48,980 bases of DNA. It comes from a phage. The DNA lies in the sequence record NC_105619.1; one strand, given 5' to 3'. The notes below the pieces were generated by a model. It saw nothing but the letters and a program-made list of their open reading frames with translations. It had not been told where the DNA came from and did no database searches. Below are positions 1 through 48,980 of this stretch, in pieces; within the stretch, counting starts at the first letter, position 1; the number at the start of each line of letters is the position of its first letter. A program made the position numbers and the translations under genes.

Positions 1-525
1 ATGAGTGAACCTAAGAACGCTCCTGTAGTTCAGGGAGGTAATTTCAAAGAGCTATACAAGAAAAAGTTCGGCACTGTTCTTGCTAAAAACCGGGCAATGA
101 CGCCTGAGCAATTATTCGCTCTGTCAGTGAAGTATTTCGAATGGGCAGAGGATAATGCAATCAAGGCGTCGGAATCAGCCAGCTTTCAGGGTGGCGTTTA
201 TGAATCTCTTGTTCATAAGCCGCGAGTGTTTACGTGGACAGGATACAGGCTATTCATCGGTGCAAGTGAGGCCGCGATCATTAAGTGGAAGCGAGAAGAG
301 GAATATAGCGAGGTTATGGAGTTCGTGGAATCTGTAATCAATGAGCAAAAATTCCAACTTGCCGCCAACGGTGTTATTAACGCCTCCTTTATCGGCAAGG
401 ATCTCGGGATCGATAAGCCAGCCTCAATCAATATCGAAAACTCGGCAGCTTCCGCATCGACCTCTGTCGCCACCACAGAGGAAGCAATGAAAGAGGCAGT
501 AAACAGTATTCTTGACATGCTTTAA
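1..525 (+). CDS. terminase small subunit (putative)
   Basis: ORF abutting the large terminase gene; its RBS AAGAGG lies at window end ~48969-48974; no diagnostic motif seen, assignment by position only. Confidence 0.45.
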   Translation: MSEPKNAPVVQGGNFKELYKKKFGTVLAKNRAMTPEQLFALSVKYFEWAEDNAIKASESASFQGGVYESLVHKPRVFTWTGYRLFIGASEAAIIKWKREEEYSEVMEFVESVINEQKFQLAANGVINASFIGKDLGIDKPASINIENSAASASTSVATTEEAMKEAVNSILDML

Positions 526-564
526 TTGCACGGGCGCGAAAGCGCCCACGTAGGAGACTTGATT

Positions 565-2133
565 ATGATTCAATGGGAAGACCTCGACGCAACTCAGAAG
601 TTAGCGATCAAGAAAATGAGCGAGGCCAATTTCGAAAAAATGATTCGGATCTGGTTCCAGCTTATGCAGGCGCAGCAGTTCCAGCCTAACTGGCATCACC
701 TTTACCTATGTCACGAAGTGGAGGAAATTATTGCAGGGCGACGAGGGAATACAATCTTTAACGTCACGCCAGGTTCCGGTAAAACTGAAGTGTTCTCAAT
801 TCACCTTCCGGTGTACGCAATGCTAAAGTGCAAAAAGGTGAGAAACCTTAACGTGTCGTTTGCCGACAGCTTAGTTAAGCGTAACAGTAAGCGTGTCCGT
901 GAGATTATCAGCAGCAACGAATTTCAAGAGCTATGGCCTTGCAAGTTCGGTACATCGAAAGACGAGGAGATGCAGGTTCTTAACGAAGACGGAAAGGTTT
1001 GGTTTGAGTTGATATCAGCTGCGGCTGGAGGTCGAATTACAGGTTCTCGTGGTGGCTACATGATGCCTGGATTCTCCGGGATGGTAATGCTCGACGATAT
1101 CGACAAGCCTGATGATATGTTCTCAAAGGTTAAGCGTGAGCGTACGCACATGCTATTGAAAAACACCATTCGATCCCGTCGTATGCATAACGAGACGCCT
1201 ATTATTGCAATTCAGCAACGACTACATGCTCAGGATTCAACCTGGTTCATGATGAATGGCGGGATGGGTATTGAGTTTGACCAAATCTCAATCCCGGCGC
1301 TGGTGACGGAAGAATACGGAAAGACACTTCCTGATTGGTTGCAGCCTTACTTTGAGCGTGATGTTTTATCGTCTGAGTATGTAGAATTGGATGGCGTTAA
1401 TCATTACTCTTTTTGGCCCAGCAAGGAAAGCGTTCACGACCTGTTAGCGTTACGAGAAGCAGATCAGTATACCTTTGATTCTCAGTATCAGCAGAAACCG
1501 ATCGCGCTGGGTGGCTCCGTGTTTAACTCAGAGTGGTGGACTTATTACGGCAGCAGTCTTGATGCTGACGAGCCAGATCCGGGTAAATATGATTACCGAT
1601 TCATCACTGCCGATACCGCTCAGAAGACAGGCGAGCTAAACGACTACACGGTATTTTGTTTGTGGGGCAAGAAGAATGATAAGGTTTACTTTATCGACGG
1701 CATTCGCGGAAAGTGGGAAGCTCCGGATATGGAGAGGCAATTTACAGCTTTCGTCAATCAGGCATGGAGGCACAATAAATCAATGGGCGTGCTTCGAAAA
1801 ATCTACGTGGAAGATAAAGCGAGCGGTACGGGCCTTATCCAGAACCTCAGGAAAAAGACTCCAATCTCTATCACTCCGTTGCAGCGTAACAAAGACAAAG
1901 TTACCCGCGCGATGGATGCTCAGCCAGTCATCAAGGCTGGGCGCGTAGTTCTTCCAGAAGAGCACCCTATGCTCGCGGAAATCATCGCAGAACATAGCGC
2001 GTTCACTTACGATGACACGCATCCGCACGACGATATTGTCGATAACTTCATGGACGCTGCAAACATTGAACTACTGACAATTGACGATCCTATCGAGAGA
2101 ATGAAGCGACTCGCCGGGATGGTTAAGCGGTAA
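565..2133 (+). CDS. terminase large subunit
   Basis: Start moved to internal ATG (residue 14 of track ORF 526..2133) preceded by RBS AGGAGA; ~520 aa, position between small terminase and portal; ATPase/nuclease architecture typical of TerL. Confidence 0.85.
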   Translation: MIQWEDLDATQKLAIKKMSEANFEKMIRIWFQLMQAQQFQPNWHHLYLCHEVEEIIAGRRGNTIFNVTPGSGKTEVFSIHLPVYAMLKCKKVRNLNVSFADSLVKRNSKRVREIISSNEFQELWPCKFGTSKDEEMQVLNEDGKVWFELISAAAGGRITGSRGGYMMPGFSGMVMLDDIDKPDDMFSKVKRERTHMLLKNTIRSRRMHNETPIIAIQQRLHAQDSTWFMMNGGMGIEFDQISIPALVTEEYGKTLPDWLQPYFERDVLSSEYVELDGVNHYSFWPSKESVHDLLALREADQYTFDSQYQQKPIALGGSVFNSEWWTYYGSSLDADEPDPGKYDYRFITADTAQKTGELNDYTVFCLWGKKNDKVYFIDGIRGKWEAPDMERQFTAFVNQAWRHNKSMGVLRKIYVEDKASGTGLIQNLRKKTPISITPLQRNKDKVTRAMDAQPVIKAGRVVLPEEHPMLAEIIAEHSAFTYDDTHPHDDIVDNFMDAANIELLTIDDPIERMKRLAGMVKR

Positions 2134-2149
2134 TAAATGAGATATAATC

Positions 2150-2175
2150 AGGGCTGTCAATTGACGGCCCTTTTT
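2150..2175 (+). terminator. hairpin AGGGC-TGTCAATTGACG-GCCCT followed by T-run, between terminase and portal
   Basis: Perfect inverted repeat plus TTTTT read directly; possible attenuator. Confidence 0.4.
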
Positions 2176-2187
2176 ATTGGAGGAAAC

Positions 2188-3471
2188 ATGAAAATTGTTA
2201 AGCATGATGGATATAACGATATCTTTAACGGCGGCGCGGACGGATCGCCTAAGCCATTCTTTATGTCTGATGCATCATATCACGTCGGTTCTTTCTACAA
2301 CGACAACGCAACCGCGAAGCGAATTGTGGATGTTATCCCGGAAGAGATGGTGACGGCTGGCTTTAAAATGTCAGGTGTTAAGGATGAAAAAGAGTTCAAA
2401 TCTTTATGGGATAGCTACAAACTTGATTCAAGTCTGGTTGATCTTCTTTGTTGGGCGCGACTTTACGGTGGTGCGGCGATGGTGGCAATCATCAACGACA
2501 ACCGGATGTTAACCAGTCAGGCAAAGCCTGGAGCCAAACTTGAAGGCGTCCGAGTTTACGATCGATTTGCTATCACTATTGAAAAGCGAGTCACCAATGC
2601 AAGATCCCCTCGCTATGGTGAGCCTGAAATTTACAAGGTATCCCCTGGCGACAATATGCAGCCGTATCTAATTCATCACTCAAGAGTCTTTATTGCTGAT
2701 GGTGAACGAGTAACGCAACAGGCAAGAAAGCAGAATCAAGGATGGGGAGCTTCGGTATTGAACAAGTCACTGATTGATGCAATCTGTGACTATGATTACT
2801 GTGAATCTCTGGCTACTCAGATCTTGCGACGCAAGCAACAGGCTGTATGGAAGGTCAAAGGTCTTGCTGAAATGTGTGATGATGATGATGCTCAGTATGC
2901 CGCGCGCCTGCGACTGGCTCAGGTTGATGATAACTCCGGCGTAGGCCGTGCGATCGGTATCGATGCTGAGACTGAGGAATATGACGTTCTCAATTCTGAT
3001 ATCAGCGGAGTTCCTGAGTTCTTATCAAGCAAGATGGACCGCATCGTCTCCCTATCCGGGATTCATGAGATTATCATCAAGAATAAGAACGTAGGCGGCG
3101 TATCAGCGAGCCAAAACACAGCGCTTGAGACTTTCTATAAGCTAGTCGATCGAAAGCGCGAGGAAGATTACAGGCCTCTTCTTGAGTTCTTGTTGCCGTT
3201 CATTGTTGATGAGGAAGAGTGGTCGATCGAGTTTGAGCCTTTGTCTGTTCCGAGTAAGAAAGAGGAGTCAGAGATCACGAAGAATAACGTTGAGTCGGTT
3301 ACGAAAGCTATCACTGAGCAAATCATCGATCTTGAAGAAGCTCGCGACACGTTGCGATCCATTGCCCCTGAGTTCAAACTCAAGGATGGTAATAACATCA
3401 ACATTCGCGAACCGAAAGAAATAACCGAGCCGGAACCGGGGTTAGGGGAGAAGTTAGAAGATGAAAATTAA
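2188..3471 (+). CDS. portal protein
   Basis: Start at internal ATG (residue 18 of track ORF 2137..3471) after GGAGGAAAC RBS; ~430 aa acidic C-terminus; immediately downstream of terminase. Confidence 0.8.
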   Translation: MKIVKHDGYNDIFNGGADGSPKPFFMSDASYHVGSFYNDNATAKRIVDVIPEEMVTAGFKMSGVKDEKEFKSLWDSYKLDSSLVDLLCWARLYGGAAMVAIINDNRMLTSQAKPGAKLEGVRVYDRFAITIEKRVTNARSPRYGEPEIYKVSPGDNMQPYLIHHSRVFIADGERVTQQARKQNQGWGASVLNKSLIDAICDYDYCESLATQILRRKQQAVWKVKGLAEMCDDDDAQYAARLRLAQVDDNSGVGRAIGIDAETEEYDVLNSDISGVPEFLSSKMDRIVSLSGIHEIIIKNKNVGGVSASQNTALETFYKLVDRKREEDYRPLLEFLLPFIVDEEEWSIEFEPLSVPSKKEESEITKNNVESVTKAITEQIIDLEEARDTLRSIAPEFKLKDGNNINIREPKEITEPEPGLGEKLEDEN

Positions 3472-4222
3472 TGGCGTTGCAACACAGTGGCGCTATCCTG
3501 AAATGAGCGAGCGCGCAATGTCGCGCTCCCTACAGGATGTGGCAGCCAAGCTAACTGAAAAAATGCGTGACGAATTAAAGCCGATGAAATTTGATGCTAC
3601 CGACGAAGAGATAGATCAGGCAGAAAGGTCATTGCTTGATTACGTTGAATCGCTCATCGCGCCGATTATCGGTTCTCTATCATCCGTTGCGCTCACGATC
3701 TATAAATTCAACTCTAAGCAGTGGCTGCGTATCGCTCGCAATGCTGGAGGCAAGAAGAATCAAGCCGTAATGCTACTTGCCTTGATTGGTCCTACCGCTG
3801 CCGAAAGCTGGTACTCAGGACAATATAATCTGTGGCGTTCGCAGGTAACTACTTCTATCAGGAAATTTGCCGCCAACATGGTTACAGATTTCACTGACAA
3901 ACTTCGCACGGCATCCGGTCAGGGTAAAAGTAAGGATTTTGTTGTTGAGCTTGCTAAGGAACGATTTGGTATTTACCGGAATTGGGCCAAAAATAGAGCG
4001 TCTGGAATTGTCGGAACATGGAACAGTAGACTGATGCGGCAGCGCATAAAAGACGCTGGTGTATCTTACTATTTCTGGCGCGGAGTGATGGATTTACGAG
4101 AACGTGAAAAACATGTAAGATGGGAAGGTAAGCGCATAGCGGTAGATTCCGATCACGTATTCCCGGGTGAAGAATACAACTGCCGTTGTTGGGCTGTTCC
4201 AGACTTTTACACAGGAGATTAA
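3461..4222 (+). CDS. head morphogenesis protein (Mu F / SPP1 gp7-like)
   Basis: C-terminal hallmark ...VFPGEEYNCRCWAVP (NCRC motif of Mu-F-like minor head proteins); overlaps portal stop. Confidence 0.7.
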   Translation: MKINGVATQWRYPEMSERAMSRSLQDVAAKLTEKMRDELKPMKFDATDEEIDQAERSLLDYVESLIAPIIGSLSSVALTIYKFNSKQWLRIARNAGGKKNQAVMLLALIGPTAAESWYSGQYNLWRSQVTTSIRKFAANMVTDFTDKLRTASGQGKSKDFVVELAKERFGIYRNWAKNRASGIVGTWNSRLMRQRIKDAGVSYYFWRGVMDLREREKHVRWEGKRIAVDSDHVFPGEEYNCRCWAVPDFYTGD

Positions 4223-4224
4223 AA

Positions 4225-5337
4225 ATGAAGGCAAAGCAAAGATTCGATTCAGTAAAAATCAAGGCGCACTTTGATGATAACGGTTTTTTAGTTGACCGCC
4301 CAATCGTGGCGCGAATCGGCGCTCAGGTTTACAAAACGCCGCACGGCGATCGAGTTGAGTTCCGTCCGGCGTCCGAAGTTTTCAAGCAAGACTCCTTGCA
4401 AAGTTTTGCGGGGAAGCCAATTACTGTCGGTCACGTAACGGTAACTCCGCAGAATGCTAAGGACGTTGTTGTCGGGTCGTGTGCTGGCGCTGGTATTGCT
4501 TCAGGGGTTGGCGTTGAAGTTCCTTTGAGTATTTACAGCGACTACGCGATCAGCAAGGCTAAAGCAAAAGAAGCAGGCGAATTATCTGTTGGTTATACTT
4601 CGGTTGATATTGATAAGCCTGGTTGGGGTTCAAATGAGACTGGAGAATATATCTTCGAAGAGGATATGAAACAGGACGAAGCTCCGCCTGAAGGTTGGGT
4701 TAAATTTGACGCGGTACAGACCAATATCAAGGTCAATCATATTGCCCTAGTATTCAAAGGTCGTGCTGGAATTGCTAAATTAAATCTTGATGCCGAACAG
4801 GAATTTCCGTATGATAATAACGTTCAATCAACCAACGAGGACAAGCAGATGAAAAAAATTAAGATCGATTCAGTTGATGTGGAAGTAACCGAAGACGTTG
4901 CGAACCATATCGAAAAGTTAACCGCACAGATCGCTACCATTCAGGGCAAAGCTGACGGCTTCGAAGCAGAACGTGACGCGCTCAAGGTCAAGGTTGACTC
5001 TCTGCCGGAACTGGTAAAAGCAGAAGTGGAGAAGCAGAAAGCTGACGCAGCCGCACGCGCAGAAGTCACCGCAGTAGCAGAAACCGCAGGCGTTAAGCAT
5101 GACGGCCTTGAAATCAAAGACGTTAAGATCGCTGTTGTAAAAGCAATGCTGGACAAAGATGTGAGCGAAAAATCTGATGCATACATCGACGCTATGTTTG
5201 ATGTTGCTAAGGATTCTGATATTATGGCTATTCAGCGTAAAGCGGTAAAAGGCGACTCTATCGAAGACGGCAAGCCGGAAGAGAAAAACGACGCCGCACC
5301 TGTTACGCCAAATTCACGTTTAAGCAAAGTAATGTAA
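4225..5337 (+). CDS. capsid scaffolding protein (putative)
   Basis: Start at internal ATG with AGGAGA RBS; C-terminal Ala/Glu/Lys-rich coiled-coil-like region; position between head morphogenesis and capsid genes. Confidence 0.5.
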   Translation: MKAKQRFDSVKIKAHFDDNGFLVDRPIVARIGAQVYKTPHGDRVEFRPASEVFKQDSLQSFAGKPITVGHVTVTPQNAKDVVVGSCAGAGIASGVGVEVPLSIYSDYAISKAKAKEAGELSVGYTSVDIDKPGWGSNETGEYIFEEDMKQDEAPPEGWVKFDAVQTNIKVNHIALVFKGRAGIAKLNLDAEQEFPYDNNVQSTNEDKQMKKIKIDSVDVEVTEDVANHIEKLTAQIATIQGKADGFEAERDALKVKVDSLPELVKAEVEKQKADAAARAEVTAVAETAGVKHDGLEIKDVKIAVVKAMLDKDVSEKSDAYIDAMFDVAKDSDIMAIQRKAVKGDSIEDGKPEEKNDAAPVTPNSRLSKVM

Positions 5338-5348
5338 GGAGAAAAATT

Positions 5349-5825
5349 ATGGCACAGATTAACGCATCTTATCAGCGCGATATGGCGATCGCCCTTCCGG
5401 GTATGGTTGCAGATACTTCCAAGTACAACATCGACGGCGCTTGTGTCGTTAACGAAGGTGATGTTTTTGTTGGTGCTGCTGTTCAGGTTGTCCAGGCTCA
5501 GGCTGTTGATGGTCATAAACTTGTTAAGGCTATGGAAGCGTCTAAAGTACCGTACGGCGTAGCGATTCGTTCTCACTGGCAGACTGCCAACGCTCAAAAC
5601 CAGATGGTTTATGAAGAAGGCGGTGCAATCAACGTCATGACCTCCGGGCGAGTCTGGATGCTTTCCAAATCAGAAGAAGCACCAACTTTCGGAACCGCCG
5701 TTAAACTTGACGTTGACGGTCAAGAGAAATCTGATGGCACGATTGAAACTGCCTGGACTTACGCTGGCGGCTGGACTAAATACAAAGATATTCAGCTTGT
5801 AGAAGTTCAGTTGCATCAACTGTAA
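5349..5825 (+). CDS. capsid decoration-like protein, paralog 1
   Basis: N-terminus (..ALPGMVADTSKYNIDGACVV..GDV.VGAAVQVV) is paralogous to the N-terminus of the next ORF. Confidence 0.45.
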   Translation: MAQINASYQRDMAIALPGMVADTSKYNIDGACVVNEGDVFVGAAVQVVQAQAVDGHKLVKAMEASKVPYGVAIRSHWQTANAQNQMVYEEGGAINVMTSGRVWMLSKSEEAPTFGTAVKLDVDGQEKSDGTIETAWTYAGGWTKYKDIQLVEVQLHQL

Positions 5826-5885
5826 TTAGCGTTTAATATGGGGACTATCCTTTTTGGATGGTCCTTTTTTTATGGAGAAATAATT

Positions 5886-6653
5886 ATGGCTTACGAAAAT
5901 TTAATGTTGCGCCCGGCGTGTCCTGGAAATCTTTCCGATACTTCAACCTACAATATTGATGGTGCTTGCGTTGCGCAGGGTGATATTGAGTTCGGCTCGG
6001 CGGTACAGGTTATCGGGATCGTTGATGGTGTTAAAGTAGTCACGGCGCTTACTGATGGTGGAACTCCTTACGGTATAGCTTTCCGTTCCCAATATGAACA
6101 CCTGAGCGGTAAAATCTTAGACGGCGAAGTGTGCAACGTAGTTTCTCACGGTCGCATGTGGGCGCTTACTTCTCTTGATGAGGCTCCCGGCTTATTCTCA
6201 AAGTTGCAATTTGGATCTGGTGGCGTTGTTACTGGTGGATCTGGTTCCGTAGGTTGGACCTTCGCGGGTGGCTTTGTTAAGCATGAAGACGGCTACATCA
6301 TTGAGGTTCAGGTGAAACAAAATGCTTTCATCGTCCCACCGCCGCCGCCTCCAGTTGTTCTTGTTGAATCAGCTACGATCACTACCGACAAGGAAAGTCC
6401 TCAGCCGAACAACGTTACGATTCAGTGCGTAGCTAATGTTCTTCCGGTGAACGCTGATGATAAAACTGGCAAGTGGTCAATTGACGCCACCAACATTGCT
6501 ACTGTGGATCCTGACTCCGGTTTGGTTACTCCTGTAGGTGGAGAAGTCGTCGGTAATTTCAGTATTACCTGGACGGCTAATGATGCCAGCAAGACTAAGG
6601 CTACTATTGCTTATCGCGTCGAGGCAGTTCCAACTCCAGAAGATGAGTCATAA
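5886..6653 (+). CDS. capsid decoration-like protein, paralog 2, with C-terminal Ig-like (Big_2-type) domain
   Basis: Start at internal ATG (RBS GGAGAAA); N-domain paralogous to 5349..5825; PPPPPPVV linker then Big_2-like pattern (..VTIQCVANVLPVNADD..WSIDATNIATVDPDSGLVTPV..). Confidence 0.5.
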   Translation: MAYENLMLRPACPGNLSDTSTYNIDGACVAQGDIEFGSAVQVIGIVDGVKVVTALTDGGTPYGIAFRSQYEHLSGKILDGEVCNVVSHGRMWALTSLDEAPGLFSKLQFGSGGVVTGGSGSVGWTFAGGFVKHEDGYIIEVQVKQNAFIVPPPPPPVVLVESATITTDKESPQPNNVTIQCVANVLPVNADDKTGKWSIDATNIATVDPDSGLVTPVGGEVVGNFSITWTANDASKTKATIAYRVEAVPTPEDES

Positions 6654-6691
6654 CACAAAAACACTTTGACGCTTTAACAAAAAGTGCTATT
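6647..6691 (-). promoter_or_regulatory. reverse-oriented copy of the TAGCA-N5-TGTTA promoter module (antisense to late genes)
   Basis: On minus strand AATAGCACTTTTTGTTAA + 22 nt + TATGAC (preceded by TGt). Confidence 0.35.
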
Positions 6692-6696
6692 ATTGA

Positions 6697-6724
6697 AGCC
6701 GTGAACATAATCACGGCTTTTTTA
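6697..6724 (+). terminator. rho-independent terminator
   Basis: AGCCGTGA-acataa-TCACGGCT followed by TTTTTT. Confidence 0.7.
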
Positions 6725-6744
6725 TTAACTAAGGAGAAATAATT

Positions 6745-7704
6745 ATGGCTACTAAAAAATTTGATGAAGCAGACAAAAGCAATGTCGAAATGTATCTGAT
6801 CCAGGCTGGCGTAAAACAGGATGCAGCCGCAACAATGGGTATCTGGACCGCTCAGGAACTACACCGCATCAAAAGCCAGTCCTATGAAGAAGACTACCCG
6901 GTCGGCTCAGCTTTACGCGTATTCCCGGTTACAACCGAGCTTTCTCCGACCGACAAGACGTTTGAGTATATGACCTTTGATAAGGTTGGTACGGCTCAGA
7001 TTATCGCAGACTACACCGACGATCTTCCGCTGGTTGATGCCCTGGGTACTTCTGAATTTGGCAAGGTGTTCCGTCTTGGTAACGCGTACCTGATCTCAAT
7101 CGACGAAATCAAAGCGGGTCAGGCAACTGGTCGCCCACTGTCAACCCGCAAGGCGAGTGCGTGCCAGTTGGCGCATGATCAGCTTGTTAACCGCCTGGTG
7201 TTCAAAGGTTCTGCTCCGCACAAGATCGTGTCCGTGTTCAATCATCCGAACATCACCAAAATTACCTCCGGTAAGTGGATGAATGACGCAACTCCGAAGC
7301 CGGAAACGGCTGAAGCGGAATTGACTCAGGCGATCGAAACCATCGAGACGATTACTCGCGGTCAGCATCGTGCAACCAACATCCTGATTCCGCCGTCCAT
7401 GCGTAAGGTTCTGGCGATCCGTATGCCTGAAACTACCATGTCTTATCTGGACTATTTCAAGTCTCAGAATGCGGGTATCGAAATCGACTCTATCGCAGAG
7501 CTTGAAGATATCGACGGTGCGGGTACTAAAGGTGTGCTGGTGTACGAAAAAAATCCGATGAATATGTCCATCGAGATCCCGGAAGCATTTAACATGCTGC
7601 CAGCGCAGCCGAAAGACCTTCACTTTAAAGTGCCTTGCACCTCTAAGTGTACTGGTCTTACAATTTATCGCCCGATGACTATTGTCTTAATCACTGGCGT
7701 GTAA
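6745..7704 (+). CDS. major capsid protein
   Basis: 319 aa, strong RBS AAGGAGAAA, position after decoration/scaffold genes and before connector genes. Confidence 0.75.
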   Translation: MATKKFDEADKSNVEMYLIQAGVKQDAAATMGIWTAQELHRIKSQSYEEDYPVGSALRVFPVTTELSPTDKTFEYMTFDKVGTAQIIADYTDDLPLVDALGTSEFGKVFRLGNAYLISIDEIKAGQATGRPLSTRKASACQLAHDQLVNRLVFKGSAPHKIVSVFNHPNITKITSGKWMNDATPKPETAEAELTQAIETIETITRGQHRATNILIPPSMRKVLAIRMPETTMSYLDYFKSQNAGIEIDSIAELEDIDGAGTKGVLVYEKNPMNMSIEIPEAFNMLPAQPKDLHFKVPCTSKCTGLTIYRPMTIVLITGV

Positions 7705-7753
7705 TATTATAGGTGCTAACTTAGTTAGTCCCTTTTTTATTGGAGAAATCAAA

Positions 7754-8041
7754 ATGGCTAAAGAAAAAACTGTTGTTATCGTAAACGTTGGTGTAGCTCT
7801 TCAGATGTTCCGTCTTGAAGATGGTTCCTTTGCTCAAGTTCTTCCAGATGAAGAGGTCACGCTTCCGGCTTCCGTTCTTGATTTACCTGGCCTGCGTTGC
7901 TTAATTGCTCGCGAAGAAATCGAAGTTAAAGACGACAGTGCAACCAACCGCAAAATCCGCGATGAAATGGCAAAGATCACGAAGCCAGATCCGTGGGATA
8001 GCAAAAGCGTTAAAGAGCTTGAGGACGGCGGCGAATATTAA
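7754..8041 (+). CDS. hypothetical structural protein
   Basis: ORF with RBS GGAGAAA downstream of capsid gene. Confidence 0.4.
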   Translation: MAKEKTVVIVNVGVALQMFRLEDGSFAQVLPDEEVTLPASVLDLPGLRCLIAREEIEVKDDSATNRKIRDEMAKITKPDPWDSKSVKELEDGGEY

Positions 8042-8048
8042 TCATCAA

Positions 8049-8072
8049 GGCGCTCACGTAGCGCCTTTTTTT
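8049..8072 (+). terminator. rho-independent terminator
   Basis: GGCGCT-cacgt-AGCGCC followed by TTTTTTT. Confidence 0.65.
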
Positions 8073-8085
8073 ATGGGGGTAAATT

Positions 8086-8496
8086 ATGAATCAAGAAACT
8101 TTAATTGCAGTTATCGAGCAAATGCGAAAGCTGGTTCCGGCACTTCGCAAGGTTCCAGACGAAACGCTTTATGCGTGGGTAGAAATGGCTGAGCTTTTTG
8201 TATGCCAGAAGACCTTTAAAGACGCATACGTCAAAGCTCTCGCTCTTTATGCATTGCACCTTGCTTTCCTTGACGGGTCGCTAAAAGGTGAAGATGAGGA
8301 TCTTGAATCGTACTCACGACGCGTTACGTCATTCTCCCTGAGCGGTGAATTTAGCCAGACTTTCGGCGAGGTTACGAAAAACCAGTCAGGAAACACAATG
8401 CTTTCGACGCCGTGGGGTAAGATGTTTGAACAACTTAAAGCGCGACGCCGTGGTAGGTTCGCATTAATGACCGGACTCCGTGGAGGATGCCACTAA
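8086..8496 (+). CDS. head-tail connector / adaptor protein (putative)
   Basis: Position and size in the connector block; helical N-terminus. Confidence 0.45.
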   Translation: MNQETLIAVIEQMRKLVPALRKVPDETLYAWVEMAELFVCQKTFKDAYVKALALYALHLAFLDGSLKGEDEDLESYSRRVTSFSLSGEFSQTFGEVTKNQSGNTMLSTPWGKMFEQLKARRRGRFALMTGLRGGCH

Positions 8497-8867
8497 TGAA
8501 CTACTCACAAATTGAAAGAATGGCTCGCAAAGGCGTTGCTTTCTTCACAGATCCGTCAAGACCTATGAACCTGATAAAGGAAGGTGAATATGGATACGAT
8601 GAAAATGGATTCGAGATTCCACCAATGGAACAGGTTATTCCAATATCTGGAGCCACTCGCAGACCAAATGCTCGGGAGATTGACGGAGAAACAATACGCG
8701 CCTCCGACCTTTTGGGGATCTTCAATAATGATCATGAAATAAACGAAGGCGACTATATAGAGATTGACGGTGTTCGTCATGTTGTAGTTGACGCTCGTCC
8801 GGTTCAGGCGTCATTAGAACCTGTCGCCTATCGTCCAGTATTAAGGAGGGTATCAGTCGGTGGCTAA
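8487..8867 (+). CDS. head closure / head-tail joining protein (putative)
   Basis: Overlapping start, position in connector block. Confidence 0.45.
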   Translation: MPLMNYSQIERMARKGVAFFTDPSRPMNLIKEGEYGYDENGFEIPPMEQVIPISGATRRPNAREIDGETIRASDLLGIFNNDHEINEGDYIEIDGVRHVVVDARPVQASLEPVAYRPVLRRVSVGG

Positions 8868-9303
8868 TTATCAGATTCGTAGATTTCAAGGTGAGATTGA
8901 TGCGTGGATTAAGGCAGCAGAGAGCACTCTTGAGCACGCTATTGAGATATTTGTAAGAGATGTGCATAGCGCTCTTGTTAGCCGATCTCCTGTCGATACT
9001 GGGCGTTTTAAGGGTAACTGGCAGATAACTTTTAACGAAATACCCAGCTACGCATTAAACCGATATGATAAAACTGGCGGTGTAGTACGCAGTGAGGAAC
9101 AGACAAAGACTTATGGCATGTTCAGCCGTGGAGGTGCGATAACCTCGGTTCACTTTTCAAACATGTTGATTTATGCAAACGCACTTGAATACGGTCACTC
9201 ACAGCAAGCGCCAAGCGGCGTAGTAGGATTGGTGGCGTTGAGGCTGCGATCGTATATGTCTGATGCAATAAAGCAAGCAAGGAGACAACAAAATGCACTA
9301 TGA
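8860..9303 (+). CDS. neck / tail completion protein (putative)
   Basis: Position; overlapping translationally coupled ORF. Confidence 0.4.
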   Translation: MANYQIRRFQGEIDAWIKAAESTLEHAIEIFVRDVHSALVSRSPVDTGRFKGNWQITFNEIPSYALNRYDKTGGVVRSEEQTKTYGMFSRGGAITSVHFSNMLIYANALEYGHSQQAPSGVVGLVALRLRSYMSDAIKQARRQQNAL

Positions 9304-9691
9304 GTTATCAGCTGCGGCTAGATCCGCATTTCTGTCAAAGTACAGAGATTTTCCTCACTACATGGAAAACCGCAACTTCACACCACCGAAGGATGGCGGT
9401 ATGTGGCTTAGATTTAATTACATAGAAGGCGATACACGTTATCTATCCATTGACAGAAAATGCAAGTCTTACATTGCTATCGTGCAAATTGGAGTGGTTT
9501 TCCCTCCAGGATCAGGGGTTGACGAGGCAAGATTGAAAGCAAAAGAGATTGCTGATTTTTTCAAAGATGGTAAAATGCTTAACGTTGGTTATATTTTCGA
9601 GGGTGCAATCGTGCATCAAATTGTTAAACACGAAAGCGGGTGGATGATTCCGGTTCGCTTTACAGTACGAGTAGACACAAAGGAGACTTAA
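9293..9691 (+). CDS. tail terminator / completion protein (putative)
   Basis: Position immediately upstream of major tail protein. Confidence 0.4.
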   Translation: MHYELSAAARSAFLSKYRDFPHYMENRNFTPPKDGGMWLRFNYIEGDTRYLSIDRKCKSYIAIVQIGVVFPPGSGVDEARLKAKEIADFFKDGKMLNVGYIFEGAIVHQIVKHESGWMIPVRFTVRVDTKET

Positions 9692-9692
9692 T

Positions 9693-10361
9693 ATGCACTT
9701 ACCAAATGGCGCGCAAATTTTCGTGGAAACCTCTCGCGGAGAAGAGATCGAGGCGACCGCTGTCACTAACGCAAAAAATCCTGTTGCTACAGTTGAATCT
9801 AAGGGAGACTTGGCAAAAGGTGATTACGTTATTGTAACTCAGTCAACTTGGGCTAAGATGGTTAGTCGAGTACTAATTGTTACTGACGCTCAGGAAACAA
9901 GCATTACTCTCGCTGGAATTGACACTACTGATACTCTTGTTTTCCCGGCTGGCGGTACAATGAGCTTTGCAAAAATTACTGGCTGGACTGAGATTCCTTG
10001 CGTACAGGAGATTGGTCAGGACGGCGGCGAGCAGCAGTATTACACTTATCAGTGTTTGTCTGACGATAAAGAGCAGCAGATCCCGACGTTTAAGTCTGCA
10101 ATCTCGCTAACGTACACCTTCGCGCACGAATTTGATAACCCTATCTATCCTATTCTGCGTAAGCTGGATTCTTCTGGTCAGGTAACTGCGGTTCGGATGT
10201 ATGTTCCAAAAGCGAACGAGATGCGCATGTGGGCTGGTATCTTGTCTTTTAACGACATTCCATCTACGCAAGTAAACGAAATGGAAACGGTACAACTCGC
10301 CGTATCCCTGAAGGGTGATTTCACTTTCGTTTCATCCGCTCTGGCATCACCTGGTGCCTAA
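9693..10361 (+). CDS. major tail protein
   Basis: 222 aa ORF directly upstream of the chaperone and tape-measure genes; followed by strong terminator. Confidence 0.6.
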   Translation: MHLPNGAQIFVETSRGEEIEATAVTNAKNPVATVESKGDLAKGDYVIVTQSTWAKMVSRVLIVTDAQETSITLAGIDTTDTLVFPAGGTMSFAKITGWTEIPCVQEIGQDGGEQQYYTYQCLSDDKEQQIPTFKSAISLTYTFAHEFDNPIYPILRKLDSSGQVTAVRMYVPKANEMRMWAGILSFNDIPSTQVNEMETVQLAVSLKGDFTFVSSALASPGA

Positions 10362-10373
10362 ATCATATCCACA

Positions 10374-10408
10374 GGGGGCTTGCGCCCCCTTATTCATTTC
10401 TGTAAAAT
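10374..10408 (+). promoter_or_regulatory. terminator hairpin with embedded promoter (TTGCGC-N17-TAAAAT)
   Basis: GGGGGC-TTGC-GCCCCC hairpin; TTGCGC spans loop and stem, exactly 17 nt, then TAAAAT preceded by TG. Confidence 0.5.
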
Positions 10409-10409
10409 C

Positions 10410-10454
10410 ATCGTATCAACTTTGCACTATTCTCTTTTAACAAAAAGTGCTATT
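10410..10454 (-). promoter_or_regulatory. reverse-oriented copy of promoter module (antisense to major tail protein gene)
   Basis: Minus strand AATAGCACTTTTTGTTAAAA + 22 nt + TACGAT (TGa-TACGAT). Confidence 0.35.
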
Positions 10455-10474
10455 AACCAATCAGGAGAAATATC

Positions 10475-10792
10475 ATGGCTAAATTTAATTTCGTTCTTGG
10501 TCAACTTCCAGACTTCAAACTTCCAGTCACCTTCACCATGCCTAACGGTGAAGATGCAACGATCATTTTCACTGTACGCCACCTTTCCAGTAAAGAAGTT
10601 CAGGATATGTATGCCAACCAGGGAGAAATGAACGACAGCGAGTTCATTACCAAGATCGCGTCAGGATGGAACCTTGAAGAAGAATTTAACGAAGAAAATG
10701 CGCGAAAACTGGTTCAGTATTATCCTTCAGCAGCGTACAACCTGACAGCGACTTACATCAAGGCTCTCGCCGGACACCGCGCAAAAAACTAA
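10475..10792 (+). CDS. tail assembly chaperone (lambda gpG-like)
   Basis: Small ORF upstream of tape measure ending GCA AAA AAC TAA, i.e. slippery heptamer A_AAA_AAC at 10783-10789. Confidence 0.65.
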   Translation: MAKFNFVLGQLPDFKLPVTFTMPNGEDATIIFTVRHLSSKEVQDMYANQGEMNDSEFITKIASGWNLEEEFNEENARKLVQYYPSAAYNLTATYIKALAGHRAKN

Positions 10793-11109
10793 AAAAGGCG
10801 GTCTATCTGTTATATCAGAAGCCGCCAACAGAGGAACAATTGCGATCGGTTGGCTTAAGTCTTTCCGACTATGAAGACGAGGAGCCTGAAACGATAATTG
10901 GCGACGCTGAAATGGTGAAGGCTTGGAATGTTTTTACATCAATGCTCACTCAGTGGAGAAGTTCAGGAGCTGGCGCTTACGGTCTTGATTATAATGTTTT
11001 GCCTATGTTGTTTAAAATCTATAAAATAGAAGATGAAGAACTGGCATTGCAGGACGTTAGGATCATGGAAGCGAAAGCGCTTGAAATGATTGCTAAGCAG
11101 AATAACTAA
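10789..11109 (+). CDS. -1 frame extension of tail chaperone (gpGT-like fusion product via programmed frameshift)
   Basis: -1 frame is open from the slippery site and continues ..KKLKKAVYLLYQKPPTEEQLRSVGLSLSD.. into track ORF 10840..11109. Confidence 0.55.
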   Translation, partial: LKKAVYLLYQKPPTEEQLRSVGLSLSDYEDEEPETIIGDAEMVKAWNVFTSMLTQWRSSGAGAYGLDYNVLPMLFKIYKIEDEELALQDVRIMEAKALEMIAKQNN

Positions 11110-11131
11110 GCCGCCGTTTGGCGGTTTTTTT
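11110..11131 (+). terminator. rho-independent terminator
   Basis: CCGCC-gttt-GGCGG followed by TTTTTTT. Confidence 0.6.
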
Positions 11132-11148
11132 GTATATAAGGGGGGTAT

Positions 11149-14022
11149 ATGGTTGATAAGGTAGCAGGTCTATCGCTTGATGTTGATGTGTCGACAGTAC
11201 AGCGCGCCGTCAAGTCATTGAAAGAGTTTTCAAAAGCTAACGACCAAGCCGCTGACTCTATGGGGTCTTTAATCAATGAGGCCGAGGTTGCAAAACAGAA
11301 GGCTAAAGAACACGCTGAGCAACTTAAGCGCCAGCGCAAAGAGTACGAGGCTGTAGAAAAGGCAATCGATCCTACAGTATCAAAAATGGAAAGGCTGAAG
11401 ATTGCATCTCAGCAGCTTGATAAACTCTGGCAAAAGGGCTTTGTTCCAGATGAAACATTTTTCCGTTTGGGTGAAATGCTGGACATGCAAAATGCAAAAC
11501 TTGCTCGCAGCCGGGCCATGCTTACTGAAGAGGGGCAGGCAGCATTGCAGGAAGCGAAAGCAAAAGAGCAGGCAGCAGCGAAAAACAAAGCGTTCATGGA
11601 TTCCCTTAACAGTCAGGTTAACGCTATTGGCAAAACTCACGCAGAGTTAATGGAACTGAAAGCGGCTCAGCTTGGGATATCAAATGAAGCAGCGCCACTG
11701 ATCGCAAAACTGAAAGAGCAGGGTCGAGCCATGAATGCCGCAGGTATTAGCGCGGGGCAATATAGGCAGGCAATGCGAATGCTTCCTGCACAGATTACCG
11801 ACGTCGTTACATCTCTTGCGTCCGGTATGCCAGTTTGGATGGTTGCCATCCAGCAAGGCGGTCAAATTAAGGACTCGTTCGGAGGGATCGGGAATACGTT
11901 TAAGGTATTGCTCAGCTATATTAATCCGGTCACAGTTGGCGTTGGTGTTCTTGTCGGCTCTTTAGGTCTTCTTGCGAAAGCCGGTTATGACTCTTACAAG
12001 TCAATAACTGATATGCAGAAGGCTCTTGTTGAGACTGGAGGTTACGCAGGAGTCACGGCTGAAGAACTTGATTCTGTTGCTAAAAAGGTGGCTCAGACGA
12101 GCAACTCAACAATTTCAAGCATTCGTGAGATTGTTACTGAACTTGCCAGTACGGGGAAGTATACGCGAGAGCAGATTCAGAACATCACAAAGGCTACCGC
12201 TGAGTGGTCGACAGTAACCGGAAAATCAGCAAGTAAAATCATCGCTGAGTTCGATAAAATCGCAAGCGATCCTGTAAAGGGTCTGGCTAAACTTAACGAG
12301 CAATACAATTTTTTAGAAAAAGGACAGCTGACATACATCGATACTCTAAGCCGTACTAAGGGTGAAACAGAGGCAGTGTCTGAAGCCACGAAATTATTCG
12401 CCGATGTAATGGAAAAACGAATGAAGTCGATCGCTGATAATGCTACCCCTCTGGAAAAAATGTGGAAAGATATTAAGCAATGGGCTTCTGATGCGTGGGG
12501 ATGGGTTGGGGATCATACGCTCGGAGCGTTAAACCTGATTATTGACGTAGTTCAAGGTACGGTAATTCAGGTGAAAATGATTCTTGCTAAGGGTGATGAG
12601 TACATCTCAAACTTTATCGCATCTGCAATTAAGGCTACACAGTCTCTGCCTGGCGTGAGTGATTTTGGTGCTGATGTACTAAAGGAACAGGAGAATATTG
12701 TAAAAAGTTCTCGTGACAACTACGATCAGTTAGCTTCAGAGCTTGATGCCATTAACGCCCGTGTTGAAAAAGGTGAGATGGGATACATTGAAGCAATGAA
12801 GCAGCGCCGTACTCTTGAAAAGCAGTATAGCCAGGAAACTAAGGACGCTATCAAGGAAGAAGCTAAAGAGATCGAAAAGCGAAACCGTGAACGAAATAAG
12901 CAGTCGAAAATTTTACGCTCACCTACAGAGCAATTCGATAAGGAGTTAATTTCACTCAAAGCGCAGCTTAAGGTTTTGCAGGAGCACAAGGAGATCGGGC
13001 AAAAAATATCAGCACAGAGAAAGGCGCTTTTTACGACTGAGGCTACAATTTCTGTTCTTCGAGAAGCTAGTTCTAAGCGTCAGCTATCTGCGGAAGAAAA
13101 AGCACTACTTGCAAACCAAGAGAAGGTTTTAGAGCTTGCGAAACAAAAGGCTGAGATTGGCGATCAGATTGTTAAGCAGCAGCAGTTGAACGCACTTACC
13201 GATAAATCACTGAAATTTGTCAATGATTTGACGGCAGCTACAGAGCAGCTAAACGCGTCTCGCGGGATGAGCACCCGAGAAATGGAACGACAAGCGGAAC
13301 TGGCTAAGATCACCACTGACTATATTAATGCAGGTGGCAGCGAAGGAGATGAAAAACTCCAGAAAATGATCAAGGCACAAAATGATTACTATGCTGCGGA
13401 AGATGCCAAGCGTGCTGACTGGTTAGCTGGTGCTGAAAGCGCATTTGCAGATTACGGCGATTCTGCAATGGATATGTACGGCAACGTGTATGATATCGCG
13501 TCAAGTTCACTTAACGGAATGAGTGATATGATGACCCAATTCCTTACTACAGGTAAGGCAAATTTTGAGGACTTTGCGAAAAATATCATTAGCATGATTA
13601 TCAAGATGATTGCTCAGATGGTAATCTTCAATACGATCTCAGGCATGACGGGAGGTAAGACATGGAGTTTTGCAAGTGGATTGACCTCTAGCGCTTCTGC
13701 GGCATCACAGGCAACTCCTACGCCTGCCGTCTCTGGTTTTAGGTCTTTATCTTCAGGCGTTGCCGTTACCTCGCTTGCTGCCGCTGCGGGTAGTGTTGCA
13801 ACCTCTGGATTTAACGCATCTAAATCCGCACCGAAGGCAGTGAACCAGTCAGCAGGCGGGACGGTCGTTGACGTTAGTGGAATGGAGGTTAGAGTTGACA
13901 ACGGCTCAGATCCGAGGGGGATTTCTCAGGGTGTAGAAATGATGTTCAAAAAAATGATTCGTGAGTCTTGTTCGCAGGGCGGCGAGGTTTATAATTACAT
14001 TCAGGAAAAAACAGGAGGTTAA
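11149..14022 (+). CDS. tail tape measure protein
   Basis: 957 aa, long coiled-coil-rich N-terminal part, hydrophobic Gly/Ala/Ser-rich C-terminal segment, position after chaperone. Confidence 0.9.
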
Positions 14023-14024
14023 TA

Positions 14025-14378
14025 ATGGCGACACTTGACACTTTTGGCTGGTGTACGCAGGTTCAAGGGGGCGGCGGCTCCCTTACCACTACCAACAATG
14101 ACCGCTCAATCCAGTTTGGTAACGGCTACATGCAGCTTGCATCGTCTGGATTTAATACCACTCGACGCGAGTATTCAGTTGTCTATGCCGGGGAAGATTT
14201 CATGGCTGTTTACGACTTCTGTGACTCTCACCGCATTAAGCCGTTCGCATGGACGCCGCCGGACGGTAAGATCGGGATATGGGTAGTAAAGCCTAACAGT
14301 TTGGGAGCGAAGCCAGTATCGCGCGACGTGATGGAGATTAACGTCACGTTTATGGAGCAATTTACATCTATGGAGTAA
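14025..14378 (+). CDS. minor tail protein (lambda gpM-like)
   Basis: 117 aa directly after tape measure, first of M-L-K-I-J order. Confidence 0.65.
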   Translation: MATLDTFGWCTQVQGGGGSLTTTNNDRSIQFGNGYMQLASSGFNTTRREYSVVYAGEDFMAVYDFCDSHRIKPFAWTPPDGKIGIWVVKPNSLGAKPVSRDVMEINVTFMEQFTSME

Positions 14379-14392
14379 CGCCATATAACAAA

Positions 14393-14428
14393 AGCCCGCC
14401 TTGCGCGGGTTTTTTTGTAGCTGTAGAA
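14393..14428 (+). promoter_or_regulatory. terminator hairpin with embedded promoter (TTGCGC-N17-TAGAAT)
   Basis: CCCGC-CTTGC-GCGGG hairpin + T7 run; TTGCGC at 14400-14405, 17-nt spacer, TAGAAT at 14423-14428. Confidence 0.55.
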
Positions 14429-14457
14429 TGGTTGCAGGTAAACAAGAGGAAAAATCA

Positions 14458-15240
14458 ATGAGCGAAAACAAAAAACTTTATGATGAAGAAAGCGGAAAGA
14501 GCCTGTTTCATAACTGCCTTCAGTCACTATATCCGGGAGAGATAATCACTCTCATCGAAGTTGATGGTAGTAAGTTCGGCGCTCAGGTGTACCGATTCCA
14601 CGGTGAGAATATCCAGTACACTCCAGAAGAAATCATGCAGGCCCAGCAAACTGGAACGCTACCGCCGAAGGAAATTACATTCCGTGGCGAGAAATACGGG
14701 GCGCGACCGTTCGGTATATCCGGGATCTCGTTTGACAGCTCCGGAAAGGCAACAAAACCACAATTAACGGTGGCAAACATTGATAGTCGAGTATCTGCGA
14801 TGATTCGTGCATATAACGGACTAATGCAAGCTAAGGTGACTATCTGGATAACTCAGCGTGAGCTTATTAACTCCGATGGCTCAATCGCTGATGGAGCTTA
14901 CCGCAAACTGGTATACTATATCGAGCGTCCGAACTATGTTGATAAAAGCGTTGCACGGTTCGATCTCACATCACCTTACGATATGGACGGCATCATGATT
15001 CCGTCTCGACTCACGCAAAGCGTATGCTATTGGGCGCAGCGTGGATGGTATAAAACCGGGAATGGCTGCGGATATAACGGGCAAAACGGTTACTTTGATA
15101 AAGACAATAATCCGGTAGATGATCCTTCACTGGACTTTTGCCCGGGTACGGTAACGGCCTGCCGCCTGAGATTCGGTGCAAACAATGAATTGGATTTTGG
15201 TGGTTGCGCTGTCGCTTCACTACAGAGGAAAAATCAATGA
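14458..15240 (+). CDS. minor tail protein (lambda gpL-like)
   Basis: Start at internal ATG (residue 20 of track ORF) with RBS AAGAGGAAAAA; Cys-rich C-terminus; position. Confidence 0.65.
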   Translation: MSENKKLYDEESGKSLFHNCLQSLYPGEIITLIEVDGSKFGAQVYRFHGENIQYTPEEIMQAQQTGTLPPKEITFRGEKYGARPFGISGISFDSSGKATKPQLTVANIDSRVSAMIRAYNGLMQAKVTIWITQRELINSDGSIADGAYRKLVYYIERPNYVDKSVARFDLTSPYDMDGIMIPSRLTQSVCYWAQRGWYKTGNGCGYNGQNGYFDKDNNPVDDPSLDFCPGTVTACRLRFGANNELDFGGCAVASLQRKNQ

Positions 15241-15971
15241 TTAGTGCAAAAATTAAACTTGAAATTATGACTCACGCTCAAGAAGAATACCCACGCGAAT
15301 GCTGCGGGGTAGTCACCCAAAAGGGCCGAGTGCAAAAATACCATCGCGTTGATAATGTACATCGCGATCCTGATAATCACTTCATGATGGACGCAGTGCA
15401 ATACGCATGTATTGAGGACGACGCTGACTCAACCACGATCGCAATTGTCCACAGCCACACCGGGGACGGAGCTACAACTCTTCCCAGCGCTCACGATACG
15501 TGCATGTGTAATGAGATGGAAGTGACCTGGATTATTGTTAGCGTACCGGAAGGAGATATGCGATTTGTGAATCCAGAGAAATTACCTCTGATTGGTCGTC
15601 CGTGGTCATTAGGATCATTCGACTGTTACGGTCTTGTTATGGCGTGGCACAAAGAGCACGGCGTAGAGTTACGCGATCGCCGATTGAATTTTGAATGGTG
15701 GAAACCGGAGTACGGAATTAATCTCTATCAGGATTATTACAAGCAAGATGGATTCGTTGAGATTCCAGATCAGAATAACCCATCATTCGGGGATATGGTA
15801 ATCATGCAGATAGGGCAAAATGTTCCGGTATGGAACCACGCAGGCATTTACCTGGGTGATAATCAGATCTTACATCACGCCTTTGGCAAACTTTCGCGAC
15901 GTGATATCTATTCCGGCTGGTATCAGGATCATACTGTTTTAATTGTTCGCCATAAGGATCTTAAATTATGA
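15237..15971 (+). CDS. tail assembly protein (lambda gpK-like; JAMM/MPN + NlpC/P60 domains)
   Basis: JAMM motif E..HSHTGDGATTLPSAHD in N-terminal half; C-terminal half with Cys/His residues consistent with NlpC/P60; overlaps gpL stop. Confidence 0.7.
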   Translation: MISAKIKLEIMTHAQEEYPRECCGVVTQKGRVQKYHRVDNVHRDPDNHFMMDAVQYACIEDDADSTTIAIVHSHTGDGATTLPSAHDTCMCNEMEVTWIIVSVPEGDMRFVNPEKLPLIGRPWSLGSFDCYGLVMAWHKEHGVELRDRRLNFEWWKPEYGINLYQDYYKQDGFVEIPDQNNPSFGDMVIMQIGQNVPVWNHAGIYLGDNQILHHAFGKLSRRDIYSGWYQDHTVLIVRHKDLKL

Positions 15972-16567
15972 ATGATGTAAAAGTAATCAAATTATCAGGT
16001 TCACTTGGAAGGCGCTTCGGCGTCTTTCACAGATTCGCCGTTGACTCTTACCCGGAAGCTATCCGGGCGCTATCCAGTCAGGTGGATGGATTCAAAGAAT
16101 ACATGCAAAGCGAGATAGGATCTCGTAGCAAGTTTGCAATATTTGTGGATGGCGTTAACGTTGGACACCATGAAGAGGAAAAATTCAGGTGCGCGAAAGA
16201 GATAAGAATCGTACCGATCCCTACTGGCTCTAAGACAGGAGGTCTATTCCAGGTTGTATTGGGCGCGGCAATAATGGTTGCAGCATTCTATACTGGCGGC
16301 GCGTCTCTGGCTTTAATGGGCACAATGTCCTCGTCTCTGTTTATGATGGGCGGCGCTATGGTGCTGGGCGGCGTGATGCAGATGATTTCACCGCAGCCGG
16401 GTGGCGCAAACTTTGAAGTTCAATCAAGCAAGAATAAACCTTCGTACGCGTTCGGCGGTGCTGTCAATACGACGGCGGCGGGATACCCTCTCCCGGTCCC
16501 GTATGGATATCGCGCCGGAGGTGGCGCAACTTTCTCAGCAGGTTCTTATGCCGAGGATATGAGTTAA
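15968..16567 (+). CDS. tail assembly protein (lambda gpI-like)
   Basis: Position after K-like gene; Gly/Ala-rich hydrophobic C-terminal region. Confidence 0.6.
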   Translation: MNDVKVIKLSGSLGRRFGVFHRFAVDSYPEAIRALSSQVDGFKEYMQSEIGSRSKFAIFVDGVNVGHHEEEKFRCAKEIRIVPIPTGSKTGGLFQVVLGAAIMVAAFYTGGASLALMGTMSSSLFMMGGAMVLGGVMQMISPQPGGANFEVQSSKNKPSYAFGGAVNTTAAGYPLPVPYGYRAGGGATFSAGSYAEDMS

Positions 16568-16572
16568 AATTA

Positions 16573-16608
16573 ACCCGCCTTGCGCGGGTTTTTTTTCGCC
16601 TGTATAAT
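16573..16608 (+). promoter_or_regulatory. terminator hairpin with embedded promoter (TTGCGC-N17-TATAAT)
   Basis: Identical hairpin CCCGCCTTGCGCGGG + T8; TTGCGC 16580-16585, 17-nt spacer, consensus TATAAT 16603-16608. Confidence 0.6.
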
Positions 16609-16644
16609 GAGTCCACCGATAAATAGCACAAAAAGGTAAACATC

Positions 16645-19600
16645 ATGATTCAAAAAGTGATAAGTGGATCTAAGGGTGGGTCACAGAAGCCTCATAACCC
16701 AGTTGAGATGGAAGACAATCTAATCTCAATCAACAAAATCAAAATCCTGTTAGCTGTATCTGATGGTGAAATTGACGAAACATTCAGCCTAAAGCAGTTG
16801 ATGTTTAACTCAGTTCCGGTGCAAAACGAGGATGGATCGTTCAACTTCGAAGGGGTAAAGGCTGAGTTCAGGCCGGGAACTCAGACGCAGGAATACATCA
16901 AGGGCATGGAAGATAGCTCCAGCGAGGTAACTGTAAATCGTGAGGTTACTACCGATAACCCATACACGATCTCAGTAACCAACAAAACGCTGTCGGCAAT
17001 CCGTATAAAAATGTTCATGCCTCGCGGCGTACGAATTGAAAGTAACGGTGATAAAAATGGCGTAAGAGTTGAGTATGAGGTGCAACAAGCTGTTGATGGC
17101 GGCTCGTTTGAGACGGTGCTCACCGATGTAATCGAAGGCAAAACAATGTCAGGTTACGATCGAAGCCGTCGCGTAAACCTTCCGAACTTCAACAATCAGG
17201 TAATATTCAGAGTTGTTCGAAAGACTCCAGACTCTAACGACTCTAACGTTGTTGATGCGATCCAGGTAAAGAGCTATGCCGAGGTGATTGATGCCAAATT
17301 CCGTTACCCTCTGACAGGTCTTCTTTTCGTCGAGTTCGACTCGAAGATGTTCCCAAACCAGTTACCTACGATCTCAATTCGTAAGCGCTGGAAGATTGTA
17401 AACGTTCCATCAAACTACGATCCGGAATCACGAACCTACAACGGCAATTGGGATGGGACTTTCAAGAAGGCGTGGACTAACAACCCGGCATGGGTTCTAT
17501 ACGACCTGATGATTAATCAGCGCTACGGGCTGGATCAGAAGGAGCTTGGAATCTACGTCGATAAATGGGCGCTCTATGAGGCGGCGCAATATTGCGACCA
17601 GATGGTTCCCGACGGGAAAGGTGGTACGGAGCCTCGCTACCTTTGCGACGTGATAATTCAGTCACAGACTGATGCGTACAAGGTGATTCGAGATATTTGC
17701 TCAATATTCCGTGGTATGAGCTTCTGGAATGGTGAAAGCATCTCGGTAATCATCGACAGACCGCGTGAGCCTGCGTACATCTTCACTAACGACAACGTTG
17801 TTAATGGTGACTTCTCCTATACGTTCGCAAGCGAAAAGAGTATGTACACGACGTGTAACGTGATGTTTGACGACGAACAAAACATGTATCAACAGGACGT
17901 TGAGCCAGTATTCGATCGTGAGGCGACTCTGCGGTTCGGTAATAACGTAACCAGCATTACAGCGATAGGTTGCACGCGTCGAAGCGAGGCTAACCGACGA
18001 GGGCGATGGATTCTGAAGACCAACCTTCGCAGCACTACGGTAAACTTCGCGACCGGGCTTGAGGGTATGATCCCGACAATAGGTGATGTTGTGGCAATAG
18101 CCGACAACTTCTGGTCAAGCAACTTGACTATGAACCTGTCAGGGCGCTTGCTCGAAGTGTCTGGAAGCCAGATTTTCTTGCCGTTCCGGGTGGATGCGCG
18201 CGCAGGTGACTTTATTATCGTAAATAAGCCAGATGGCAAGCCCGTGAAGCGCACAATCTCAAGTGTTAGTGCGGATGGTAAGACTATAGAGATTAACATC
18301 GGATTTGGATTTCCTGTGAAGCCTAACACGGTATTCGCTATCGACCGCACCGACATTGCGTTACAACAGTACGTCGTGACAAAAATCGATAAGGGCGATG
18401 ATGACGAGGAATTTACCTACAAAATCACGGCGGTGGAGTACGATCCTAACAAGTACGATGAGATTGATTACGGAGTTAACATCGACGACCGACCGACGAG
18501 CATCGTTGAACCAGATCAGATCCCTAGACCGGAAAATGTTCAAGTATCCTCAGAGTCGAGAATCGTCCAGGGGATGAGCGTAGAAACGATGATTGTTAGC
18601 TGGGATAAAGTGCCGTACGCAGTTTTCTATGACGTACAGTGGCGAAAGGATAACGGCAACTGGCAAAATGTACCTCAGACGGCAAACAAAGAGGTTTACG
18701 TTGAGGGTATTTACGCTGGCAACTATCAGGTTCGCGTTCGCTCCGTAGCTGGTTCCGGTACGACTTCAGGATGGTCAAATATCGTAGCTGCGACGCTGAC
18801 TGGCAAGCAAGGTGAGCCGGGTCGACCGATTAACCTTACAGCTACGGATGATGTTGTTTTTGGTATCCGTACAAAATGGGGGTTCTCTGATGGTTCTGGA
18901 GATACGGCCTATACAGAGTTGCAACAGTCACCAGATGGAACAGTGGATAACGCAAGTTTGCTTTCTTTGATTCCGTACCCGCAGCATGAGTATTATCACT
19001 CACCGATGCCTGGAGGGAATATTGTGTGGTATCGTGTAAGGACGGTTGATAGGATCGGTAACGTGTCTCAGTGGACTGATTTTGTCAGAGGTATGGCATC
19101 AACAAACGTTGACGATATCATTGGGGAGATTTCTGTCGATATCGAAAACTCGCCGGGTTACGAGTGGCTTGTTGATAACGCAACCGACAACGCGGCGCAG
19201 AACGCAGCTAACGCAGAGGCAGCAATAGAAAACGCGCTCGCCAATGACAAAGACGCGATCTACATGAAGAAGGAGAACGGAAAACGAAAAGCTGAGTACA
19301 CGAAATCACTGAAACTTATTGCTGATGAGACGCAGGCGAGAGTGACGGCGATCGAGCAATTGAAGGCAAGTTTTGGCGATCAGATTAGCGCTAGCAACAG
19401 CGAATTGCGTGAAGTTATCGCAACTGAGACTGGAGCGCTATCGCGTGAAATTGACCAACTCAGGGCAGAGATTGGTGATGATATCCAGGCAAGTTTGACT
19501 GATATCAGAGAGGCTATAGCAAACGAGACTGAGGCGAGAACGCAAGCTGACTTGTCGTTAAGCGCGAGGCTTGGGAATAATGAGGCAGCACTTTCTCAAA

Positions 19601-20094
19601 AACTTGATTCGTGGAGCAATGCGGATTCGACTGGTGCAATGTACGGCGTCAAGCTCGGTCTGAAGTATAACGGCCAAGAATACAGTGCAGGCATGGCTAT
19701 GTCTCTGATTGGTTCCGGAGCTGCGGTTAAGGCGCAGATTTTGTTTGAGGCATCACGATTTGCCATCATGACTGGAATGAATGGTCAGACTCAGTATCCC
19801 TTCGTTGTTGAGAATGGCCAGGTTATTCTAAGTAGCGCGATCATCAAGGATGGATTTATTACTAACGCCATGATTGGTAACGCGATTCAGTCTAACAATT
19901 GGGATGGAAATCAAGGGTGGTATATTAACAAGAATGGTGCAGCTTACTTCATGAACGCAACCGTAAGGGGTGCTTTGTATGCAGATAACGGATCGTTTGC
20001 ATTCAACGGGACAAACAATACGGTTCAGATAAACAATAACGGCATCACGGTTAACCTACCTAACGGGGGCCGAGTGGTTGTTGGTGTCTGGTAA
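16645..20094 (+). CDS. central tail fibre / host specificity protein (lambda gpJ-like)
   Basis: 1149 aa; fibronectin-III-like segment (..YDVQWRKDNGNWQNV..YQVRVRSVAGSG..); last large gene of tail operon. Confidence 0.85.
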   Translation: MIQKVISGSKGGSQKPHNPVEMEDNLISINKIKILLAVSDGEIDETFSLKQLMFNSVPVQNEDGSFNFEGVKAEFRPGTQTQEYIKGMEDSSSEVTVNREVTTDNPYTISVTNKTLSAIRIKMFMPRGVRIESNGDKNGVRVEYEVQQAVDGGSFETVLTDVIEGKTMSGYDRSRRVNLPNFNNQVIFRVVRKTPDSNDSNVVDAIQVKSYAEVIDAKFRYPLTGLLFVEFDSKMFPNQLPTISIRKRWKIVNVPSNYDPESRTYNGNWDGTFKKAWTNNPAWVLYDLMINQRYGLDQKELGIYVDKWALYEAAQYCDQMVPDGKGGTEPRYLCDVIIQSQTDAYKVIRDICSIFRGMSFWNGESISVIIDRPREPAYIFTNDNVVNGDFSYTFASEKSMYTTCNVMFDDEQNMYQQDVEPVFDREATLRFGNNVTSITAIGCTRRSEANRRGRWILKTNLRSTTVNFATGLEGMIPTIGDVVAIADNFWSSNLTMNLSGRLLEVSGSQIFLPFRVDARAGDFIIVNKPDGKPVKRTISSVSADGKTIEINIGFGFPVKPNTVFAIDRTDIALQQYVVTKIDKGDDDEEFTYKITAVEYDPNKYDEIDYGVNIDDRPTSIVEPDQIPRPENVQVSSESRIVQGMSVETMIVSWDKVPYAVFYDVQWRKDNGNWQNVPQTANKEVYVEGIYAGNYQVRVRSVAGSGTTSGWSNIVAATLTGKQGEPGRPINLTATDDVVFGIRTKWGFSDGSGDTAYTELQQSPDGTVDNASLLSLIPYPQHEYYHSPMPGGNIVWYRVRTVDRIGNVSQWTDFVRGMASTNVDDIIGEISVDIENSPGYEWLVDNATDNAAQNAANAEAAIENALANDKDAIYMKKENGKRKAEYTKSLKLIADETQARVTAIEQLKASFGDQISASNSELREVIATETGALSREIDQLRAEIGDDIQASLTDIREAIANETEARTQADLSLSARLGNNEAALSQKLDSWSNADSTGAMYGVKLGLKYNGQEYSAGMAMSLIGSGAAVKAQILFEASRFAIMTGMNGQTQYPFVVENGQVILSSAIIKDGFITNAMIGNAIQSNNWDGNQGWYINKNGAAYFMNATVRGALYADNGSFAFNGTNNTVQINNNGITVNLPNGGRVVVGVW

Positions 20095-20096
20095 CA

Positions 20097-20123
20097 GAAA
20101 GGGGCCGATTGGCCCCTTTTTTT
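20097..20123. terminator. bidirectional rho-independent terminator between convergent genes
   Basis: A-run, GGGGCC-gatt-GGCCCC, T7 run. Confidence 0.75.
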
Positions 20124-21078
20124 AATACATGTTCGGAGTGAAAGGAATTGGCATTGAAATGTTTATATTGAAGGGGAATCGCGCTCCGCTTTGGGTGGAA
20201 TAGTTACCTACTCTTGTTCCGGGGGCGCTTCTCACGTTACCGCCGCTCATACACACGCCCTTGTATCGAATGTTATTATATCCACCTGTAACTCTGCATA
20301 TTGTACCAGTTCTAAGTATTGGGAAAAATCCACCACACCACTGCCACCCGTCATTTATCGCCATAGTCCCACCGAGAACAAAAGGACGTCGAACGCTTGA
20401 GAAAACGATCTGACCAGCAGGATTGCTCATAGTGATTCCGGGGCCGGGAGGTGGTGGGGTGTTATTAAATATTACGAGTTGAACGTATACGCTCGCGCCA
20501 ACGTCATCAATACCGTTATAGTTTGCGTCTCTGCACCATATTGTATTCCCGTCAGATTCCAGTGTTACATTTGGGTTATCCCACATACCGAAAGGAACAC
20601 CCTGGACTGGCAACTGAGCCTGACCGTTAACTTGGATACCTCCAACAAATGCCGCGCTCATCAACCTGGCGTTATTCGGTATCGCCGCGAAGTTCGTTGA
20701 ATCGCTAACAAGTATCCCCTGATTTCCAGCCTGAGCGGGGAGAATTTCGTAACAGTTGCCATAAAACCTCATCCTTCTTCCACCATGACCGTTAAAATTA
20801 CCTACCGTTATTCTCCCGGTTGAATCATTAACCTTCTGAAAGCTGGTTAAATAATACACCTCCGGGATGTAATCCATGTCGTCTATGTAGATAGCCTGAG
20901 ATGGAAGGCAAAAAGCGGTAGATCCTGGACTCATTTGCAGACCAAAATCAAAAACCGATCCAGATGAATCAACCCCGTCCGCTTGTATTGGTCCGCACCA
21001 TGACGGGGCGCGAAGTCCCGAGGTTATCTCCATTGCCGGACGACCGTCATTTAGATTTATGTATATTCCTTGTCCCAT
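20122..21078 (-). CDS. hypothetical Gly/Asn-rich protein co-transcribed with cor (possible receptor-binding / adhesin-like protein)
   Basis: Start moved to ATG (residue 4 of track ORF); overlaps cor stop; Gly/Asn/Ser-rich with PPPPGPG linker; no signal peptide. Confidence 0.4.
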   Translation of the reverse strand: MGQGIYINLNDGRPAMEITSGLRAPSWCGPIQADGVDSSGSVFDFGLQMSPGSTAFCLPSQAIYIDDMDYIPEVYYLTSFQKVNDSTGRITVGNFNGHGGRRMRFYGNCYEILPAQAGNQGILVSDSTNFAAIPNNARLMSAAFVGGIQVNGQAQLPVQGVPFGMWDNPNVTLESDGNTIWCRDANYNGIDDVGASVYVQLVIFNNTPPPPGPGITMSNPAGQIVFSSVRRPFVLGGTMAINDGWQWCGGFFPILRTGTICRVTGGYNNIRYKGVCMSGGNVRSAPGTRVGNYSTQSGARFPFNINISMPIPFTPNMY

Positions 21079-21080
21079 AA

Positions 21081-21311
21081 TTACCACTCTTTAGTTTTGA
21101 TTGATACCTTTCCGCTGAAGTTACCCTGATCGTCGTCGGATGACAGACCTTTGAATCGCATATCGATTTCGCCAGCCGGAACCTTCTTACCGTCAACGAA
21201 TCGCATCATGCAAGATCCGTAAGCGTAAGTAACGCAGTCTCCATTTTTAAGATTCTGAGCGCAACCAGTCAGGATAAATGCAGCAGCAATAATGGTGATT
21301 AACTTTTTCAT
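21081..21311 (-). CDS. cor: Cor-like superinfection-exclusion lipoprotein
   Basis: 76 aa; signal peptide MKKLITIIAAAFILTGC with lipobox LTGC; size and position next to tail genes as for cor/llp-type lipoproteins of FhuA-dependent phages. Confidence 0.55.
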   Translation of the reverse strand: MKKLITIIAAAFILTGCAQNLKNGDCVTYAYGSCMMRFVDGKKVPAGEIDMRFKGLSSDDDQGNFSGKVSIKTKEW

Positions 21312-21337
21312 TTGTATGTCCTCGTTGTTAGTGTGAT

Positions 21338-21366
21338 TGCATTGTATGTCTCATTTACTTTTATTG
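21338..21366 (-). promoter_or_regulatory. sigma70-like promoter for cor operon (TTGCAA-N17-TACAAT on minus strand)
   Basis: Read on minus strand upstream of cor ATG. Confidence 0.5.
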
Positions 21367-21778
21367 CAATAGCACGATTACAATTTTTTCGTGTAACTGG
21401 TGTCTATTTTTGTAACCGGAAGTGGTGTTACAAAATCCACCCCATCCGACCGCAGAGGGATATGATAAAAACTCTATATAATATATATAGATAGATAATA
21501 TTTAATTTTAGCTTTATATATATAATTATTGTTGTGTAACAGTTGTCTATCGTGTAACTGGTGATTTGATTGATTCGTCAAATTTCTATCATATATGTTC
21601 AAAATTTAATCAATATGGATTCTACTTGTAGCTATCTCTGTATTTCTAAGAAAAAGCGGTTACAAGTATTACACAGTAGACATCACACAAAAATAGACTT
21701 AAGCCATTGATTCCGTTAATGCTGGTTGTAACTTGAGCGATATAGACACGCTATTACACATCAATTACATGTATCCGA

Positions 21779-21806
21779 TTGACTAAACGCTGTTAATGGC
21801 TATAAT
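21779..21806 (+). promoter_or_regulatory. near-consensus sigma70 promoter (TTGACT-N16-TATAAT) for recombination operon
   Basis: TTGACT 21779-21784, TATAAT 21801-21806, ~30 nt upstream of RBS AAGGAGA. Confidence 0.6.
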
Positions 21807-21837
21807 GGATTCATCGTAAACGAAGGAGATAAACGCA

Positions 21838-22902
21838 ATGTTCCAAGTATTCACATCAAGTCAGCTTTCTAATGACGAGTATCATAGCAACGAAGGTTGG
21901 GCGGCAGAGTATGTAAGCGGTTCGAGCCTTGCAGAAATTTATCAGACTTGCCCGGCTAACTGGCGATTCAAGAAGAACGAGACGACTAAAGCGCTGGAGT
22001 TTGGTACTCAGTCGCACACCAACTTTGAGAGCCGAGATCTGTTTACTGCATCGTATGCGCGTTGTCCGGCTCCGGCAGAGTTTAAAGATCTCATTACTTC
22101 GCAGGCGGCGCTGGCAGCAAAATTAAAATCATTCGGCCTGAAAGGTACATCCGGAAAGCAGTACCCGGACCTCATCAAAATGATGGTTGATTGTGGCGAA
22201 GACCTTAACGTTCAATACCTGATTGAACTGATCGCAGAAGCTGAGGCGCGCGCTGAAGGAAAGAAACTCGTCGACGCTGATAAATACGACGCCTGCATGA
22301 AGATGAGAGCTATACTTGAACAGAACCCCGATCATGAAGCGTGCATCAACAGCGAAACAGCGCAGCGTGAAATCTCAATCTTCGGTGAAATATCCGGCGT
22401 CAAGGTTAAGGTTCGACTAGATCATCTGGACTACAAAGAGAATGTACCAGGTCGCGTACTGACTGGTTATGATGAGAATGGTGATCCGGTATTTGAAGAC
22501 GTAATTTTCCCGGAAGCACTGATTATCACAGATTTCAAAACTACGATGAGCGCCAACCCGTTAGAGTTCCCTAGACTGGCATACAATCACGGCTATTACC
22601 TGAAGATGGCATTGCAGCATGACCTGCTACGTCGCGCAATCCAGGCTGGCGCTTTTGAAGGAAACTTCCCGGAAGATATTCCGATCGTAGTTCGATTGCT
22701 TGCGCAGGAGAAAAAAGAGCCTTATATCGCACTGGCTTACCGTATGACTATGGAGCAAATCAGGATCGGTCGTAACCAGTACATTAGCGTAGTCCACACT
22801 TACAAGGCTTGCTCTGAAATGGATGTTTGGCCTGGGTACGCTGGCGACGCAAGCGAGATCGAACTTGAAACGCCATCATGGGTGCGTTACCAAAATAAGT
22901 AA
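21838..22902 (+). CDS. PD-(D/E)XK-family recombination exonuclease (RecE/YqaJ-like)
   Basis: Motif ..RLDHLDY.. and ..IITDFKT.. (D..D/ExK); first gene of recombination block with Erf-like and SSB genes. Confidence 0.55.
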   Translation: MFQVFTSSQLSNDEYHSNEGWAAEYVSGSSLAEIYQTCPANWRFKKNETTKALEFGTQSHTNFESRDLFTASYARCPAPAEFKDLITSQAALAAKLKSFGLKGTSGKQYPDLIKMMVDCGEDLNVQYLIELIAEAEARAEGKKLVDADKYDACMKMRAILEQNPDHEACINSETAQREISIFGEISGVKVKVRLDHLDYKENVPGRVLTGYDENGDPVFEDVIFPEALIITDFKTTMSANPLEFPRLAYNHGYYLKMALQHDLLRRAIQAGAFEGNFPEDIPIVVRLLAQEKKEPYIALAYRMTMEQIRIGRNQYISVVHTYKACSEMDVWPGYAGDASEIELETPSWVRYQNK

Positions 22903-22924
22903 ACGGCACAAATAGCTAAACAAA

Positions 22925-22963
22925 TAATTAATGAGGTGTTATAATGCACCTCATACACCAATC
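22925..22963 (+). promoter_or_regulatory. TATAAT box framed by 8-bp inverted repeat ATGAGGTG/CACCTCAT
   Basis: Same -10-between-IR-arms geometry as the early promoter modules. Confidence 0.4.
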
Positions 22964-22976
22964 AGGAGAAGTTAAG

Positions 22977-23624
22977 ATGCAATTATCACCAGAAACAAAC
23001 GAAATCCTTCCTGCACTGTTCAATGCTCGCAACAAATTCGCGAAAGCAAAGAAGGACGCTAAAAACAATCACCTGAAAAACTCATACGCAACTCTTGATG
23101 CAATGATGGCGGCAGTAAGCCCAGCACTAACCGATAACGATATTATGATCCTGCAATCAATGCTGGATACCAGCACTGAAACAACTTTCCATCTTGAAAC
23201 GATGCTTATTCACAAATCCGGGCAGTGGGCCAAATTCTTCATGATGATGCCGATTGCAAAGCGCGATCCGCAAGGCGTAGGTTCCGCAATGACGTATGCT
23301 CGACGTTACTCATTAGCCGCAGCGCTGGGGATTAGCCAGAGTGATGACGATGCTCAGCTTGCAGTGAAATCTGTCAAGGACTGGAAAAAAGAACTTGATG
23401 CGTGTGAAGATATCGAATCACTGAAAGAGGTATGGGCTAACGCTTACCGCCAGACGGACACGGCAAGCAAGTCAATCATTCAGGATCACTACAACGCACT
23501 TAAGGCTAAGTTTGAGATAGGTAAAGCTCGTGGTATTCGCCCGGCGCAACCGGAACAGAAAAAACAGGTTGAAGCAACGAGCGCGAAGCCTGTACAATCT
23601 CAATCAATCACCAACTTCGAATAA
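22977..23624 (+). CDS. single-strand annealing protein (Erf-like, putative)
   Basis: Start at internal ATG with RBS AGGAGAAG; position between exonuclease and SSB; assignment mainly by context. Confidence 0.45.
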   Translation: MQLSPETNEILPALFNARNKFAKAKKDAKNNHLKNSYATLDAMMAAVSPALTDNDIMILQSMLDTSTETTFHLETMLIHKSGQWAKFFMMMPIAKRDPQGVGSAMTYARRYSLAAALGISQSDDDAQLAVKSVKDWKKELDACEDIESLKEVWANAYRQTDTASKSIIQDHYNALKAKFEIGKARGIRPAQPEQKKQVEATSAKPVQSQSITNFE

Positions 23625-23628
23625 TCAT

Positions 23629-23646
23629 CAGGGCGGCTTCGGTCGC
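23629..23646 (+). other. stem-loop GGGCGGC-UUCG-GUCGCCC (UUCG tetraloop) without U-tract
   Basis: Read directly; possible RNA stability/processing element between Erf-like and SSB genes. Confidence 0.35.
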
Positions 23647-23670
23647 CCATAAAATTTAGGAGAGAAAAAC

Positions 23671-24090
23671 ATGCATATTATCACTGGCGAGATCCGTAAA
23701 GAACCGAAGATTCTTGATCGTAACGGCGGAAATACTTATATCATTGAACTGGCTGAAAGCTACAAACCGCGTGATGGCGATCGCGAATACACCAACTACA
23801 CATTCTTTTTTAGCGACGGTGGAAAGCCTGGCCTTGCTGACTGGTATCGTGAAGCGTTCCAAGTTGGTAGAGTTATATCAGTATCGTGCGAGACGTTGAA
23901 GATCTCATCCCGTGAGCACAACGGAACGGTTTACAATTCATTGCAGGCGGCTGATTTCCCTAAGCTGGTATTCAGTCAACGTGGTCAAAGCAACCAGCAA
24001 CAGCTAGCGCCGCAGCAACAACAGCGAGATCAGCAACAACAACCACAACCAAATCCACAATCAACTTTCGATGAAGATATTCCATTCTAG
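23671..24090 (+). CDS. ssb: single-stranded DNA-binding protein
   Basis: C-terminal Gln/Pro-rich linker ending in acidic tail ..TFDEDIPF (SSB-type DIPF terminus). Confidence 0.55.
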   Translation: MHIITGEIRKEPKILDRNGGNTYIIELAESYKPRDGDREYTNYTFFFSDGGKPGLADWYREAFQVGRVISVSCETLKISSREHNGTVYNSLQAADFPKLVFSQRGQSNQQQLAPQQQQRDQQQQPQPNPQSTFDEDIPF

Positions 24091-24099
24091 TTTATAAAC

Positions 24100-24127
24100 A
24101 AAAGGAGCCTTTCGGCTCCTTTTTTTG
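24100..24127. terminator. bidirectional terminator between SSB and convergent tail-fibre gene
   Basis: A-run, GGAGCC-tttc-GGCTCC, T7 run. Confidence 0.75.
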
Positions 24128-24168
24128 CTCTTCGGTTTTTAAAAGTCACTTCTTTAATTTACCAGTGA

Positions 24169-25773
24169 TTACGGCATGTTGACACGAATTGAAACGAACG
24201 CGTCCGAAGGAATGTCAATAGGATCTCCATTACTAAAACCTTCGATCTTATTGGATGCGAAGGACGGAGAAGAATAATGAGTTCGATGATAAGTTTTAAC
24301 AACTATGGAACCATCATGTTCAACCTCATAATCCAACCATATTCTCGGCTGCTTGTTGACATCTACGGGAATCTCAAACCCACAGTTTACACCCCCCCAT
24401 AAAGCCTCTGAGTTAAGACCAAGCACACCAGACACCTTGTATACTCCGGTAGAAATTCGCTCTACTTTAGCCCCTTCAGATTGCTCATTTGTCTCAAATC
24501 TTCCGTCTTTAAAAACTTTTACTATAGGTGACGCAGTCTTAATGAATCCGTTCGGATCTACGGTTGTGTTCACAGTGTCGTATATTGTTCGAGAGGTCTT
24601 CCACCCATAACCTGCAACCCCACCAAAAACCTTTATTTTCCCAGCTTGTTCGAAAGGTATGCTTATCATACTATAGGTATCGCCAGCCCTGAAGAATAGG
24701 TTAGATGAATAGTTCCAGATATCCCACGGGGCCGCAATTTGTTGGTTATTCCTAAACACGCACAATCCGTTAGTATCAAGCCCGGCTAATAAAACATCCT
24801 GTGAGGTTGTGTTGAAAACATAAGCGCCATCTGGTTTACCCAGACCAAAGTCACCAACTCTCATTACGTCTCCTGTAGCGCTTCCTGCATTAAGTGTTGC
24901 AGCAGATCCCAAACCTAAGTGTCCTCTAGCCTCACCTGCATCAGTAATTCCATCAAGGTTTCCTGATTTAGTTAAAAGGTTGTCAGCATTAATACTACCT
25001 GCTGCGTCTTTCGCTTCCTGCGCGCTAACTGCCGCTGCATCTTTTGCGCTAACAGATGCGTCACGCGCTGCCTGTGCATCATTTTTTGCAGAGGTTGCTG
25101 TTTGTGCCGCCGCTTGAGCATCAGTAACATACCCGGATAGATCGCCTTTAGCGTCATTGATTGCCTGAATGGCTGCCGCCTCTTCCGTGTCTATGTGCGT
25201 AACCGCCGCTGATTCTTTATCACCTACATCTGCGATCGCTTGGTCTTTTGCTGCATTAATGCCATCAACAGCACCATCAACAATTTGCTGCGTCTGATCC
25301 TTGATTGAGTTAGTCTCATCTCGCGCTGCATTTGCTGCATCACGAGCTAGTTCAGCCTGACTTTGTGCATCTTGAGCATCAGATTTTGCCTGATTTACAT
25401 CGGCAACTATTTGATTAAGTTTATCCATATCAAGATTTTTTATCAGCTCTACAGCTTCCGCAATCTCAGTCTCTCTGCTCTGGTAGTACCGAAGCGTCTC
25501 AGCGACGTTTTGCGCAAGCCCGTTAACGGTCAATGAATCATTAAGAAGAATCACATACTTTCCGTCAGCGGCAGTCTGACCATCAGTAGAGATAGCCTTT
25601 AGCTCTGTGTCACTCACAATATCGCTGATTACCGCCAGCTTAATTGGTTGCTCCAGGAATACGATAGTTGCACCGACTCGAATCAGAGCAAGCTGATCTT
25701 TCCATTTCGTATCAGTTCCGTGAACCGTACCGTCTGCATCCATTGATGCAGTACCGCGTCTGTATAAAGCCAT
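24169..25773 (-). CDS. tail fibre protein
   Basis: 534 aa; N-terminus [39 protein letters not shown] typical of tail-fibre N-termini; long Ala/Asp/Gln coiled region; Gly-rich C-terminal domain. Confidence 0.75.
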
Positions 25774-25792
25774 AGTGTAAACTCCTTAAGTA

Positions 25793-25810
25793 AATAGCAC
25801 GAATTGCTAA
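25793..25810. repeat. palindromic box AATAGCACGAATTGCTAA in tail-fibre leader
   Basis: TAGCA-CGAAT-TGCTA dyad. Confidence 0.45.
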
Positions 25811-25816
25811 GCAATG

Positions 25817-25845
25817 ATTTTATCATTGTGATACCTGCCTTGCAA
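25817..25845 (-). promoter_or_regulatory. sigma70-like promoter for tail-fibre gene (TTGCAA-N17-TAAAAT on minus strand)
   Basis: Read on minus strand. Confidence 0.5.
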
Positions 25846-25852
25846 TGGGCAA

Positions 25853-25872
25853 TAAAAAACCGCCCAAGGCGG
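25853..25872 (-). terminator. terminator after primase gene (minus strand)
   Basis: CCGCC-caa-GGCGG with A6 on plus strand (T-run on minus). Confidence 0.55.
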
Positions 25873-26808
25873 TTAGAGTAGGTCACTTGCTGAGAATAAT
25901 TTGGCTTGCATTCCTGAACGGTATCCTCCCGGATTCGGGATGATTATTTTTAATTGTCGGTCATCTGCCATATACAAAGTTTCTTTGTCAGACGGTTCGC
26001 ATGCCACCCTTACCTCCCGATCCCCTTTGTATCTGTACGCAACCATCTCGAGGTTTTCAGGGGTGAAGCAGGCCCACACCTCCTGCTTTGTGTGAAATGC
26101 AATATGCTGGGCATCAATCCAGTTCAGGCATAAGTAGATCGCCTTTCCAGTTTTACCAGTCACGGCAACCGAGCAACTCGTGTATTTCTTCGCGTAGAAT
26201 GACTCCCTTCCTTCTTCATCAATAATCAAAATATTGCAAAACTCGTCATCAAGCCCGTTCTCGTGCACAAGTTGACACGGTATGGTGTGAAATACGCTCT
26301 CACTGCCATCCTCGCGACGTTTTACGCCAACGTCGAATGATTCAGTAGGCAGAGACTCAAACATGCTTAGAGGTGTGTTTATGCGCTTCTCTGTGCGCAC
26401 CATAACTTTCATCACTGCATCGTGGTCTGCCATCATAACATTAACACCAGCTACAGGAGTTCGGCGCGCTTTTTTGTTGGCCTTGACAATGTATTCCTGC
26501 GGAACCTTTCCGAGAAATCTCCCCAGGATGTTTATGCATTCGCTGTACGGCATTCCAGTTAGCTTCATTAGCCAACCGATCCCTGAGTCGTTACCGCATG
26601 AGTTGCAGATCGCGCCGCCGTCGCCCGGAGTATTCAGGTTGTCAGTCCAGCGAAAACGGTCTTTGCCGCCGCAGTTAGGGCAAGGTTGGTGCTTCTTGTT
26701 GAAAACCTCGTTAGGTAATCCGCATACGGACTGGAACGCCTCGCGCCATAACCCCTTCATATACGGCAATACGTCCTCTTTCTGAAACATCATAAATTCT
26801 TCGTTCAC
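25873..26808 (-). CDS. DNA primase (zinc-ribbon type)
   Basis: N-terminal zinc ribbon ..CPNCGGKDRFRW..CNSCGN..; adjacent divergent helicase. Confidence 0.55.
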   Translation of the reverse strand: MNEEFMMFQKEDVLPYMKGLWREAFQSVCGLPNEVFNKKHQPCPNCGGKDRFRWTDNLNTPGDGGAICNSCGNDSGIGWLMKLTGMPYSECINILGRFLGKVPQEYIVKANKKARRTPVAGVNVMMADHDAVMKVMVRTEKRINTPLSMFESLPTESFDVGVKRREDGSESVFHTIPCQLVHENGLDDEFCNILIIDEEGRESFYAKKYTSCSVAVTGKTGKAIYLCLNWIDAQHIAFHTKQEVWACFTPENLEMVAYRYKGDREVRVACEPSDKETLYMADDRQLKIIIPNPGGYRSGMQAKLFSASDLL

Positions 26809-26868
26809 TTCCAGATCTCCAAATAAAAAACGCGTAGAAGGATGTTACCCCGCTACGCGTCGTTTGTT

Positions 26869-27321
26869 TTAACTAAAAATGCTATTGGTCGTCCCGATAT
26901 CTTCCTTCTTCACCACTCGCATAAACTTCTTGTTCTTGCATCGCTTCTCAAGGCACTTACCGTTACCGTCAAACTTGAGGTCGAATCGCAACCATGCCGC
27001 GCGGTATCCTTTACACCCCTGGCGACGGTAAGCGCGATGCGCAGCTTCAGCACCTTGCCATGAAATCATATTGCGTTCTTTCCAGCCCTGCACCGTCTGA
27101 TTGCTAACCTTCAGAGCCTTTGCGCAGGCCGCCGGGCCGCCGTAATATTCGATAAGGGCATCAAGTCTCGCTCGCAGTCCGGCGCGCGTTTCTTCTTTAT
27201 GAATATAGAACCCGCAACGCTGGCGAGGCTTTTTATCTTTACCGCGCCGTGTTCCGTTGTTACCATTGATGTGACGTTTATCGATTTCACCAGTTGATTC
27301 TGCGATACGTTGAATACTCAT
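26869..27321 (-). CDS. hypothetical basic protein with HTH-like segment
   Basis: ..AACAKALKVSNQTVQGWKERN.. resembles an HTH recognition helix; Lys/Arg-rich. Confidence 0.3.
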   Translation of the reverse strand: MSIQRIAESTGEIDKRHINGNNGTRRGKDKKPRQRCGFYIHKEETRAGLRARLDALIEYYGGPAACAKALKVSNQTVQGWKERNMISWQGAEAAHRAYRRQGCKGYRAAWLRFDLKFDGNGKCLEKRCKNKKFMRVVKKEDIGTTNSIFS

Positions 27322-27332
27322 CTTGATTCCCC

Positions 27333-27377
27333 TATAGCACTTTTTGCTAAAAACGTTTACTTTATGCCGTGTATTAT
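27333..27377 (+). promoter_or_regulatory. early promoter module (TAGCACTTTTTGCTA box + 22 nt + TATTAT) overlapping divergent minus-strand promoter
   Basis: Arms AACGTTTAC/GTAAACGTT flank the -10; minus strand reads TTGAAT-N17-TATAAT over the same -10. Confidence 0.5.
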
Positions 27378-27408
27378 AGCGTAAACGTTACAACGATTCA
27401 AAGGATTA

Positions 27409-29433
27409 ATGGCCGTGACAATGAACATTAAAAAACAGATTGCATTACTTGGCGAGGACTACATAAAGCGAACTCAGGAGCGATTCACTGTAGGTGAGGT
27501 AGTTCCTTATCCGTATCAGGTTGTTGCTTACGCCGAGATCGCGAAGCGCTTGTCAAACTATGAGCATCCATTCTTCGTTAAAGCGTCTGTATCCGCAGGT
27601 AAGACAATAATATTTGCTATGGTGGCAAAGCAGTGTCAGAAAATGGGCTTAAAAATGCTTGTGCTGGCTCGCCAGGGTGAGATTGTCGATCAGGATAGTG
27701 AGGAGATTGACAACTTCGGGGTAACTAACTCCATATTCTCAGCGTCACTTGGAATCAAGTCCTGCTACTTCCCGATCGTGGTTGGCTCAGAGGGTACTGT
27801 TGCAAATGGCCTCGACAATGAGTTAGCTGATTTCGTACCGCATGTAATTGGGATCGACGAATGTCACCAGGTGGATTGGGAAGACCTTGCGCAAGCCATC
27901 GAGGGTAAGGAAACAATGGAACAAATGAGGGGCGAGAAAGGGAAAATTATCATGGACGGAGATATTCCCCTGATTGGTAATGATGGAAAGCCTTTGCTTG
28001 GAACTAAGCGCAGTCAGTACACGATCGTAATCATGGAAATGATGCGGCGCTGTAAAAAGGTTCACGGTCACGATCTCAGAATATTTGGTATGACTGGATC
28101 TGAATTTCGTGGCGTAGTTCCTATTCTGGTAGAGAATCCGAAAGCATTGGGATTCTGGCGTGAGCGAGTAACTGATATCGACACAAACTATCTGATTGAG
28201 TTCGGCTCTGTCGTTCCGACTATATTCGGATCAACAGACGGAGTTCATTACGATCTTGATAAGTTCAAGGCGTCGAGCGAGGACGGAGTGCAGGACTTTA
28301 CAGAGAAAGACATGAAGGCTATGGAAGATGAGATCCTTCATGATAAATCTCTGACTCAGCGAATCATGCAAATGGTCGCCAAAAAGGCAGAAGAACGCAA
28401 TGCGGTCCTGATTACATGTGCTGGTGTGCGCCACTGCAAAGAGGCAGCGGCAGCACTTCCTCCGGGAAGCACCTATGCAATTATTACTGGAGACACAGAC
28501 AACAAAGCGCGCAAGAAGATTCTTGACGATGTAAGGGCCGGAAAAATTAAATACACATTTCAGGTAATGGCGCTCACTACTGGCGTTAACGTTCCAAATT
28601 GGGATTTCAGTGTAATACTTCGCAAGATAGGATCTCTTACCTTGCTGATTCAGCTTTTGGGTAGGGGTATGCGACTTCTTAAATCCTGGCAGGTTGCTGA
28701 AGGAATGGTTAAGCAAGATCATCTGGTATGGGATTTTGCTGGTACGATGGACGAGTTGGGGCAGCTTTATTTTGACCCTATACTTGAGCAGGCTCAGTTT
28801 CAGAAGCGATTCGAGAACGGAAAAGACCCGAAAACGTGTCCTAAATGTGGTTGCGTAAATAGCTTCTATGCTCGCCGATGCGTTAACGTTATAGACGGTG
28901 AACGTTGCGATCATTTCTGGACTTCTCAGATTTGTGAGGACCAGGTTGACGAGCGCACCGGAAAAATCCTTGTTAAAGGATGCGGCGCAGAGAATGACGT
29001 TGTGGCCCGAGTCTGTCGTTGTTGTGATGTTTCGCTTGTCGATCCTAACCTGAAGTTATCCGGTAAGGCGTACACCAAGAATGACTGGTACGAGGTCAAG
29101 AATTTTGAGGTAACGCTAACCAAAAACCAGAAAGGCATAATATACAAATACACGCTAATTAACGACGAAGGTGATGAGTTCAAGGCGTATGAAAAATTCT
29201 TCCCTGAGTCAGACTCTAAGATTTGCGGTACGCTATGGAAAACGAAAGGTGTATTACCTCATGTGTCAGATCCTAAAATGCGCAGCTACTTTATCGGAAT
29301 GAAGAACGCCATCAAGATTTTGCAATATTCACATCATATTGCTCACCCGGTGCGCGTAACTCATCGTCGCAACCAGAAGAAAGAAGATATTATCTCACGA
29401 AAAGACTTTGGTATGGAGGATATCCCGGAATGA
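27409..29433 (+). CDS. SF2 DEAD/DEAH-box helicase with C-terminal Cys-rich zinc-finger region
   Basis: Walker A ..SAGKT.., DECH box ..IGIDECHQV.., C-terminal CPKCGC..C..C cluster. Confidence 0.8.
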   Translation: MAVTMNIKKQIALLGEDYIKRTQERFTVGEVVPYPYQVVAYAEIAKRLSNYEHPFFVKASVSAGKTIIFAMVAKQCQKMGLKMLVLARQGEIVDQDSEEIDNFGVTNSIFSASLGIKSCYFPIVVGSEGTVANGLDNELADFVPHVIGIDECHQVDWEDLAQAIEGKETMEQMRGEKGKIIMDGDIPLIGNDGKPLLGTKRSQYTIVIMEMMRRCKKVHGHDLRIFGMTGSEFRGVVPILVENPKALGFWRERVTDIDTNYLIEFGSVVPTIFGSTDGVHYDLDKFKASSEDGVQDFTEKDMKAMEDEILHDKSLTQRIMQMVAKKAEERNAVLITCAGVRHCKEAAAALPPGSTYAIITGDTDNKARKKILDDVRAGKIKYTFQVMALTTGVNVPNWDFSVILRKIGSLTLLIQLLGRGMRLLKSWQVAEGMVKQDHLVWDFAGTMDELGQLYFDPILEQAQFQKRFENGKDPKTCPKCGCVNSFYARRCVNVIDGERCDHFWTSQICEDQVDERTGKILVKGCGAENDVVARVCRCCDVSLVDPNLKLSGKAYTKNDWYEVKNFEVTLTKNQKGIIYKYTLINDEGDEFKAYEKFFPESDSKICGTLWKTKGVLPHVSDPKMRSYFIGMKNAIKILQYSHHIAHPVRVTHRRNQKKEDIISRKDFGMEDIPE

Positions 29434-29846
29434 TTACAGACAAAGGTGATTATTTAGAATTTTACGAGAGAGATCCAAGCGACACTCGAAAGGAGGACGC
29501 TCATCAGGTGGATTGTGTATCTTGGCTGAAATACAATTTTCCTCACCTTCTATTTTGGCACACTGTCAATGAAGGTGAAAAAACAATCACATCGGCGCTC
29601 AGGGATGAGCAGGCCGGATTACTTAAAGGCGTGTCAGACTTCGTTATCCTGATTGGTGTTAACTCACGATACCCGTTTGCAGCAATAGAACTAAAGCGGG
29701 TTAATAAGTCAGGCAAAGGAAAGGCGTCACCAGTCAGCGACAAGCAAAGGGAGTTTCTTCGAAAGGTCCGGGAGCGTGGCGGCTTCTCTGCCGTCGCATA
29801 CGGATTCGCGCAATTCAAGATCTCAATTCACGAAATGATGAAATAG
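29430..29846 (+). CDS. VRR-NUC domain nuclease
   Basis: ..DFVILIG..AAIELK..Q..F.. pattern (D-E-K nuclease core). Confidence 0.65.
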   Translation: MITDKGDYLEFYERDPSDTRKEDAHQVDCVSWLKYNFPHLLFWHTVNEGEKTITSALRDEQAGLLKGVSDFVILIGVNSRYPFAAIELKRVNKSGKGKASPVSDKQREFLRKVRERGGFSAVAYGFAQFKISIHEMMK

Positions 29847-29886
29847 CACTTTTTGTTAAAACTGCCGGAATGGAATCTGGCATTAT
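29842..29886 (+). promoter_or_regulatory. early promoter module upstream of dam
   Basis: AATAGCACTTTTTGTTAAAAC + 22 nt + CATTAT; box overlaps TAG stop of upstream gene. Confidence 0.5.
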
Positions 29887-29913
29887 TATTTCACCAAAAC
29901 GAGAGGACTAAAA

Positions 29914-30627
29914 ATGAAAGACTTCAATGATATTGAAACCATCGACTTTGCAGAGACTGGTTGCTCATTCACTCGCGAAGCAATAGCATCAGGCGGTTAT
30001 TATCAGTCGCTAAAAACGCCAACATGCAAAGAGATTTCAGGTCGTAGATATAAGGGAACAAATACCCCTGACGCAGTTCGTGATTTATGGTCAACTCCAC
30101 GAGAGGTTATTGCATACCTTGAGGGGCGCTATGGAAAATATGATCTCGACGCTGCGGCAAGTGAAGAAAATAAAGTTTGCGAGAAGTTCTATTCTCAGGA
30201 AACAAACTGCTTAAAACGTTGGTGGGGTAAAAATAAGCATGTGTGGTTAAATCCTCCTTATAGTCGACCTGATATATTCGCCAAGAAGGCGATCGAGCAA
30301 ATGGAGCACAACAATCAGATTGATATTCTGTTGCCTGCTGATAACTCTACAGCGTGGTTTACTGAGGCACGACAGCACGCGGCTGATATTATCTGGATTG
30401 AAGCGGATTTGACTGAGGATATCGACGGGAATGAGTACGCACGTTCAGGTCGTCTGGCTTTCATATCCGGTGAAACTGGAAAAGCCGTAGACGGCAACAA
30501 CAAAGGTTCGGTTATTTTTATTATGCGCGAACTTAAAGAAGGTGAGACGCAACAGACTCACTACATCCCAATCACAAGCATTTGCCCTTCAGTTAAAAAC
30601 AAGCGCGCAAAATTAAGGAAAGTATGA
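29914..30627 (+). CDS. dam: DNA N6-adenine methyltransferase (Dam-like)
   Basis: 237 aa with NPPY motif ..WLNPPYSRPD.. Confidence 0.8.
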   Translation: MKDFNDIETIDFAETGCSFTREAIASGGYYQSLKTPTCKEISGRRYKGTNTPDAVRDLWSTPREVIAYLEGRYGKYDLDAAASEENKVCEKFYSQETNCLKRWWGKNKHVWLNPPYSRPDIFAKKAIEQMEHNNQIDILLPADNSTAWFTEARQHAADIIWIEADLTEDIDGNEYARSGRLAFISGETGKAVDGNNKGSVIFIMRELKEGETQQTHYIPITSICPSVKNKRAKLRKV

Positions 30628-30875
30628 TGAACGAGAAAATGATTCCTGTTAAGTTAACTGATCAAGGTTTATGGCTGCTTTATCGAGCTACGTGCTGCGA
30701 AATTATGGAGCGAAACGGATTGACTCAGGATGTTATTGGTTGCGATCTGTGGGAGTTCACTAGTTCCCTTGATATGTCTTTCGATGAGATAAAAAATGAA
30801 CATATCGAGACTTGGCCTTCAATTATCCAGAAAGACGTAGAGGAACTTAAAGCAGATACGATCGTTCAGCACTAA
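30624..30875 (+). CDS. hypothetical protein
   Basis: Overlapping start with dam stop. Confidence 0.4.
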   Translation: MMNEKMIPVKLTDQGLWLLYRATCCEIMERNGLTQDVIGCDLWEFTSSLDMSFDEIKNEHIETWPSIIQKDVEELKADTIVQH

Positions 30876-30909
30876 TTGCTAAAAATACCCGGCGAAAGTC
30901 GGGTATAGT
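30868..30909 (+). promoter_or_regulatory. early promoter module
   Basis: AGCACTAATTGCTAAAAA + 22 nt (containing ACCCGGC-GAAA-GTCGGGT hairpin) + TATAGT. Confidence 0.5.
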
Positions 30910-30941
30910 TATTTCATCGAGACAAGATGAGGAATCAGAAG

Positions 30942-31151
30942 ATGGCACGCATTAACGCAAACTTTTTCAATATCGCTCAACAGTCAGCAAAAATGGCTGT
31001 TCATATCACCAACAAGAAAGGCGGTAACTTTGATTGGGATATTGCTATGAACTTCCTTAAAATGGCTTATTACCTATGCTCAGTCAAAGATGTTGAGTGT
31101 TTTATTGAAAGTGTGGAGAAACTAACTAATGCTGATAAAAAAACAAGGTAA
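30942..31151 (+). CDS. hypothetical protein
   Basis: Start at second ATG after RBS GAGGAA. Confidence 0.35.
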   Translation: MARINANFFNIAQQSAKMAVHITNKKGGNFDWDIAMNFLKMAYYLCSVKDVECFIESVEKLTNADKKTR

Positions 31152-31401
31152 ACGAGAAGTTTGGGAGCACGCGAAGGAATGCGGAATCTCAGACGATATA
31201 GCACTAATAGCAAAATATTTCGATATAAAGGATGTTAGCATTATCTCAAACGGAAAGATTTCATTTATGGAAGATATGCCGAGAAAAATGCATAGAGTGC
31301 CAGCCACACCATCACTTGAGTTTTATCGTGAAGAAGGAAAGAGAATTGAGCGAGAGCGAAAAAACGCAAAGAACAACAAGCCTTCCAGGCTTAAATATTA
31401 A
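31129..31401 (+). CDS. hypothetical protein (frame switches to +1 near A6 tract, see findings)
   Basis: Charged protein-like ORF; downstream coding potential continues in +1 frame to 31633. Confidence 0.3.
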   Translation: MLIKKQGKREVWEHAKECGISDDIALIAKYFDIKDVSIISNGKISFMEDMPRKMHRVPATPSLEFYREEGKRIERERKNAKNNKPSRLKY

Positions 31402-31711
31402 CTCAGATGACTACCAGACTATATGGATTGGGAAGAAGAAGGTTAAGCAAATCCATTTCTCTGACTGGTTGCCACCTGACTTTGTTAATGTGCTTTGCAC
31501 TATCGGCATTGAGCAGGAGTTGCATATAGGTTACTACTCACCAGGCCGAAACAGTATGATGCTTGAGGTTGACGGAAAACTTGTTGAGTTTAAATCTTCG
31601 GATCTAGGATTCTGGTTAAAGGCTGTGGCATGAAACTTTATTTTGCTGTAGTATTAACACCGCTAATTTCATTTTCAGTAATGTATTTCATTATCATGTA
31701 AGGATTAAAAT

Positions 31712-32863
31712 ATGTCACAAGCTAAAATCACCACCGAGCAACTTATTGAAGAGCGCATGAGCGGCCTAACACTTCGCGAAATCGCGGAAAAATACGGTAT
31801 GCACATTCGCACTGTTGAAGCGCGCCACGCAAAATTGGCAAAAGAAGGCCACTTCCACGGCAACGAGCATGTTGCTAAGAACGTACCTGAAGGATTCATG
31901 GTAAAAGGTACATCAACGATGATTCGCGGCGATGGGACCGAGGTAGTGCGCTGGGTAAAAACCGATCAGGACCGTGAGAAGATTGCGGCAATGATGGAAG
32001 CGGCGCGTATTGCATTCTGTGAAGACCTGCCGCGAGCAAAGCCAACCGAGCTACTAACCTCGCAAGGGCTTACGACAGCGATGGGTAAGCTGGCACTCTA
32101 TCCGGTATTCGACCTGCACATTGGTGCGCTTGCTCATAAGCATGAATGCGGAGAGAACTACTCTACCGATGTAGCGGAAAAAGTGCTGAGTGACTTCTTT
32201 AATTACGCGATCGATATTGCTCCGAACGCAGAGAAGGCTGTTCTGTTAATCGGCGGTGACTTCCTTCACTCTGACGGTCTTGACGCTGTTACACCAGCAA
32301 GCGGTCACGTTCTGGATCAGGATTCACGATACGCAAAATTGGTGCATGTTGCGATTCGTTCTGTGCGTCGCGCTATCGACAAAATGCTTATGAAACACAA
32401 GGAAGTCGAGGTTCAGATTATTGAAGGTAACCACGACCAGGCCGGGATGATTTGGCTACGTGCTGCAATGTCGGCATATTATGAAGACGAGCCTCGAGTA
32501 TTCGTTGACGTTAGCCCTATGATTCTGCATAAGACTCGATGGGGAAACACCTTATTGGGATACACTCACGGGCACACTATGAAAAAGGCAGACACGCGAC
32601 TTGCAGCGATGGCGGCAGACTTCCGTGCAGACTTCGGAGAGAGCAAGTATGTGTATACTCATAGCGGTCACTGGCATCATCAGACAATCACTGAACACTC
32701 GTTAGGTATCGATGAGGTTCACGGTCAGTTAGGAGCTAAGGATGCATACGCCGCGCGCGGCGGGTGGCGCTCATATCGTCAGGCGGCGGTAATCGTTTAC
32801 GACAAGCAATTTGGTGAGATAGGTCGATTCATCTACCGTCCAGAAATGACAGGATCGCACTAA
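31712..32863 (+). CDS. metallophosphoesterase with N-terminal HTH domain
   Basis: MPP motifs D-x-H (VFDLHIG), GD (IGGDFLHSDG), GNHD (IIEGNHDQ), HGH, HSGHWHH; N-terminal ..LTLREIAEKYGMHIRTVEARHAKL.. HTH. Confidence 0.65.
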   Translation: MSQAKITTEQLIEERMSGLTLREIAEKYGMHIRTVEARHAKLAKEGHFHGNEHVAKNVPEGFMVKGTSTMIRGDGTEVVRWVKTDQDREKIAAMMEAARIAFCEDLPRAKPTELLTSQGLTTAMGKLALYPVFDLHIGALAHKHECGENYSTDVAEKVLSDFFNYAIDIAPNAEKAVLLIGGDFLHSDGLDAVTPASGHVLDQDSRYAKLVHVAIRSVRRAIDKMLMKHKEVEVQIIEGNHDQAGMIWLRAAMSAYYEDEPRVFVDVSPMILHKTRWGNTLLGYTHGHTMKKADTRLAAMAADFRADFGESKYVYTHSGHWHHQTITEHSLGIDEVHGQLGAKDAYAARGGWRSYRQAAVIVYDKQFGEIGRFIYRPEMTGSH

Positions 32864-32897
32864 TTGATAAAAACGCCCGAAGGGATTCGGGTATAGT
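32855..32897 (+). promoter_or_regulatory. early promoter module
   Basis: CGCACTAATTGATAAAAAC + 22 nt (CCCGAA-GGGA-TTCGGG hairpin) + TATAGT. Confidence 0.5.
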
Positions 32898-32928
32898 AAC
32901 CACATCAAAAACAAAGAGGCTACATATC

Positions 32929-33105
32929 ATGAAACGAGTTAAGTGCATCCGAAATGACTCCAAAACACTTCCATTCCGCGTAAATCAGATCTATAGTGTT
33001 GGTTATGATTTCGGTGGTGGATTGTTTGAGATTTACGACGGCCGAGGCTCAGTAATCCAAGCACCTCTGAATTGTTACTACCTGGAATTTATTGATATAA
33101 ATTAA
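32929..33105 (+). CDS. hypothetical small protein (58 aa)
   Basis: ATG after RBS AAGAGG downstream of promoter module; below track length cutoff. Confidence 0.35.
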   Translation: MKRVKCIRNDSKTLPFRVNQIYSVGYDFGGGLFEIYDGRGSVIQAPLNCYYLEFIDIN

Positions 33106-33127
33106 CAATATCATTCATCACCTTACA

Positions 33128-33157
33128 GGCTGGCATGATTTACATGCTGGCCTTTTT
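33128..33157 (+). terminator. putative terminator
   Basis: GGCTGGCATG-attta-CATGCTGGCC imperfect hairpin followed by TTTTT. Confidence 0.45.
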
Positions 33158-33224
33158 GCGTTGTATCAAGTAAATTTGAAGGTTAAAATCGACTCACTTG
33201 TTCAAAAAAATATATGGTGAGATT

Positions 33225-33440
33225 ATGAAAGAATTTTTAACAGCAGCCACGTCAAGCACGGGCGGTGCTTCGTTGGTAGGGGCGGCGACAGGTCAACTTT
33301 ATATTGCTGGCGCTACATTCATTTGCTTTCTGCTTTTTGGCACTTGGGGAGCGTACTGGAAGTATCGTGATAGCAAGGCAATTCAGGAAGCGTTAAACGA
33401 TGGCGATCTAAATAAGGCGCTTAAGATCAGGGGGAGATAA
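33225..33440 (+). CDS. holin (putative)
   Basis: 71 aa, hydrophobic segment ..[21 protein letters not shown].., charged C-terminus, stop overlaps lysozyme ATG (TAATG). Confidence 0.55.
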
Positions 33441-33928
33441 TGAGTTTAAAAAATAACGTTATAGGCGCATCGATCGGGGCAGCTTTGACGTTGACGCCTA
33501 CCCTACTGGAACGAATCGAAGGTATAGAATACGAGGTTTATTACGATATCGCCGGAGTCCCTACCGTATGCAGCGGAATAACCGGGCCGGACGTCATACC
33601 TGGTAAGAAATACACTAAGCGAGAATGCGATGCTTTGTTGATAAAACATATCGGCGTTGCTCAGAGATACGTAGACAAAAAGGTGAATGTTGATATTCCG
33701 GTAACGATGCGCGCGTCATTGTATAGCTTCACTTTCAACGTTGGTACTGGCGCGTTCGGATCTTCTACAATGCTTAAGCTAATAAATCAGAGTAAGCACA
33801 GGGAAGCGTGCAATCAGTTATGGCGATGGGTATACTACTACAACCCAAAAACCAAAAAGCGCGAAGTGTCTAGAGGACTCAAGAACAGACGCGCTGAAGA
33901 GTACGCATATTGCGTTAAGGAATTATGA
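33440..33928 (+). CDS. endolysin (T4-lysozyme-type muramidase, possibly SAR-anchored)
   Basis: Catalytic spacing E-8-D-5-T in ..[20 protein letters not shown]..; weakly hydrophobic Gly/Ala-rich N-terminus. Confidence 0.8.
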
Positions 33929-34329
33929 TGAAACTGAAGAAAACGTGCATTGCGATTGTAGTGGCTGTTGGTGTTATTTCTCTATCAGGTTGCTCGGCGG
34001 CATCTGCCCTGAGCGGTTTAATCGGATCTAAACCTGAAGTTACAGCACAGATTGGAGAGGAGAACACAAAGCAATTAGCAGGAGTAACCGCAAAATCCGA
34101 AGATAAGCGAGATGTTAAAGTTGAAAAGTCCAATGTAGGAAAGGTTGACTCTTCCGTGAAGAAGTCAATTGAGGTGTCAACCATTAAGGCCAACACGGTT
34201 AACGCTGAAAGCATCACTGTGACTAAGCCTGGGAACTGGTATGATCCTATAGTTGGTTGGACCCTCGTTCTCATTGGTCTGTTGCTGGTTTATTTTTCAA
34301 TTCGTAAGGGCGAAAAAAAGGAGGCTTAG
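33925..34329 (+). CDS. unimolecular spanin
   Basis: N-terminal lipoprotein signal with lipobox LSGC plus C-terminal transmembrane segment ..[18 protein letters not shown].. Confidence 0.7.
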
Positions 34330-34450
34330 CCTCCTTTCTTATTTGTACCTTTTTACATTGAGGAGTAATTCACCCTCCTGATCGCAAAGATTGTGCTCAC
34401 TGTCGTTATTTGCCCTCATAGAAGTAAGCAATAGACTGAGCAATCCTTGT

Positions 34451-34858
34451 TCAAATTCTTCTTTCGTAAGCTGGAGTCTTGCGCACAATTCGACGTTCCG
34501 ATCTATCAACGTTTCTACGTTCGCCAAACAATTCCTCATCACTCATTTCTCCAATGTGCATCATTTCCCACGTATATCGATTATTGTAGCCATCAATACA
34601 CATCAGCTTCATCATTACCGGGCGCTTAATCTTTCCCTTGCACCAGTAAAATCCATCCTTACGATCCAAGTAACCATCAGTAACGCAACGAGCGCAAAAC
34701 TCCTTAGATAGCGCGCTTGTAAATTCACGGCGAGTCATTCCGGCGGCCTTAGAGAATCGCTCACTTTCCTTGTGGGCGTATATAAATTTCGCTATGTGCT
34801 GCCGAGTGTATTTGTCGTAACCTTCGCAGAACCTGAACAGATCTAAAAGAAGAAGCAT
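34451..34858 (-). CDS. hypothetical protein
   Basis: ORF immediately downstream of 34863..36431. Confidence 0.4.
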   Translation of the reverse strand: MLLLLDLFRFCEGYDKYTRQHIAKFIYAHKESERFSKAAGMTRREFTSALSKEFCARCVTDGYLDRKDGFYWCKGKIKRPVMMKLMCIDGYNNRYTWEMMHIGEMSDEELFGERRNVDRSERRIVRKTPAYERRI

Positions 34859-34862
34859 ATTT

Positions 34863-36431
34863 TTAACCCATCAGTCGAGGATTGATGAAAACAATATCAT
34901 CAATACGGCAAGTGTAGTTCATCTCTTCGAGCGTAATCAGAAGGCTGTCGATTCGCTCAGATACTTTCTGTTGACCGTTGAACGGCGTAACGTTCCGGCA
35001 CTTTGCAACAATACTATGAATAGGTGCGCGCCCTTTGTTCTTCTTTGCGATCTCAGTGATAACATCAATCAGCTTACGAGATTCAGCCTCATCACCAGCA
35101 TACCCGGCAGCGCTGGCAGACGACAGATAAGTTCTGGAAAGCTCATTGAAAATCATGATAGCTTCCTGCATTGTTTCAAGGTCAATCTCACGGTTGGAAC
35201 GGTTCGGTGATTCACCCTCCCAATTCTTGATCGTGTGTAGAACTGAAGCAATACGCAAAGCGTGCTTATCGAACTTGCCGAGATGACCGCGTAGCATTGA
35301 GTGAGAGTATTTCCCCCCTGCGGCGAAATCAGGCTCCATCGCCTGGCGTGCAAGGTTTAATTCACGCATAGCATTACGGCTCACAGAGAGAACAACGTTG
35401 TCCTCCTTCATGATGTTGTGCACTAGTCTGTAATATTTGCTAACCAGTCCGCGATCGACTTCTTTATACAGTGCATCACCATTTTCATCACAAAGAATAC
35501 GAGTACCTAAAAGCGGTTCCTCTCGAACCAGGAGGAAACGCTCAGATACACCGATACCGCGCTGGCCTGCGTCCATGATACCCTTGATTGTTTCATCCTG
35601 AGCAATTACGCAGATTGAACCGACAGGACACAGAGACAAGTTATTGTCCTGGTTTGAACGAGCAACCTCCATATGGTTTTTATCCCACGCCTTAAGGATA
35701 AGCTCACTGTTAGATTTCTTATCTGAACCGCCATACGTAAGCCCGAGCAATGTATTGATTGCCGTTGCCTCGTCAGATATTACGGAAAAGTGACCTTGCA
35801 CTGCCGCCACTTTCGCAAGACCTTCAGGTGTAGGATCTGATACCGCGAAAACAATATCAGCCATCTTCTTGATCTTCTCTTCCAGTTTTTCTTTGTCCTC
35901 GTACAGAGCCGCCGTAGTGTTGCCTTTAGGATCGTTCTTGATTTCCTTCTCAACCTGACGTAGCTGACTGGTTAAACGGATACGTTCCTTTTTGCGCTCT
36001 TCATTCAGTCGCTGAATCTCCGCACGCATAGGTGTAATCGCCGCTGAGTTAATCGCGGACTTACCTGTTGATGGTGGCTGGCTGATTACCATGTAAAGCG
36101 CTGTCGGCTGTTCCTCTCCGTGATATTGCACCCAAAACTTCCCGAGCATCGCTGCTGAGATGCAACCGATAAAATGAGCATACGCGGATGAAACCGGGAA
36201 CTGGACTGATTCAGCTTTTGCTTTTGCATATTCGAATACCAGGTTATCGCCACCTAACGAAATCAGAGGGAACTTATCGTTTCCGCTGTTGATATCGATC
36301 GGATCTTGCCAAAAAGAAACTGAATCCCCGTAACTGTTTTCACGAATTGCGATCGCCACCGGATTCACTCCAGTGCTATTTGCGATCTCAATAATTTGTT
36401 GGTAATTCAGTTTTGGCTTAATGTTAAACAT
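34863..36431 (-). CDS. hypothetical protein, possible P-loop-like ATPase
   Basis: Start at internal ATG (residue 22) with RBS AAGGAG; segment ..ISQPPSTGKSA.. loosely Walker-A-like. Confidence 0.45.
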   Translation of the reverse strand: MFNIKPKLNYQQIIEIANSTGVNPVAIAIRENSYGDSVSFWQDPIDINSGNDKFPLISLGGDNLVFEYAKAKAESVQFPVSSAYAHFIGCISAAMLGKFWVQYHGEEQPTALYMVISQPPSTGKSAINSAAITPMRAEIQRLNEERKKERIRLTSQLRQVEKEIKNDPKGNTTAALYEDKEKLEEKIKKMADIVFAVSDPTPEGLAKVAAVQGHFSVISDEATAINTLLGLTYGGSDKKSNSELILKAWDKNHMEVARSNQDNNLSLCPVGSICVIAQDETIKGIMDAGQRGIGVSERFLLVREEPLLGTRILCDENGDALYKEVDRGLVSKYYRLVHNIMKEDNVVLSVSRNAMRELNLARQAMEPDFAAGGKYSHSMLRGHLGKFDKHALRIASVLHTIKNWEGESPNRSNREIDLETMQEAIMIFNELSRTYLSSASAAGYAGDEAESRKLIDVITEIAKKNKGRAPIHSIVAKCRNVTPFNGQQKVSERIDSLLITLEEMNYTCRIDDIVFINPRLMG

Positions 36432-36460
36432 CACAATAAACTCCTTAGTTGACGGTGTGA

Positions 36461-36505
36461 ATGATACACCGCCAATGTTACACGCGTTTTGCAAAAAGTG
36501 CTATT
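36461..36505 (-). promoter_or_regulatory. early promoter module (minus strand)
   Basis: AATAGCACTTTTTGCAAAAC + 22 nt + TATCAT; arms GGTGT/ACACC flank -10. Confidence 0.5.
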
Positions 36506-36507
36506 GG

Positions 36508-36933
36508 TTATAAGTATTTGGCCTCAAAGGTTGTGCCGTCAGCAATACTAAAACCAACCTCTTCGCGGAATAATATCCAGCGGCAACCGTCCTCATCAAA
36601 GATGTAACCAGCTACGCCACCGAGAGCGCGACCGCTTTCAACCTGGTAACGCTTGCCAACTTTGAATGATTTTTTCATTGGGTTGCGATGGTCAAGCCCG
36701 GTACACTTGAGTGTTTTGGTTTTAAGTTCAGTGAATTTTGCGAAGAAGATTTCATCAGATCCGTGAATCTGTAATTCATCGTGCTTATCAAGTTTTAAAT
36801 ACTTACCGCACTTTAACTTAACCTCACGAGTGCCATCGTAGCGCTCTCGACCTTTGTACAGGTTGTTAACTTCAAATCCTGTGATTTTGTCTGCTGAATT
36901 GCATTTAAGTTTGATGGATTTCATTGCGTTCAC
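36508..36933 (-). CDS. hypothetical protein
   Basis: ORF with conserved RBS context AACCAATCAGGAG. Confidence 0.45.
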   Translation of the reverse strand: MNAMKSIKLKCNSADKITGFEVNNLYKGRERYDGTREVKLKCGKYLKLDKHDELQIHGSDEIFFAKFTELKTKTLKCTGLDHRNPMKKSFKVGKRYQVESGRALGGVAGYIFDEDGCRWILFREEVGFSIADGTTFEAKYL

Positions 36934-36960
36934 TCCTGATTGGTTATCTTGAATAAGGCC

Positions 36961-37005
36961 ACTTTATCAAATGACCTTACGGCAATATTAACAAATCGTG
37001 CTATT
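36961..37005 (-). promoter_or_regulatory. early promoter module (minus strand)
   Basis: AATAGCACGATTTGTTAATA + 22 nt + TAAAGT; near-duplicate of module at 43568. Confidence 0.45.
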
Positions 37006-37220
37006 TACCAGGGAATATAATCGTCGTCGTCATTATCACCAATATCATCGCCGGGCATCTCGAAGTCGGGATTATATTCACTTTCTGCGTCCATATCCAT
37101 ATTCCCTAGTGCGTCGTCAAGCGTAATTTCTTTATATGCAACCTTGATACACCATTCCGCACTAAGCCCGGCATCTAGCGCGGCAAAATAACGAGTCCAG
37201 AAATTATCCTGTTACATTAA

Positions 37221-37445
37221 TTAGCTCCATGAATTAATGTAAATCGAGTTAGCCTCAAGCGTTGCGCGAACATCCGCATCTGTTGCATTTACTAAGCGCG
37301 ATCCTGGTGTGCTGCCAATAACGTTATTACCGCTCCGAGCCTTAGTTACCGTCATTGAAACAAAACCGGAAGACTTATCCATTTTGATAACTACACGTCC
37401 TTTCGCGTTCAGATGCTTGATGATATTCTCAACTTTAATACTCAT
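37221..37445 (-). CDS. hypothetical protein
   Basis: 74-aa ORF downstream of promoter module 37479-37525. Confidence 0.4.
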   Translation of the reverse strand: MSIKVENIIKHLNAKGRVVIKMDKSSGFVSMTVTKARSGNNVIGSTPGSRLVNATDADVRATLEANSIYINSWS

Positions 37446-37478
37446 TTTTAATTCCTTTATTTCGTTTGGTGTGGGAGT

Positions 37479-37525
37479 AATATACCTTACTCCCTATTTA
37501 TTGTCTTTAGCAATTAGTGCTATCA
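37479..37525 (-). promoter_or_regulatory. early promoter module (minus strand)
   Basis: GATAGCACTAATTGCTAAAG + ~23 nt + TATATT; arms GGGAGTA/TACTCCC flank -10. Confidence 0.45.
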
Positions 37526-37666
37526 GTACTCGGAAATTACTTTACACTCTTTGATTGTTCCACCTAGAACTACTCTCTGCATCATTGCTTGTTGATGGCT
37601 ATCGTAAACGCGAACATTTTTTACGCTGTTAAATTTGCCAGTATAGAAAGTGTGAATATAAATCAT
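37523..37666 (-). CDS. hypothetical small protein (47 aa), translationally coupled (ATGA overlap)
   Basis: ATG overlaps TGA stop of upstream gene; below track cutoff. Confidence 0.25.
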   Translation of the reverse strand: MIYIHTFYTGKFNSVKNVRVYDSHQQAMMQRVVLGGTIKECKVISEY

Positions 37667-37983
37667 TTTTTACCGTCCCATGTTTGATACGCCGTCACAA
37701 GGTTAATGCTATGGTCGAACTCGTCAATGCTAAGCGATCCGATTCGAACCAGTTCTTTATCATGCTTAATATCGATCATCCGGCTATATGGATGACCTGG
37801 CACGTATTTGAACAGTCGCTTGCTGTCGGCGATATCAGCGTTGATTCCGTAGAACCGACCTACTGCCGCCTTAACGCGCTCCATGATGTTTTTTTCGTGG
37901 ATTGCTGCCGCGTTATTCAGTGCCGCAACCGTGCTTCCGTTAATCTTCGGTGACTTCGTTGTGATTTTGTAAGTGTGGTTCAT
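37663..37983 (-). CDS. hypothetical protein
   Basis: Start at internal ATG (residue 20) with RBS AGGGGGAA. Confidence 0.4.
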   Translation of the reverse strand: MNHTYKITTKSPKINGSTVAALNNAAAIHEKNIMERVKAAVGRFYGINADIADSKRLFKYVPGHPYSRMIDIKHDKELVRIGSLSIDEFDHSINLVTAYQTWDGKK

Positions 37984-38200
37984 TATTCCCCCTAACCAGT
38001 CGGGATAGCTTTCGCGCTTCATCAATGATAACAGGTTCAAACCGTTCGAGTCGAACGCGGAACGCGTTCATAAATCCTTCGTTATTCTTCAGTAGTTCGA
38101 ATGCGTCTGTGGCTTCAATGGCGCTATTCCCCATGTAGGCAACTACGCTCTTTTGCGTTTTGCGTGAGATCGCAACTACGCGGTAAATATTATCATTCAT
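37940..38200 (-). CDS. hypothetical protein
   Basis: Start at internal ATG (residue 7) with RBS AGGAGG. Confidence 0.4.
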   Translation of the reverse strand: MNDNIYRVVAISRKTQKSVVAYMGNSAIEATDAFELLKNNEGFMNAFRVRLERFEPVIIDEARKLSRLVRGNNEPHLQNHNEVTED

Positions 38201-38564
38201 GCAATGCCTCCTTAACACGATCCGCTACACATGAGTTGACGGTGATTGAATAGTTAGCAACTCCCCACAGTGCAATATTGCCTAACTCAGTACGCATAGA
38301 TGGGTTGTTTAGCTGGATGATTACCTCTCCAGTGTCTTTATCGACGAAACTAGACACACCCAAACGGTCCACCACGCGCGTTACGCGGTTAACGCACTCC
38401 ATTGCATCACTTACACCATAATAAGCACTTAGAGCGGCTCTCACGGCCTTCTCTTGCTTGTTGTAAATCTTGCGCGCGATGTTCTCGATCGCTACGCTTT
38501 CTTTCTCGTCAGTCTGGATTGCCGTGCTGGCTGAGAAGTCCAGATCAGTGAATTGCTGAAACAT
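38193..38564 (-). CDS. hypothetical protein
   Basis: Start at internal ATG (residue 16) with RBS GAGGAA. Confidence 0.4.
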   Translation of the reverse strand: MFQQFTDLDFSASTAIQTDEKESVAIENIARKIYNKQEKAVRAALSAYYGVSDAMECVNRVTRVVDRLGVSSFVDKDTGEVIIQLNNPSMRTELGNIALWGVANYSITVNSCVADRVKEALHE

Positions 38565-38595
38565 GATTATTTCCTCGCTTGCTGTTGATGGGATA

Positions 38596-38640
38596 ACTAT
38601 ACCAGCCATCTAGGGCGTGCGTTTAACAAAAAGTGCTATT
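38596..38640 (-). promoter_or_regulatory. early promoter module (minus strand)
   Basis: AATAGCACTTTTTGTTAAAC + 22 nt + TATAGT; arms GATGG/CCATC flank -10. Confidence 0.5.
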
Positions 38641-38825
38641 TAGAATTTTACATCTTCAACAAGCTCAACCATTTTGTACCCCAGGCGATAGGAGTCGCCG
38701 AGCAACAACAGACCCATAAATTCATCGTTGGTTATTGACTCCTTGCCAACAGTTTTAAGCTCTCCGTTGTGAATCACGGTATCGCCGATCTTGATTTCTG
38801 ATTTATGAACTAATTTTGTTTTCAT
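38640..38825 (-). CDS. hypothetical small protein
   Basis: 61-aa ORF. Confidence 0.4.
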   Translation of the reverse strand: MKTKLVHKSEIKIGDTVIHNGELKTVGKESITNDEFMGLLLLGDSYRLGYKMVELVEDVKF

Positions 38826-38840
38826 TTTCTGGCCTGTTAA

Positions 38841-39027
38841 TTAGAAGAAAGATACGTAATTTGCAACACCTTTAGCGTCGTCGTTAGGCATTGCCTTGAC
38901 AGCAAGATCATAACCAGCCTCGACCTTATGCTTTGCTGACTCTTCGTTGTGCCCCCCAAATAACCAGGATCTTAACTACGTTTTCTTTGTTCAGAACTTT
39001 AAGATCTTTAGTGATGCGACGTGCCAT
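38841..39027 (-). pseudogene. small gene interrupted by frame change at C6/G6 homopolymer (38952-38957)
   Basis: ATG with RBS GAGGAAAAAC; protein-like frame MARRITKDLKVLNKENVVKILVIWG.. continues in the other frame ..HNEESAKHKVEAGYDLAVKAMPNDDAKGVANYVSFF after the G6 run. Confidence 0.3.
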
Positions 39028-39060
39028 TTTGTTTTTCCTCAATCTCGTTTCGATGAGGTA

Positions 39061-39105
39061 ATTATGCCAAATCACACCGATCGAGTTTTAACAAAAAGTG
39101 CTATC
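39061..39105 (-). promoter_or_regulatory. early promoter module (minus strand)
   Basis: GATAGCACTTTTTGTTAAAAC + 22 nt + CATAAT; arms TCGAT/ATCGA flank -10. Confidence 0.5.
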
Positions 39106-39792
39106 CGCGATAGCTTTAAAAAATCCCCTGGGCGACAGAGATCGTATCAGCTTAGTTTTGGCAGACTTGCCGCCTAGCTTGCTGTGCTGTGCAGAGTACC
39201 CGTCAGGTAGGCTTACAGGTTTTCTCTCGGGCATGACAAAATCGTCAGAGGTCCAAAGGCAAGTTTTCTTCGGGTAAGCATCGCGCGGCGCAATATACAT
39301 CGGGAACCAGGGGTGTGAGTCATTCTCAGGAAGATAGCCGCCATACTCCCAGGGATTGAAAGTGTGATTTGGTTTTCTCCACACAGACGACAGGACGCTT
39401 ACCGGATTCTCAATGATGTAAGTCACGCCAAGGCTATCGCCAATGTTCGCGGCAATCCGGGCGGTGGCGGCAGCCTTCTCCTGGAATAACGGATCGCGTT
39501 CACGCTTTCTTGCGAAGTGAGCGGCACCACTAACAGCCAGGTCAGTGCACGACGGGAAGGCCATAATGAAATCCGGCTTGCCATACACGCCAGCGATAGC
39601 ATCACGCTCAAACGCTGCGTCAATGAACACGTTCACATACTCAATGTTCGGATGCTCCACTCGGGCATTGTACTTTGCATAATCCCCGTGATCGGCTCCG
39701 TCAAAGTTGAAGCACATCACCTTGTTACCTTGCTTAGCCAGTTCATGACCTGCAAGGCCGGAACCGTCGAATAGCGACCAGATTAATTTCAT
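39088..39792 (-). CDS. SAM-dependent DNA methyltransferase-like protein (C5-cytosine MTase-like motifs, compact)
   Basis: Motif-I-like SLFDGSGLAG, Cys-containing FPSCTD (cf. PCQ), ENP (cf. ENV); only 234 aa, no obvious target-recognition domain. Confidence 0.4.
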   Translation of the reverse strand: MKLIWSLFDGSGLAGHELAKQGNKVMCFNFDGADHGDYAKYNARVEHPNIEYVNVFIDAAFERDAIAGVYGKPDFIMAFPSCTDLAVSGAAHFARKRERDPLFQEKAAATARIAANIGDSLGVTYIIENPVSVLSSVWRKPNHTFNPWEYGGYLPENDSHPWFPMYIAPRDAYPKKTCLWTSDDFVMPERKPVSLPDGYSAQHSKLGGKSAKTKLIRSLSPRGFFKAIADSTFC

Positions 39793-39824
39793 TGCAAATA
39801 TCCTCTGATTGGTTGATGAGATGA

Positions 39825-39869
39825 ATCATACCCGATCGGCAGGGCTGATGTGTTGCAAAAAATGCTATT
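39825..39869 (-). promoter_or_regulatory. early promoter module (minus strand)
   Basis: AATAGCATTTTTTGCAACAC + 22 nt (palindrome CCGATCGG) + TATGAT. Confidence 0.5.
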
Positions 39870-40053
39870 CCAATAGTTGCTCATTATTCCACCAGCAATG
39901 GAATATCTGGAATAATTGCGATCCCGATTGATCTCGAATGATGAAACGTGATTATTGCATGGTGTGCAACAGTTGGTTGATTTGTTGCTGAGATTGCAAT
40001 GATTGTGAGAGGGAGGATTTAGTGTTACCCGGTTCGCCTGGTAGTCATCCCCA

Positions 40054-40075
40054 TTTTTAGCAAAAAGTGCTATCG
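40054..40075 (-). repeat. orphan copy of the box (GATAGCACTTTTTGCTAAAAA) without recognisable -10 at +22
   Basis: Read on minus strand within second AT-rich control region. Confidence 0.4.
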
Positions 40076-40399
40076 ATTACACTTTAACTTGTCACGATTG
40101 TAATATTTGTCTAGAATCGCCATTGTGACAAAATTACGCACTGTGACACCTCACAATATACATATAGATATATGTATATATATAATATATATAGTGTTTT
40201 TTTTATTTATATATATAGATAATTATATTGTAATGGGTGTGTATAGTTGTCTTACATTGTCTAGCGTACTGTTGGCATATTTCTATCTGCATGTTTATAT
40301 ATACAGTACTTTTTTGAGGGTCGTATATTTCTATATGGACTCTAGACAGCTAGACAAATGTTACACGGCTTAAAATCGGCTTGCAGGCATTGACAACTC

Positions 40400-40445
40400 T
40401 ACGTCGCGCTGTAACAATGGCAATTGTTGACACGTTATGACGCCA
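40400..40445 (+). promoter_or_regulatory. tandem sigma70-like promoters with perfect TTGACA -35 boxes upstream of first rightward early gene
   Basis: cattTTGACAactctacgtcgcgctgTAACAAT and aattgTTGACAcgttatgacgcc.. Confidence 0.4.
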
Positions 40446-40476
40446 TTTACACGCAAATAGACAAAGAGGATATATT

Positions 40477-40992
40477 ATGAGCAATACCAATCAGGAATTA
40501 AAAATCACCGACATGATTCGCCTAACCTGCGATGCGATGTACCGCGACAAAGGCATGAGCGAGTTCTCTTTCGTGGCTGATGATATGGCCCTGGAAGGAG
40601 CGCGCTTCTACTTCCGCAACCAGGATGTAAGCGATAGCGATCTTGAGTCTGCCGCTGCCGGATGGGTGGACCAGAACCAGGGCGAGGTAGAGAAGAGATT
40701 CAAGTCTGCTTTCATCACTCCGATCATTACCAGGCACTTTTGCAAGTACGGAAAGGTTGCAAAGGTGAAAGTGGGCCGGAATGACGCCGCAATTACGATG
40801 ATAACCGTTATCGTTACAGACGAAGAGTTTCCGGTGAAGAAGCGCCGCAGCCGGAAGAAAGTTAGCCTGGCCGACTGCCTGGATTCGTTCACGCCTGATA
40901 TTGATGATCTCGAAAAAGGTGATGTGACTGTAAGCACAGTGCGCGACCTGGTTCGCCAGATGAAAGCGCATATTGAGAAATGCGGACTGTAA
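40477..40992 (+). CDS. hypothetical early protein
   Basis: 171-aa ORF, RBS AAAGAGGA, first gene after control region. Confidence 0.5.
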   Translation: MSNTNQELKITDMIRLTCDAMYRDKGMSEFSFVADDMALEGARFYFRNQDVSDSDLESAAAGWVDQNQGEVEKRFKSAFITPIITRHFCKYGKVAKVKVGRNDAAITMITVIVTDEEFPVKKRRSRKKVSLADCLDSFTPDIDDLEKGDVTVSTVRDLVRQMKAHIEKCGL

Positions 40993-41004
40993 GGAGGGAT
41001 GGCT

Positions 41005-41265
41005 ATGAGCAAGATTAAGCATGACGCCCTGAAAGGTATTTTGATGCGACTGGAGCCAGGCGAGGCATTCCAGCTTAACCCCGAAACGTTCGGATTCGAA
41101 GGTTTCTATCGGCAAGGGTTGCAGATGAGTTCTCCAGCCGATGAGTTTGTCCGATATGTGCGAAAGCAGTTCGGCGTCGAAATGATTAGCCTGGGCAAAG
41201 TGCAAGGCATCCAGCTATTCATTTTCAAGCCAAATAAGATTCGTTGCTTCACTCTGATGAAATAG
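41005..41265 (+). CDS. hypothetical protein
   Basis: RBS AAGGAGGG; start at second ATG. Confidence 0.45.
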   Translation: MSKIKHDALKGILMRLEPGEAFQLNPETFGFEGFYRQGLQMSSPADEFVRYVRKQFGVEMISLGKVQGIQLFIFKPNKIRCFTLMK

Positions 41266-41305
41266 CACTTTTTGTTAAAACCGGATCGGGGTATCTTGAT
41301 ATAGT
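41261..41305 (+). promoter_or_regulatory. early promoter module
   Basis: AATAGCACTTTTTGTTAAAAC + 22 nt + TATAGT (TGa extended); arms GGGGTA/TACCCC flank -10. Confidence 0.55.
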
Positions 41306-41343
41306 TACCCCATCGAAACGAGATACCAATCAGAGGAATCACC

Positions 41344-41577
41344 ATGTCAATCGTCAAGAACCAGCAAGCTATCGATGCAACCCGCAATAAGAACCTTTGG
41401 GCTATATTCATTACGCGCGCAGGGCAACGCTACGCAGTGCGATCAGGTAACTGCATGGATAAGACCTATCGTGAAACTAACGGCAAATGGGAACGCTGCG
41501 AAAACTTGGCAAACTTCCTGGTCTGGAACGCAGACCTTCAGGGGTTTGATGATATCAGTACTTTAATTGAGGAATGA
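41344..41577 (+). CDS. hypothetical protein
   Basis: RBS context ACCAATCAGAGGAAT. Confidence 0.45.
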   Translation: MSIVKNQQAIDATRNKNLWAIFITRAGQRYAVRSGNCMDKTYRETNGKWERCENLANFLVWNADLQGFDDISTLIEE

Positions 41578-41810
41578 TAATTATGCCACGTTACAATAAA
41601 CAGACAAAACTAACCCGCGTTAACGGGTACATGATTCCGGCAAAATCCACTCACTACGCAATGGGTGCAAAGCACGGAATCTATTTCAAATGGAGAGGTC
41701 AATGGAACTTCGCGGCGATTGGAAACTTCTACATACGAATCACGGGAGAAAACTCGCAAGCGATCGTAGAGCAGTCAATCGGCGACAACAAGATCGAGGT
41801 ACTGAAATGA
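41574..41810 (+). CDS. hypothetical protein
   Basis: Overlapping start. Confidence 0.4.
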   Translation: MIIMPRYNKQTKLTRVNGYMIPAKSTHYAMGAKHGIYFKWRGQWNFAAIGNFYIRITGENSQAIVEQSIGDNKIEVLK

Positions 41811-41917
41811 ACTTCAATACAATAGCGTTATGGTCTGCCGCCTGGTTCTTCTGTATGGGTCACGTCATGGTTGGAGTCGTGGTTATGCTGCTACTGTGTG
41901 CGGGAGCGTTCGAATGA
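41807..41917 (+). CDS. hypothetical small membrane protein (36 aa)
   Basis: ATGA overlap with upstream stop; hydrophobic ..LWSAAWFFCMGHVMVGVVVMLLLCAGAF. Confidence 0.3.
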   Translation: MNFNTIALWSAAWFFCMGHVMVGVVVMLLLCAGAFE

Positions 41918-42087
41918 TTCGAATTCTGATTTGCATGATGGCGGCGGTCGCCCTGGCTATTCTGATAGTGTCAGGTTGCGGAGAGGCCAAAGAGCGATGC
42001 CACAAAACCGGGAACCAGGTTACTACGTTCGTGATGGTCGGCAACGTATTGCTACCAATCACATCAAATGAGATCACTTGCGAATAG
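41914..42087 (+). CDS. hypothetical small lipoprotein (57 aa)
   Basis: ATGA overlap; signal-like MIRILICMMAAVALAILIVSGC with lipobox VSGC. Confidence 0.35.
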   Translation: MIRILICMMAAVALAILIVSGCGEAKERCHKTGNQVTTFVMVGNVLLPITSNEITCE

Positions 42088-42096
42088 GATTTAAAA

Positions 42097-42288
42097 ATGG
42101 CTGATTTTATGCACCAAATGATTGCAGTATTCAAAGGTAGCGAAGATGAGGAAGTAAAAGAGTGCTTTACTGTCAACAAGTCTTATAGCGCTTCGCTAAC
42201 CAGCTTCGGTAACGTATCATTGCTTGATGATAATGGCGATCCCTGGGTATTCGATGAAGATACGGATTGCTTCGAAATTAAAGAATAG
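42097..42288 (+). CDS. hypothetical small acidic protein
   Basis: 63 aa, Asp/Glu-rich. Confidence 0.4.
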   Translation: MADFMHQMIAVFKGSEDEEVKECFTVNKSYSASLTSFGNVSLLDDNGDPWVFDEDTDCFEIKE

Positions 42289-42328
42289 CACTTTTTGTTA
42301 AAACGCGATCATGTGGTTGCGATATAGT
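42284..42328 (+). promoter_or_regulatory. early promoter module
   Basis: AATAGCACTTTTTGTTAAAAC + 22 nt + TATAGT; arms ATGTGGTT/AACCACAT flank -10. Confidence 0.55.
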
Positions 42329-42359
42329 AACCACATCGACAACGAACGAGGACGAGAAC

Positions 42360-42629
42360 ATGAAAATTAAATTACTTTGCACTGGCGGTTACAAAGGATT
42401 TACCCGCGACCTGGAATCGGACCCTATCGTGGTTGATGCAGTGAATCGCGATGATCGACTGGGCGGCTACCGCGTCAAGATCGAAGATCTGGTAAAAGCT
42501 GGTGTGTACGATCTGGATTATGGTTTGTCTGTCGGCCCGGTATTTGGTGCTGATATTAAAGCTGGCGATGAAACGATGTTCTTCTTCGATTGGGAAGTAC
42601 AGGCCAATCCTAAGCCGCGCAAGGTTTGA
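42360..42629 (+). CDS. hypothetical protein
   Basis: 89-aa ORF, RBS GAGGA. Confidence 0.45.
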   Translation: MKIKLLCTGGYKGFTRDLESDPIVVDAVNRDDRLGGYRVKIEDLVKAGVYDLDYGLSVGPVFGADIKAGDETMFFFDWEVQANPKPRKV

Positions 42630-42653
42630 CTACTCAACAATGGCGGCTACCAT

Positions 42654-42845
42654 ATGCGCCCAGGGTATGAGAATCGCACGTTCCCGGTTATCGTTGACTT
42701 TGAAAGAATTACTAGCAACCTGGCATACGTTAACGATGAGCAGTTGCGAGCCGTTGGATTTGTCAGCGGGATGAATAAAGAAGCACTATGCTTCGTTCGC
42801 GAGGAAATGCACGGTTACTATTCTGAGTGTGAGTTAGTTTACTAA
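42654..42845 (+). CDS. hypothetical protein
   Basis: 63-aa ORF. Confidence 0.35.
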   Translation: MRPGYENRTFPVIVDFERITSNLAYVNDEQLRAVGFVSGMNKEALCFVREEMHGYYSECELVY

Positions 42846-42886
42846 GCACGAATTGTCAAATGGTGATTCGTCCTGACTGGTACAAT
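42843..42886 (+). promoter_or_regulatory. early promoter module (variant box)
   Basis: TAAGCACGAATTGTCAAA + 22 nt + TACAAT; arms GGTGATT/AATCACC. Confidence 0.45.
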
Positions 42887-42916
42887 CACCACATCAACCA
42901 CTAAGAGGAAATCATT

Positions 42917-43423
42917 ATGTTGAAATTAGAAGATGTCAAATTCCCGATCAAATTTATCAGCATTGGATGTGGTGAAATTACGTTCACCAGTGAAGATAAG
43001 GGAATATGGGCCACTGATGAGGTGTCGCAGCTTAAGCTGGAATGGTTTATCGCCAGACATAACGAAGTGAATAAAGAAAATTCACCAAATAAGGACTACC
43101 ACTACATTATGAGTGACAATCAGAATGCTTACAGCTTGTATGATAGTTGGAAGATTGAAGGCTCAATATTCAAAGCTGCAAAGCCAGAAATCAAGCCATC
43201 GCTACAGTGCACTCAGATCGAGAACATGCCATTGAGCGCGACGCTAAAGGGTGTCCAACTTGATAGCGAATCCTGGATCGATATTACCGCCACGCCTAAA
43301 GCTATTGAGGTACACGATGATGTGGTGATTATCCTGTTGCATTACGGCAGCTTTAAGCACAAGACTGTATCAGGTGAAATCAGCATTAAGCGCGGAACGC
43401 TTGTACGCTATGAGGTGAAATAA
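42917..43423 (+). CDS. hypothetical protein
   Basis: 168-aa ORF, RBS AAGAGGAAA. Confidence 0.5.
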   Translation: MLKLEDVKFPIKFISIGCGEITFTSEDKGIWATDEVSQLKLEWFIARHNEVNKENSPNKDYHYIMSDNQNAYSLYDSWKIEGSIFKAAKPEIKPSLQCTQIENMPLSATLKGVQLDSESWIDITATPKAIEVHDDVVIILLHYGSFKHKTVSGEISIKRGTLVRYEVK

Positions 43424-43572
43424 TGGCTGCATGGGTTTTGATTATCTTAATGAGTACATGGCCGGATCACGTATACATGGAAAGTCAGCAATCATGCGAC
43501 AAGGCTCGGGAGGTAATTGCAGAGAATAAGCCGTTCGGATATGAAGTAAAAACGATGTGCGTTAAACGATAG
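43423..43572 (+). CDS. hypothetical small protein (49 aa), TAATG-coupled
   Basis: ATG overlaps upstream TAA; hydrophobic N-terminus. Confidence 0.3.
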   Translation: MAAWVLIILMSTWPDHVYMESQQSCDKAREVIAENKPFGYEVKTMCVKR

Positions 43573-43612
43573 CACGAATTGCTAAACCTTCCGCAAGGCC
43601 ATTTGATATAGT
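43568..43612 (+). promoter_or_regulatory. early promoter module
   Basis: GATAGCACGAATTGCTAAACC + 22 nt + TATAGT; arms AAGGCCA/TGGCCTT. Confidence 0.55.
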
Positions 43613-43652
43613 GGCCTTATTGAAGCATGGCAACCAATCAGAGGAATCAGCT

Positions 43653-43952
43653 ATGAAAATCAGATTAACCAGTAGCTACTTTAACCGTGAATCTTTCAAT
43701 CAGTACATAATCACAGATGGAATGAATCCAGATATCGTCCTTGATGTATCTCACAACATTGGCGACGTAATGTTTGTATCAGCAACTGAGCTTGCAAAGT
43801 ACGCAAAGCCAGAACATCGTCACCTGGCAGATCCGCAATTAAGCGATGGAAAGGTTACGGATTACGCATTCACCAAAGGTGAGTATGAAATCGTGAGATC
43901 TGGACCTTTCAGGTTCTGGAATAAACTTAAATCAGGGGAGTTATTCAAATGA
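43653..43952 (+). CDS. hypothetical protein
   Basis: Start at internal ATG after AACCAATCAGAGGAAT. Confidence 0.45.
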   Translation: MKIRLTSSYFNRESFNQYIITDGMNPDIVLDVSHNIGDVMFVSATELAKYAKPEHRHLADPQLSDGKVTDYAFTKGEYEIVRSGPFRFWNKLKSGELFK

Positions 43953-44236
43953 GAAAAACTCATAAGTTAAAAATTGCCCCGGTCCATTTCATCGGTGTAA
44001 TGAACGGCACAAAAACGGCAGAGTTCCGCATTAATGACCGCAACTTCCAGCCTGGCGATATCCTGGAGCTATGCGAGTTCGATCGGGATGAGTTTACCGG
44101 GTGGGAGGTACATGCCAGGGTATCCGATGTTACAGACGTGACGCCATACATCAATCGCGGGTATGACGAGCAAGAATGCGACTTCACGCAATACGTGATG
44201 TTATCAATAAAACCTTACAGAAAGGTTAGACCATGA
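43949..44236 (+). CDS. DUF3850-like (ASCH/PUA-like fold) protein
   Basis: Pattern KTHKLKIAPVHFIGVMNGTKTAEFRINDRNFQPGDILELCE resembles DUF3850 consensus (recalled, not searched). Confidence 0.45.
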   Translation: MRKTHKLKIAPVHFIGVMNGTKTAEFRINDRNFQPGDILELCEFDRDEFTGWEVHARVSDVTDVTPYINRGYDEQECDFTQYVMLSIKPYRKVRP

Positions 44237-44871
44237 AATTTGAGTGCGTATCAAGTAGCGGATCTGGTTTCAAGTGGGGTAAGGTCTACGAAGGCGCTCG
44301 CGTCAATGACAATAGATTCGTCATCACGGATGAGCGCGGTAGAAATGTTAACGTTGTCCGGCGTCACGAATACCAGGAAATATTCCTTCCGTATGGCGGT
44401 AGCTCAAAATATATCTTCCATCGAATCGTGGATGGTGTTAAATTTAAAGACGTAATCGAAGCAATCAACCAACTGCATAATAAAGAGGTCAAATTTATGA
44501 AATTCGAATGTATCAGTGATAACACCAAAAAATTTACCGTTGGCAAAATCTACGACGTGCCTACTGAGCACGCAAAGCACACTGTAGCACTGACCGACGA
44601 CACGGGCCGCCACCGCATTGCAACCGTAACGCACAACGGTGAAGGTCTTCGCTGGAATAGCGGCGGCACTAAGTTCGCAACGTTCGGAAAGAAGCGCAAG
44701 CGTACTTTCTGCGTCAATGGCAAGGTTACAGCGAACAAGATCCACAACGTCAAGCCGTCAGAAGTTGACCGTAAGCCAGCGACGAAGTTTGAAGAGAAGG
44801 AAGATTTGTCTGGTCTGGCTATCGCTCTTGTTCTCCTTGTTGCTTCGATTTCGCTGCTGCTCATCATGTAA
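44233..44871 (+). CDS. hypothetical tail-anchored membrane protein with internal tandem repeat
   Basis: Two ~90-aa repeats each starting MKFEC(V/I)S..(K/T)..GK(V/I)Y; C-terminal TM ..LSGLAIALVLLVASISLLLIM. Confidence 0.5.
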   Translation: MKFECVSSSGSGFKWGKVYEGARVNDNRFVITDERGRNVNVVRRHEYQEIFLPYGGSSKYIFHRIVDGVKFKDVIEAINQLHNKEVKFMKFECISDNTKKFTVGKIYDVPTEHAKHTVALTDDTGRHRIATVTHNGEGLRWNSGGTKFATFGKKRKRTFCVNGKVTANKIHNVKPSEVDRKPATKFEEKEDLSGLAIALVLLVASISLLLIM

Positions 44872-44878
44872 TGCTAAT

Positions 44879-44912
44879 GGGGAATCGGCTCTGAACGGTT
44901 CCCCTTTCTTTT
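44879..44912 (+). terminator. putative terminator
   Basis: GGGGAA..TTCCCC arms followed by TTTCTTTT. Confidence 0.45.
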
Positions 44913-45019
44913 GGAGAAAACACTATGCCAGACTTTTCTAACTGGAATAACGAGCCGCCATCATTTCAGGAGTTGCTATTTTGCCTCCTGATCCTAACAT
45001 TATCTCTTAAGGGTGTTTT

Positions 45020-45238
45020 ATGGCTACTATCATGACAGCAGAAGATGCAGCACGCGACGCAGTGGAAGGGATGCGCCCAAATAGCTCCAGAATCGCCCAC
45101 TACTACAAATCTGATGTGTCGGCAGTGCAATTGGTCCATGAAATTTTAAGGCTCCCACAAGTCGATTCAGCGCGCGTGGTGACGTGCTTAAAAAATTATT
45201 TTTGCATCACTATTAAAACGAATAGCACGAATTGCTAA
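45020..45238 (+). CDS. hypothetical protein (uncertain)
   Basis: 72-aa ORF whose 3' end runs into the promoter box. Confidence 0.25.
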   Translation: MATIMTAEDAARDAVEGMRPNSSRIAHYYKSDVSAVQLVHEILRLPQVDSARVVTCLKNYFCITIKTNSTNC

Positions 45239-45265
45239 AACCTATCAAGGGGAATGCGCTATGAT
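45221..45265 (+). promoter_or_regulatory. early promoter module
   Basis: AATAGCACGAATTGCTAAAAC + 22 nt + TATGAT; arms GGGGAAT/ATTCCCC. Confidence 0.55.
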
Positions 45266-45355
45266 TCCCCTACACCAACAAACGAGGAATCACTAATGAA
45301 ACACTTAATTTGCATTGAAACGCCTAACGATGAATACACTCTTCACGGAATATGA

Positions 45356-45742
45356 ATGTTCAAAGGTCACTACATGACAGCAAGCATTCATGATTCGCGT
45401 CTATGCGATGGCGATCTGGTGATTACATCAAAAGAAGTAAATCCGTACATTATGCAGAATCTTGGCGATAACGAATATATGGCCTACGGCTGCAACGCGG
45501 TGTACAAGCATATCAAGATCCGCAAGCGTGTCGTGCGTGCATTCAAGAAGATTGCAATGAAATACTGGAAGATGAGCAAGAAGGACGCCGGACGCTGGGC
45601 GCGCAATGTTGCTGACTCGTACTTCTATCGTAACGGTGAGTCATGCTACTTCCTGATCGATGAAATTATGGAAAACTACGGCGGCGACTTCGGTCAGTGT
45701 AACTTTGACGATTGGGCTGACTATGAGATCAGTTGTTGGTGA
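45356..45742 (+). CDS. hypothetical protein
   Basis: 128-aa ORF preceded by 19-codon mini-ORF with RBS GAGGAA (ATGAATG junction). Confidence 0.45.
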   Translation: MFKGHYMTASIHDSRLCDGDLVITSKEVNPYIMQNLGDNEYMAYGCNAVYKHIKIRKRVVRAFKKIAMKYWKMSKKDAGRWARNVADSYFYRNGESCYFLIDEIMENYGGDFGQCNFDDWADYEISCW

Positions 45743-45785
45743 TAGCACGAATTGCTAAAACTTGCTCAAGGGCATTTGTTAGAAT
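45741..45785 (+). promoter_or_regulatory. early promoter module
   Basis: GATAGCACGAATTGCTAAAAC + 22 nt + TAGAAT (TGt extended); arms AAGGGCA/TGCCCTT. Confidence 0.55.
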
Positions 45786-45825
45786 GCCCTTCGTTGAGTT
45801 AAGCAACCAATCAGAGGAATAAATC

Positions 45826-46437
45826 ATGGATAAAATCACAATTTGGGGCCAGACAATCAACCTGTTTCTCGGTACTCGCCGCGTGGCAATCTTTGACTTC
45901 GACGGAACACTGAGTGACGGCTCAAAACGTCTTCACCTGCTACCGACGAAAGATTTGCACTTGACGGAAAGCTGGTCTGAGTTCAACCGCGCGGCAATAT
46001 TTGACAATCCTATACGTAGTACGATTGATGTGATGAACTCTATGTTTGCCGCTGGGTATCATGTGATTATTTTAACCGGGCGAAGCGATGAGGTGCGTTA
46101 CGCATCTGAGTTATGGCTTAAGCATCACGGCGCGCGATATGACTACTTAGTCATGAGGCCGCATACCGACAACCGGAAAGACACGGTAATGAAAGAAGAG
46201 GCGGTGCGCGCGATCGGCATTGATAACATTCTGGCAGCCTGGGATGACTCACCGAAAATTATTCCATTATTCCGATCGCTTGGAATAACCACGTATGCCG
46301 TAGTTGACTATGGCGATAACGTTCACGATCATTTAAAATCTCACGGGGTGGATGGGGTTTGCAATCATGAACCATCTGAGCCGCTACCGCCATTTGGCGA
46401 TAAAATATGCATTAAGTGCAAGGAGTTATTGAAGTGA
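45826..46437 (+). CDS. HAD-superfamily phosphatase (polynucleotide-kinase 3'-phosphatase-like)
   Basis: Motif I ..VAIFDFDGTL.. (DxDGT), motif II ..IILTGR.., later ..AWDDS.. Confidence 0.6.
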   Translation: MDKITIWGQTINLFLGTRRVAIFDFDGTLSDGSKRLHLLPTKDLHLTESWSEFNRAAIFDNPIRSTIDVMNSMFAAGYHVIILTGRSDEVRYASELWLKHHGARYDYLVMRPHTDNRKDTVMKEEAVRAIGIDNILAAWDDSPKIIPLFRSLGITTYAVVDYGDNVHDHLKSHGVDGVCNHEPSEPLPPFGDKICIKCKELLK

Positions 46438-46545
46438 ACCTGTACGAATTTATTGCAGCACATCCGGTATTGACGGTTATCATCCTGTTAATCATCAATC
46501 ACACTATCATCAATGTGGCAAAATTATTTTTAGGGAGATACTAAC

Positions 46546-47118
46546 ATGAAAACAGCTATCATTTTAAACGGCGCACCTGGAGCGGGAAAAGACACTATCG
46601 GATGCATCCTGGCTGACACTTACGATCACGTAGCCTTGCGCAGCTTCAAAGCGCCAATGTTTGAGATTGCCCGGGCAATCCTTGGTGAAGCTAACTACGA
46701 GTATTTCATGTTCTTGTATGAGGACCGTCGATATAAAGAAGAGCCAGCATCCATCCTGAACGGTAAAAGCCCACGCCAGTTTATGATCTGGATTAGCGAG
46801 GAAGTCATCAAGCCGCAGTTCGGAAATCGATTCTTCGGTATGCGAGCGGAAAGCAAGGTGAAAGAGTCAAACTCCCTTTCGGTATTTACTGACGGTGGAT
46901 TCAAAGATGAGATCTTGCAAATGATTGAAGGCGATATCCAGGTCAAACTATGCCGCATACATCGCAACGGCTGCAACTTCGATAACGACAGTCGAGATTA
47001 TATCTACCTGGATGATATGATCGGTGTCAACGGTTATCAGGAATGTGACTTCTTCTCTGTCGAAGGTCATCCAGAAATTACCGCTCAGCACATAGCCGCC
47101 ACGTTCATCAATAAATAG
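46546..47118 (+). CDS. P-loop nucleotide/nucleoside-monophosphate kinase-like protein
   Basis: Walker A ..LNGAPGAGKDT.. at N-terminus, as in small phage dNMP/polynucleotide kinases. Confidence 0.55.
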   Translation: MKTAIILNGAPGAGKDTIGCILADTYDHVALRSFKAPMFEIARAILGEANYEYFMFLYEDRRYKEEPASILNGKSPRQFMIWISEEVIKPQFGNRFFGMRAESKVKESNSLSVFTDGGFKDEILQMIEGDIQVKLCRIHRNGCNFDNDSRDYIYLDDMIGVNGYQECDFFSVEGHPEITAQHIAATFINK

Positions 47119-47158
47119 CACGAATTGCTAAAACGTCGATGTGGTGATTTGATATAGT
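47114..47158 (+). promoter_or_regulatory. early promoter module
   Basis: AATAGCACGAATTGCTAAAAC + 22 nt + TATAGT; arms GTCGATG/CATCGAC. Confidence 0.55.
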
Positions 47159-47191
47159 TACCTCATCGACAACCAAGAGAGACAAATCGAA

Positions 47192-47401
47192 ATGATGGTA
47201 TCAACTGATAAGTTTTTTACTTGCACTAAAACTTCTGAAGTATTCGAACTGGTTCATACTGATAATGGTGATTTCATGCATGACGGTTGCTACGTTTTTA
47301 TCGAAGTGAAAGAAAGCGACTATGACGACGGAGTTTATTACAACCCGGCAGTTAACACTCAGTTTTTTACCCCGATCGAGGAAGATGGAGAAGAGGCATG
47401 A
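47192..47401 (+). CDS. hypothetical small acidic protein
   Basis: 69 aa, ~16 Asp/Glu, few basic residues. Confidence 0.45.
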   Translation: MMVSTDKFFTCTKTSEVFELVHTDNGDFMHDGCYVFIEVKESDYDDGVYYNPAVNTQFFTPIEEDGEEA

Positions 47402-47742
47402 TTACGATTAACCTGTCAGAGAAGCAAGCTCGTGAAATCCTGGACACGATCGGCGACCAGTTACACATCAAAGGCGCTACCGCCGAACTTCTTAACCAGA
47501 TCGAAAGGCAGCTCACTCCGGTGTCAACGAATCAATCTGAGTTCGCAGCATGGAAGAGTGAGCGCATCTTGCCAAATATCATCAAGGCATGGAAGCGCAA
47601 GCATAAAAAAGAAATCAACGTTGAGGATTTATTTACCGATGAATTAAGTCCTTCAAAGGTTTCTCAATATCAGTTGCGATACATGGAATCAGTTTGCAAT
47701 CAGGTTTTAGGTGTTAATTTTTCATTTGGTGGAGGTAAATGA
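47398..47742 (+). CDS. hypothetical protein
   Basis: Overlapping start. Confidence 0.45.
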   Translation: MITINLSEKQAREILDTIGDQLHIKGATAELLNQIERQLTPVSTNQSEFAAWKSERILPNIIKAWKRKHKKEINVEDLFTDELSPSKVSQYQLRYMESVCNQVLGVNFSFGGGK

Positions 47743-47972
47743 TGTTCGGTTTAAGTGAAGCGGAATGGAACGTGGTAAAGCGAGCGGCGAAGGAATTAAA
47801 TAAATTCGTCAGTGGCATGAAGAAAGAAGATCGGAAAAACGACAAGATCATGATTTACGTTATTTCTACTCACCATAAAAAGGTCGAATTACTCATCGAT
47901 CGCTACAAATTTGTCTGGACTGCCGGGTATATTGCCGGGCGCGTAGGTAACAAAGAAGGGGATTACGAATAA
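47739..47972 (+). CDS. hypothetical protein
   Basis: Overlapping start. Confidence 0.45.
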   Translation: MMFGLSEAEWNVVKRAAKELNKFVSGMKKEDRKNDKIMIYVISTHHKKVELLIDRYKFVWTAGYIAGRVGNKEGDYE

Positions 47973-48175
47973 TGGCTAATTTGCCGAGGAAAGGCGATCA
48001 GGTTCGATGCGTAACGTCACGCAATGGCGATGCTTTCTCTGCTGGTTGCTCTTACGATGTGGAAAAGGTTAGTAAAGCAAAGAGACTCGTATATGTGTAC
48101 GGCGACGATGGAAACTTGCATGAGATTGATTACCCGCAGGATATGACTAAGGGTCAATTTGAAATTAATGATTGA
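47972..48175 (+). CDS. hypothetical protein
   Basis: Overlapping start (TAATG). Confidence 0.45.
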   Translation: MANLPRKGDQVRCVTSRNGDAFSAGCSYDVEKVSKAKRLVYVYGDDGNLHEIDYPQDMTKGQFEIND

Positions 48176-48339
48176 CCTACGTCCCTGAGCGGTGATAGTA
48201 TTAATCCCGTAGACATACGAGGCGCAATGAGTCGCAACGCGTGAGACGATTCTCACCATTCCAGCTAACAAGCTCGGTTGCATAGTGGTTAAGCAACGCC
48301 GCAGACCCGTAAGCGGCAACAATTCAAGAGGATTGCATA
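48176..48339 (+). ncRNA. candidate structured non-coding region / leader
   Basis: 164 nt without ORF; TTGACC-N18-TAGTAT at its 5' edge; hairpins GAGA-cgat-TCTC, GTTGC-N11-GCAAC, GCCGC-N10-GCGGC. Confidence 0.25.
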
Positions 48340-48501
48340 ATGCAAAACACCAAAGATGAATCAGTCAAAATTGAAATTAAAGTAACTCGCAACGGTGAAA
48401 CCACTCGTTATAAAAAACGATTAAATCCTGGCGAGGCTGTTATTGGTCGCATTGCTGGCGTTATGATTAAGGCGCAGGAAGATGAAGCGATTCAAAGTTA
48501 A
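48340..48501 (+). CDS. hypothetical small protein (53 aa)
   Basis: RBS AAGAGG; below track cutoff. Confidence 0.35.
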   Translation: MQNTKDESVKIEIKVTRNGETTRYKKRLNPGEAVIGRIAGVMIKAQEDEAIQS

Positions 48502-48517
48502 ATTAATTATTCGAAAG

Positions 48518-48667
48518 ATGGGAATGTTTTGCCAGTCGTGCAAGCAATCTTTCGAAACTGAATTATCAGCAACCAGTCAGGATGAAGCCATCACGAAAGC
48601 AAAAAAACTTTCCGGCGCTAACCTTGACACTCACAAAATAAATATTGAATTAATCAAGGAGATTTAA
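48518..48667 (+). CDS. hypothetical small Cys-containing protein
   Basis: Track ORF 48482..48667 trimmed to internal ATG to avoid overlap; start uncertain. Confidence 0.3.
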   Translation: MGMFCQSCKQSFETELSATSQDEAITKAKKLSGANLDTHKINIELIKEI

Positions 48668-48668
48668 C

Positions 48669-48896
48669 ATGACAATTTTTTTATTGATTATCGCTGGTGT
48701 CATTATTTTTGGTGCTGGTTTGTTTGCTGGCTTCGCACTTGTGGCGGCAGCAATTGCGAAGGACGCGAAGGATAAAACTGGTGTATGGCTGACCTACTCA
48801 CCTAAGAAGGACCAATGGGAAATGACTGGCGACCTTGCTCACTGCTACTCTAAAGCGCAGACTCACCCTAAAGGCATTAAACGACGATTATCGTGA
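48669..48896 (+). CDS. hypothetical membrane protein
   Basis: RBS AAGGAG; N-terminal TM ..IFLLIIAGVIIFGAGLFAGFALVAAAI.. Confidence 0.5.
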   Translation: MTIFLLIIAGVIIFGAGLFAGFALVAAAIAKDAKDKTGVWLTYSPKKDQWEMTGDLAHCYSKAQTHPKGIKRRLS

Positions 48897-48906
48897 TAAA
48901 CACTAA

Positions 48907-48966
48907 CCCGCTACGGCGGGTTTTTTTATGCCTGCAATATGGTAAAATAGCACTAAATGTTAAACG
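48907..48966 (+). promoter_or_regulatory. terminator hairpin (CCCGC-TACG-GCGGG + T7) followed by CAATAT/TAAAAT and a copy of the box, upstream of terminase small subunit
   Basis: Same hairpin arms as late modules but loop TACG; AATAGCACTAAATGTTAAAC at 48945-48966 then RBS. Confidence 0.45.
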
Positions 48967-48980
48967 AAGAGGATTGATTT

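Follow-up and report, generated by a model that had tools for sequence, protein, structure and literature searches.

Does a protein of only 234 residues in a T1-like coliphage methylate cytosine in DNA, or has a methyltransferase (MTase) fold been put to some other use? The window considered here, by which we mean the whole stretch of 48,980 nucleotides that was analysed (NC_105619.1), represents a T1-like coliphage (Tunavirus, Drexlerviridae) and shares 94% identity over 24 kb with Tunavirus genomes, among them that of Shigella phage pSf-2. An earlier reading of the letters alone (the sequence-only reading) had noticed in it, besides a Dam gene, a compact protein resembling cytosine-5 DNA methyltransferases (C5-MTases), and had proposed either a second DNA-modification activity or an MTase-fold protein repurposed for base hypermodification or as a decoy. 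The former proposal is supported by the predicted fold, by family membership and by experiments on a 56%-identical ortholog. We posit that the gene, referred to here as dcm, encodes an orphan AdoMet-dependent DNA cytosine-5 methyltransferase of a compact phage Dcm-like family, and we put the probability of this explanation as a whole at about 0.8. What the present analysis itself established is the reality of the ORF, the family and fold to which its product belongs, the retention of the catalytic residues and the purifying selection; 5mC formation and retron triggering are taken from the literature on an ortholog.

A compact methyltransferase family in phages

The dcm ORF lies on the minus strand, as the sequence-only reading had placed it, and begins with ATG behind a ribosome-binding site (Table 1); the N-terminus of its product reads MKLIWSLFDGSG. 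A match to PHROG 757 'DNA methyltransferase' (E = 2.2e-81, residues 1–231), 3564 homologs at E ≤ 1e-3 and dN/dS values of 0.04–0.14 against intact relatives confirm that dcm is a real gene, far beyond chance. Relatives were found in 1512 of 50,697 phage records, mostly from phages of Escherichia, Klebsiella, Salmonella and Shigella, with some from phages of Campylobacter, Vibrio and Arthrobacter. An exhaustive profile search returned 1802 clusters at 50% identity, nearly all of which are 205–260 aa long, indicating that short length is the norm of a discrete family rather than the outcome of truncation. The compactness remarked on earlier is thus a family trait, the median being 232 aa compared with 327 aa for M.HhaI (sequence checked against 10mh_A) and 324 positions for the PF00145 model. 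The accompanying remark that the protein is too short for a normal target-recognition domain (TRD) holds as a description but carries no weight against activity, as the whole validated family is equally short. To our knowledge, this is about the smallest C5-MTase architecture, and it bears on the question of how a target site can be read when hardly any TRD is present.

The family is a known and experimentally supported one, already recognised from annotation and from experiments on an ortholog, and it matters both because it is very widespread and because it is known to set off retron Ec86 (Eco1). Public names for its members are inconsistent, ranging over 'hypothetical protein', 'DNA methylase' and 'Dcm-like C5 cytosine methyltransferase'. 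The proper annotation is Dcm-like DNA cytosine-5 methyltransferase, rather than hypothetical protein as in many records. The Dam gene reported by the sequence-only reading was recovered at the same position with a score of 226.6 bits for PF05869 (cutoff 28.1, E = 1.9e-67). A VRR-NUC nuclease ORF (29430–29846, plus strand; PF08774, E = 8e-14) is located directly upstream of it.

Table 1 Positions of dcm, its motifs and associated regions in the window
Feature	Position	Strand	Basis
CDS, compact Dcm-like DNA cytosine-5 methyltransferase, PHROG 757 family, 234 aa	39088..39792	-	homology, fold
Ribosome-binding site AGAGGA, 8 nt before the dcm ATG	39801..39806	-	read from sequence
Motif I F8-D-G10-S-G12, presumed AdoMet-binding loop after strand 1	39757..39771	-	sequence, predicted fold
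Motif IV F79-P80-S81-C82-T83-D84	39541..39558	-	alignment; C82 named as the catalytic residue of K42 Dcm
Cys82 codon, catalytic Cys by the K42 ortholog	39547-39549	-	
S81 codon TCG, private P81S substitution	39550-39552	-	
Motif VI E128-N129-P130, ENV equivalent, ENP variant	39403..39411	-	conservation; E128 among the residues changed in K42 Dcm-mut
K175-K176, proposed substrate-binding residues	39265..39270	-	K42 ortholog, alignment
Dam-type N6-adenine DNA methyltransferase, second MTase of the genome	29914..30627	+	PF05869
Accessory cassette, dcm and two small ORFs of unknown function	38604..39811		comparison with T1
Divergent intergenic region, AT-rich (36% GC), with promoter-like sites in either strand	39793..40476		
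Early rightward genes, specific CCWGG excess, densest at 40.5-44.4 kb	40477..48896	+	synonymous-codon shuffling

Motifs and predicted fold

All three motifs singled out by the sequence-only reading are where it had put them, with SLFDGSGLAG at residues 6–15, FPSCTD with its Cys at 79–84 and ENP at 128–130. The FxGxG pattern expected of motif I is present as F8-D-G10-S-G12 and is looser in the wider family. Across 110 diverse members C82 is conserved in 97%, and motif VI is similarly constrained (E128 99%, N129 94%, P130 98%); the best-conserved positions also include P80, G89, K96, R139, P147, D171, Y173, K175, T177, W180, P188, R217 and G223. The segment Y173-P-K175-K176-T-C runs into the last strand (residues 177–181), so placed that K175 and K176 directly precede it, and these two lysines are possibly the equivalent of motif VIII. 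About 40 residues of lower model confidence separate the last strand from a conserved C-terminal helix, IRSL(T/S)PRGF. By our own reading of its sequence, M.HhaI separates motif VIII from motif IX by about 105 residues; the shorter interval here leaves no room for a classical TRD or small domain.

Two further observations concern the coding sequence. Residue 29, at the end of strand 2, occupies a position that in class I MTases usually holds an acidic AdoMet-ribose-binding residue; it is Asp in 83% of the wider family and Asn in the enterobacterial-phage subclade, including the active K42 type. Two terminator-like hairpins (39100–39141, minus strand) fall within the final 50 nt of the dcm CDS, and the second of them enters the stop codon; 1.7 such hairpins are expected by chance, and their significance is doubtful.

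The predicted fold is that of a class I AdoMet-MTase with C5-MTase topology, so that structure prediction, proposed earlier as a check, places the protein inside the MTase superfamily. The window protein matched no Pfam or NCBIfam model, even at E ≤ 10, and no PDB chain was matched by the protein or by a 30-sequence profile. Three homologs of about 60% identity do pass PF00145 (24.7–28.5 bits, gathering threshold 22), covering model positions 4–94 only, i.e. motifs I–IV, and the window protein itself falls below that threshold. When the family was aligned to E. coli Dcm with hhalign the probability was 0.8% and only motif IV aligned, and motif IV was again the only part aligned between a 110-sequence HMM and either M.HhaI or Dcm. 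Since sequence and profile searches fail, the tie to classical C5-MTases rests on the fold, a few homologs and the literature.

An active ortholog that triggers retron Ec86

The closest experimental evidence concerns phage KarlJaspers (Bas06), whose 711-bp gene, annotated as Dcm-like, encodes a protein 56% identical to the window protein over its full length (BLASTP E = 1e-87). A study of retron Ec86 (Eco1) used K42, a KarlJaspers strain within the Drexlerviridae; all four of the escapers isolated carried a disrupted copy of this 711-bp dcm, and expression of K42 Dcm was toxic only with Ec86 present (bioRxiv 10.1101/2023.08.16.553469, cited later as Cell Rep 2024 43:114857). The same study reported that K42 Dcm expression raises 5mC in the msDNA, as measured by LC-MS, whereas a C82A/E128A/K175A/K176A mutant does not, and that mutating CCTGG in the msDNA stem-loop abolishes Ec86 defence. 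C82, E128, K175 and K176 are all present in the window protein at identical numbering. Judging from host Dcm and from the msDNA mutagenesis, the target of the family is probably CCWGG. In dcm+ MG1655 with an empty vector msDNA 5mC was low despite the CCTGG site in the msDNA (bioRxiv 10.1101/2023.08.16.553469), which fits poorly with a plain CCWGG specificity like that of host Dcm; the phage and host enzymes may differ in specificity, in access or in level (dose).

The dcm cassette and its decay in relatives

A leftward unit of the window opens with dcm, which is followed by two small ORFs of 61 aa (PHROG 3623) and 49 aa (PHROG 7717). Phage T1 has no equivalent of the segment holding these three genes, and its flanks join directly (loci L038 and L039), which identifies the dcm region as an accessory cassette. 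The cassette borders the divergent promoter region and lies near the equivalent of the T1 record start and terminal repeat.

Several of the 14 close relatives carry independently damaged copies of dcm. These comprise a nonsense mutation at codon 62 in L010 (matched to DELF2), different 1-bp deletions in L015 (matched to IME18) and L027 (matched to ADB-2), a decayed copy in L028, a short C-terminal truncation at residue 229 in L014 and a P80H substitution in L012. The host listed for IME18 is BL21(DE3), which natively carries Ec86 (bioRxiv 10.1101/2023.08.16.553469); the frameshifted dcm of the IME18-matched locus is consistent with triggering of the retron by Dcm but proves nothing. Taken together, losses in relatives and purifying selection on intact copies fit a gene that is useful but conditionally costly.

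Proposed function and alternative explanations

For the window protein we infer the activity of its P81S allele, its target sequence and an anti-restriction role along the following lines. As the first gene, dcm would be transcribed leftward from the divergent promoter region. Cys82 of the enzyme would attack C6 of a flipped-out cytosine, Glu128 of ENP would contact the base, and Lys175, Lys176 and the segment of about 40 residues (182–216) may replace the usual large TRD; C5 would then receive a methyl group. With the K42/KarlJaspers ortholog as a guide, CCWGG or a site closely resembling it is the probable target. The phage would probably profit in that its replicating DNA is shielded from 5mC-sensitive restriction of the EcoRII type, especially in dcm-negative hosts. 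The cost known from the ortholog, which may apply here as well, is that methylated msDNA of retron Ec86/Eco1 sets off abortive infection. In Drexlerviridae, according to the BASEL authors, restriction resistance does not follow in any simple way from the presence of MTase genes. Our literature search found no 5mC methylome of a T1-like virion, and the BF23/T5 paper covers other phages.

Repurposing, the second proposal of the sequence-only reading, finds no support. A transfer other than that of methyl, e.g. of carboxymethyl from Cx-SAM as in CmoX, which would leave a handle for hypermodification, is scarcely credible given that the K42 ortholog raises 5mC, that the protein lacks SPPC and that a scan of ORFs in the window turned up neither a CmoA nor an amide-ligase partner. 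It is also very improbable that the protein is a non-catalytic MTase-fold decoy or anti-defence factor, binding DNA or AdoMet, or that it is an RNA m5C methyltransferase acting on tRNA like Dnmt2. Its catalytic residues are conserved and under strong purifying selection, and the active-site mutant of the ortholog loses function.

A different question is whether the particular allele in the window is fully active. The sequence-only reading had noted a Cys in FPSCTD where C5-MTases have PCQ; the string and its Cys are indeed there, but the Ser proves to be peculiar to this genome and the close relatives have PPC. More specifically, AFPPCTD occurs in 101 of 120 homologs and PSC in none of them, and all 14 close Tunavirus copies (13 IMG/VR loci and LeonhardEuler) have Pro at position 81, encoded by CCG, CCA or CCT compared with TCG in the window. 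On the strength of these alignments, P81S is private to this genome and not a family trait. In M.EcoRII, replacement of Pro by Ser or Ala reportedly lowered activity without abolishing it. We consider it unlikely that the allele is hypomorphic or inactive, P81S weakening catalysis on a path of decay or escape such as that seen in relatives, under pressure from, for example, retron Ec86-type sensors or toxicity of the enzyme. This would agree with the restriction of S81 to this genome, with the independent dcm lesions in close relatives, with the existence of T1 without the cassette and with the attention given to the ProCys proline of M.EcoRII (Kossykh et al. 1995). Against it, position 81 varies among the 110 diverse members (P 75%, V 9%, E 9%, S 2%), flanked by the conserved P80 and C82, suggesting that the constrained core is P-x-C and that Ser may be tolerated; furthermore, the ORF is otherwise intact and a lone change could be a sequencing error. 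A view of P81S as probably inactivating was dropped once the diverse alignment had shown position 81 to be variable.

CCWGG sites in the early genes

The proposed target has an uneven distribution in the window. Genome-wide CCWGG is not depleted (93 observed, 103 expected), and the structural and middle genes show no excess; adjoining dcm, nine sites fall within 40477–41205 compared with 1.1 expected. In an exploratory comparison against a null of synonymous-codon shuffling, which ignores codon-pair bias, and with T1 as the sole dcm-less genome, CCWGG ranked first of 32 palindromic pentamers in the early rightward genes plus dcm of the window (34 sites versus 16.0 ± 2.8, z = 6.4) and in the early rightward genes of the dcm-carrying phages LeonhardEuler (25 versus 11.3 expected, z = 6.0) and KarlJaspers (22 versus 10.6 expected, z = 5.3), and ranked second of 32 in T1 (20 versus 13.0 expected, z = 2.6; relatives represented by loci L001, L003 and L039).

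With a first-order Markov null, CCWGG ranks first in 13 of the 17 loci whose homolog is 56–95% identical to the window protein. In L016, which has a 63% identical homolog, the outlying site is CCSGG (z = 6.0) and not CCWGG. Under the same null, seven IMG/VR loci with homologs of 46–49% identity (L029–L035) have zero or one CCWGG site each where 4–10 are expected, ranking it 28th–32nd of 32. This points to avoidance of restriction in those phages and possibly to an MTase of another specificity. Bias from Vsr/VSP repair was rejected as the source of the excess: CTWGG and CCWAG are depleted in all regions, the structural genes without an excess among them, and such a bias therefore fails to explain the regional pattern. 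The excess of CCWGG in early genes suggests, independently of the protein, that this site matters to these phages.

One could go further and suppose that Dcm is functionally coupled to the CCWGG-dense early region, methylation of the clustered sites in the pac-proximal, first-expressed genes serving for timing, self-marking or regulation, although we regard this as quite improbable. Dam sites act in the pac site of phage P1, which provides an analogy. If such coupling exists, anti-restriction would not be the sole role of the enzyme, or would be no role at all. The true specificity may then differ from that of host Dcm, given that Ec86 is not set off in dcm+ hosts by their own enzyme, and P81S together with the repeated gene losses would reflect a trade-off with retron-type sensors.

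Other short sites also depart from expectation in the window as a whole. GGCC is rare (69 sites versus 114 Markov-expected and 131 by base composition) and GGWCC is low (23 versus 71 by base composition); CCSGG is over-represented (78 versus 49), and GATC occurs 250 times versus 305 Markov-expected.

Comparison with known systems

Relative to the classical C5-MTases of PF00145 (E. coli Dcm/M.EcoRII and M.HhaI), the window protein is about 90–240 residues shorter and has Lys-Lys where QxRxR would be expected. Its C-terminal 'IRSLTPRGFA' (also given as 'IRSLSPRGFF') resembles classical motif IX, a GN motif X cannot be made out separately, and the block may correspond to motif IX, motif X or both. 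The best structural neighbours of the predicted fold are the catalytic domains of DNMT3A and DNMT3B, the C5-MTases with the smallest known TRD. Identity to these is 13–16%, which provides no evidence of a specific evolutionary link, and DNMT3 differs in acting as an oligomer on CpG. A further structural neighbour is CmoX, a phage DNA cytosine C5-carboxymethyltransferase (PDB 8yf3) whose hallmarks are SPPC, an Arg in place of the motif X Asn (the HhaI-N304 position) and linkage to cmoA and cmoY (PMC12783734). Where CmoX has SPPC, the window protein has FPSC and its family FPPC.

The systems that resemble the window most closely are those of other Drexlerviridae. KarlJaspers belongs to the Tempevirinae and the window to the Tunavirinae, and both encode a Dcm of the compact family (236 and 234 aa, respectively), pair it with a Dam-type MTase (the pair is annotated in KarlJaspers too) and carry dcm in a leftward early/middle unit; the window differs in having dcm at the head of its unit and in the P81S change. 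Closer still is LeonhardEuler (Bas13), whose 'Dcm-like C5 cytosine methyltransferase' has 97.9% protein identity to the product of dcm and shares its position and neighbours. LeonhardEuler and the other Tunavirus copies carry the canonical PPC, unlike the PSC of the window.

Follow-up and report, generated by a model that had tools for sequence, protein, structure and literature searches.

Genes, box promoters, and the rightward promoter at the locus

The window analyzed here is the complete 48,980-nucleotide genome of a T1-like phage (Tunavirus; NC_105619.1), the first gene of which is terS (1–525). About 9 kb upstream of terS, between leftward and rightward blocks of small genes, a 684-bp gap (39793–40476) is bounded by a leftward Dcm-like methylase gene (39088–39792) and a rightward gene for a 171-aa protein (40477–40992). 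Neither the product of the latter nor the neighboring small proteins gave an informative match in Pfam, PHROG, or NCBIfam. The interval is rich in A+T (63.6% versus 54.4% for the genome) and, by sequence comparison, 89–93% identical to Tunavirus phages. An earlier note, made from the letters of this DNA, had described it as a control region between divergent gene blocks; this is supported by the leftward box promoters and the rightward sigma-70-type promoter on its two sides.

Mosaic breakpoints lie at 39801–05 and 40073/74, the latter in phiL, AV106, DELF2, SH6, and Chapo, and the genes or sequences beyond them differ among phages. Such junctions would suit non-functional filler, that is, a decayed gene or a recombination scar. 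However, a segment-by-segment comparison with T1 revealed islands of 92–97% identity amid flanks of 26–60%, the motif counts given below far exceed chance, and the architecture survives non-homologous replacement in SH6 and spans subfamilies, all of which makes filler barely credible.

The leftward promoters belong to a family of 21-nt repeats of T1 and TLS, ATAGCACnnnTTGnTAAAA (hereafter designated the box), published for TLS and also for T1, Rtp, and Rogue1 (PMC11447400). The TLS reannotation in the same paper gives the direct repeat of T1-like phages as aaATAGCACnnnTTGnTAAAA, and its authors leave the function open among a stoperator, an enhancer, and a UP-like element. The window holds 22 copies of this same sequence, likewise intergenic and mostly upstream of a co-directional gene; matches to the box consensus with at most three mismatches number 15, against 0.01 expected. 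A TATAGT-like hexamer stands 22 nt after TTGnTA in the regular modules (16 tallied by hand from the motif-match sequences, plus a copy at 39853–39868 read from the sequence), one of them having it at 23 nt instead. The fixed 22-nt spacing sets the quasi-palindrome ATAGCA-N5-TGCTAA near −42. The available text of PMC11447400 describes neither this box-to-−10 distance nor the conserved box copy lacking a −10 that is dealt with in the next section.

One regular module, recognized from the box family and by sequence reading, precedes the methylase gene (39825–39868, minus strand). It consists of the box ATAGCATTTTTTGCAA (39868→39853), the 22-nt spacer, and the −10 hexamer TATGAT (39830→39825), followed by the leader AACCAATCAGAGGA and the ATG at 39792. 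Box and flank are 95% identical to T1, and spacer and leader 60%. Presumably, the leftward methylase gene is driven by this regular box promoter.

At the other end of the interval, a sigma-70-type early promoter, TTGACA-17-AACAAT with an upstream TG, occupies 40390–40418 on the plus strand (hexamer score, 10/12), and is followed by the RBS AAGAGG (40463–68) and the ATG at 40477. Two perfect TTGACA −35 boxes and a TGTAACA had been reported ahead of this gene; the TGTAACA is found at 40410 and both hexamers exist (40390 and 40427), but only the one at 40390 has a −10 partner. In shuffled sequence, the promoter scan scores a similar number of sites, so the case for this promoter depends on its location and conservation: 10 of the 11 aligned phages retain its −35, and a promoter is annotated in the matched region of SA12KD and SA30RD. 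Little weight is given to a rightward TTGTCA-17-TAGAAT at 40089, the −35 of which is not conserved in the T1 group. From the promoter at 40390–40418, host RNA polymerase would transcribe gene 40477 and those after it early.

The orphan box and the ORF-free stretch

A further leftward box, ATAGCACTTTTTGCTAAAA (40055–40073, minus strand), had been noted for lacking the usual −10, and this holds: GAACCG stands at +22, and TAACAC appears only after a 30-nt spacer. The box itself is perfect, agreeing with the consensus at 19/19 positions and with ATAGCACnnnTTGnTAAA at all 14 specified positions. Unlike the published repeats, this copy has no −10, RBS, or gene; no RBS or gene lies downstream, where a leader, RBS, and start codon would be expected at about 60–80 nt, and no ORF of at least 20 aa runs leftward before the next module. 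The orphan pseudo-module (40022–80) shows 93–97% identity in 7 of the 7 relatives compared by segment, T1 included, and its right flank just 45–59% in T1, ADB-2, LHE71, and Sso008. The orphan box is found in IME347 and SH6 and is absent from TLS, its −10-less state being conserved across two genera. It is probably a bare binding site for a putative box-recognizing factor, and would serve as such at the junction.

Two other promoter readings were rejected. As a rightward promoter by symmetry, the orphan box has its TGTAAT 4 nt out of the fixed register; as a sigma-54 promoter (TGGCAC-N5-TTGC), which the box resembles, it lacks the GG and has a spacing 2 nt too short. By sequence reading, a Shine–Dalgarno-like GGGAGG (40011–16), a GTG at 40022, and a 12-codon ORF are arranged on the plus strand at 40011–40060, their status being uncertain; the stop codon, TAG 40058–60, falls inside the orphan box. 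This arrangement of Shine–Dalgarno sequence and start recurs in T1 and SH6, and in IME347 as a 50-codon ORF. Conservation of the peptide does not extend to IME347, and the promoter scan found no rightward promoter upstream.

Leftward of the orphan box, no ORF of at least 20 aa lies inside 39885–40054, in agreement with the earlier description of this stretch as poor in ORFs. The local inverted repeats reported there are also present: CTATT/AATAG at 39865/39872, ATTCCA at 39867 and 39886, and TGGAAT at 39899 and 39908. Two ATTCCA and then two TGGAAT (a direct pair and an inverted pair) form a cluster at 39867–39913, which overlaps and precedes the first box and lies inside 39805–39917, the sole part of the region with a match in Klebsiella phages. 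IME347 and all aligned Tunavirus phages retain the cluster. A remnant of a lost gene (SA12KD_56, pSf2_070) was considered and discarded for the ORF-free stretch, as both genes are located to the left of 39885, overlapping the first box module and not this stretch.

The same stretch (39870–40060) had been suggested to encode a small RNA or a long leader, the orphan box driving a leftward transcript of 150–200 nt across 40054–39870. The perfect box at its upstream end and the conservation of the stretch at 76–97% within the genus are consistent with this proposal. However, the −10 is missing at the fixed +22 position, the promoter/terminator scan listed neither a promoter-like site nor an intrinsic terminator from 39320 to 40088, and a leftward transcript from the orphan box would enter the next promoter module. 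Moreover, folding of the stretch is weak (z-scores, −0.88 and −0.42), the region has no Rfam match at E ≤ 1, and RNAalifold on an alignment of eight phages gave no compensatory pairs (covariation term, +0.11). Lacking a promoter, a terminator, RNA stability, and covariation, the small-RNA idea is unsupported: a transcript of this kind is highly improbable, and the ORF-free stretch is very likely not an sRNA gene.

Within the stretch, a zone of GAT/GATT repeats together with an imperfect palindrome (39919–40021, plus strand) is proposed as the pac or first-cut region, on the basis of the repeats and of the T1 and TLS record starts. GAT recurs in 10-bp phase at 39920, 39930, 39940, and 39950, two of the four being GATC, and the palindrome ATTGCA-N6-GCAAC-N13-GTTGC-N6-TGCAAT spans 39954–40000. 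Plus-strand GATT reaches its genome-wide maximum at 39923–40022, with 6 copies against a mean of 0.69 (sd 0.83). The end/start junction of the T1 record (NC_005833), which annotates a terminal repeat_region at 1–2800, aligns between 39953 and 39954, so that T1 position 1 corresponds to window position 39954. In TLS, restriction digests served to map pac, which was set at the record start, its exact assignment being based on weak resemblance to P22 (PMC11447400). The TLS record start lies within the syntenic region, in a TGAT/GATT-rich zone where the plus-strand GATT density is also genome-maximal. Cuts at 40008, 40022, and 40042 are seen in other phage records, submitted by several depositors, and the starts of IME167, Henu5_2, SH2, Shfl1, and IME347 fall in the same span (39954–40042), some by convention; in IME347, a phage of a different genus, the record cut lies 17 nt away from that phage's orphan box.

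The stretch coincides with the start of the T1 record and with the syntenic repeat zone in which the TLS record begins, and the authors of both records placed these starts at the packaging end. We read the stretch as a DNA site and consider it reasonably probable that it contains pac, the packaging start region. Terminase would recognize the phased GAT/GATT repeats and the palindrome in about 39919–40045, make its first cut there, and package rightwards, a step that we infer from the start positions of other phage records. Several records are oriented on T1, and convention may in part account for where the T1 and IME records start; papers on ISF001, SH6, KanT1, and the IME phages gave no terminus data. 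The candidate shares its synteny with the left genome end, or pac, of T1 and TLS, including the position of the T1 junction, but differs in that record ends scatter over 39954–40042, the candidate ends spreading over ~90 bp.

For T1-type pac, the available literature does not define a recognition sequence. We put forward the phased repeats and the palindrome, as a proposal of our own, as possible recognition elements. The pac site of phage P1 is composed of TGATCA/G hexamers and is Dam-dependent. The candidate site resembles it in having repeated TGAT(C/G/T) with GATC sites among them, and the phage encodes its own Dam-type methylase; the two differ in the number and arrangement of elements, and the corresponding zone of IME347 has no GATC.

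The right half and its twin between cor and recE

The right half of the interval begins with site A1, TGTAATATTTGTCTA (TGTAAY-N3-TGTCTA; 40099–40113, plus strand), and TGTGACAAAAT (TGTKACAAAAT; 40124–40134, plus strand), both found by motif search. The latter is the first of the TGTGACA direct repeats of the earlier note, which do exist (40124 and 40142, two of the three window copies) but lie about 10 nt further right than had been said; the second is not conserved in T1, ADB-2, and LHE71. GACAAAATTAC occurs also in T1 and IME347. A TA core at 40157–40228, proposed to be a DNA-unwinding element, is directly abutted by site A2, TGTAATGGGTGTGTA (40229–40243, plus strand; 1 mismatch). Further right are a conserved block, GCATGTTTATATATACAGTAC (40289–40309), which is 92% identical to T1 between diverged flanks and of which TTTATACAGTAC is retained in IME347, and the inverted site A3, TGTAACATTTGTCTA (40365→40351). 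With an extra TGTCTA beside it (40343–48, TAGACA on the plus strand), A3 makes up a motif-search feature at 40343–40365 on the minus strand.

The core had been taken for a pure alternating TA tract. Its richness in A+T stands (83% over 40150–40250 and 90% over 40157–40235), but it is not purely alternating, the longest strictly alternating runs measuring 8–10 nt (40175–84, 40185–93, 40208–17, and 40296–303). The six longest alternating runs of the window all lie in 39793–40476 or in a second region, 21312–21837, and ATATATA/TATATAT occurs 20 times in these two regions and 0 times in the remaining 47.7 kb. The core holds the exact 16-mer TATATAATATATATAG (40179–94) and a T8 run, and is 93% identical to T1, against 48–55% for both flanks. 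Among all 150-nt windows of the genome, the cores of the two regions (90–91% A+T) have the two lowest GC contents; the corresponding regions of TLS rank first and third for lowest GC.

The second region contains, between cor and recE, a paralogous module (21392–21806, plus strand) with the same elements in the same order: a site A at 21392, TGTTACAAAAT at 21426, a core with the 16-mer at 21475, a site A directly after the core at 21535, as at 40229, an inverted site A at 21755–69, and the promoter TTGACT-16-TATAAT at 21779–21806. The right half, 40099–40418, is collinear with it, element order and orientation being identical. All 6 window matches to TGTAAY-N3-TGTCTA fall in the two regions, versus 0.29 expected; TGTKACAAAAT has two window matches, one per region (40124 and 21426), at equal relative positions; the 16-mer is common to both cores; and TGTCTA is enriched 47-fold in the two regions by k-mer analysis.

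The layout is conserved across genera, being kept in T1, IME347, SH6, and TLS with lineage-specific repeats, even though the right half of SH6 is non-homologous. TLS uses TGTTCAC/TGTTCCA repeats instead (36-fold and 22-fold enriched), and the repeats of IME347 and TLS, which differ between lineages, are nevertheless common to both regions within one phage. By contrast, the R2 repeats GTGTTAATC and the R1 repeats GTGTAAC of T1 itself are not alike. The retention of the layout with lineage-specific repeats supports a single phage-encoded binding factor. The suggestion that 39793–40476 and 21312–21837 are bound by the same factor has strong, if indirect, support from the shared TGTAAY-N3-TGTCTA, TGTKACAAAAT, and 16-mer in the same order, and, judged on these sequence patterns, it is quite likely that one factor binds both regions.

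Host proteins (IHF, Fis, H-NS, DnaA, LexA, or CRP) might instead organize or silence this AT-rich DNA. Besides the composition, TGTGACAAA is one mismatch from a DnaA box, 40290–40309 is LexA-box-like, and the TGTGA motifs recall CRP sites. However, the repeats change between lineages on the same host (TGTAAC/TGTCTA versus TGTTCAC/TGTTCCA), and neither T1 nor IME347 preserves the sequence or spacing of the DnaA-, CRP-, and LexA-like matches, making host-protein sites improbable. Individually, the LexA candidate has ATGT instead of CTGT and a spacing not kept in IME347, the CRP candidate (TGTGA-N4-TCACA) has the wrong spacing, and the DnaA candidate is not conserved in T1; all three were rejected.

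Candidate origins, possible operators, and a proposed composite end region

According to two papers, no origin of replication has been found in T1-like phages. Clustered repeats, as in iteron origins, are seen in the six TGTAAY-N3-TGTCTA sites, and an adjacent AT-rich meltable element in the two cores. SPP1 and P4 (ori/crr) each have two separate sites per genome that share initiator-binding repeats beside an AT-rich stretch, and in the SaPI ori and HSV oriS/oriL, repeat sets flank an AT-rich core, the HSV sites lying between divergent promoters. The paired modules resemble the former in being two sites of one genome with common repeats next to an AT-rich core, and the latter in having repeats on both sides of the core, as well as HSV in lying between divergent promoters. 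They differ from all four in lacking sequence homology and in being candidate origins of fixed orientation upstream of a sigma-70 promoter. On this architecture, an origin function of the paired modules may be put at slightly less than an even chance.

Should they be origins, the iteron/TA-core/inverted-iteron module at 40099–40365 and its twin at 21392–21769 would bind one phage-encoded protein, negative supercoiling from the flanking divergent promoters would help the 90% A+T core to melt, and the phage helicases and primase would start replication at the melted core, the twin origins being comparable to oriL/oriR of SPP1. The phage encodes a primase, an SF2 helicase, and a Cro-like HTH protein, as well as a DUF3987 protein (34863–36494) with an MCM-like fold (a modest match, TM 0.37), the C-terminal H-strand-H-H-strand-strand segment of which is winged-helix-like by secondary-structure order alone. 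Searching PDB sequences with either the Cro-like protein or the helicase returned nothing significant. The Cro-like protein and the MCM-like DUF3987 helicase are candidate initiators. The fuller proposal, in which both modules are T1-like origins recognized by a phage-encoded protein and opened by the MCM-like DUF3987 helicase, the second origin being coupled to pac and the promoter-less box, is more tentative still.

Some observations count against an origin. The core is conserved in exact sequence, beyond the needs of a simple unwinding element, and both modules are oriented alike with respect to the sigma-70 promoter that follows them, which fits the role of an operator or UAS equally well. 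Under purely transcriptional control, the repeats would be operators or activator sites for a phage regulator, e.g., the Cro-like 150-aa protein encoded at 26869–27321, which would switch the early promoters of the recE operon and the gene 40477 block together with their divergent partners; the TA core would then be a bending or supercoil-sensitive spacer, and there would be no origin. In both modules, the inverted site indeed lies 9–25 nt from the −35 of a near-consensus sigma-70 promoter, and these two promoters are among the few canonical ones in T1-like genomes (PMC11447400). Moreover, the putative recognition helix of the encoded Cro/HTH-like protein differs between the window and TLS, as do the repeats. 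On the other hand, the TA core lies 155–250 bp from the promoters, too distant for a UP element, is the best-conserved part of the module, and, being highly meltable and surrounded by inverted repeat sets, has an arrangement typical of origins. Control of transcription to the exclusion of an origin appears somewhat unlikely. Operator and origin functions are compatible with each other.

Collectively, the interval 39793–40476 may be regarded, with evenly balanced confidence, as a composite cis-acting end region of the T1-like genome that is built of DNA sites. T1, a classic among phages, is also notorious for contaminating laboratories. For phages of this type, what had been a vague AT-rich control region becomes a short list of mapped, conserved elements with predictions attached, namely a terminus at ~39954–40042, two candidate origins, a shared binding motif, and a bare box site. 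If the proposal is true, the second origin, pac, and the promoter-less box would link early transcription, the start of replication, and the start of packaging within 600 bp, and, if the predictions hold, they would be useful for the engineering of T1-like phages and for packaging and transduction vectors.

Collinear modules in the two AT-rich regions

Since the window begins with terS (1–525), with terL and portal genes next in order, it is a complete T1-like genome, cut open at the terminase genes. The 2.5 kb around 39793–40476 shows 84–94% identity to Tunavirus (Drexlerviridae) phages, e.g., XJA18, phiD2-2, SA12KD, LeonhardEuler, and IME18, and the intergenic part by itself 89–93% in 27 records (T1, ~80%). 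This gap, hereafter designated region 2 (A+T, 63.6% versus 54.4% for the genome), separates a leftward Dcm-like methylase gene (39088–39792) from a rightward 171-aa gene without assigned function (40477–40992). It carries a regular module of the box, a repeat found upstream of many genes, on its left and a sigma-70 promoter on its right, bearing out its earlier designation as a control region.

We found six matches to the site A motif TGTAAY-N3-TGTCTA (≤1 mismatch) across the window (0.29 expected), all of which fall in one or the other AT-rich region: 21392 (+), 21535 (+), and 21755–69 (−) in region 1 (21312–21837, between cor and recE), and 40099 (+), 40229 (+), and 40351–65 (−) in region 2. 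Moreover, the K motif TGTKACAAAAT matches only at 21426 and 40124, the exact 16-mer TATATAATATATATAG occurs at 21475 and 40179, and TGTCTA and TGTAAC are enriched 47-fold and 16-fold, respectively, in these regions. The element order is identical in both: site A, K motif, core, site A, inverted site A, promoter. In both modules, the K motif follows the first site A by 25–34 nt, the second site A abuts a core of ~90% A+T, and a sigma-70 promoter lies 9–25 nt beyond the inverted site A, namely TTGACT-16-TATAAT (21779–21806, serving recE) and TTGACA-17-AACAAT (40390–40418). Of the two perfect TTGACA boxes previously assigned to the 40477 gene, both exist (40390 and 40427), but only the first has a −10 partner, with an upstream TG. 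The TGTGACA direct repeats are likewise present (40124 and 40142).

No other 150-nt windows of the genome are as low in GC as the two TA cores (40157–40228 in region 2); compared with T1, the core is 93% identical, versus 48–55% for the repeat-bearing flanks. The earlier note's pure alternating TA tract is indeed strongly AT-rich (90% over 40157–40235), but its longest alternating runs are 8–10 nt. The six longest alternating runs of the window all lie in region 1 or 2, and ATATATA/TATATAT occurs 20 times there and nowhere in the other 47.7 kb, an absence that may reflect counterselection of these tracts in the rest of the sequence.

The region 1 layout is kept in T1 and IME347. The right half of region 2 in SH6 is non-homologous, yet site A, TGTTACAAAAT, the TA core, and TTGACA recur at similar offsets. 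Region 2 of T1 carries GTGTTAATC, with a single copy on the left and three inverted copies on the right; IME347 has a 46-nt block common to its two regions. In TLS, of another subfamily, region 1 has TGTTCCA-N3-TGTTCAC left of the core and an inverted pair on the right, and region 2 carries the same words (36-fold and 22-fold enriched). Because the repeats differ between same-host lineages yet match within each phage's two regions, a phage-encoded binding protein is indicated. This pattern supports a putative phage protein acting at both regions, as had been proposed for a single shared factor. A 150-aa protein heading the primase operon, 26869–27321 (−), has a weak Cro/YdaS-type helix-turn-helix (HTH; Pfam P22_Cro, 4e-5, below threshold; PHROG, 'transcriptional regulator'). 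The presumed recognition helix of this protein reads SNQTVQGW here and NLKTVWGW in TLS, a difference that parallels the site A repeats, not the box.

Inverted repeat sets around a highly meltable core, between divergent promoters and twice per genome, constitute the layout of an iteron-type origin; the modules resemble in this respect SPP1 oriL/oriR, P4 ori/crr, SaPI ori, and HSV oriS. The phage encodes a primase, an SF2 helicase, and the Cro-like HTH protein. It also encodes a DUF3987 protein (YfjI-like 'helicase'), 34863–36494 (−), whose AlphaFold model (pLDDT 87.9, pTM 0.86) finds its best PDB fold matches in eukaryotic and archaeal MCM helicase subunits (Foldseek E 3e-5, TM 0.37); in the C-terminal segment (H447–464 through E513–516), helices and strands follow a winged-helix-like order, as read from secondary structure only. 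Judged from this model, the protein is a candidate origin-loading helicase. Given the iteron-type layout and the suitable encoded machinery, twin replication origins are our tentative choice as the likeliest function of the modules, at somewhat below an even chance. In the main competing reading, the sites are operators or activator sites for the adjacent sigma-70 early promoters; the fixed module orientation relative to these promoters fits it equally well, and both roles could coexist. According to the TLS (PMC11447400) and SU57 papers, an origin of replication has yet to be found.

The ORF-free stretch and the probable packaging start

In agreement with the earlier description of ~190 nt with only very short ORFs, no ORF of at least 20 aa lies inside 39885–40054. 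The small RNA or long leader proposed there found no support: scanning from 39320 to 40088 gave no promoter-like or terminator-like site, folding z-scores were −0.88 (leftward strand) and −0.42, RNAalifold on eight phages gave 0 compensatory pairs (covariation term, +0.11), and Rfam had no match at E ≤ 1 within region 2. On these computational grounds, an RNA gene is unlikely here. An additional CDS that SA12KD and pSf-2 annotate sits to the left of 39885 and covers the first box module rather than this stretch. A strong Shine–Dalgarno-like GGGAGG precedes by 5 nt the GTG of a 12-codon ORF, 40011–40060 (+), ending inside the orphan box (40055–40073, −); T1 and SH6 share this layout of Shine–Dalgarno sequence plus start codon, as does IME347, where it opens a 50-codon ORF. 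IME347 does not conserve the peptide, and the scan found no rightward promoter upstream.

The inverted repeats ATTCCA (39867, 39886)/TGGAAT (39899, 39908) and CTATT/AATAG are present. The former cluster (39867–39913), upstream of the first box, lies in the only part of region 2 still matching Klebsiella phages (Webervirus-like, ~77% identity over 39805–39917; SRT8 and IME347 also match), which suggests a separate conserved, putative protein-binding site.

The T1 record ends in GTGATT and restarts with GTTGCATGG, a junction aligning to 39953/39954, and annotates 1–2800 as a repeat region, i.e., terminal redundancy from the packaging end. Some record starts are set by convention; the records of JMPW1, JMPW2, phi2457T, FCWL1, and Chapo are also cut at 39953/39954, those of Shfl1, SH2, and IME167 plus Henu5_2 at 40008, 40022, and 40042, respectively, and that of IME347 17 nt away from the orphan box of that phage. 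For TLS the start is documented: pac was mapped via restriction digests and the record opened there (PMC11447400); this start falls in the syntenic non-coding region, within a TGAT/GATT-rich zone. GAT recurs in 10-bp phase at 39920, 39930, 39940, and 39950 (two of four as GATC), followed by the imperfect palindrome ATTGCA-N6-GCAAC-N13-GTTGC-N6-TGCAAT (39954–40000). Plus-strand GATT reaches its genome-wide maximum at 39923–40022 (6 copies; mean 0.69, sd 0.83), and in TLS at positions 1–100. From record-start coordinates and repeat density, we infer that 39919–40045 is the probable packaging start region, ~9 kb upstream of terS.

The box family and the orphan box

The box consensus ATAGCACnnnTTGnTAAAA has 15 copies in the window at ≤3 mismatches (0.01 expected) and 22 matching at least 12 of 14 specified positions. 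This box had already been described as a 21-nt direct repeat in TLS, T1, and Rtp; its function (stoperator, enhancer site, or UP-like element) is left open there (PMC11447400). In 16 regular modules, hand-counted from the listed copies plus that at 39853–39868, a TATAGT-like −10 sits 22 nt (23 nt in one) after TTGnTA, which is unable to serve as a −35 because this distance is too long; the spacing would place the quasi-palindrome ATAGCA-N5-TGCTAA near −42.

The orphan box is perfect, with GAACCG at +22, TAACAC only after 30 nt, and neither RBS nor gene downstream; thus, the previous call of a leftward orphan box (40054–40075) lacking the usual −10 was correct. Segment 40022–40080 is 93–97% identical in all seven relatives compared by segment, including T1, versus 45–59% for its right flank in T1, ADB-2, LHE71, and Sso008. 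The orphan box also occurs in SH6 and, as a perfect copy, in IME347 (another genus), and is absent from TLS. Judged by sequence, it is not decaying. The homology of phiL, AV106, DELF2, SH6, and Chapo to the window ends exactly at its right edge (40073/40074), and conserved boxes may act as recombination linkers in mosaic exchange. A second breakpoint, at 39801–39805, marks the boundary between the conserved promoter module and the variable leftward genes.

Many box promoters have a 6–9 bp inverted repeat bracketing the −10 hexamer or just ahead of it (41286–41309, 42308–42333, 43593–43618, 45246–45270, 45766–45790; on the minus strand, 37485–37464 and 36470–36450), and spacer hairpins occur at 30885–30906 and 32876–32891. 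The bracketing stems, e.g., GGGGTA..TACCCC, ATGTGGTT..AACCACAT, and AAGGGCATT..AATGCCCTT, vary from promoter to promoter, amounting to covariation among paralogues; shuffled sequences seldom yield any one of them (P ≤ 0.07; mean best stem, 5.5 versus 4.0 shuffled), none is followed by a T-run, and the orphan box has no such stem. Two full-consensus boxes, 6673–6690 (−) and 10436–10453 (−), one with TACGAT at +22, lie inside the rightward late structural block, opposed to the surrounding genes. A GC-rich terminator hairpin with T-run occurs three times (14386–14430, 16565–16609, 48897–48941), directly followed by TGTAGAATG, TGTATAATG, or TGCAATATG; two of the three copies have a box-like sequence next (16623, and 48944 just ahead of terS). 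In these late units, the box comes after the −10 instead of sitting at −42.

On the whole, the earlier description holds. Collectively, 39793–40476 combines a known repeat element with a genome-end (pac) location and a pair of origin-like modules. The pac location was known but not sequence-defined, and the collinear module pair is previously undescribed. The region makes the questions of the T1 origin and pac directly testable.

Follow-up and report, generated by a model that had tools for sequence, protein, structure and literature searches.

Marbox-like promoter modules in a T1-like phage genome: putative class II promoters for the host activators MarA, SoxS and Rob

The window analysed here (NC_105619.1, 48,980 nt) is the genome of a T1-like phage. 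It contains 19 full copies of a promoter module, in which a 20-bp box is followed by 18 nt and then by a -10 hexamer, and 6 further sites that consist of the box only. We believe that the modules are probably class II promoters activated by monomers of the host regulators MarA, SoxS, Rob or RamA, and not by a dimer. As read from the sequence, this suggests that most early phage genes may run on a host regulator, not on a dimeric protein. What we observe is the match to the host site, the orientation, the spacing, the missing -35, the conservation within the family and the occurrence of the module in lineages that have no regulator in common; protein binding, activator dependence, the start site and the identity of the acting paralogue are what we infer.

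T1 belongs to the seven classic T phages, and phages related to it (especially the Klebsiella Weberviruses) are common candidates for therapy. T1-like phages program the host RNA polymerase with no polymerase or sigma factor of their own. If our reading is true, phage expression would be tied to regulators of clinical multidrug resistance that respond to bile salts, salicylate and oxidants; resistant strains with raised mar/ram, or bacteria treated with inducers, may support the phage better; and cells could become phage-resistant by losing MarA-type regulators, at the price of their drug resistance. The approximately 20 consensus sites per phage genome could also titrate the host regulon in infection, and the modules would be compact, strong, activator-dependent promoter parts.

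Layout and distribution of the modules

The consensus of the box is ATAGCAC-nnn-TTG-Y-TAAAAC. Its core TAGCA-N5-TGYTA, described as a repeated element in an earlier note made from the sequence, has 25 strand hits in a scan of the window (0.18 expected). All 17 copies listed in that note are present where it had placed them, the minus-strand figures denoting the low end, i.e., the -10; two more full modules, 22903(+) and 26885(-), are added here. The modules are the following.

22903..22953, plus strand: additional module before an Erf-like gene; box ACGGCACAAATAGCTAAACA, 17 nt, TATAAT; hairpin arms GAGGTG/CACCTC
26835..26885, minus strand: weak module before the primase gene; -10-like TAACAT, flanked by the arms of a genuine terminator hairpin, complete with T-run (ACGCGTAG...CTACGCGTTTTTT)
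27334..27384, plus strand: helicase module; box ATAGCACTTTTTGCTAAAAA; -10 TATTAT at 27372-27377; arms CGTTTAC/GTAAACG
29843..29893, plus strand: Dam methylase module, orthologue of T1 Pdam; -10 CATTAT
30866..30916, plus strand: module; -10 TATAGT, separated from the box by a tight hairpin CCCGGCgaaaGTCGGG
32854..32904, plus strand: module of the operon leading into the lysis genes; in-spacer hairpin CCCGAAgggaTTCGGG, then -10 TATAGT
36454..36504, minus strand: module; box ATAGCACTTTTTGCAAAACG; -10 TATCAT; arms GGCGGTG/CACCGTC
36954..37004, minus strand: module; box ATAGCACGATTTGTTAATAT; -10 TAAAGT; arms AAGGTCA/TGGCCTT
37473..37523, minus strand: module; box ATAGCACTAATTGCTAAAGA; -10 TATATT, 1 nt beyond the standard distance; arms GGGAGTA/TACTCCC
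38589..38639, minus strand: module; box ATAGCACTTTTTGTTAAACG; -10 TATAGT; arms GATGG/CCATC
39054..39104, minus strand: module; box ATAGCACTTTTTGTTAAAAC; -10 CATAAT
39818..39868, minus strand: module with a degenerate box ATAGCATTTTTTGCAACAC; -10 TATGAT; upstream of the methylase gene at 39792
41262..41312, plus strand: module at the site singled out in the earlier note; box ATAGCACTTTTTGTTAAAAC at 41262-41281; TGa and -10 TATAGT at 41297-41305; 5' arm GGGGTA at 41288-41293, 3' arm TACCCC at 41306-41311; predicted +1 A41312; gene from 41344
42285..42335, plus strand: module; box ATAGCACTTTTTGTTAAAAC; -10 TATAGT at 42323-42328; arms ATGTGGTT/AACCACAT
42843..42893, plus strand: module with a weaker box TAAGCACGAATTGTCAAATG; -10 TACAAT at 42881-42886; arms GGTGATT/AATCACC
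43569..43619, plus strand: module; box ATAGCACGAATTGCTAAACC; -10 TATAGT; arms AAGGCCA/TGGCCTT
45222..45272, plus strand: module before the orf65 orthologue; box ATAGCACGAATTGCTAAAAC; -10 TATGAT; arms AGGGGAAT/ATTCCCCT
45742..45792, plus strand: module before the polynucleotide kinase gene; -10 TAGAAT; arms AAGGGCAT/ATGCCCTT
47115..47165, plus strand: module; -10 TATAGT; long imperfect stem GTCGATGtGGTga...tACCtCATCGAC, with G.T pairs in orthologues

The modules head most of the non-structural operons (early, replication and lysis) and number approximately 20 per 49-kb genome. Stop codons of the upstream genes do fall in or at the box, as had been noticed before, and the 5'UTRs downstream of the modules are 11-34 nt long. 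The spacing of exactly 22 nt claimed earlier stands for 16 of the 19 modules, where 22 nt counted from TGYTA equal 18 nt when the count begins after the 20-bp box. It does not hold for the other three: the distance is longer by one in 37523(-) and shorter by one in 22903(+), and the box of 39868(-) is 1 nt shorter with the total distance unchanged.

Among the 379 distinct modules of approximately 25 related genomes, 309 have a -10-like hexamer (A2, T6) at exactly the expected offset; the selection of modules had demanded A2 and T6. Beyond the selected positions, T is found at the first position in 79% and at the third position in 83%. G stands at -14 in 85% of the modules, and the full TG of an extended -10 in about half. 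The A located 7 nt past the hexamer is conserved in 86% and is likely to be the +1. The window modules have no usable -35 at 16-18 bp from the -10, in agreement with the earlier reading. A generic scan for sigma-70 -35/-10 pairs returned 30 sites in the window against 27 expected, essentially none of them at modules; with the scan at chance level, we rejected a canonical -35/-10 reading of the modules. The class II geometry proposed earlier is borne out, i.e., an activator-type site without a -35, the centre of which lies near -41 if the inferred +1 is accepted.

The module occurs family-wide in Drexlerviridae: T1 has 20 boxes, SA12KD has 21, and the Klebsiella Webervirus Shelby has 14, of which 12 belong to full modules. 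The same module is found in the podoviruses C130_2 (Hungariovirus) and IME_EC2 (Murrayvirus), which share only replication and methylase proteins with the window phage; Pir is absent from both, and neither has any other regulator in common with the window phage. A replication module is common to all three lineages, and its transfer could have carried along the promoters and a small regulator below the detection of sequence searches.

A part of this element has been described before. A 21-nt direct repeat aaATAGCACnnnTTGnTAAAA, reported in phage TLS and noted also for T1, Rtp and Rogue1, is identical to our element: it is oriented alike with respect to genes, lies approximately 76 nt before start codons and has the same A/T/G subtypes (PMC11447400). 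The authors settled on no role for the repeat, naming a stoperator, enhancer site or UP element as options, and found only three sigma-70 promoters (PMC11447400). New relative to that description are the fixed -10 at +18, the identity with the marbox, the hairpin and the presence outside Drexlerviridae. Our literature search found no paper linking marboxes with T1-like phages.

The box as a probable host marbox

The marbox has been defined as gcannwwntgnnaaa (PMC12052159); the longer consensus is AYnGCACnnWnnRYYAAAYn, with GCAC as the A site and YAAA as the B site. The window contains 19 perfect matches to the short form, where 1.08 are expected, and 20 matches to AYNGCACNNWNNRYYAAAY with at most one mismatch (1.26 expected). 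If the marbox is combined with the exact spacing and the A2/T6 of the -10, there are 15 exact hits against 0.06 expected. The phage box is identical to the mar marbox at 16 of 20 positions. The box positions that vary in phages, 8-10 and 14, coincide with n, W or Y positions of the marbox consensus; positions 3 (A) and 11 (T), nearly invariant in phages, are unspecified in it.

The earlier note had read the core as a palindrome bound by a dimeric protein. We find this claim unsupported, considering that the box is conserved asymmetrically, has one orientation relative to the -10 and matches the asymmetric marbox of the monomeric MarA, SoxS and Rob. Four of the five pairs of the dyad TAGCA/TGCTA are invariant; in the fifth, G (100%) is opposite position 14, which is C in 58% and T in 40%. 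Two conserved parts of the box, C7 and the AAAAC at its 3' end, have no symmetric partner. A symmetric dimer operator is expected to be independent of orientation, and this is not what is found: AAAAC faces the promoter in all 19 full modules, and a -10 at +18 from a reversed box, conserved in orthologues, was never found. The centre of the box falls into three discrete subtypes (TTT, GAA and TAA), grouped by genome region.

Class II promoters carry a forward marbox near -41, which overlaps the -35 position, and have no recognisable -35; Rob pushes sigma region 4 off that position. In micF of E. coli K-12, ACAGCACTGAATGTCAAAAC is followed by 18 nt, TAGAAT, 7 nt and the +1, so that box, orientation and gap are the same as in the phage module; in E. 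coli fumC, the marbox is followed by 18-19 nt and a -10-like TAATAA. In a comparison with micF, fumC, lpxC P2, lpxL P1 and rfaY P1, the properties common to the phage modules and the class II MarA/SoxS/Rob promoters are an asymmetric box of 20 bp (A site GCAC, B site YAAA), its forward orientation on the -35 position, a centre near -41, 18-19 bp to a sigma-70 -10, and the lack of a usable -35. The phage boxes are closer to the consensus than that of micF. Unlike the E. coli promoters, the phage modules number approximately 20 in 49 kb and are mostly nested in a covarying hairpin.

In the mechanism that we propose, the box is the predicted binding site of the host monomeric AraC-family activators MarA, SoxS and Rob, and RamA would be the corresponding activator in Klebsiella, Salmonella and Enterobacter. 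The bound activator would replace the recognition of a -35, the RNA polymerase would be recruited via the alpha C-terminal domain and sigma region 4, and transcription would start from the conserved A, 7 nt past the hexamer. Rob, being constitutive and abundant, is the obvious candidate. Unstressed cells contain little MarA and SoxS, and most of their Rob is aggregated; it would be surprising if a fast virulent phage relied on them. We rejected a phage-encoded MarA-like protein: tblastn found no MarA/SoxS/Rob homologue encoded in the window (best E = 0.57), and a weak hit to gp22 of IME_EC2 (E = 0.001) was unconfirmed by Pfam.

T4 middle promoters resemble the modules: they too are phage promoters that have, in place of the -35, an activator box set at a constant distance from a sigma-70 -10. 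The MotA box of T4 lies approximately 12 bp from the -10 and requires the phage-coded MotA and AsiA; the box considered here differs in lying 18 bp from the -10 and in matching a host activator site. The sites of lambda cI at PRM and of CRP/FNR at class II promoters are also located near -42, where the activator contacts RNA polymerase; they are symmetric and bound by dimers, whereas the phage box is asymmetric and orientation-specific.

Pir, Orf65 and other candidate factors

The pir gene (26869..27321, minus strand; the orthologue of T1 Orf23) encodes a 150-aa protein, plausibly a dimer, with a predicted Cro-like single helix-turn-helix. The box might be the operator of a Pir dimer placed on TAGCA-N5-TGCTA near -42 and activating as lambda cI does at PRM; we consider this unlikely. 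It agrees with the status of Pir as a family core gene (824 phage records), with its modelled Cro-like fold and with the four invariant dyad pairs. Reporters from T1 have Pir activating Pdam, where a box is present, and repressing the pir promoter, downstream of which lies a reversed box; some boxes could therefore be sites of Pir action. (Pdam was also active in lysate of uninfected cells.) However, in the same reporters Porf65, with a perfect box that is the most symmetric one, was Pir-independent, while Phol (activated by Pir) and PrecE respond without any box. Two results speak against Pir as the cognate regulator: published Pir responses do not follow the box, and an identical module is present in C130_2 and IME_EC2, both without Pir. 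The asymmetric conservation and the single orientation also disagree with such an operator. Pir as a two-helix-turn-helix mimic of MarA was rejected as well, the model having a single Cro-like helix-turn-helix.

Both factors might be combined, with host MarA/SoxS/Rob firing the modules first, Pir (or Orf65 in Tunavirus) modulating subsets of them later on the same or adjacent DNA, and the T/G/A subtypes setting the order. The three discrete subtypes clustered by region fit such dual use, as do the effects of Pir and Orf65 on some box promoters and a possible Pir motif, CGTTTACG, which occurs at PrecE and Ppir and also precedes two modules. The enrichment of this motif is weak, though (5 hits against 1.5 expected), and Orf65 is restricted to close relatives, and we give the scheme a low probability. 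Orf65 as the binder of the box itself was rejected: its homologues occur only in close relatives and not in Shelby, which has 14 boxes, and its AlphaFold model (pLDDT 54) is unusable.

Two more readings appear very improbable to us. RNA polymerase might recognise the box with no protein factor, as a UP-like or displaced -35-like element acting with an extended -10. TTGYTA is similar to a -35 hexamer, AAAAC is rich in A, an extended -10 of the TGn type is present in many modules, and UP elements were suggested by the TLS authors (PMC11447400); but the gap of 22 bp from TTGYTA to the -10 is beyond the range of sigma-70, recognition of a UP element or a -35 makes no use of the invariant GCAC, and the exact match to the marbox would be left as a coincidence. 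It is equally hard to credit another host protein, e.g., Lrp, or repressor sites of the stoperator kind, which the TLS authors had raised (PMC11447400): the fixed 18-bp phasing to the -10 and the single orientation indicate a promoter element. As regards Lrp, what we take to be its SELEX consensus, YAGHAWATTWTDCTR, fits the TAGCA-N5-TGCTA half-sites, with 11-12 of 15 positions matching; yet Lrp usually works via arrays of sites, and the asymmetric positions, the one orientation and the geometry identical to micF suit a marbox better, on which grounds the Lrp site was rejected. A sigma-54 promoter (TGGCAC-N5-TTGC, having GG at -24 and GC at -12) was also rejected: the box reads TAGCAC-N3-TTGC, with AG for GG and 2 bp missing, and a sigma-70 -10 stands at a fixed distance.

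Box-only sites and the hairpin around the -10

The sites having a box without the full module, and the canonical promoters near boxes, are listed below.

6666-6693, plus strand: late promoter of the major capsid gene, TTGACG-16-TATTAT, followed by a terminator hairpin at 6695-6725
6671-6690, minus strand: reversed box filling the spacer of the capsid promoter, in a putative repression geometry
10434..10453, minus strand: reversed box in the gap separating the major tail gene from the late gene that follows
16623, plus strand: weak box-only site
25794..25813, plus strand: box-only site, its dyad TAGCACGAATTGCTA perfect, located 21 nt upstream of the minus-strand tail-fibre gene
27373..27401, minus strand: canonical sigma-70 promoter of pir, TTGAAT-17-TATAAT, face to face with the overlapping helicase module; its box is reversed and downstream of the start
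40054..40073, minus strand: reversed box-only site centred at approximately -61 of a canonical rightward promoter (40089-40117), a class I-like geometry
48940..48966, plus strand: box-only site at 48947-48966, 14 nt ahead of window position 1, the start codon of terS; overlapped by a possible extended -10 TGgTAAAAT and preceded by a terminator at 48905-48922

Reversed boxes in canonical promoters or just downstream of them (capsid, terS and pir) would repress these promoters. A marbox within the promoter spacer of pbpG represses transcription, and the capsid promoter at 6666-6693 is similar in that its spacer is filled by the reversed box, where repression is putative. The rob gene is a further case of marbox-mediated repression. 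A wider scheme would be that several unrelated lineages of virulent phages infecting Enterobacteriaceae (Drexlerviridae, Hungariovirus and Murrayvirus) gave most of their early and middle operons to host MarA/SoxS/Rob/RamA, that reversed boxes in late promoters repress, that titration of the activator by replicating phage DNA times the switch from early to late, and that hairpins formed only upon read-through insulate the operons; taken as a whole, we regard it as tentative and rather doubtful.

The arms of the covarying hairpin flank the -10, one lying in the spacer and the other in the region from -6 to -1, with loops of 8-12 nt. Mispairs in the arms are G.T in 17 cases and A.C in 2, a bias which points to pairing on the sense strand, i.e., in RNA; given this bias and the loop lengths, we rejected the idea that the inverted repeat serves as a cruciform in the DNA. 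The hairpin can be formed only by transcripts reading through from the upstream operon. We presume that it most likely ends or stabilises these read-through transcripts, and RNAs initiated at the module would escape it. Annotations of T1 and SA12KD treat the hairpin as an intrinsic terminator, which we rejected: the usual sequence past the 3' arm is ATCGAAACGA, with no U-tract. A true T-run is found only in module 26885(-); the in-spacer hairpins are followed by a -10 region that is moderately rich in T. Comparison with Rfam in the analysis of the modules gave no family match. The arms of the 36954 module include one G.T pair that is repaired in some orthologues, and orthologues of the 42285 module have the arms GGGGTT/AACCCC, a compensatory change.

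The promoter module

The window (48,980 bp) spans all or nearly all of the genome of a T1-like siphophage. T1 and SA12KD are collinear with it, and its early region shares about 87% identity with Escherichia phages phiD2-2 and vB_EcoS_SH2. Position 1 is where the start codon of terS lies; the right-hand early operons thus continue straight into the structural genes.

The core TAGCA-N5-TGYTA has 25 strand matches in the window against 0.18 expected. When aligned, the copies yield a 20-bp box, ATAGCAC-nnn-TTG-Y-TAAAAC, and, after a gap of 18 nt, a hexamer in which A2 and T6 never vary (TATAGT, CATAAT and TATTAT among them). All 17 copies named in the earlier note were located; two further full modules, 22903(+) and 26885(-), and six box-only sites were found. 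As the same note described, upstream genes often end at the box, with stop codons within or at it; the 5'UTRs are 11-34 nt long. A generic -35/-10 scan of the window returned 30 sites versus 27 expected, i.e., the chance level, and missed the modules, so the claim that they have no usable -35 is correct.

Related sequence from IMG/VR (1.1 Mb) contains 379 distinct modules, and in 309 of them a -10-like hexamer stands at exactly the module offset. Position -14 is G in 85% of modules, and in 86% an A, preceded by C, lies 7 nt past the hexamer, as would be expected of a transcription start. Just past this predicted start the initial transcribed sequence is conserved as C-CATCGAAAC-AA (module offsets +46 to +60, e.g., 41309-41323), also in the modules of Escherichia phage C130_2; it could influence promoter escape, RNA processing or translation. 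The boxes of the window also fall into three discrete subtypes according to the central triplet, which are clustered by genome region; the subtype may set affinity or timing.

Box subtypes and their location
TTT: near the divergent early start and within the replication genes
GAA: distal rightward early operons
TAA: before the lysis operon and terS

Candidate binding proteins

Judged by its sequence, the box matches the marbox, the site at which three monomeric E. coli proteins of the AraC family, MarA, SoxS and Rob, bind. The older consensus of Martin et al. 1999 is reportedly AYnGCACnnWnnRYYAAAYn; in this form it has 20 matches in the window with at most one mismatch, versus 1.26 expected. 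The working definition of the Grainger laboratory, gcannwwntgnnaaa (PMC12052159), has 19 perfect matches versus 1.08 expected, and the marbox pattern combined with the exact gap and hexamer A2/T6 has 15 versus 0.06. The phage boxes vary exactly where the marbox consensus has n, W or Y. Box positions A3 and T11, invariant yet unexplained by this consensus, count against the marbox reading.

The closest known counterpart is micF of E. coli K-12, where ACAGCACTGAATGTCAAAAC is followed by 18 nt, TAGAAT, 7 nt and the annotated micF 5' end: the same box, in the same orientation and with the same gap as in the phage module. The E. coli mar marbox (ATGCCACGTTTTGCTAAATC read forward) is identical to the phage TTT box at 16 of 20 positions, and in fumC the -10-like TAATAA comes 18-19 nt after a consensus marbox. 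The literature treats micF as the structural paradigm for class II promoters: the box is centred at -41.5, with the A site GCAC and the B site CAAA, the latter overlapping the -35 position, and bound Rob occludes sigma region 4. Class II sites are in general forward and near -41, in promoters without a recognisable -35, and one motif is common to MarA, SoxS, Rob and RamA, with Rob having the highest affinity. The class II part of the earlier interpretation is supported.

The dimeric binding protein proposed together with it is not, considering the asymmetry of the box and the single orientation of the modules (identical in 19 of 19 functional modules of the window). Of the five dyad pairs, four do not vary, and in the fifth an invariant G faces C (58%) or T (40%); C7 and the 3' AAAAC are without counterparts in the dyad. 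The pseudo-dyad GCA-N5-TG(Y) is contained in the marbox consensus itself.

No homologue of MarA, SoxS or Rob was found encoded in the window. The phage does encode Pir, the orthologue of T1 Orf23, which is present in 824 phage records, matches the P22-Cro helix-turn-helix weakly, and has a confident AlphaFold model resembling the Xfaso1 and N15 Cro proteins. Box status was read from the T1 sequences of the reporter fragments of Laganenka et al. (mBio 2019), and the comparison indicates that the Pir response does not track the box.

T1 reporter fragments: box status, and regulation according to Laganenka et al. (mBio 2019)
Pdam: box present; activated by Pir
Porf65: perfect box; Pir-independent, activated by Orf65
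Ppir: reversed box downstream of canonical TTGAAT-17-TATAAT; repressed by Pir and Orf65
Phol: no box; activated by Pir
PrecE: no box; repressed by Pir

Homologues of Orf65 are confined to close relatives. Klebsiella phage Shelby (Webervirus), with Pir and 14 boxes, 12 of them in full modules, lacks the protein.

Two podoviruses outside Drexlerviridae, Escherichia phage C130_2 (Hungariovirus; 8 boxes) and Enterobacteria phage IME_EC2 (Murrayvirus; 7 boxes versus 0.43 expected), combine P22-like virion genes with a T1-like replication module and have the same modules of box, 18-nt gap and -10. Neither Pir nor a MarA-like protein was found in them. The only proteins they have in common with the window phage are RecE, Erf, primase, helicase, a VRR-NUC protein and two methylases, and their modules head lineage-specific genes too. 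The simplest binder would be a host factor common to Enterobacteriaceae. We consider it very likely that host MarA, SoxS, Rob or RamA at least bind the boxes in the cell, and we presume, with less assurance, that they are the physiological activators of the modules.

The repeat as such is not new, since the 2024 re-annotation of phage TLS (PMC11447400) already describes it as a 21-nt direct repeat, aaATAGCACnnnTTGnTAAAA, with 21 copies oriented with transcription about 76 nt ahead of start codons and with occurrences in T1, Rtp and Rogue1. Its authors, who report only three sigma-70 promoters, suggested that it might act as a stoperator, an enhancer site or an UP element; their paper does not say that a -10 follows at a constant spacing. 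Our literature search found no paper tying marboxes to T1-like phages; the link may nonetheless be published.

Further observations concern Orf65, Pir and the podoviruses. The orthologue of T1 orf65 (45296-45355 and 45356-45742) has an in-frame stop after about 19 codons, so the gene is truncated or split in this phage; an ATG directly past the stop opens a 128-aa ORF. The motif CGTTTACG (7780-7787, 21815-21822, 27380-27387, 32794-32801 and 37603-37610) is weakly enriched in the window (5 matches versus 1.5 expected). Copies lie a short way downstream of the promoters of recE and pir, both Pir-repressed in T1, and also upstream of two modules; the motif is a possible Pir operator. Finally, the phage of record OR754315.1, with Stutzerimonas stutzeri as the recorded host, matches the enterobacterial C130_2 at 95.6% identity across 69% of the query. 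This host assignment looks doubtful; if right, the phage would offer a way to test dependence on a host factor.

A covarying hairpin around the -10

The 18-nt spacer is complementary to the 6 nt that separate the hexamer from +1, a feature absent from the earlier note. The hairpin occupies offsets +25 to +48 from the T of TAGCA (e.g., 41288-41311), and its arms vary by copy: GGGGTA/TACCCC (41288/41306), AAGGCCA/TGGCCTT, AAGGGCAT/ATGCCCTT. For 312 distinct modules the mean folding energy at offsets 17-64 is -12.5 kcal/mol versus -6.8 after shuffling, and 40% of modules have at least 6 contiguous pairs flanking the -10 versus 7% with permuted partners. The register is sharp: at i+j = 73, runs of at least 5 pairs occur in 28% of modules versus 5% in the control, Watson-Crick pairing is 0.48 versus 0.33 +/- 0.01, and mutual information is 0.12-0.24 bit versus at most 0.08. 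Orthologous promoters differ by compensatory changes, such as GTGGTT/AACCAC versus GGGGTT/AACCCC. Some copies (30866, 32854) have an alternative geometry, a tight hairpin within the spacer; one or the other is present in 226 of the 312 modules.

Internal non-Watson-Crick pairs are G.T in 17 cases versus A.C in 2, which points to pairing of the sense strand, i.e., in RNA. The predicted +1 lies just past the 3' arm, so RNAs started at a module would be without the hairpin, and only read-through RNAs from upstream operons could form it. Annotations of T1 and SA12KD place "rho-independent terminators" where these hairpins lie. Most of them are not canonical terminators, since the U-tract is missing; the hairpin of module 26885(-), with a true T-run, is the exception. 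Our best guess for their role is an action on the 3' ends of upstream transcripts, which the hairpins would define, attenuate or stabilise, their arms presumably being squeezed into the sole unconstrained bases of the promoter.

Reversed boxes and canonical promoters

Reversed box sites and canonical promoters of the window
6666-6693: major capsid gene promoter, canonical TTGACG-16-TATTAT, spacer filled by a reversed box
40073(-): reversed box, centre at about -61 from the canonical rightward promoter 40089-40117, a class I-like position
40089-40117: canonical sigma-70 promoter, TTGTCA-17-TAGAAT
40390-40418: canonical sigma-70 promoter, TTGACA-17-AACAAT

The geometry at the capsid promoter is that from which MarA, SoxS and Rob repress pbpG. 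At Ppir the reversed box is just past the start, an arrangement kept in Shelby, and terS is preceded by a strong terminator and then a possible extended -10 overlapped by a box. A single factor, activating early promoters and repressing some late ones, would be consistent with these placements.

The late promoters of the capsid gene (6666-6725) and terS (48905-48980) adjoin strong terminators. The predicted capsid start is inside the 5' arm of the hairpin, so that RNA initiated at this point would bypass the terminator, which is the design principle of the early modules.

Between the divergent early arms lie 350 bp of AT-rich non-coding DNA containing TATA-type repeats (40090-40440). The canonical promoters 40089-40117 and 40390-40418 are probably activator-independent immediate-early promoters, and the region may also carry a pac or origin function.

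Follow-up and report, generated by a model that had tools for sequence, protein, structure and literature searches.

In phage T4 the promoters of the late genes e, soc and I-TevI lie inside a hairpin of the early read-through RNA, in which the ribosome-binding site is sequestered. N4-type hairpin promoters have a 3-nt loop and conserved stem and loop bases and are read by a phage RNA polymerase, and RNase III processing sites, such as the R sites of T7, consist of a duplex of about 20 bp, often with an internal loop. T1-like phages (Drexlerviridae), which are common, find use in phage therapy and are a nuisance in laboratories; to our knowledge, though, their transcription programme is barely mapped. 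The closest described counterparts to the elements reported here are the PeSLs, promoter/stem-loop cassettes of the T4-like phages RB49/phi1, PST/T4 and nt-1/KVP40 (Arbiol et al., 2010, PMC2839356; Comeau et al., 2014, PMC4122927). Among the T1-like phages, a consensus repeat, aaATAGCACnnnTTGnTAAAA, has been reported for TLS, T1, Rtp and Rogue1 (PMC11447400, 2024); the accessible portion of that report deals with the repeat alone and leaves its role open between a stoperator, an enhancer site and an UP-like element. In addition, GFP is expressed in uninfected E. coli from the regions upstream of T1 dam, pir and recE (PMC6737242). Our literature search returned no start-site mapping, transcript data or promoter hairpins for T1-like phages, and hairpins at their promoters are apparently undescribed.

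Cassette layout and the 21-nt repeat

The DNA analyzed here (the window; 48,980 nt, sequence record NC_105619.1) comes from a T1-like phage (Tunavirus) in which a cassette precedes most genes outside the late region. The order of its parts is the upstream stop codon, the 21-nt repeat, a spacer of exactly 22 nt, an extended -10 and a 6-nt discriminator, followed by the start site, an unstructured 5' UTR, a Shine-Dalgarno sequence (SD) and the ATG. The stop codon lies within or adjoins the repeat, and the SD and ATG come 19-35 nt past the inferred start; start sites, read-through and RNA 3' ends are inferred throughout. The parts of the copy upstream of the polynucleotide kinase (PNK) gene are as follows:

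45356..45742 (+), upstream gene, whose TGA stop (45740-45742) is overlapped by the 21-nt repeat
45740..45760 (+), 21-nt direct repeat tgATAGCACgaaTTGcTAAAA, the upstream promoter module
45768..45776 (+), 5' arm AAGGGCATT, AAGGGCA(TT), at about -24 to -16 from the inferred start site, with compensatory changes in orthologues
45777..45785 (+), extended -10 TGtTAGAAT (hexamer TAGAAT), with TGTTAG as the loop and AAT paired in the 3' arm
45783..45791 (+), 3' arm AATGCCCTT, (AA)TGCCCTT, comprising the last 3 nt of the -10 and the whole discriminator and ending at -1
45792..45828 (+), inferred start site at about 45792-45793 and unstructured 5' UTR, placed from the -10 spacing and the C-1/A+1 conserved in the family
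45814-45818 (+), SD GAGGA, with the ATG at 45826, of the polynucleotide kinase gene (name from the annotation of relatives)

The -10 of these modules is of the extended type, tGnTAtaaT, and a -35 hexamer is absent at the usual 17 bp; the sole -35-like hexamer is TTGnTA, 22 nt upstream in 83% of copies. A -10-like hexamer lies exactly 22 nt downstream in 83% of 580 unique copies from relatives, and G-14 is retained in 518 of 555 related modules. The modules were not among the promoters listed by a standard promoter scan. The repeat is identical, in the same orientation and in the same intergenic position, to that of PMC11447400, and it forms the 5' part of the present modules; as far as the accessible part of that report extends, neither the fixed 22-nt spacing to an extended -10 nor hairpins are reported there. 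Per genome, some 20 promoters have the repeat as their upstream half and an extended -10 at the set distance of 22 nt. Two other readings of the repeat were dropped because their spacings misfit: for sigma-54 (GG-N10-GC) the G and GC are 8 nt apart rather than 10, and for a T4 MotA box the distance from repeat to -10 is 22 nt rather than 11-13.

Abundance and geometry of the hairpins

The copy at 45768-45791 forms nine Watson-Crick pairs around a 6-nt loop, so the last three bases of its -10 are paired rather than looped; its predicted RNA fold has an energy of -17.3 kcal/mol (z = -4.4), a stability reached by none of 200 shuffles. The sequence-only reading had listed complementary arms, differing from copy to copy, around the -10 of most modules, together with two GNRA-loop hairpins directly before the -10 (30885 and 32875). 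All of these arm pairs were recovered where it had placed them or directly beside, and both GNRA-loop hairpins are present in the sequence. The copies in the window, besides that at 45768, are these:

43595..43618 (+), hairpin AAGGCCATT / AGTGGCCTT around TATAGT (43607-43612), z -3.4
45248..45271 (+), hairpin AGGGGAAT / ATTCCCCT around TATGAT (45260-45265), z -3.3
41288..41311 (+), hairpin GGGGTA / TACCCC around TATAGT (41300-41305), z -2.5
42311..42336 (+), hairpin ATGTGGTTGC / GTAACCACAT around TATAGT (42323-42328), z -4.1, of a covarying family
47135..47170 (+), imperfect stem GTCGATG.GGTGATT / AGTTACC.CATCGAC with G·U pairs around TATAGT (47153-47158), -18 kcal/mol, z -6.2; the orthologues, read from their sequences, have 13 pairs including 3 G·U
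42861..42891 (+), hairpin TGGTGATT / AATCACCA with a 15-nt loop around TACAAT (42881-42886), weak fold, z -1.4
22931..22954 (+), hairpin ATGAGGTG / CACCTCAT around TATAAT (22940-22945), z -6.0; spacer from repeat to -10 of 21 nt
27352..27389 (+), inverted repeat AACGTTTAC / GTAAACGTT with a 20-nt loop around TATTAT, in a divergent intergenic region; weak fold, z -1.6
30885..30906 (+), class-2 hairpin ATACCCGGC-GAAA-GTCGGGTAT with one G·U pair, abutting and overlapping TATAGT (30904-30909) and followed by U-rich UAGUUAUUU, z -4.0
32875..32892 (+), class-2 hairpin GCCCGAA-GGGA-TTCGGGT directly 5' of TATAGT (32892-32897), z -2.6
29863..29882 (+), class-2 hairpin TGCCGGA-ATGGAA-TCTGGCA abutting CATTAT (29881-29886) and followed by the U-rich run UUAUUAUUU, upstream of a dam-like gene, z -2.1
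37473..37494 (-), hairpin GGGAGTAA / TTACTCCC around TATATT, z -3.4
36953..36980 (-), hairpin GTAAGGTCATTT / AAGTGGCCTTAT with G·U pairs around TAAAGT, a paralogue of the 43595 copy, z -4.1
36449..36475 (-), hairpin TTGGCGGTGT / ACACCGTCAA around TATCAT, z -3.6
26829..26861 (-), hairpin GACGCGTAG / CTACGCGTT around TAACAT, followed by TTTTTATTT, a promoter inside a terminator-like hairpin, z -4.0
39050..39084 (-), imperfect stem TCGAT.GG.GUGAUU / AAUUAC.CC.AUCGA around CATAAT, z -2.5

In 11 of the 23 window modules the -10 is enclosed, for 4 nt or more, by a perfect stem of 6 bp or longer. Shuffling the two flanks of these modules separately gave a mean of 0.93 such stems (maximum of 5 in 1000 trials), and the rate at 1500 genomic TANNNT sites was 5.5%. 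RNA folding over -30 to +6 gave z values of -2.4 or lower in 14 of 20 window modules. The same stem occurs in 42% of 523 unique modules from 72 T1-like loci, including T1, TLS and Rtp, compared to 3.3% of shuffles; with one mismatch allowed, 57% of the relatives' modules have at least six Watson-Crick pairs (10% of shuffles). The sequence-only phrase "most copies" needs correcting for about a fifth of the modules, which are weak or unstructured (18% of modules fold more weakly than -8 kcal/mol). A search of the whole window on both strands against Rfam gave no matches at the gathering score.

The hairpins of the window fold at -10 to -18 kcal/mol and have G+C-rich stems, stem lengths range from 6 to 13 bp, and loops are 4-20 nt long, with a mode of 10 nt under strict pairing or 4-8 nt if weak inner pairs are counted. 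The 318 hairpins comprise 197 that surround the -10, 59 that overlap it, 60 confined to the spacer and 2 downstream of the start site; in 119 of them, about 38%, the -10 is not in the loop or is in part paired. There are two classes. In class 1 the arms occupy the spacer and the discriminator, leaving TGn and the greater part of the -10 as the loop, and the stem extends as far as -1, whereas class 2 is a tight, often GNRA-capped hairpin that lies wholly in the spacer and abuts the -10. The 3' arm most often ends 6 nt past the -10 across relatives. As the stem usually ends at the predicted start site, the promoter's own transcript, which would begin just 3' of it, is expected to be stemless. 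The 5' UTRs have less structure than shuffles.

A co-transcriptional role can also be proposed. TGnTAnnnT on the non-template strand is a trigger of sigma-dependent pauses, and every internal promoter has a strong example of it. A nascent hairpin might prevent sigma-70-dependent pausing or backtracking there, or aid promoter clearance: the stem would fold as the bubble of an elongating polymerase holds the internal near-consensus extended -10, displacing or blocking recapture of sigma-70 and backtracking. The location of the hairpins directly upstream of or around the -10, with only 2 of 318 downstream of the start site, is in keeping with such a device. However, the argument is purely inferential, and the spacer and discriminator are the sole positions of the cassette that are free to vary and are where the hairpin is built, so that the scarcity of free sequence elsewhere explains the position equally well. 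We regard this role as a long shot. Were it true, read-through polymerases would neither stall on nor occlude downstream promoters in these genomes of tandem strong promoters, and promoter, hairpin and the unexplained 21-nt repeat, centred near -42, would be one designed unit, as opposed to a promoter that happens to occupy the same place as an RNA stabilizer.

Conservation of pairing and its strand

Pairing, not sequence, is conserved in the promoter hairpins. In the family of the PNK promoter 98.3% of cells are paired, four of the seven pairs have changed on both sides, and covariation is 0.357 compared to 0.192, a value matched in none of 500 shuffles; controls in which the arms were slid gave 32-57% paired. 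A second orthologous promoter family is similar, with 90.4% paired, three of six pairs changed on both sides, and a covariation of 0.201 against 0.065 (0 of 500 shuffles). These compensatory changes at orthologous T1-like promoters bear out the proposal of the sequence-only reading that pairing is kept while sequence varies. Orthologues without arms, which that reading had named as evidence against it, were looked for, and the orthologous promoters keep their arms. Mutual information by position over all paralogues is weak because the stems occupy different registers; the strongest anti-diagonal, -24:-1, averages a Watson-Crick excess of 0.035. When the promoter cores were clustered by single linkage, 252 sequences ran together in a single cluster, and the cores were grouped by their downstream gene instead.

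That grouping showed that one gene may have unrelated promoter cores in different phages, and we also found a natural chimera with the 5' arm from one family and the 3' arm from another. Clearly the cassettes are shuffled, and the inverted repeats might be recombination signals or by-products of cassette shuffling, the fold itself having no role. The PeSL authors speculated that GGGG...CCCC stems are targets of recombination proteins (PMC2839356/PMC4122927). On the other hand, shuffling breaks hairpins, as in the chimera, and can create neither complementarity nor compensatory changes within a family; moreover, the arms differ from copy to copy and therefore provide no common recognition sequence. 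We consider this origin very unlikely.

The pairing is also asymmetric with respect to strand. Mismatches in the stems are of the G·T type in 32 cases and of the A·C type in 6 (p = 2e-5, which, like the other p-values given here, exaggerates significance because related sequences are not independent), as opposed to 39 and 74 in shuffles. The folding gain over shuffles is 6.2 kcal/mol for the sense RNA and 3.6 for the antisense, and the sense gain is also the higher in 93 representatives that are less than 70% identical (p = 6e-9). Four-nucleotide loops of spacer hairpins are GNRA in 18 of 44 cases. Together, the G·T bias, the sense-strand folding and the GNRA loops point to a sense-strand RNA hairpin in read-through transcripts rather than a DNA cruciform. 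An antisense-terminator reading, in which the stem is followed by a T-run on the opposite strand (37473-37494 was flagged as such), was also rejected since it is the sense strand that has the G·U pairs and GNRA loops; in addition, the A-run of the repeat is 6-7 nt from the stem in class 1.

The sequence-only reading had left the choice between such an RNA and a DNA hairpin with a single-stranded -10. A DNA structure of this kind could be a cruciform or a non-template hairpin and would expose the -10 to sigma-70 or a phage factor. The geometry is tied to the promoter, with TGn and the -10 in the class-1 loop and the stem ending at -1, and the arms as single-stranded DNA fold at -9.6 kcal/mol (z = -4.3). 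However, a cruciform forms both hairpins, so that G·T and A·C should be equally disfavoured, which is at odds with the 32 and 6 observed. Loops of 6-20 nt with arms of 6-9 bp are poor cruciform substrates, and the loops and arms seen here are of such sizes. A DNA role is also disfavoured by the 119 hairpins of 318, the 45768 copy among them, whose -10 is not fully in the loop, and by the weakness or absence of hairpins where no co-oriented gene lies upstream, even though help with melting would be needed there equally. G·T tolerance is compatible with a hairpin of the non-template strand only, and because G·T is the least unfavourable DNA mismatch the strand asymmetry would suit a single-stranded hairpin there as well. 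We know of no process that exposes about 30 nt of the non-template strand at every promoter, and it is only on this ground that such a hairpin is rejected. An N4-type or single-stranded DNA promoter was rejected because the loops are 4-20 nt long, the arms are unconserved and the loop holds a sigma-70 extended -10. Furthermore, in the part of PMC11447400 that is accessible, a phage RNA polymerase gene is not reported for TLS or its group. A DNA structure thus has little likelihood of being the answer, and of the two options it is the RNA stem-loop that the evidence favours.

Upstream cistrons, termination and related systems

The hairpins show a modest association with co-oriented upstream genes, a further point in favour of the RNA option. 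The mean folding energy is -12.3 kcal/mol in modules whose repeat coincides with the end of a co-oriented ORF of 60 codons or more and -9.1 kcal/mol in the others (p = 0.006), and perfect stems are found in 57% of the former compared to 41%. Even so, an energy of -10 kcal/mol or lower is reached by 40% of the modules that lack a co-oriented gene upstream; the weak or unstructured copies of the window (6689-, 10452-, 40072-, 39867-) are mainly of this kind. Hairpins are absent at 6689-, 10452- and 40072- and at the canonical promoters at 40.1-40.4 kb. No terminator lies within 120 nt upstream of 549 of the 553 modules, and read-through is therefore expected. Only four modules directly follow a terminator, and the three that are clearly past a strong one, a number too small to carry weight, fold at -7.0, -7.4 and 0 kcal/mol, compared to a mean of -11.8 for the remaining modules.

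The reading that we prefer, with a probability of roughly 0.55, is that the stem-loops are intercistronic RNA hairpins in read-through transcripts which end the upstream cistron, making them the Drexlerviridae counterpart of PeSLs. The hairpin would be selected as a sense-strand structure in single-stranded form, for which the most parsimonious carrier would be RNA begun at upstream promoters and reading through. By blocking 3'->5' exonucleases it may mark where the upstream cistron ends; alternatively, it may be a processing boundary on which the stability of the upstream parts of the message depends. Our best guess at the putative function is an intercistronic 3'-end stabilizer or processing boundary; computationally a stabilizer, a processing site, a pause site and an insulator look alike, and a barrier to exonucleases would be expected to have more than 6-9 bp of stem. 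As RNase III sites the promoter stems were rejected, since at 6-13 bp they are far shorter than the substrates of that enzyme.

Alternatively, the stem-loops could be terminators or insulators of upstream transcription that isolate each cassette transcriptionally, as proposed, with partial tests, for PeSLs. Intrinsic termination by E. coli RNA polymerase requires a U-tract. In the majority class (197 + 59 hairpins) the 8 nt past the stem average 1.2-1.7 T and only 3% reach 5 T; the main class, being without a U-tract, is therefore not a classical terminator. A terminator scan of 36-49 kb flagged no sense-strand module hairpin, yet it found the genuine terminators at 44879 and 48905. In class 2 the U-rich -10 region comes next, and 30% of the copies show 5 T or more within the first 8 nt past the stem; there are U-rich tails at 29863 and 30885, as there is TTTTTATTT after 26829-26861(-). 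One PeSL stem-loop cut lacZ expression about as much as rrnB T1 (PMC2839356). Class 1 and class 2 swap upstream of the same gene between phages, however, which argues for a common function that does not need a U-tract. We therefore think termination unlikely as the general role, although an attenuator role is plausible for the minority abutting the -10 (class 2), as the U-rich -10 that comes after the stem would allow partial attenuation of read-through.

It is barely credible that the hairpin instead masks translation, silencing the downstream gene on long transcripts while the embedded promoter yields RNA without the 5' arm. The topology of a promoter in a hairpin, with the start 3' of the 5' arm, does resemble that of T4 e, soc and I-TevI. 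Here, though, the 3' arm ends at -1 and the SD is 20-30 nt further downstream, and the predicted unpaired probability of the SD-to-AUG region differs little between the promoter's own transcript and the read-through RNA (0.58 and 0.48, respectively, for 18 window modules, 0.70 and 0.66 at the 45768 copy, and 0.53 and 0.48 over 150 related modules). By these predictions masking is largely refuted in silico. A different idea, that the 5' arm insulates the SD by keeping the C-rich discriminator off it, was rejected since the effect is marginal (SD accessibility 0.479 compared to 0.453, p = 0.04).

Most promoters of this kind are wrapped in a hairpin that is under selection for sense-strand pairing. 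The modules are targets for phage-genome engineering, in which cassette swaps that break the arms may be costly.

Several known systems share features with these elements. Intrinsic terminators likewise have a G+C-rich stem and a short, stable GNRA loop, and a U-rich tail as in class 2 and 26829-26861(-), but class 1 has no U-tract (mean of 1.2 T in 8 nt) and is missed by the terminator scan. REP stem-loops and T7 RNase III sites are also hairpins between cistrons and next to an internal promoter; the stems here are 6-13 bp and no sequence is common to the copies. As for T4 e, soc and I-TevI, the hairpin would be present only in transcripts started upstream, the promoter's own transcript being without the 5' arm, but in the present modules the stem reaches no further than -1, leaving the SD accessible.

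The likeness to PeSLs is the most extensive. Both have a host sigma-70-type promoter, a stem-loop mostly between the upstream element and the -10 or overlapping the -10, and arms with G-runs and C-runs that include G-T pairs and vary between copies, and in both the cassettes are concentrated among small accessory genes and appear to be exchanged between genomes. PeSL cassettes are also described as mediating a modular shuffling of the small genes beside them; here, one gene has differing promoter cores from phage to phage, and a single arm-swap chimera was found. They differ in that the present phages are Drexlerviridae siphoviruses and the PeSL hosts are T4-like myoviruses, and in that a TTGnTA repeat lies 22 bp from the extended -10 here whereas PeSLs have a -35 at 17 bp and an AT-rich upstream region. 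A PeSL-type terminator role is unlikely for the commonest stem of the present phages because it has no U-tract. The present modules show covariation and strand asymmetry, neither of which is reported in the portions of the PeSL papers available. Two unrelated lineages, T4-like and T1-like, have reached the same promoter/stem-loop cassette, a convergence which suggests that genomes with small genes in tandem, each under its own promoter, follow a general design rule.

Promoter modules and their hairpins

The window is the genome of a T1-like phage (Tunavirus, Drexlerviridae) in which positions 45300-46500 share 88-95% identity with Shigella phages phiL and Shfl1, Escherichia phage ADB-2 and other phages. 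Annotation in these close relatives identifies the gene following the module at 45740-45828 (+) as a polynucleotide kinase gene. For comparison we used 72 T1-like phage loci retrieved with the kinase protein (52-98% identity), which contain 702 modules (523 unique). Each module opens with the 21-nt repeat aaATAGCACnnnTTGnTAAAA, present by pattern scan in about 25 copies on both strands of the window. TLS, T1, Rtp and Rogue1 are already known to carry this repeat, for which roles as a stoperator, enhancer site or UP-like element have been suggested; the section of that account consulted mentions neither a -10 at a fixed distance nor hairpins (PMC11447400).

Alignment of the window copies on the repeat revealed a spacer of exactly 22 nt followed by a -10-like hexamer (TATAGT, TATAAT, TAGAAT, CATAAT etc.), and a hexamer at exactly this distance follows 483 of the 580 unique repeats (83%) of the 72 related loci. 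Based on the conservation of G at -14 (518/555 modules) and of TG (283/555), the modules are extended -10 promoters. Conserved C at -1 and A at +1 place a putative start site 7 nt past the hexamer, with an SD and ATG 19-35 nt after it, while the stop codon of the upstream gene lies within or beside the repeat. The TTGnTA hexamer of the repeat is 5 bp too distant from the -10 for a normal -35, and the modules were not reported by a standard promoter scan. In uninfected E. coli, GFP is expressed from the upstream regions of T1 dam, pir and recE (PMC6737242), which is consistent with host-polymerase promoters, although the cloned fragments need not carry the modules.

The repeat also contains an imperfect palindrome, TAGCA-N5-TG(C/T)TA, centred near -42, where class II activator sites lie, and the variable base of TTGnTA is nearly always a pyrimidine (C 330, T 212, A 11, G 2). 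Two copies, at 48948-48980 (continuing into window position 1) and 16624-16647, have no -10 and directly precede the SD and ATG of the window's first gene and of a 1149-aa gene at 16645, respectively; the repeat can therefore exist without the promoter half. Another copy, 25792-25829 (+), is flanked by two leftward genes and points against both; it lacks a good -10, and a small inverted repeat of its own, GCAATGAT-TTT-ATCATTGT, comes after it. Several cassettes have the 5'-UTR/RBS motif ACCAATCAG(A)GGA in common (e.g. 45806-45819, 43626-43640, 41322-41336 and 22956-22968), and cassette conservation therefore reaches beyond the start site.

All of the complementary arm pairs listed around -10 hexamers in the sequence-only reading were found in the sequence, and the observation could be generalised across the window and the 72 related loci. 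The stem before the kinase gene has nine Watson-Crick pairs and a 6-nt loop:

45768-45776 (+), 5' arm, AAGGGCATT
45777-45785 (+), extended -10, TGtTAGAAT
45783-45791 (+), 3' arm, AATGCCCTT

Its folding energy is -17.3 kcal/mol as RNA (z -4.4) and -9.6 kcal/mol as single-stranded DNA (z -4.3). Perfect stems of at least 6 bp surround the -10 in 11 of the 23 window modules, whereas shuffling each flank separately gave a mean of 0.93 modules with a stem and a maximum of 5 (1000 trials); a qualifying stem occurs at 5.5% of genomic TANNNT sites (n=1500). RNA folding of -30 to +6 gave z <= -2.4 in 14 of 20 window modules. Among the relatives, the -10 is enclosed by a perfect stem of 6 bp or more in 42% of the unique modules (3.3% of shuffles), at least six Watson-Crick pairs form in 57% when one mismatch is allowed (10% of shuffles), and 82% fold at -8 kcal/mol or better (-30 to +6). 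In the modal arrangement among the relatives, the 5' arm starts at -24, the loop has 10 nt and the 3' arm reaches to -1. Their 318 hairpins with at least six perfect pairs mostly enclose the -10 (197) or pair part of it (59), with 60 wholly in the spacer, abutting the -10, and only two downstream of the start site. The 5' UTR (+1 to +36) is less structured than its own shuffles (-1.38 vs -2.19 kcal/mol).

Selection on pairing and the strand that carries it

The claim that pairing is kept while sequence varies is borne out by compensatory arm pairs in two orthologue families, that of the kinase promoter and one that holds the window copy at 42311.

Arms of orthologues of the kinase promoter (5' arm / 3' arm)
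AAGGGCA / TGCCCTT, window
AGGGGCA / TGCCCCT
AGGAGCA / TGCTCCT
AGGGGTA / TACCCCT
GTGGGTA / TACCCAC
AAGGGTA / TGCCCTT, G·U
AGGGGCA / TGTCCCT, G·U
AAGGGAA / ..., disrupted
... / TTCCCCT, disrupted

In the 17-sequence alignment of the kinase-promoter family, 98.3% of cells are paired (32-57% in slid controls), four of the seven pairs show changes in both arms, and covariation scores 0.357 vs 0.192 in shuffles (0/500 as high). The second family is 90.4% paired, with three of six pairs changed on both sides and a score of 0.201 vs 0.065 (0/500 as high). Flank composition was preserved in the shuffles, so the pairing cannot be explained by a G-rich spacer opposite a C-rich discriminator. For 16 orthologue groups taken together, pairing in the consensus stems reaches 96.4% vs 35-45% when slid; the G·U count of this analysis is biased by the folding method and was left aside.

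A cruciform consists of hairpins on both strands, and should disfavour G·T and A·C mismatches equally. In a mismatch-blind search, however, stems with one internal mismatch had 32 G·T/T·G and six A·C/C·A (p = 2e-5), while the same search on shuffles gave 39 and 74, respectively. This asymmetry argues that the selected form is the single-stranded sense strand. The gain in RNA folding over own shuffles is likewise larger for the sense strand (6.2 kcal/mol) than for its reverse complement (3.6), a difference that persists on 93 representatives <70% identical (p = 6e-9). Wobble-dependent stems exist, as read from the sequences of the orthologues of the 47135 copy (13 pairs, three of them G·U), and GNRA occurs in 18 of the 44 four-nt loops of spacer hairpins. 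Taken together, these results favour a structure that the sense strand adopts when single-stranded. Of the two structures proposed in the sequence-only reading, the RNA stem-loop thus gains support from the G·T bias and sense-strand folding, while a DNA hairpin presenting the -10 is unlikely. Less probably, the hairpin may form in an exposed non-template DNA strand; because the module's own transcript starts just 3' of the stem, RNA from upstream promoters is the natural carrier.

This read-through RNA is supported by the lack of a terminator in the 120 nt upstream of 549/553 modules. It is also supported by hairpin strength, which tracks co-oriented upstream genes: mean folding is -12.3 kcal/mol with such an ORF of at least 60 codons and -9.1 without (p = 0.006). 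In the window, no hairpin was found at the antisense late-region modules 6689 (-) and 10452 (-), the first leftward module 40072 (-), or three canonical promoters at 40.1-40.4 kb. The late-region modules (6647-6692 (-) and 10404-10455 (-)) are complete, with repeat, 22 nt and TGn plus -10, but lie antisense within the rightward late-gene block with no hairpin or obvious downstream gene, and may be antisense promoters. The canonical -35/N17-18/-10 matches (40089-40117, 40157-40186 and 40390-40418) belong to a divergent control region, 40060-40480, with very AT-rich alternating ATATAT tracts and neither repeat nor hairpins; they are likely immediate-early promoters.

Terminators and the favoured function

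The main hairpin class does not resemble classical terminators, having a mean of 1.2 T in the 8 nt after the stem and at least five T in only 3% of cases. A terminator scan (36-49 kb, sense strand) misses the module hairpins yet finds real ones at 44879 and 48905. These genuine intrinsic terminators, 44879-44904 and 48905-48922, bound rightward early gene arrays, and the latter is bidirectional (AACCCGC-TACG-GCGGGTT, then a T-run). On the opposite strand, TATTTATT follows the hairpin 37473-37494, which belongs to the leftward module at 37521; for this reason the scan reports this hairpin as an antisense hit. U-rich tails do follow some spacer-class hairpins and the copy at 26829-26861 (-), which may attenuate read-through. 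In the module at 26829-26887 (-), one element would serve as terminator and promoter: the hairpin loop contains the -10, TAACAT, and TTTTTATTT follows the hairpin.

A translational mask of the T4 e/soc type was rejected based on SD to AUG accessibility in the window (0.58 in own transcripts vs 0.48 in read-through; 0.70 vs 0.66 for the kinase module), and support for an insulator role is only marginal. At 6-13 bp, the stems lack the length of an RNase III site, and no Rfam family matched either strand of the whole window.

The cassette is bounded by the coding region, the conserved repeat, the fixed -10 and a 5' UTR kept unstructured, constraints that would leave the spacer and discriminator alone free to host a hairpin. 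One solution would draw its arms from both, thereby placing the -10 in the loop; the other would fit a compact tetraloop hairpin entirely within the 22-nt spacer. These solutions substitute for each other before the same gene in different phages (orthologue group 0), which suggests one function with no need of a U-tract. For this reason we favour an intercistronic RNA element that would act as a barrier to exonucleases or as a processing boundary; where the stem is followed by a U-rich -10, it may also attenuate in part.

Comparison with PeSL cassettes

The nearest described system is the promoter-early stem-loop (PeSL) cassette of T4-like phages, in which a stop codon, an AT-rich region, a sigma-70 promoter and a stem-loop precede the SD and ATG. 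Its arms are of the GGGG...CCCC type and include G-T pairs; one copy was shown to have a terminator effect, and involvement in modular shuffling has been proposed (PMC2839356, PMC4122927). No description of hairpin-promoter cassettes of T1-like phages was found within the searchable literature. One natural chimera in the related loci (orthologue group 7), CCGGATCGGGATAACCTGGTATAGT|AACCCC, takes its 5' arm from the GGGATAA/TTATCCC family and its 3' arm from the GGGGTT/AACCCC family; recombination within the -10 has broken the hairpin. The T1-like cassettes have the architecture in common with PeSL; different cores before the same gene and the arm-swap chimera hint at shuffling. They differ in phage family, in the upstream element (the 21-nt repeat at 22 bp and an extended -10, rather than -35/N17/-10), in the missing U-tract, and in the evidence from covariation and strand asymmetry given here. 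We class the T1-like cassettes as a variant of a kind already known.
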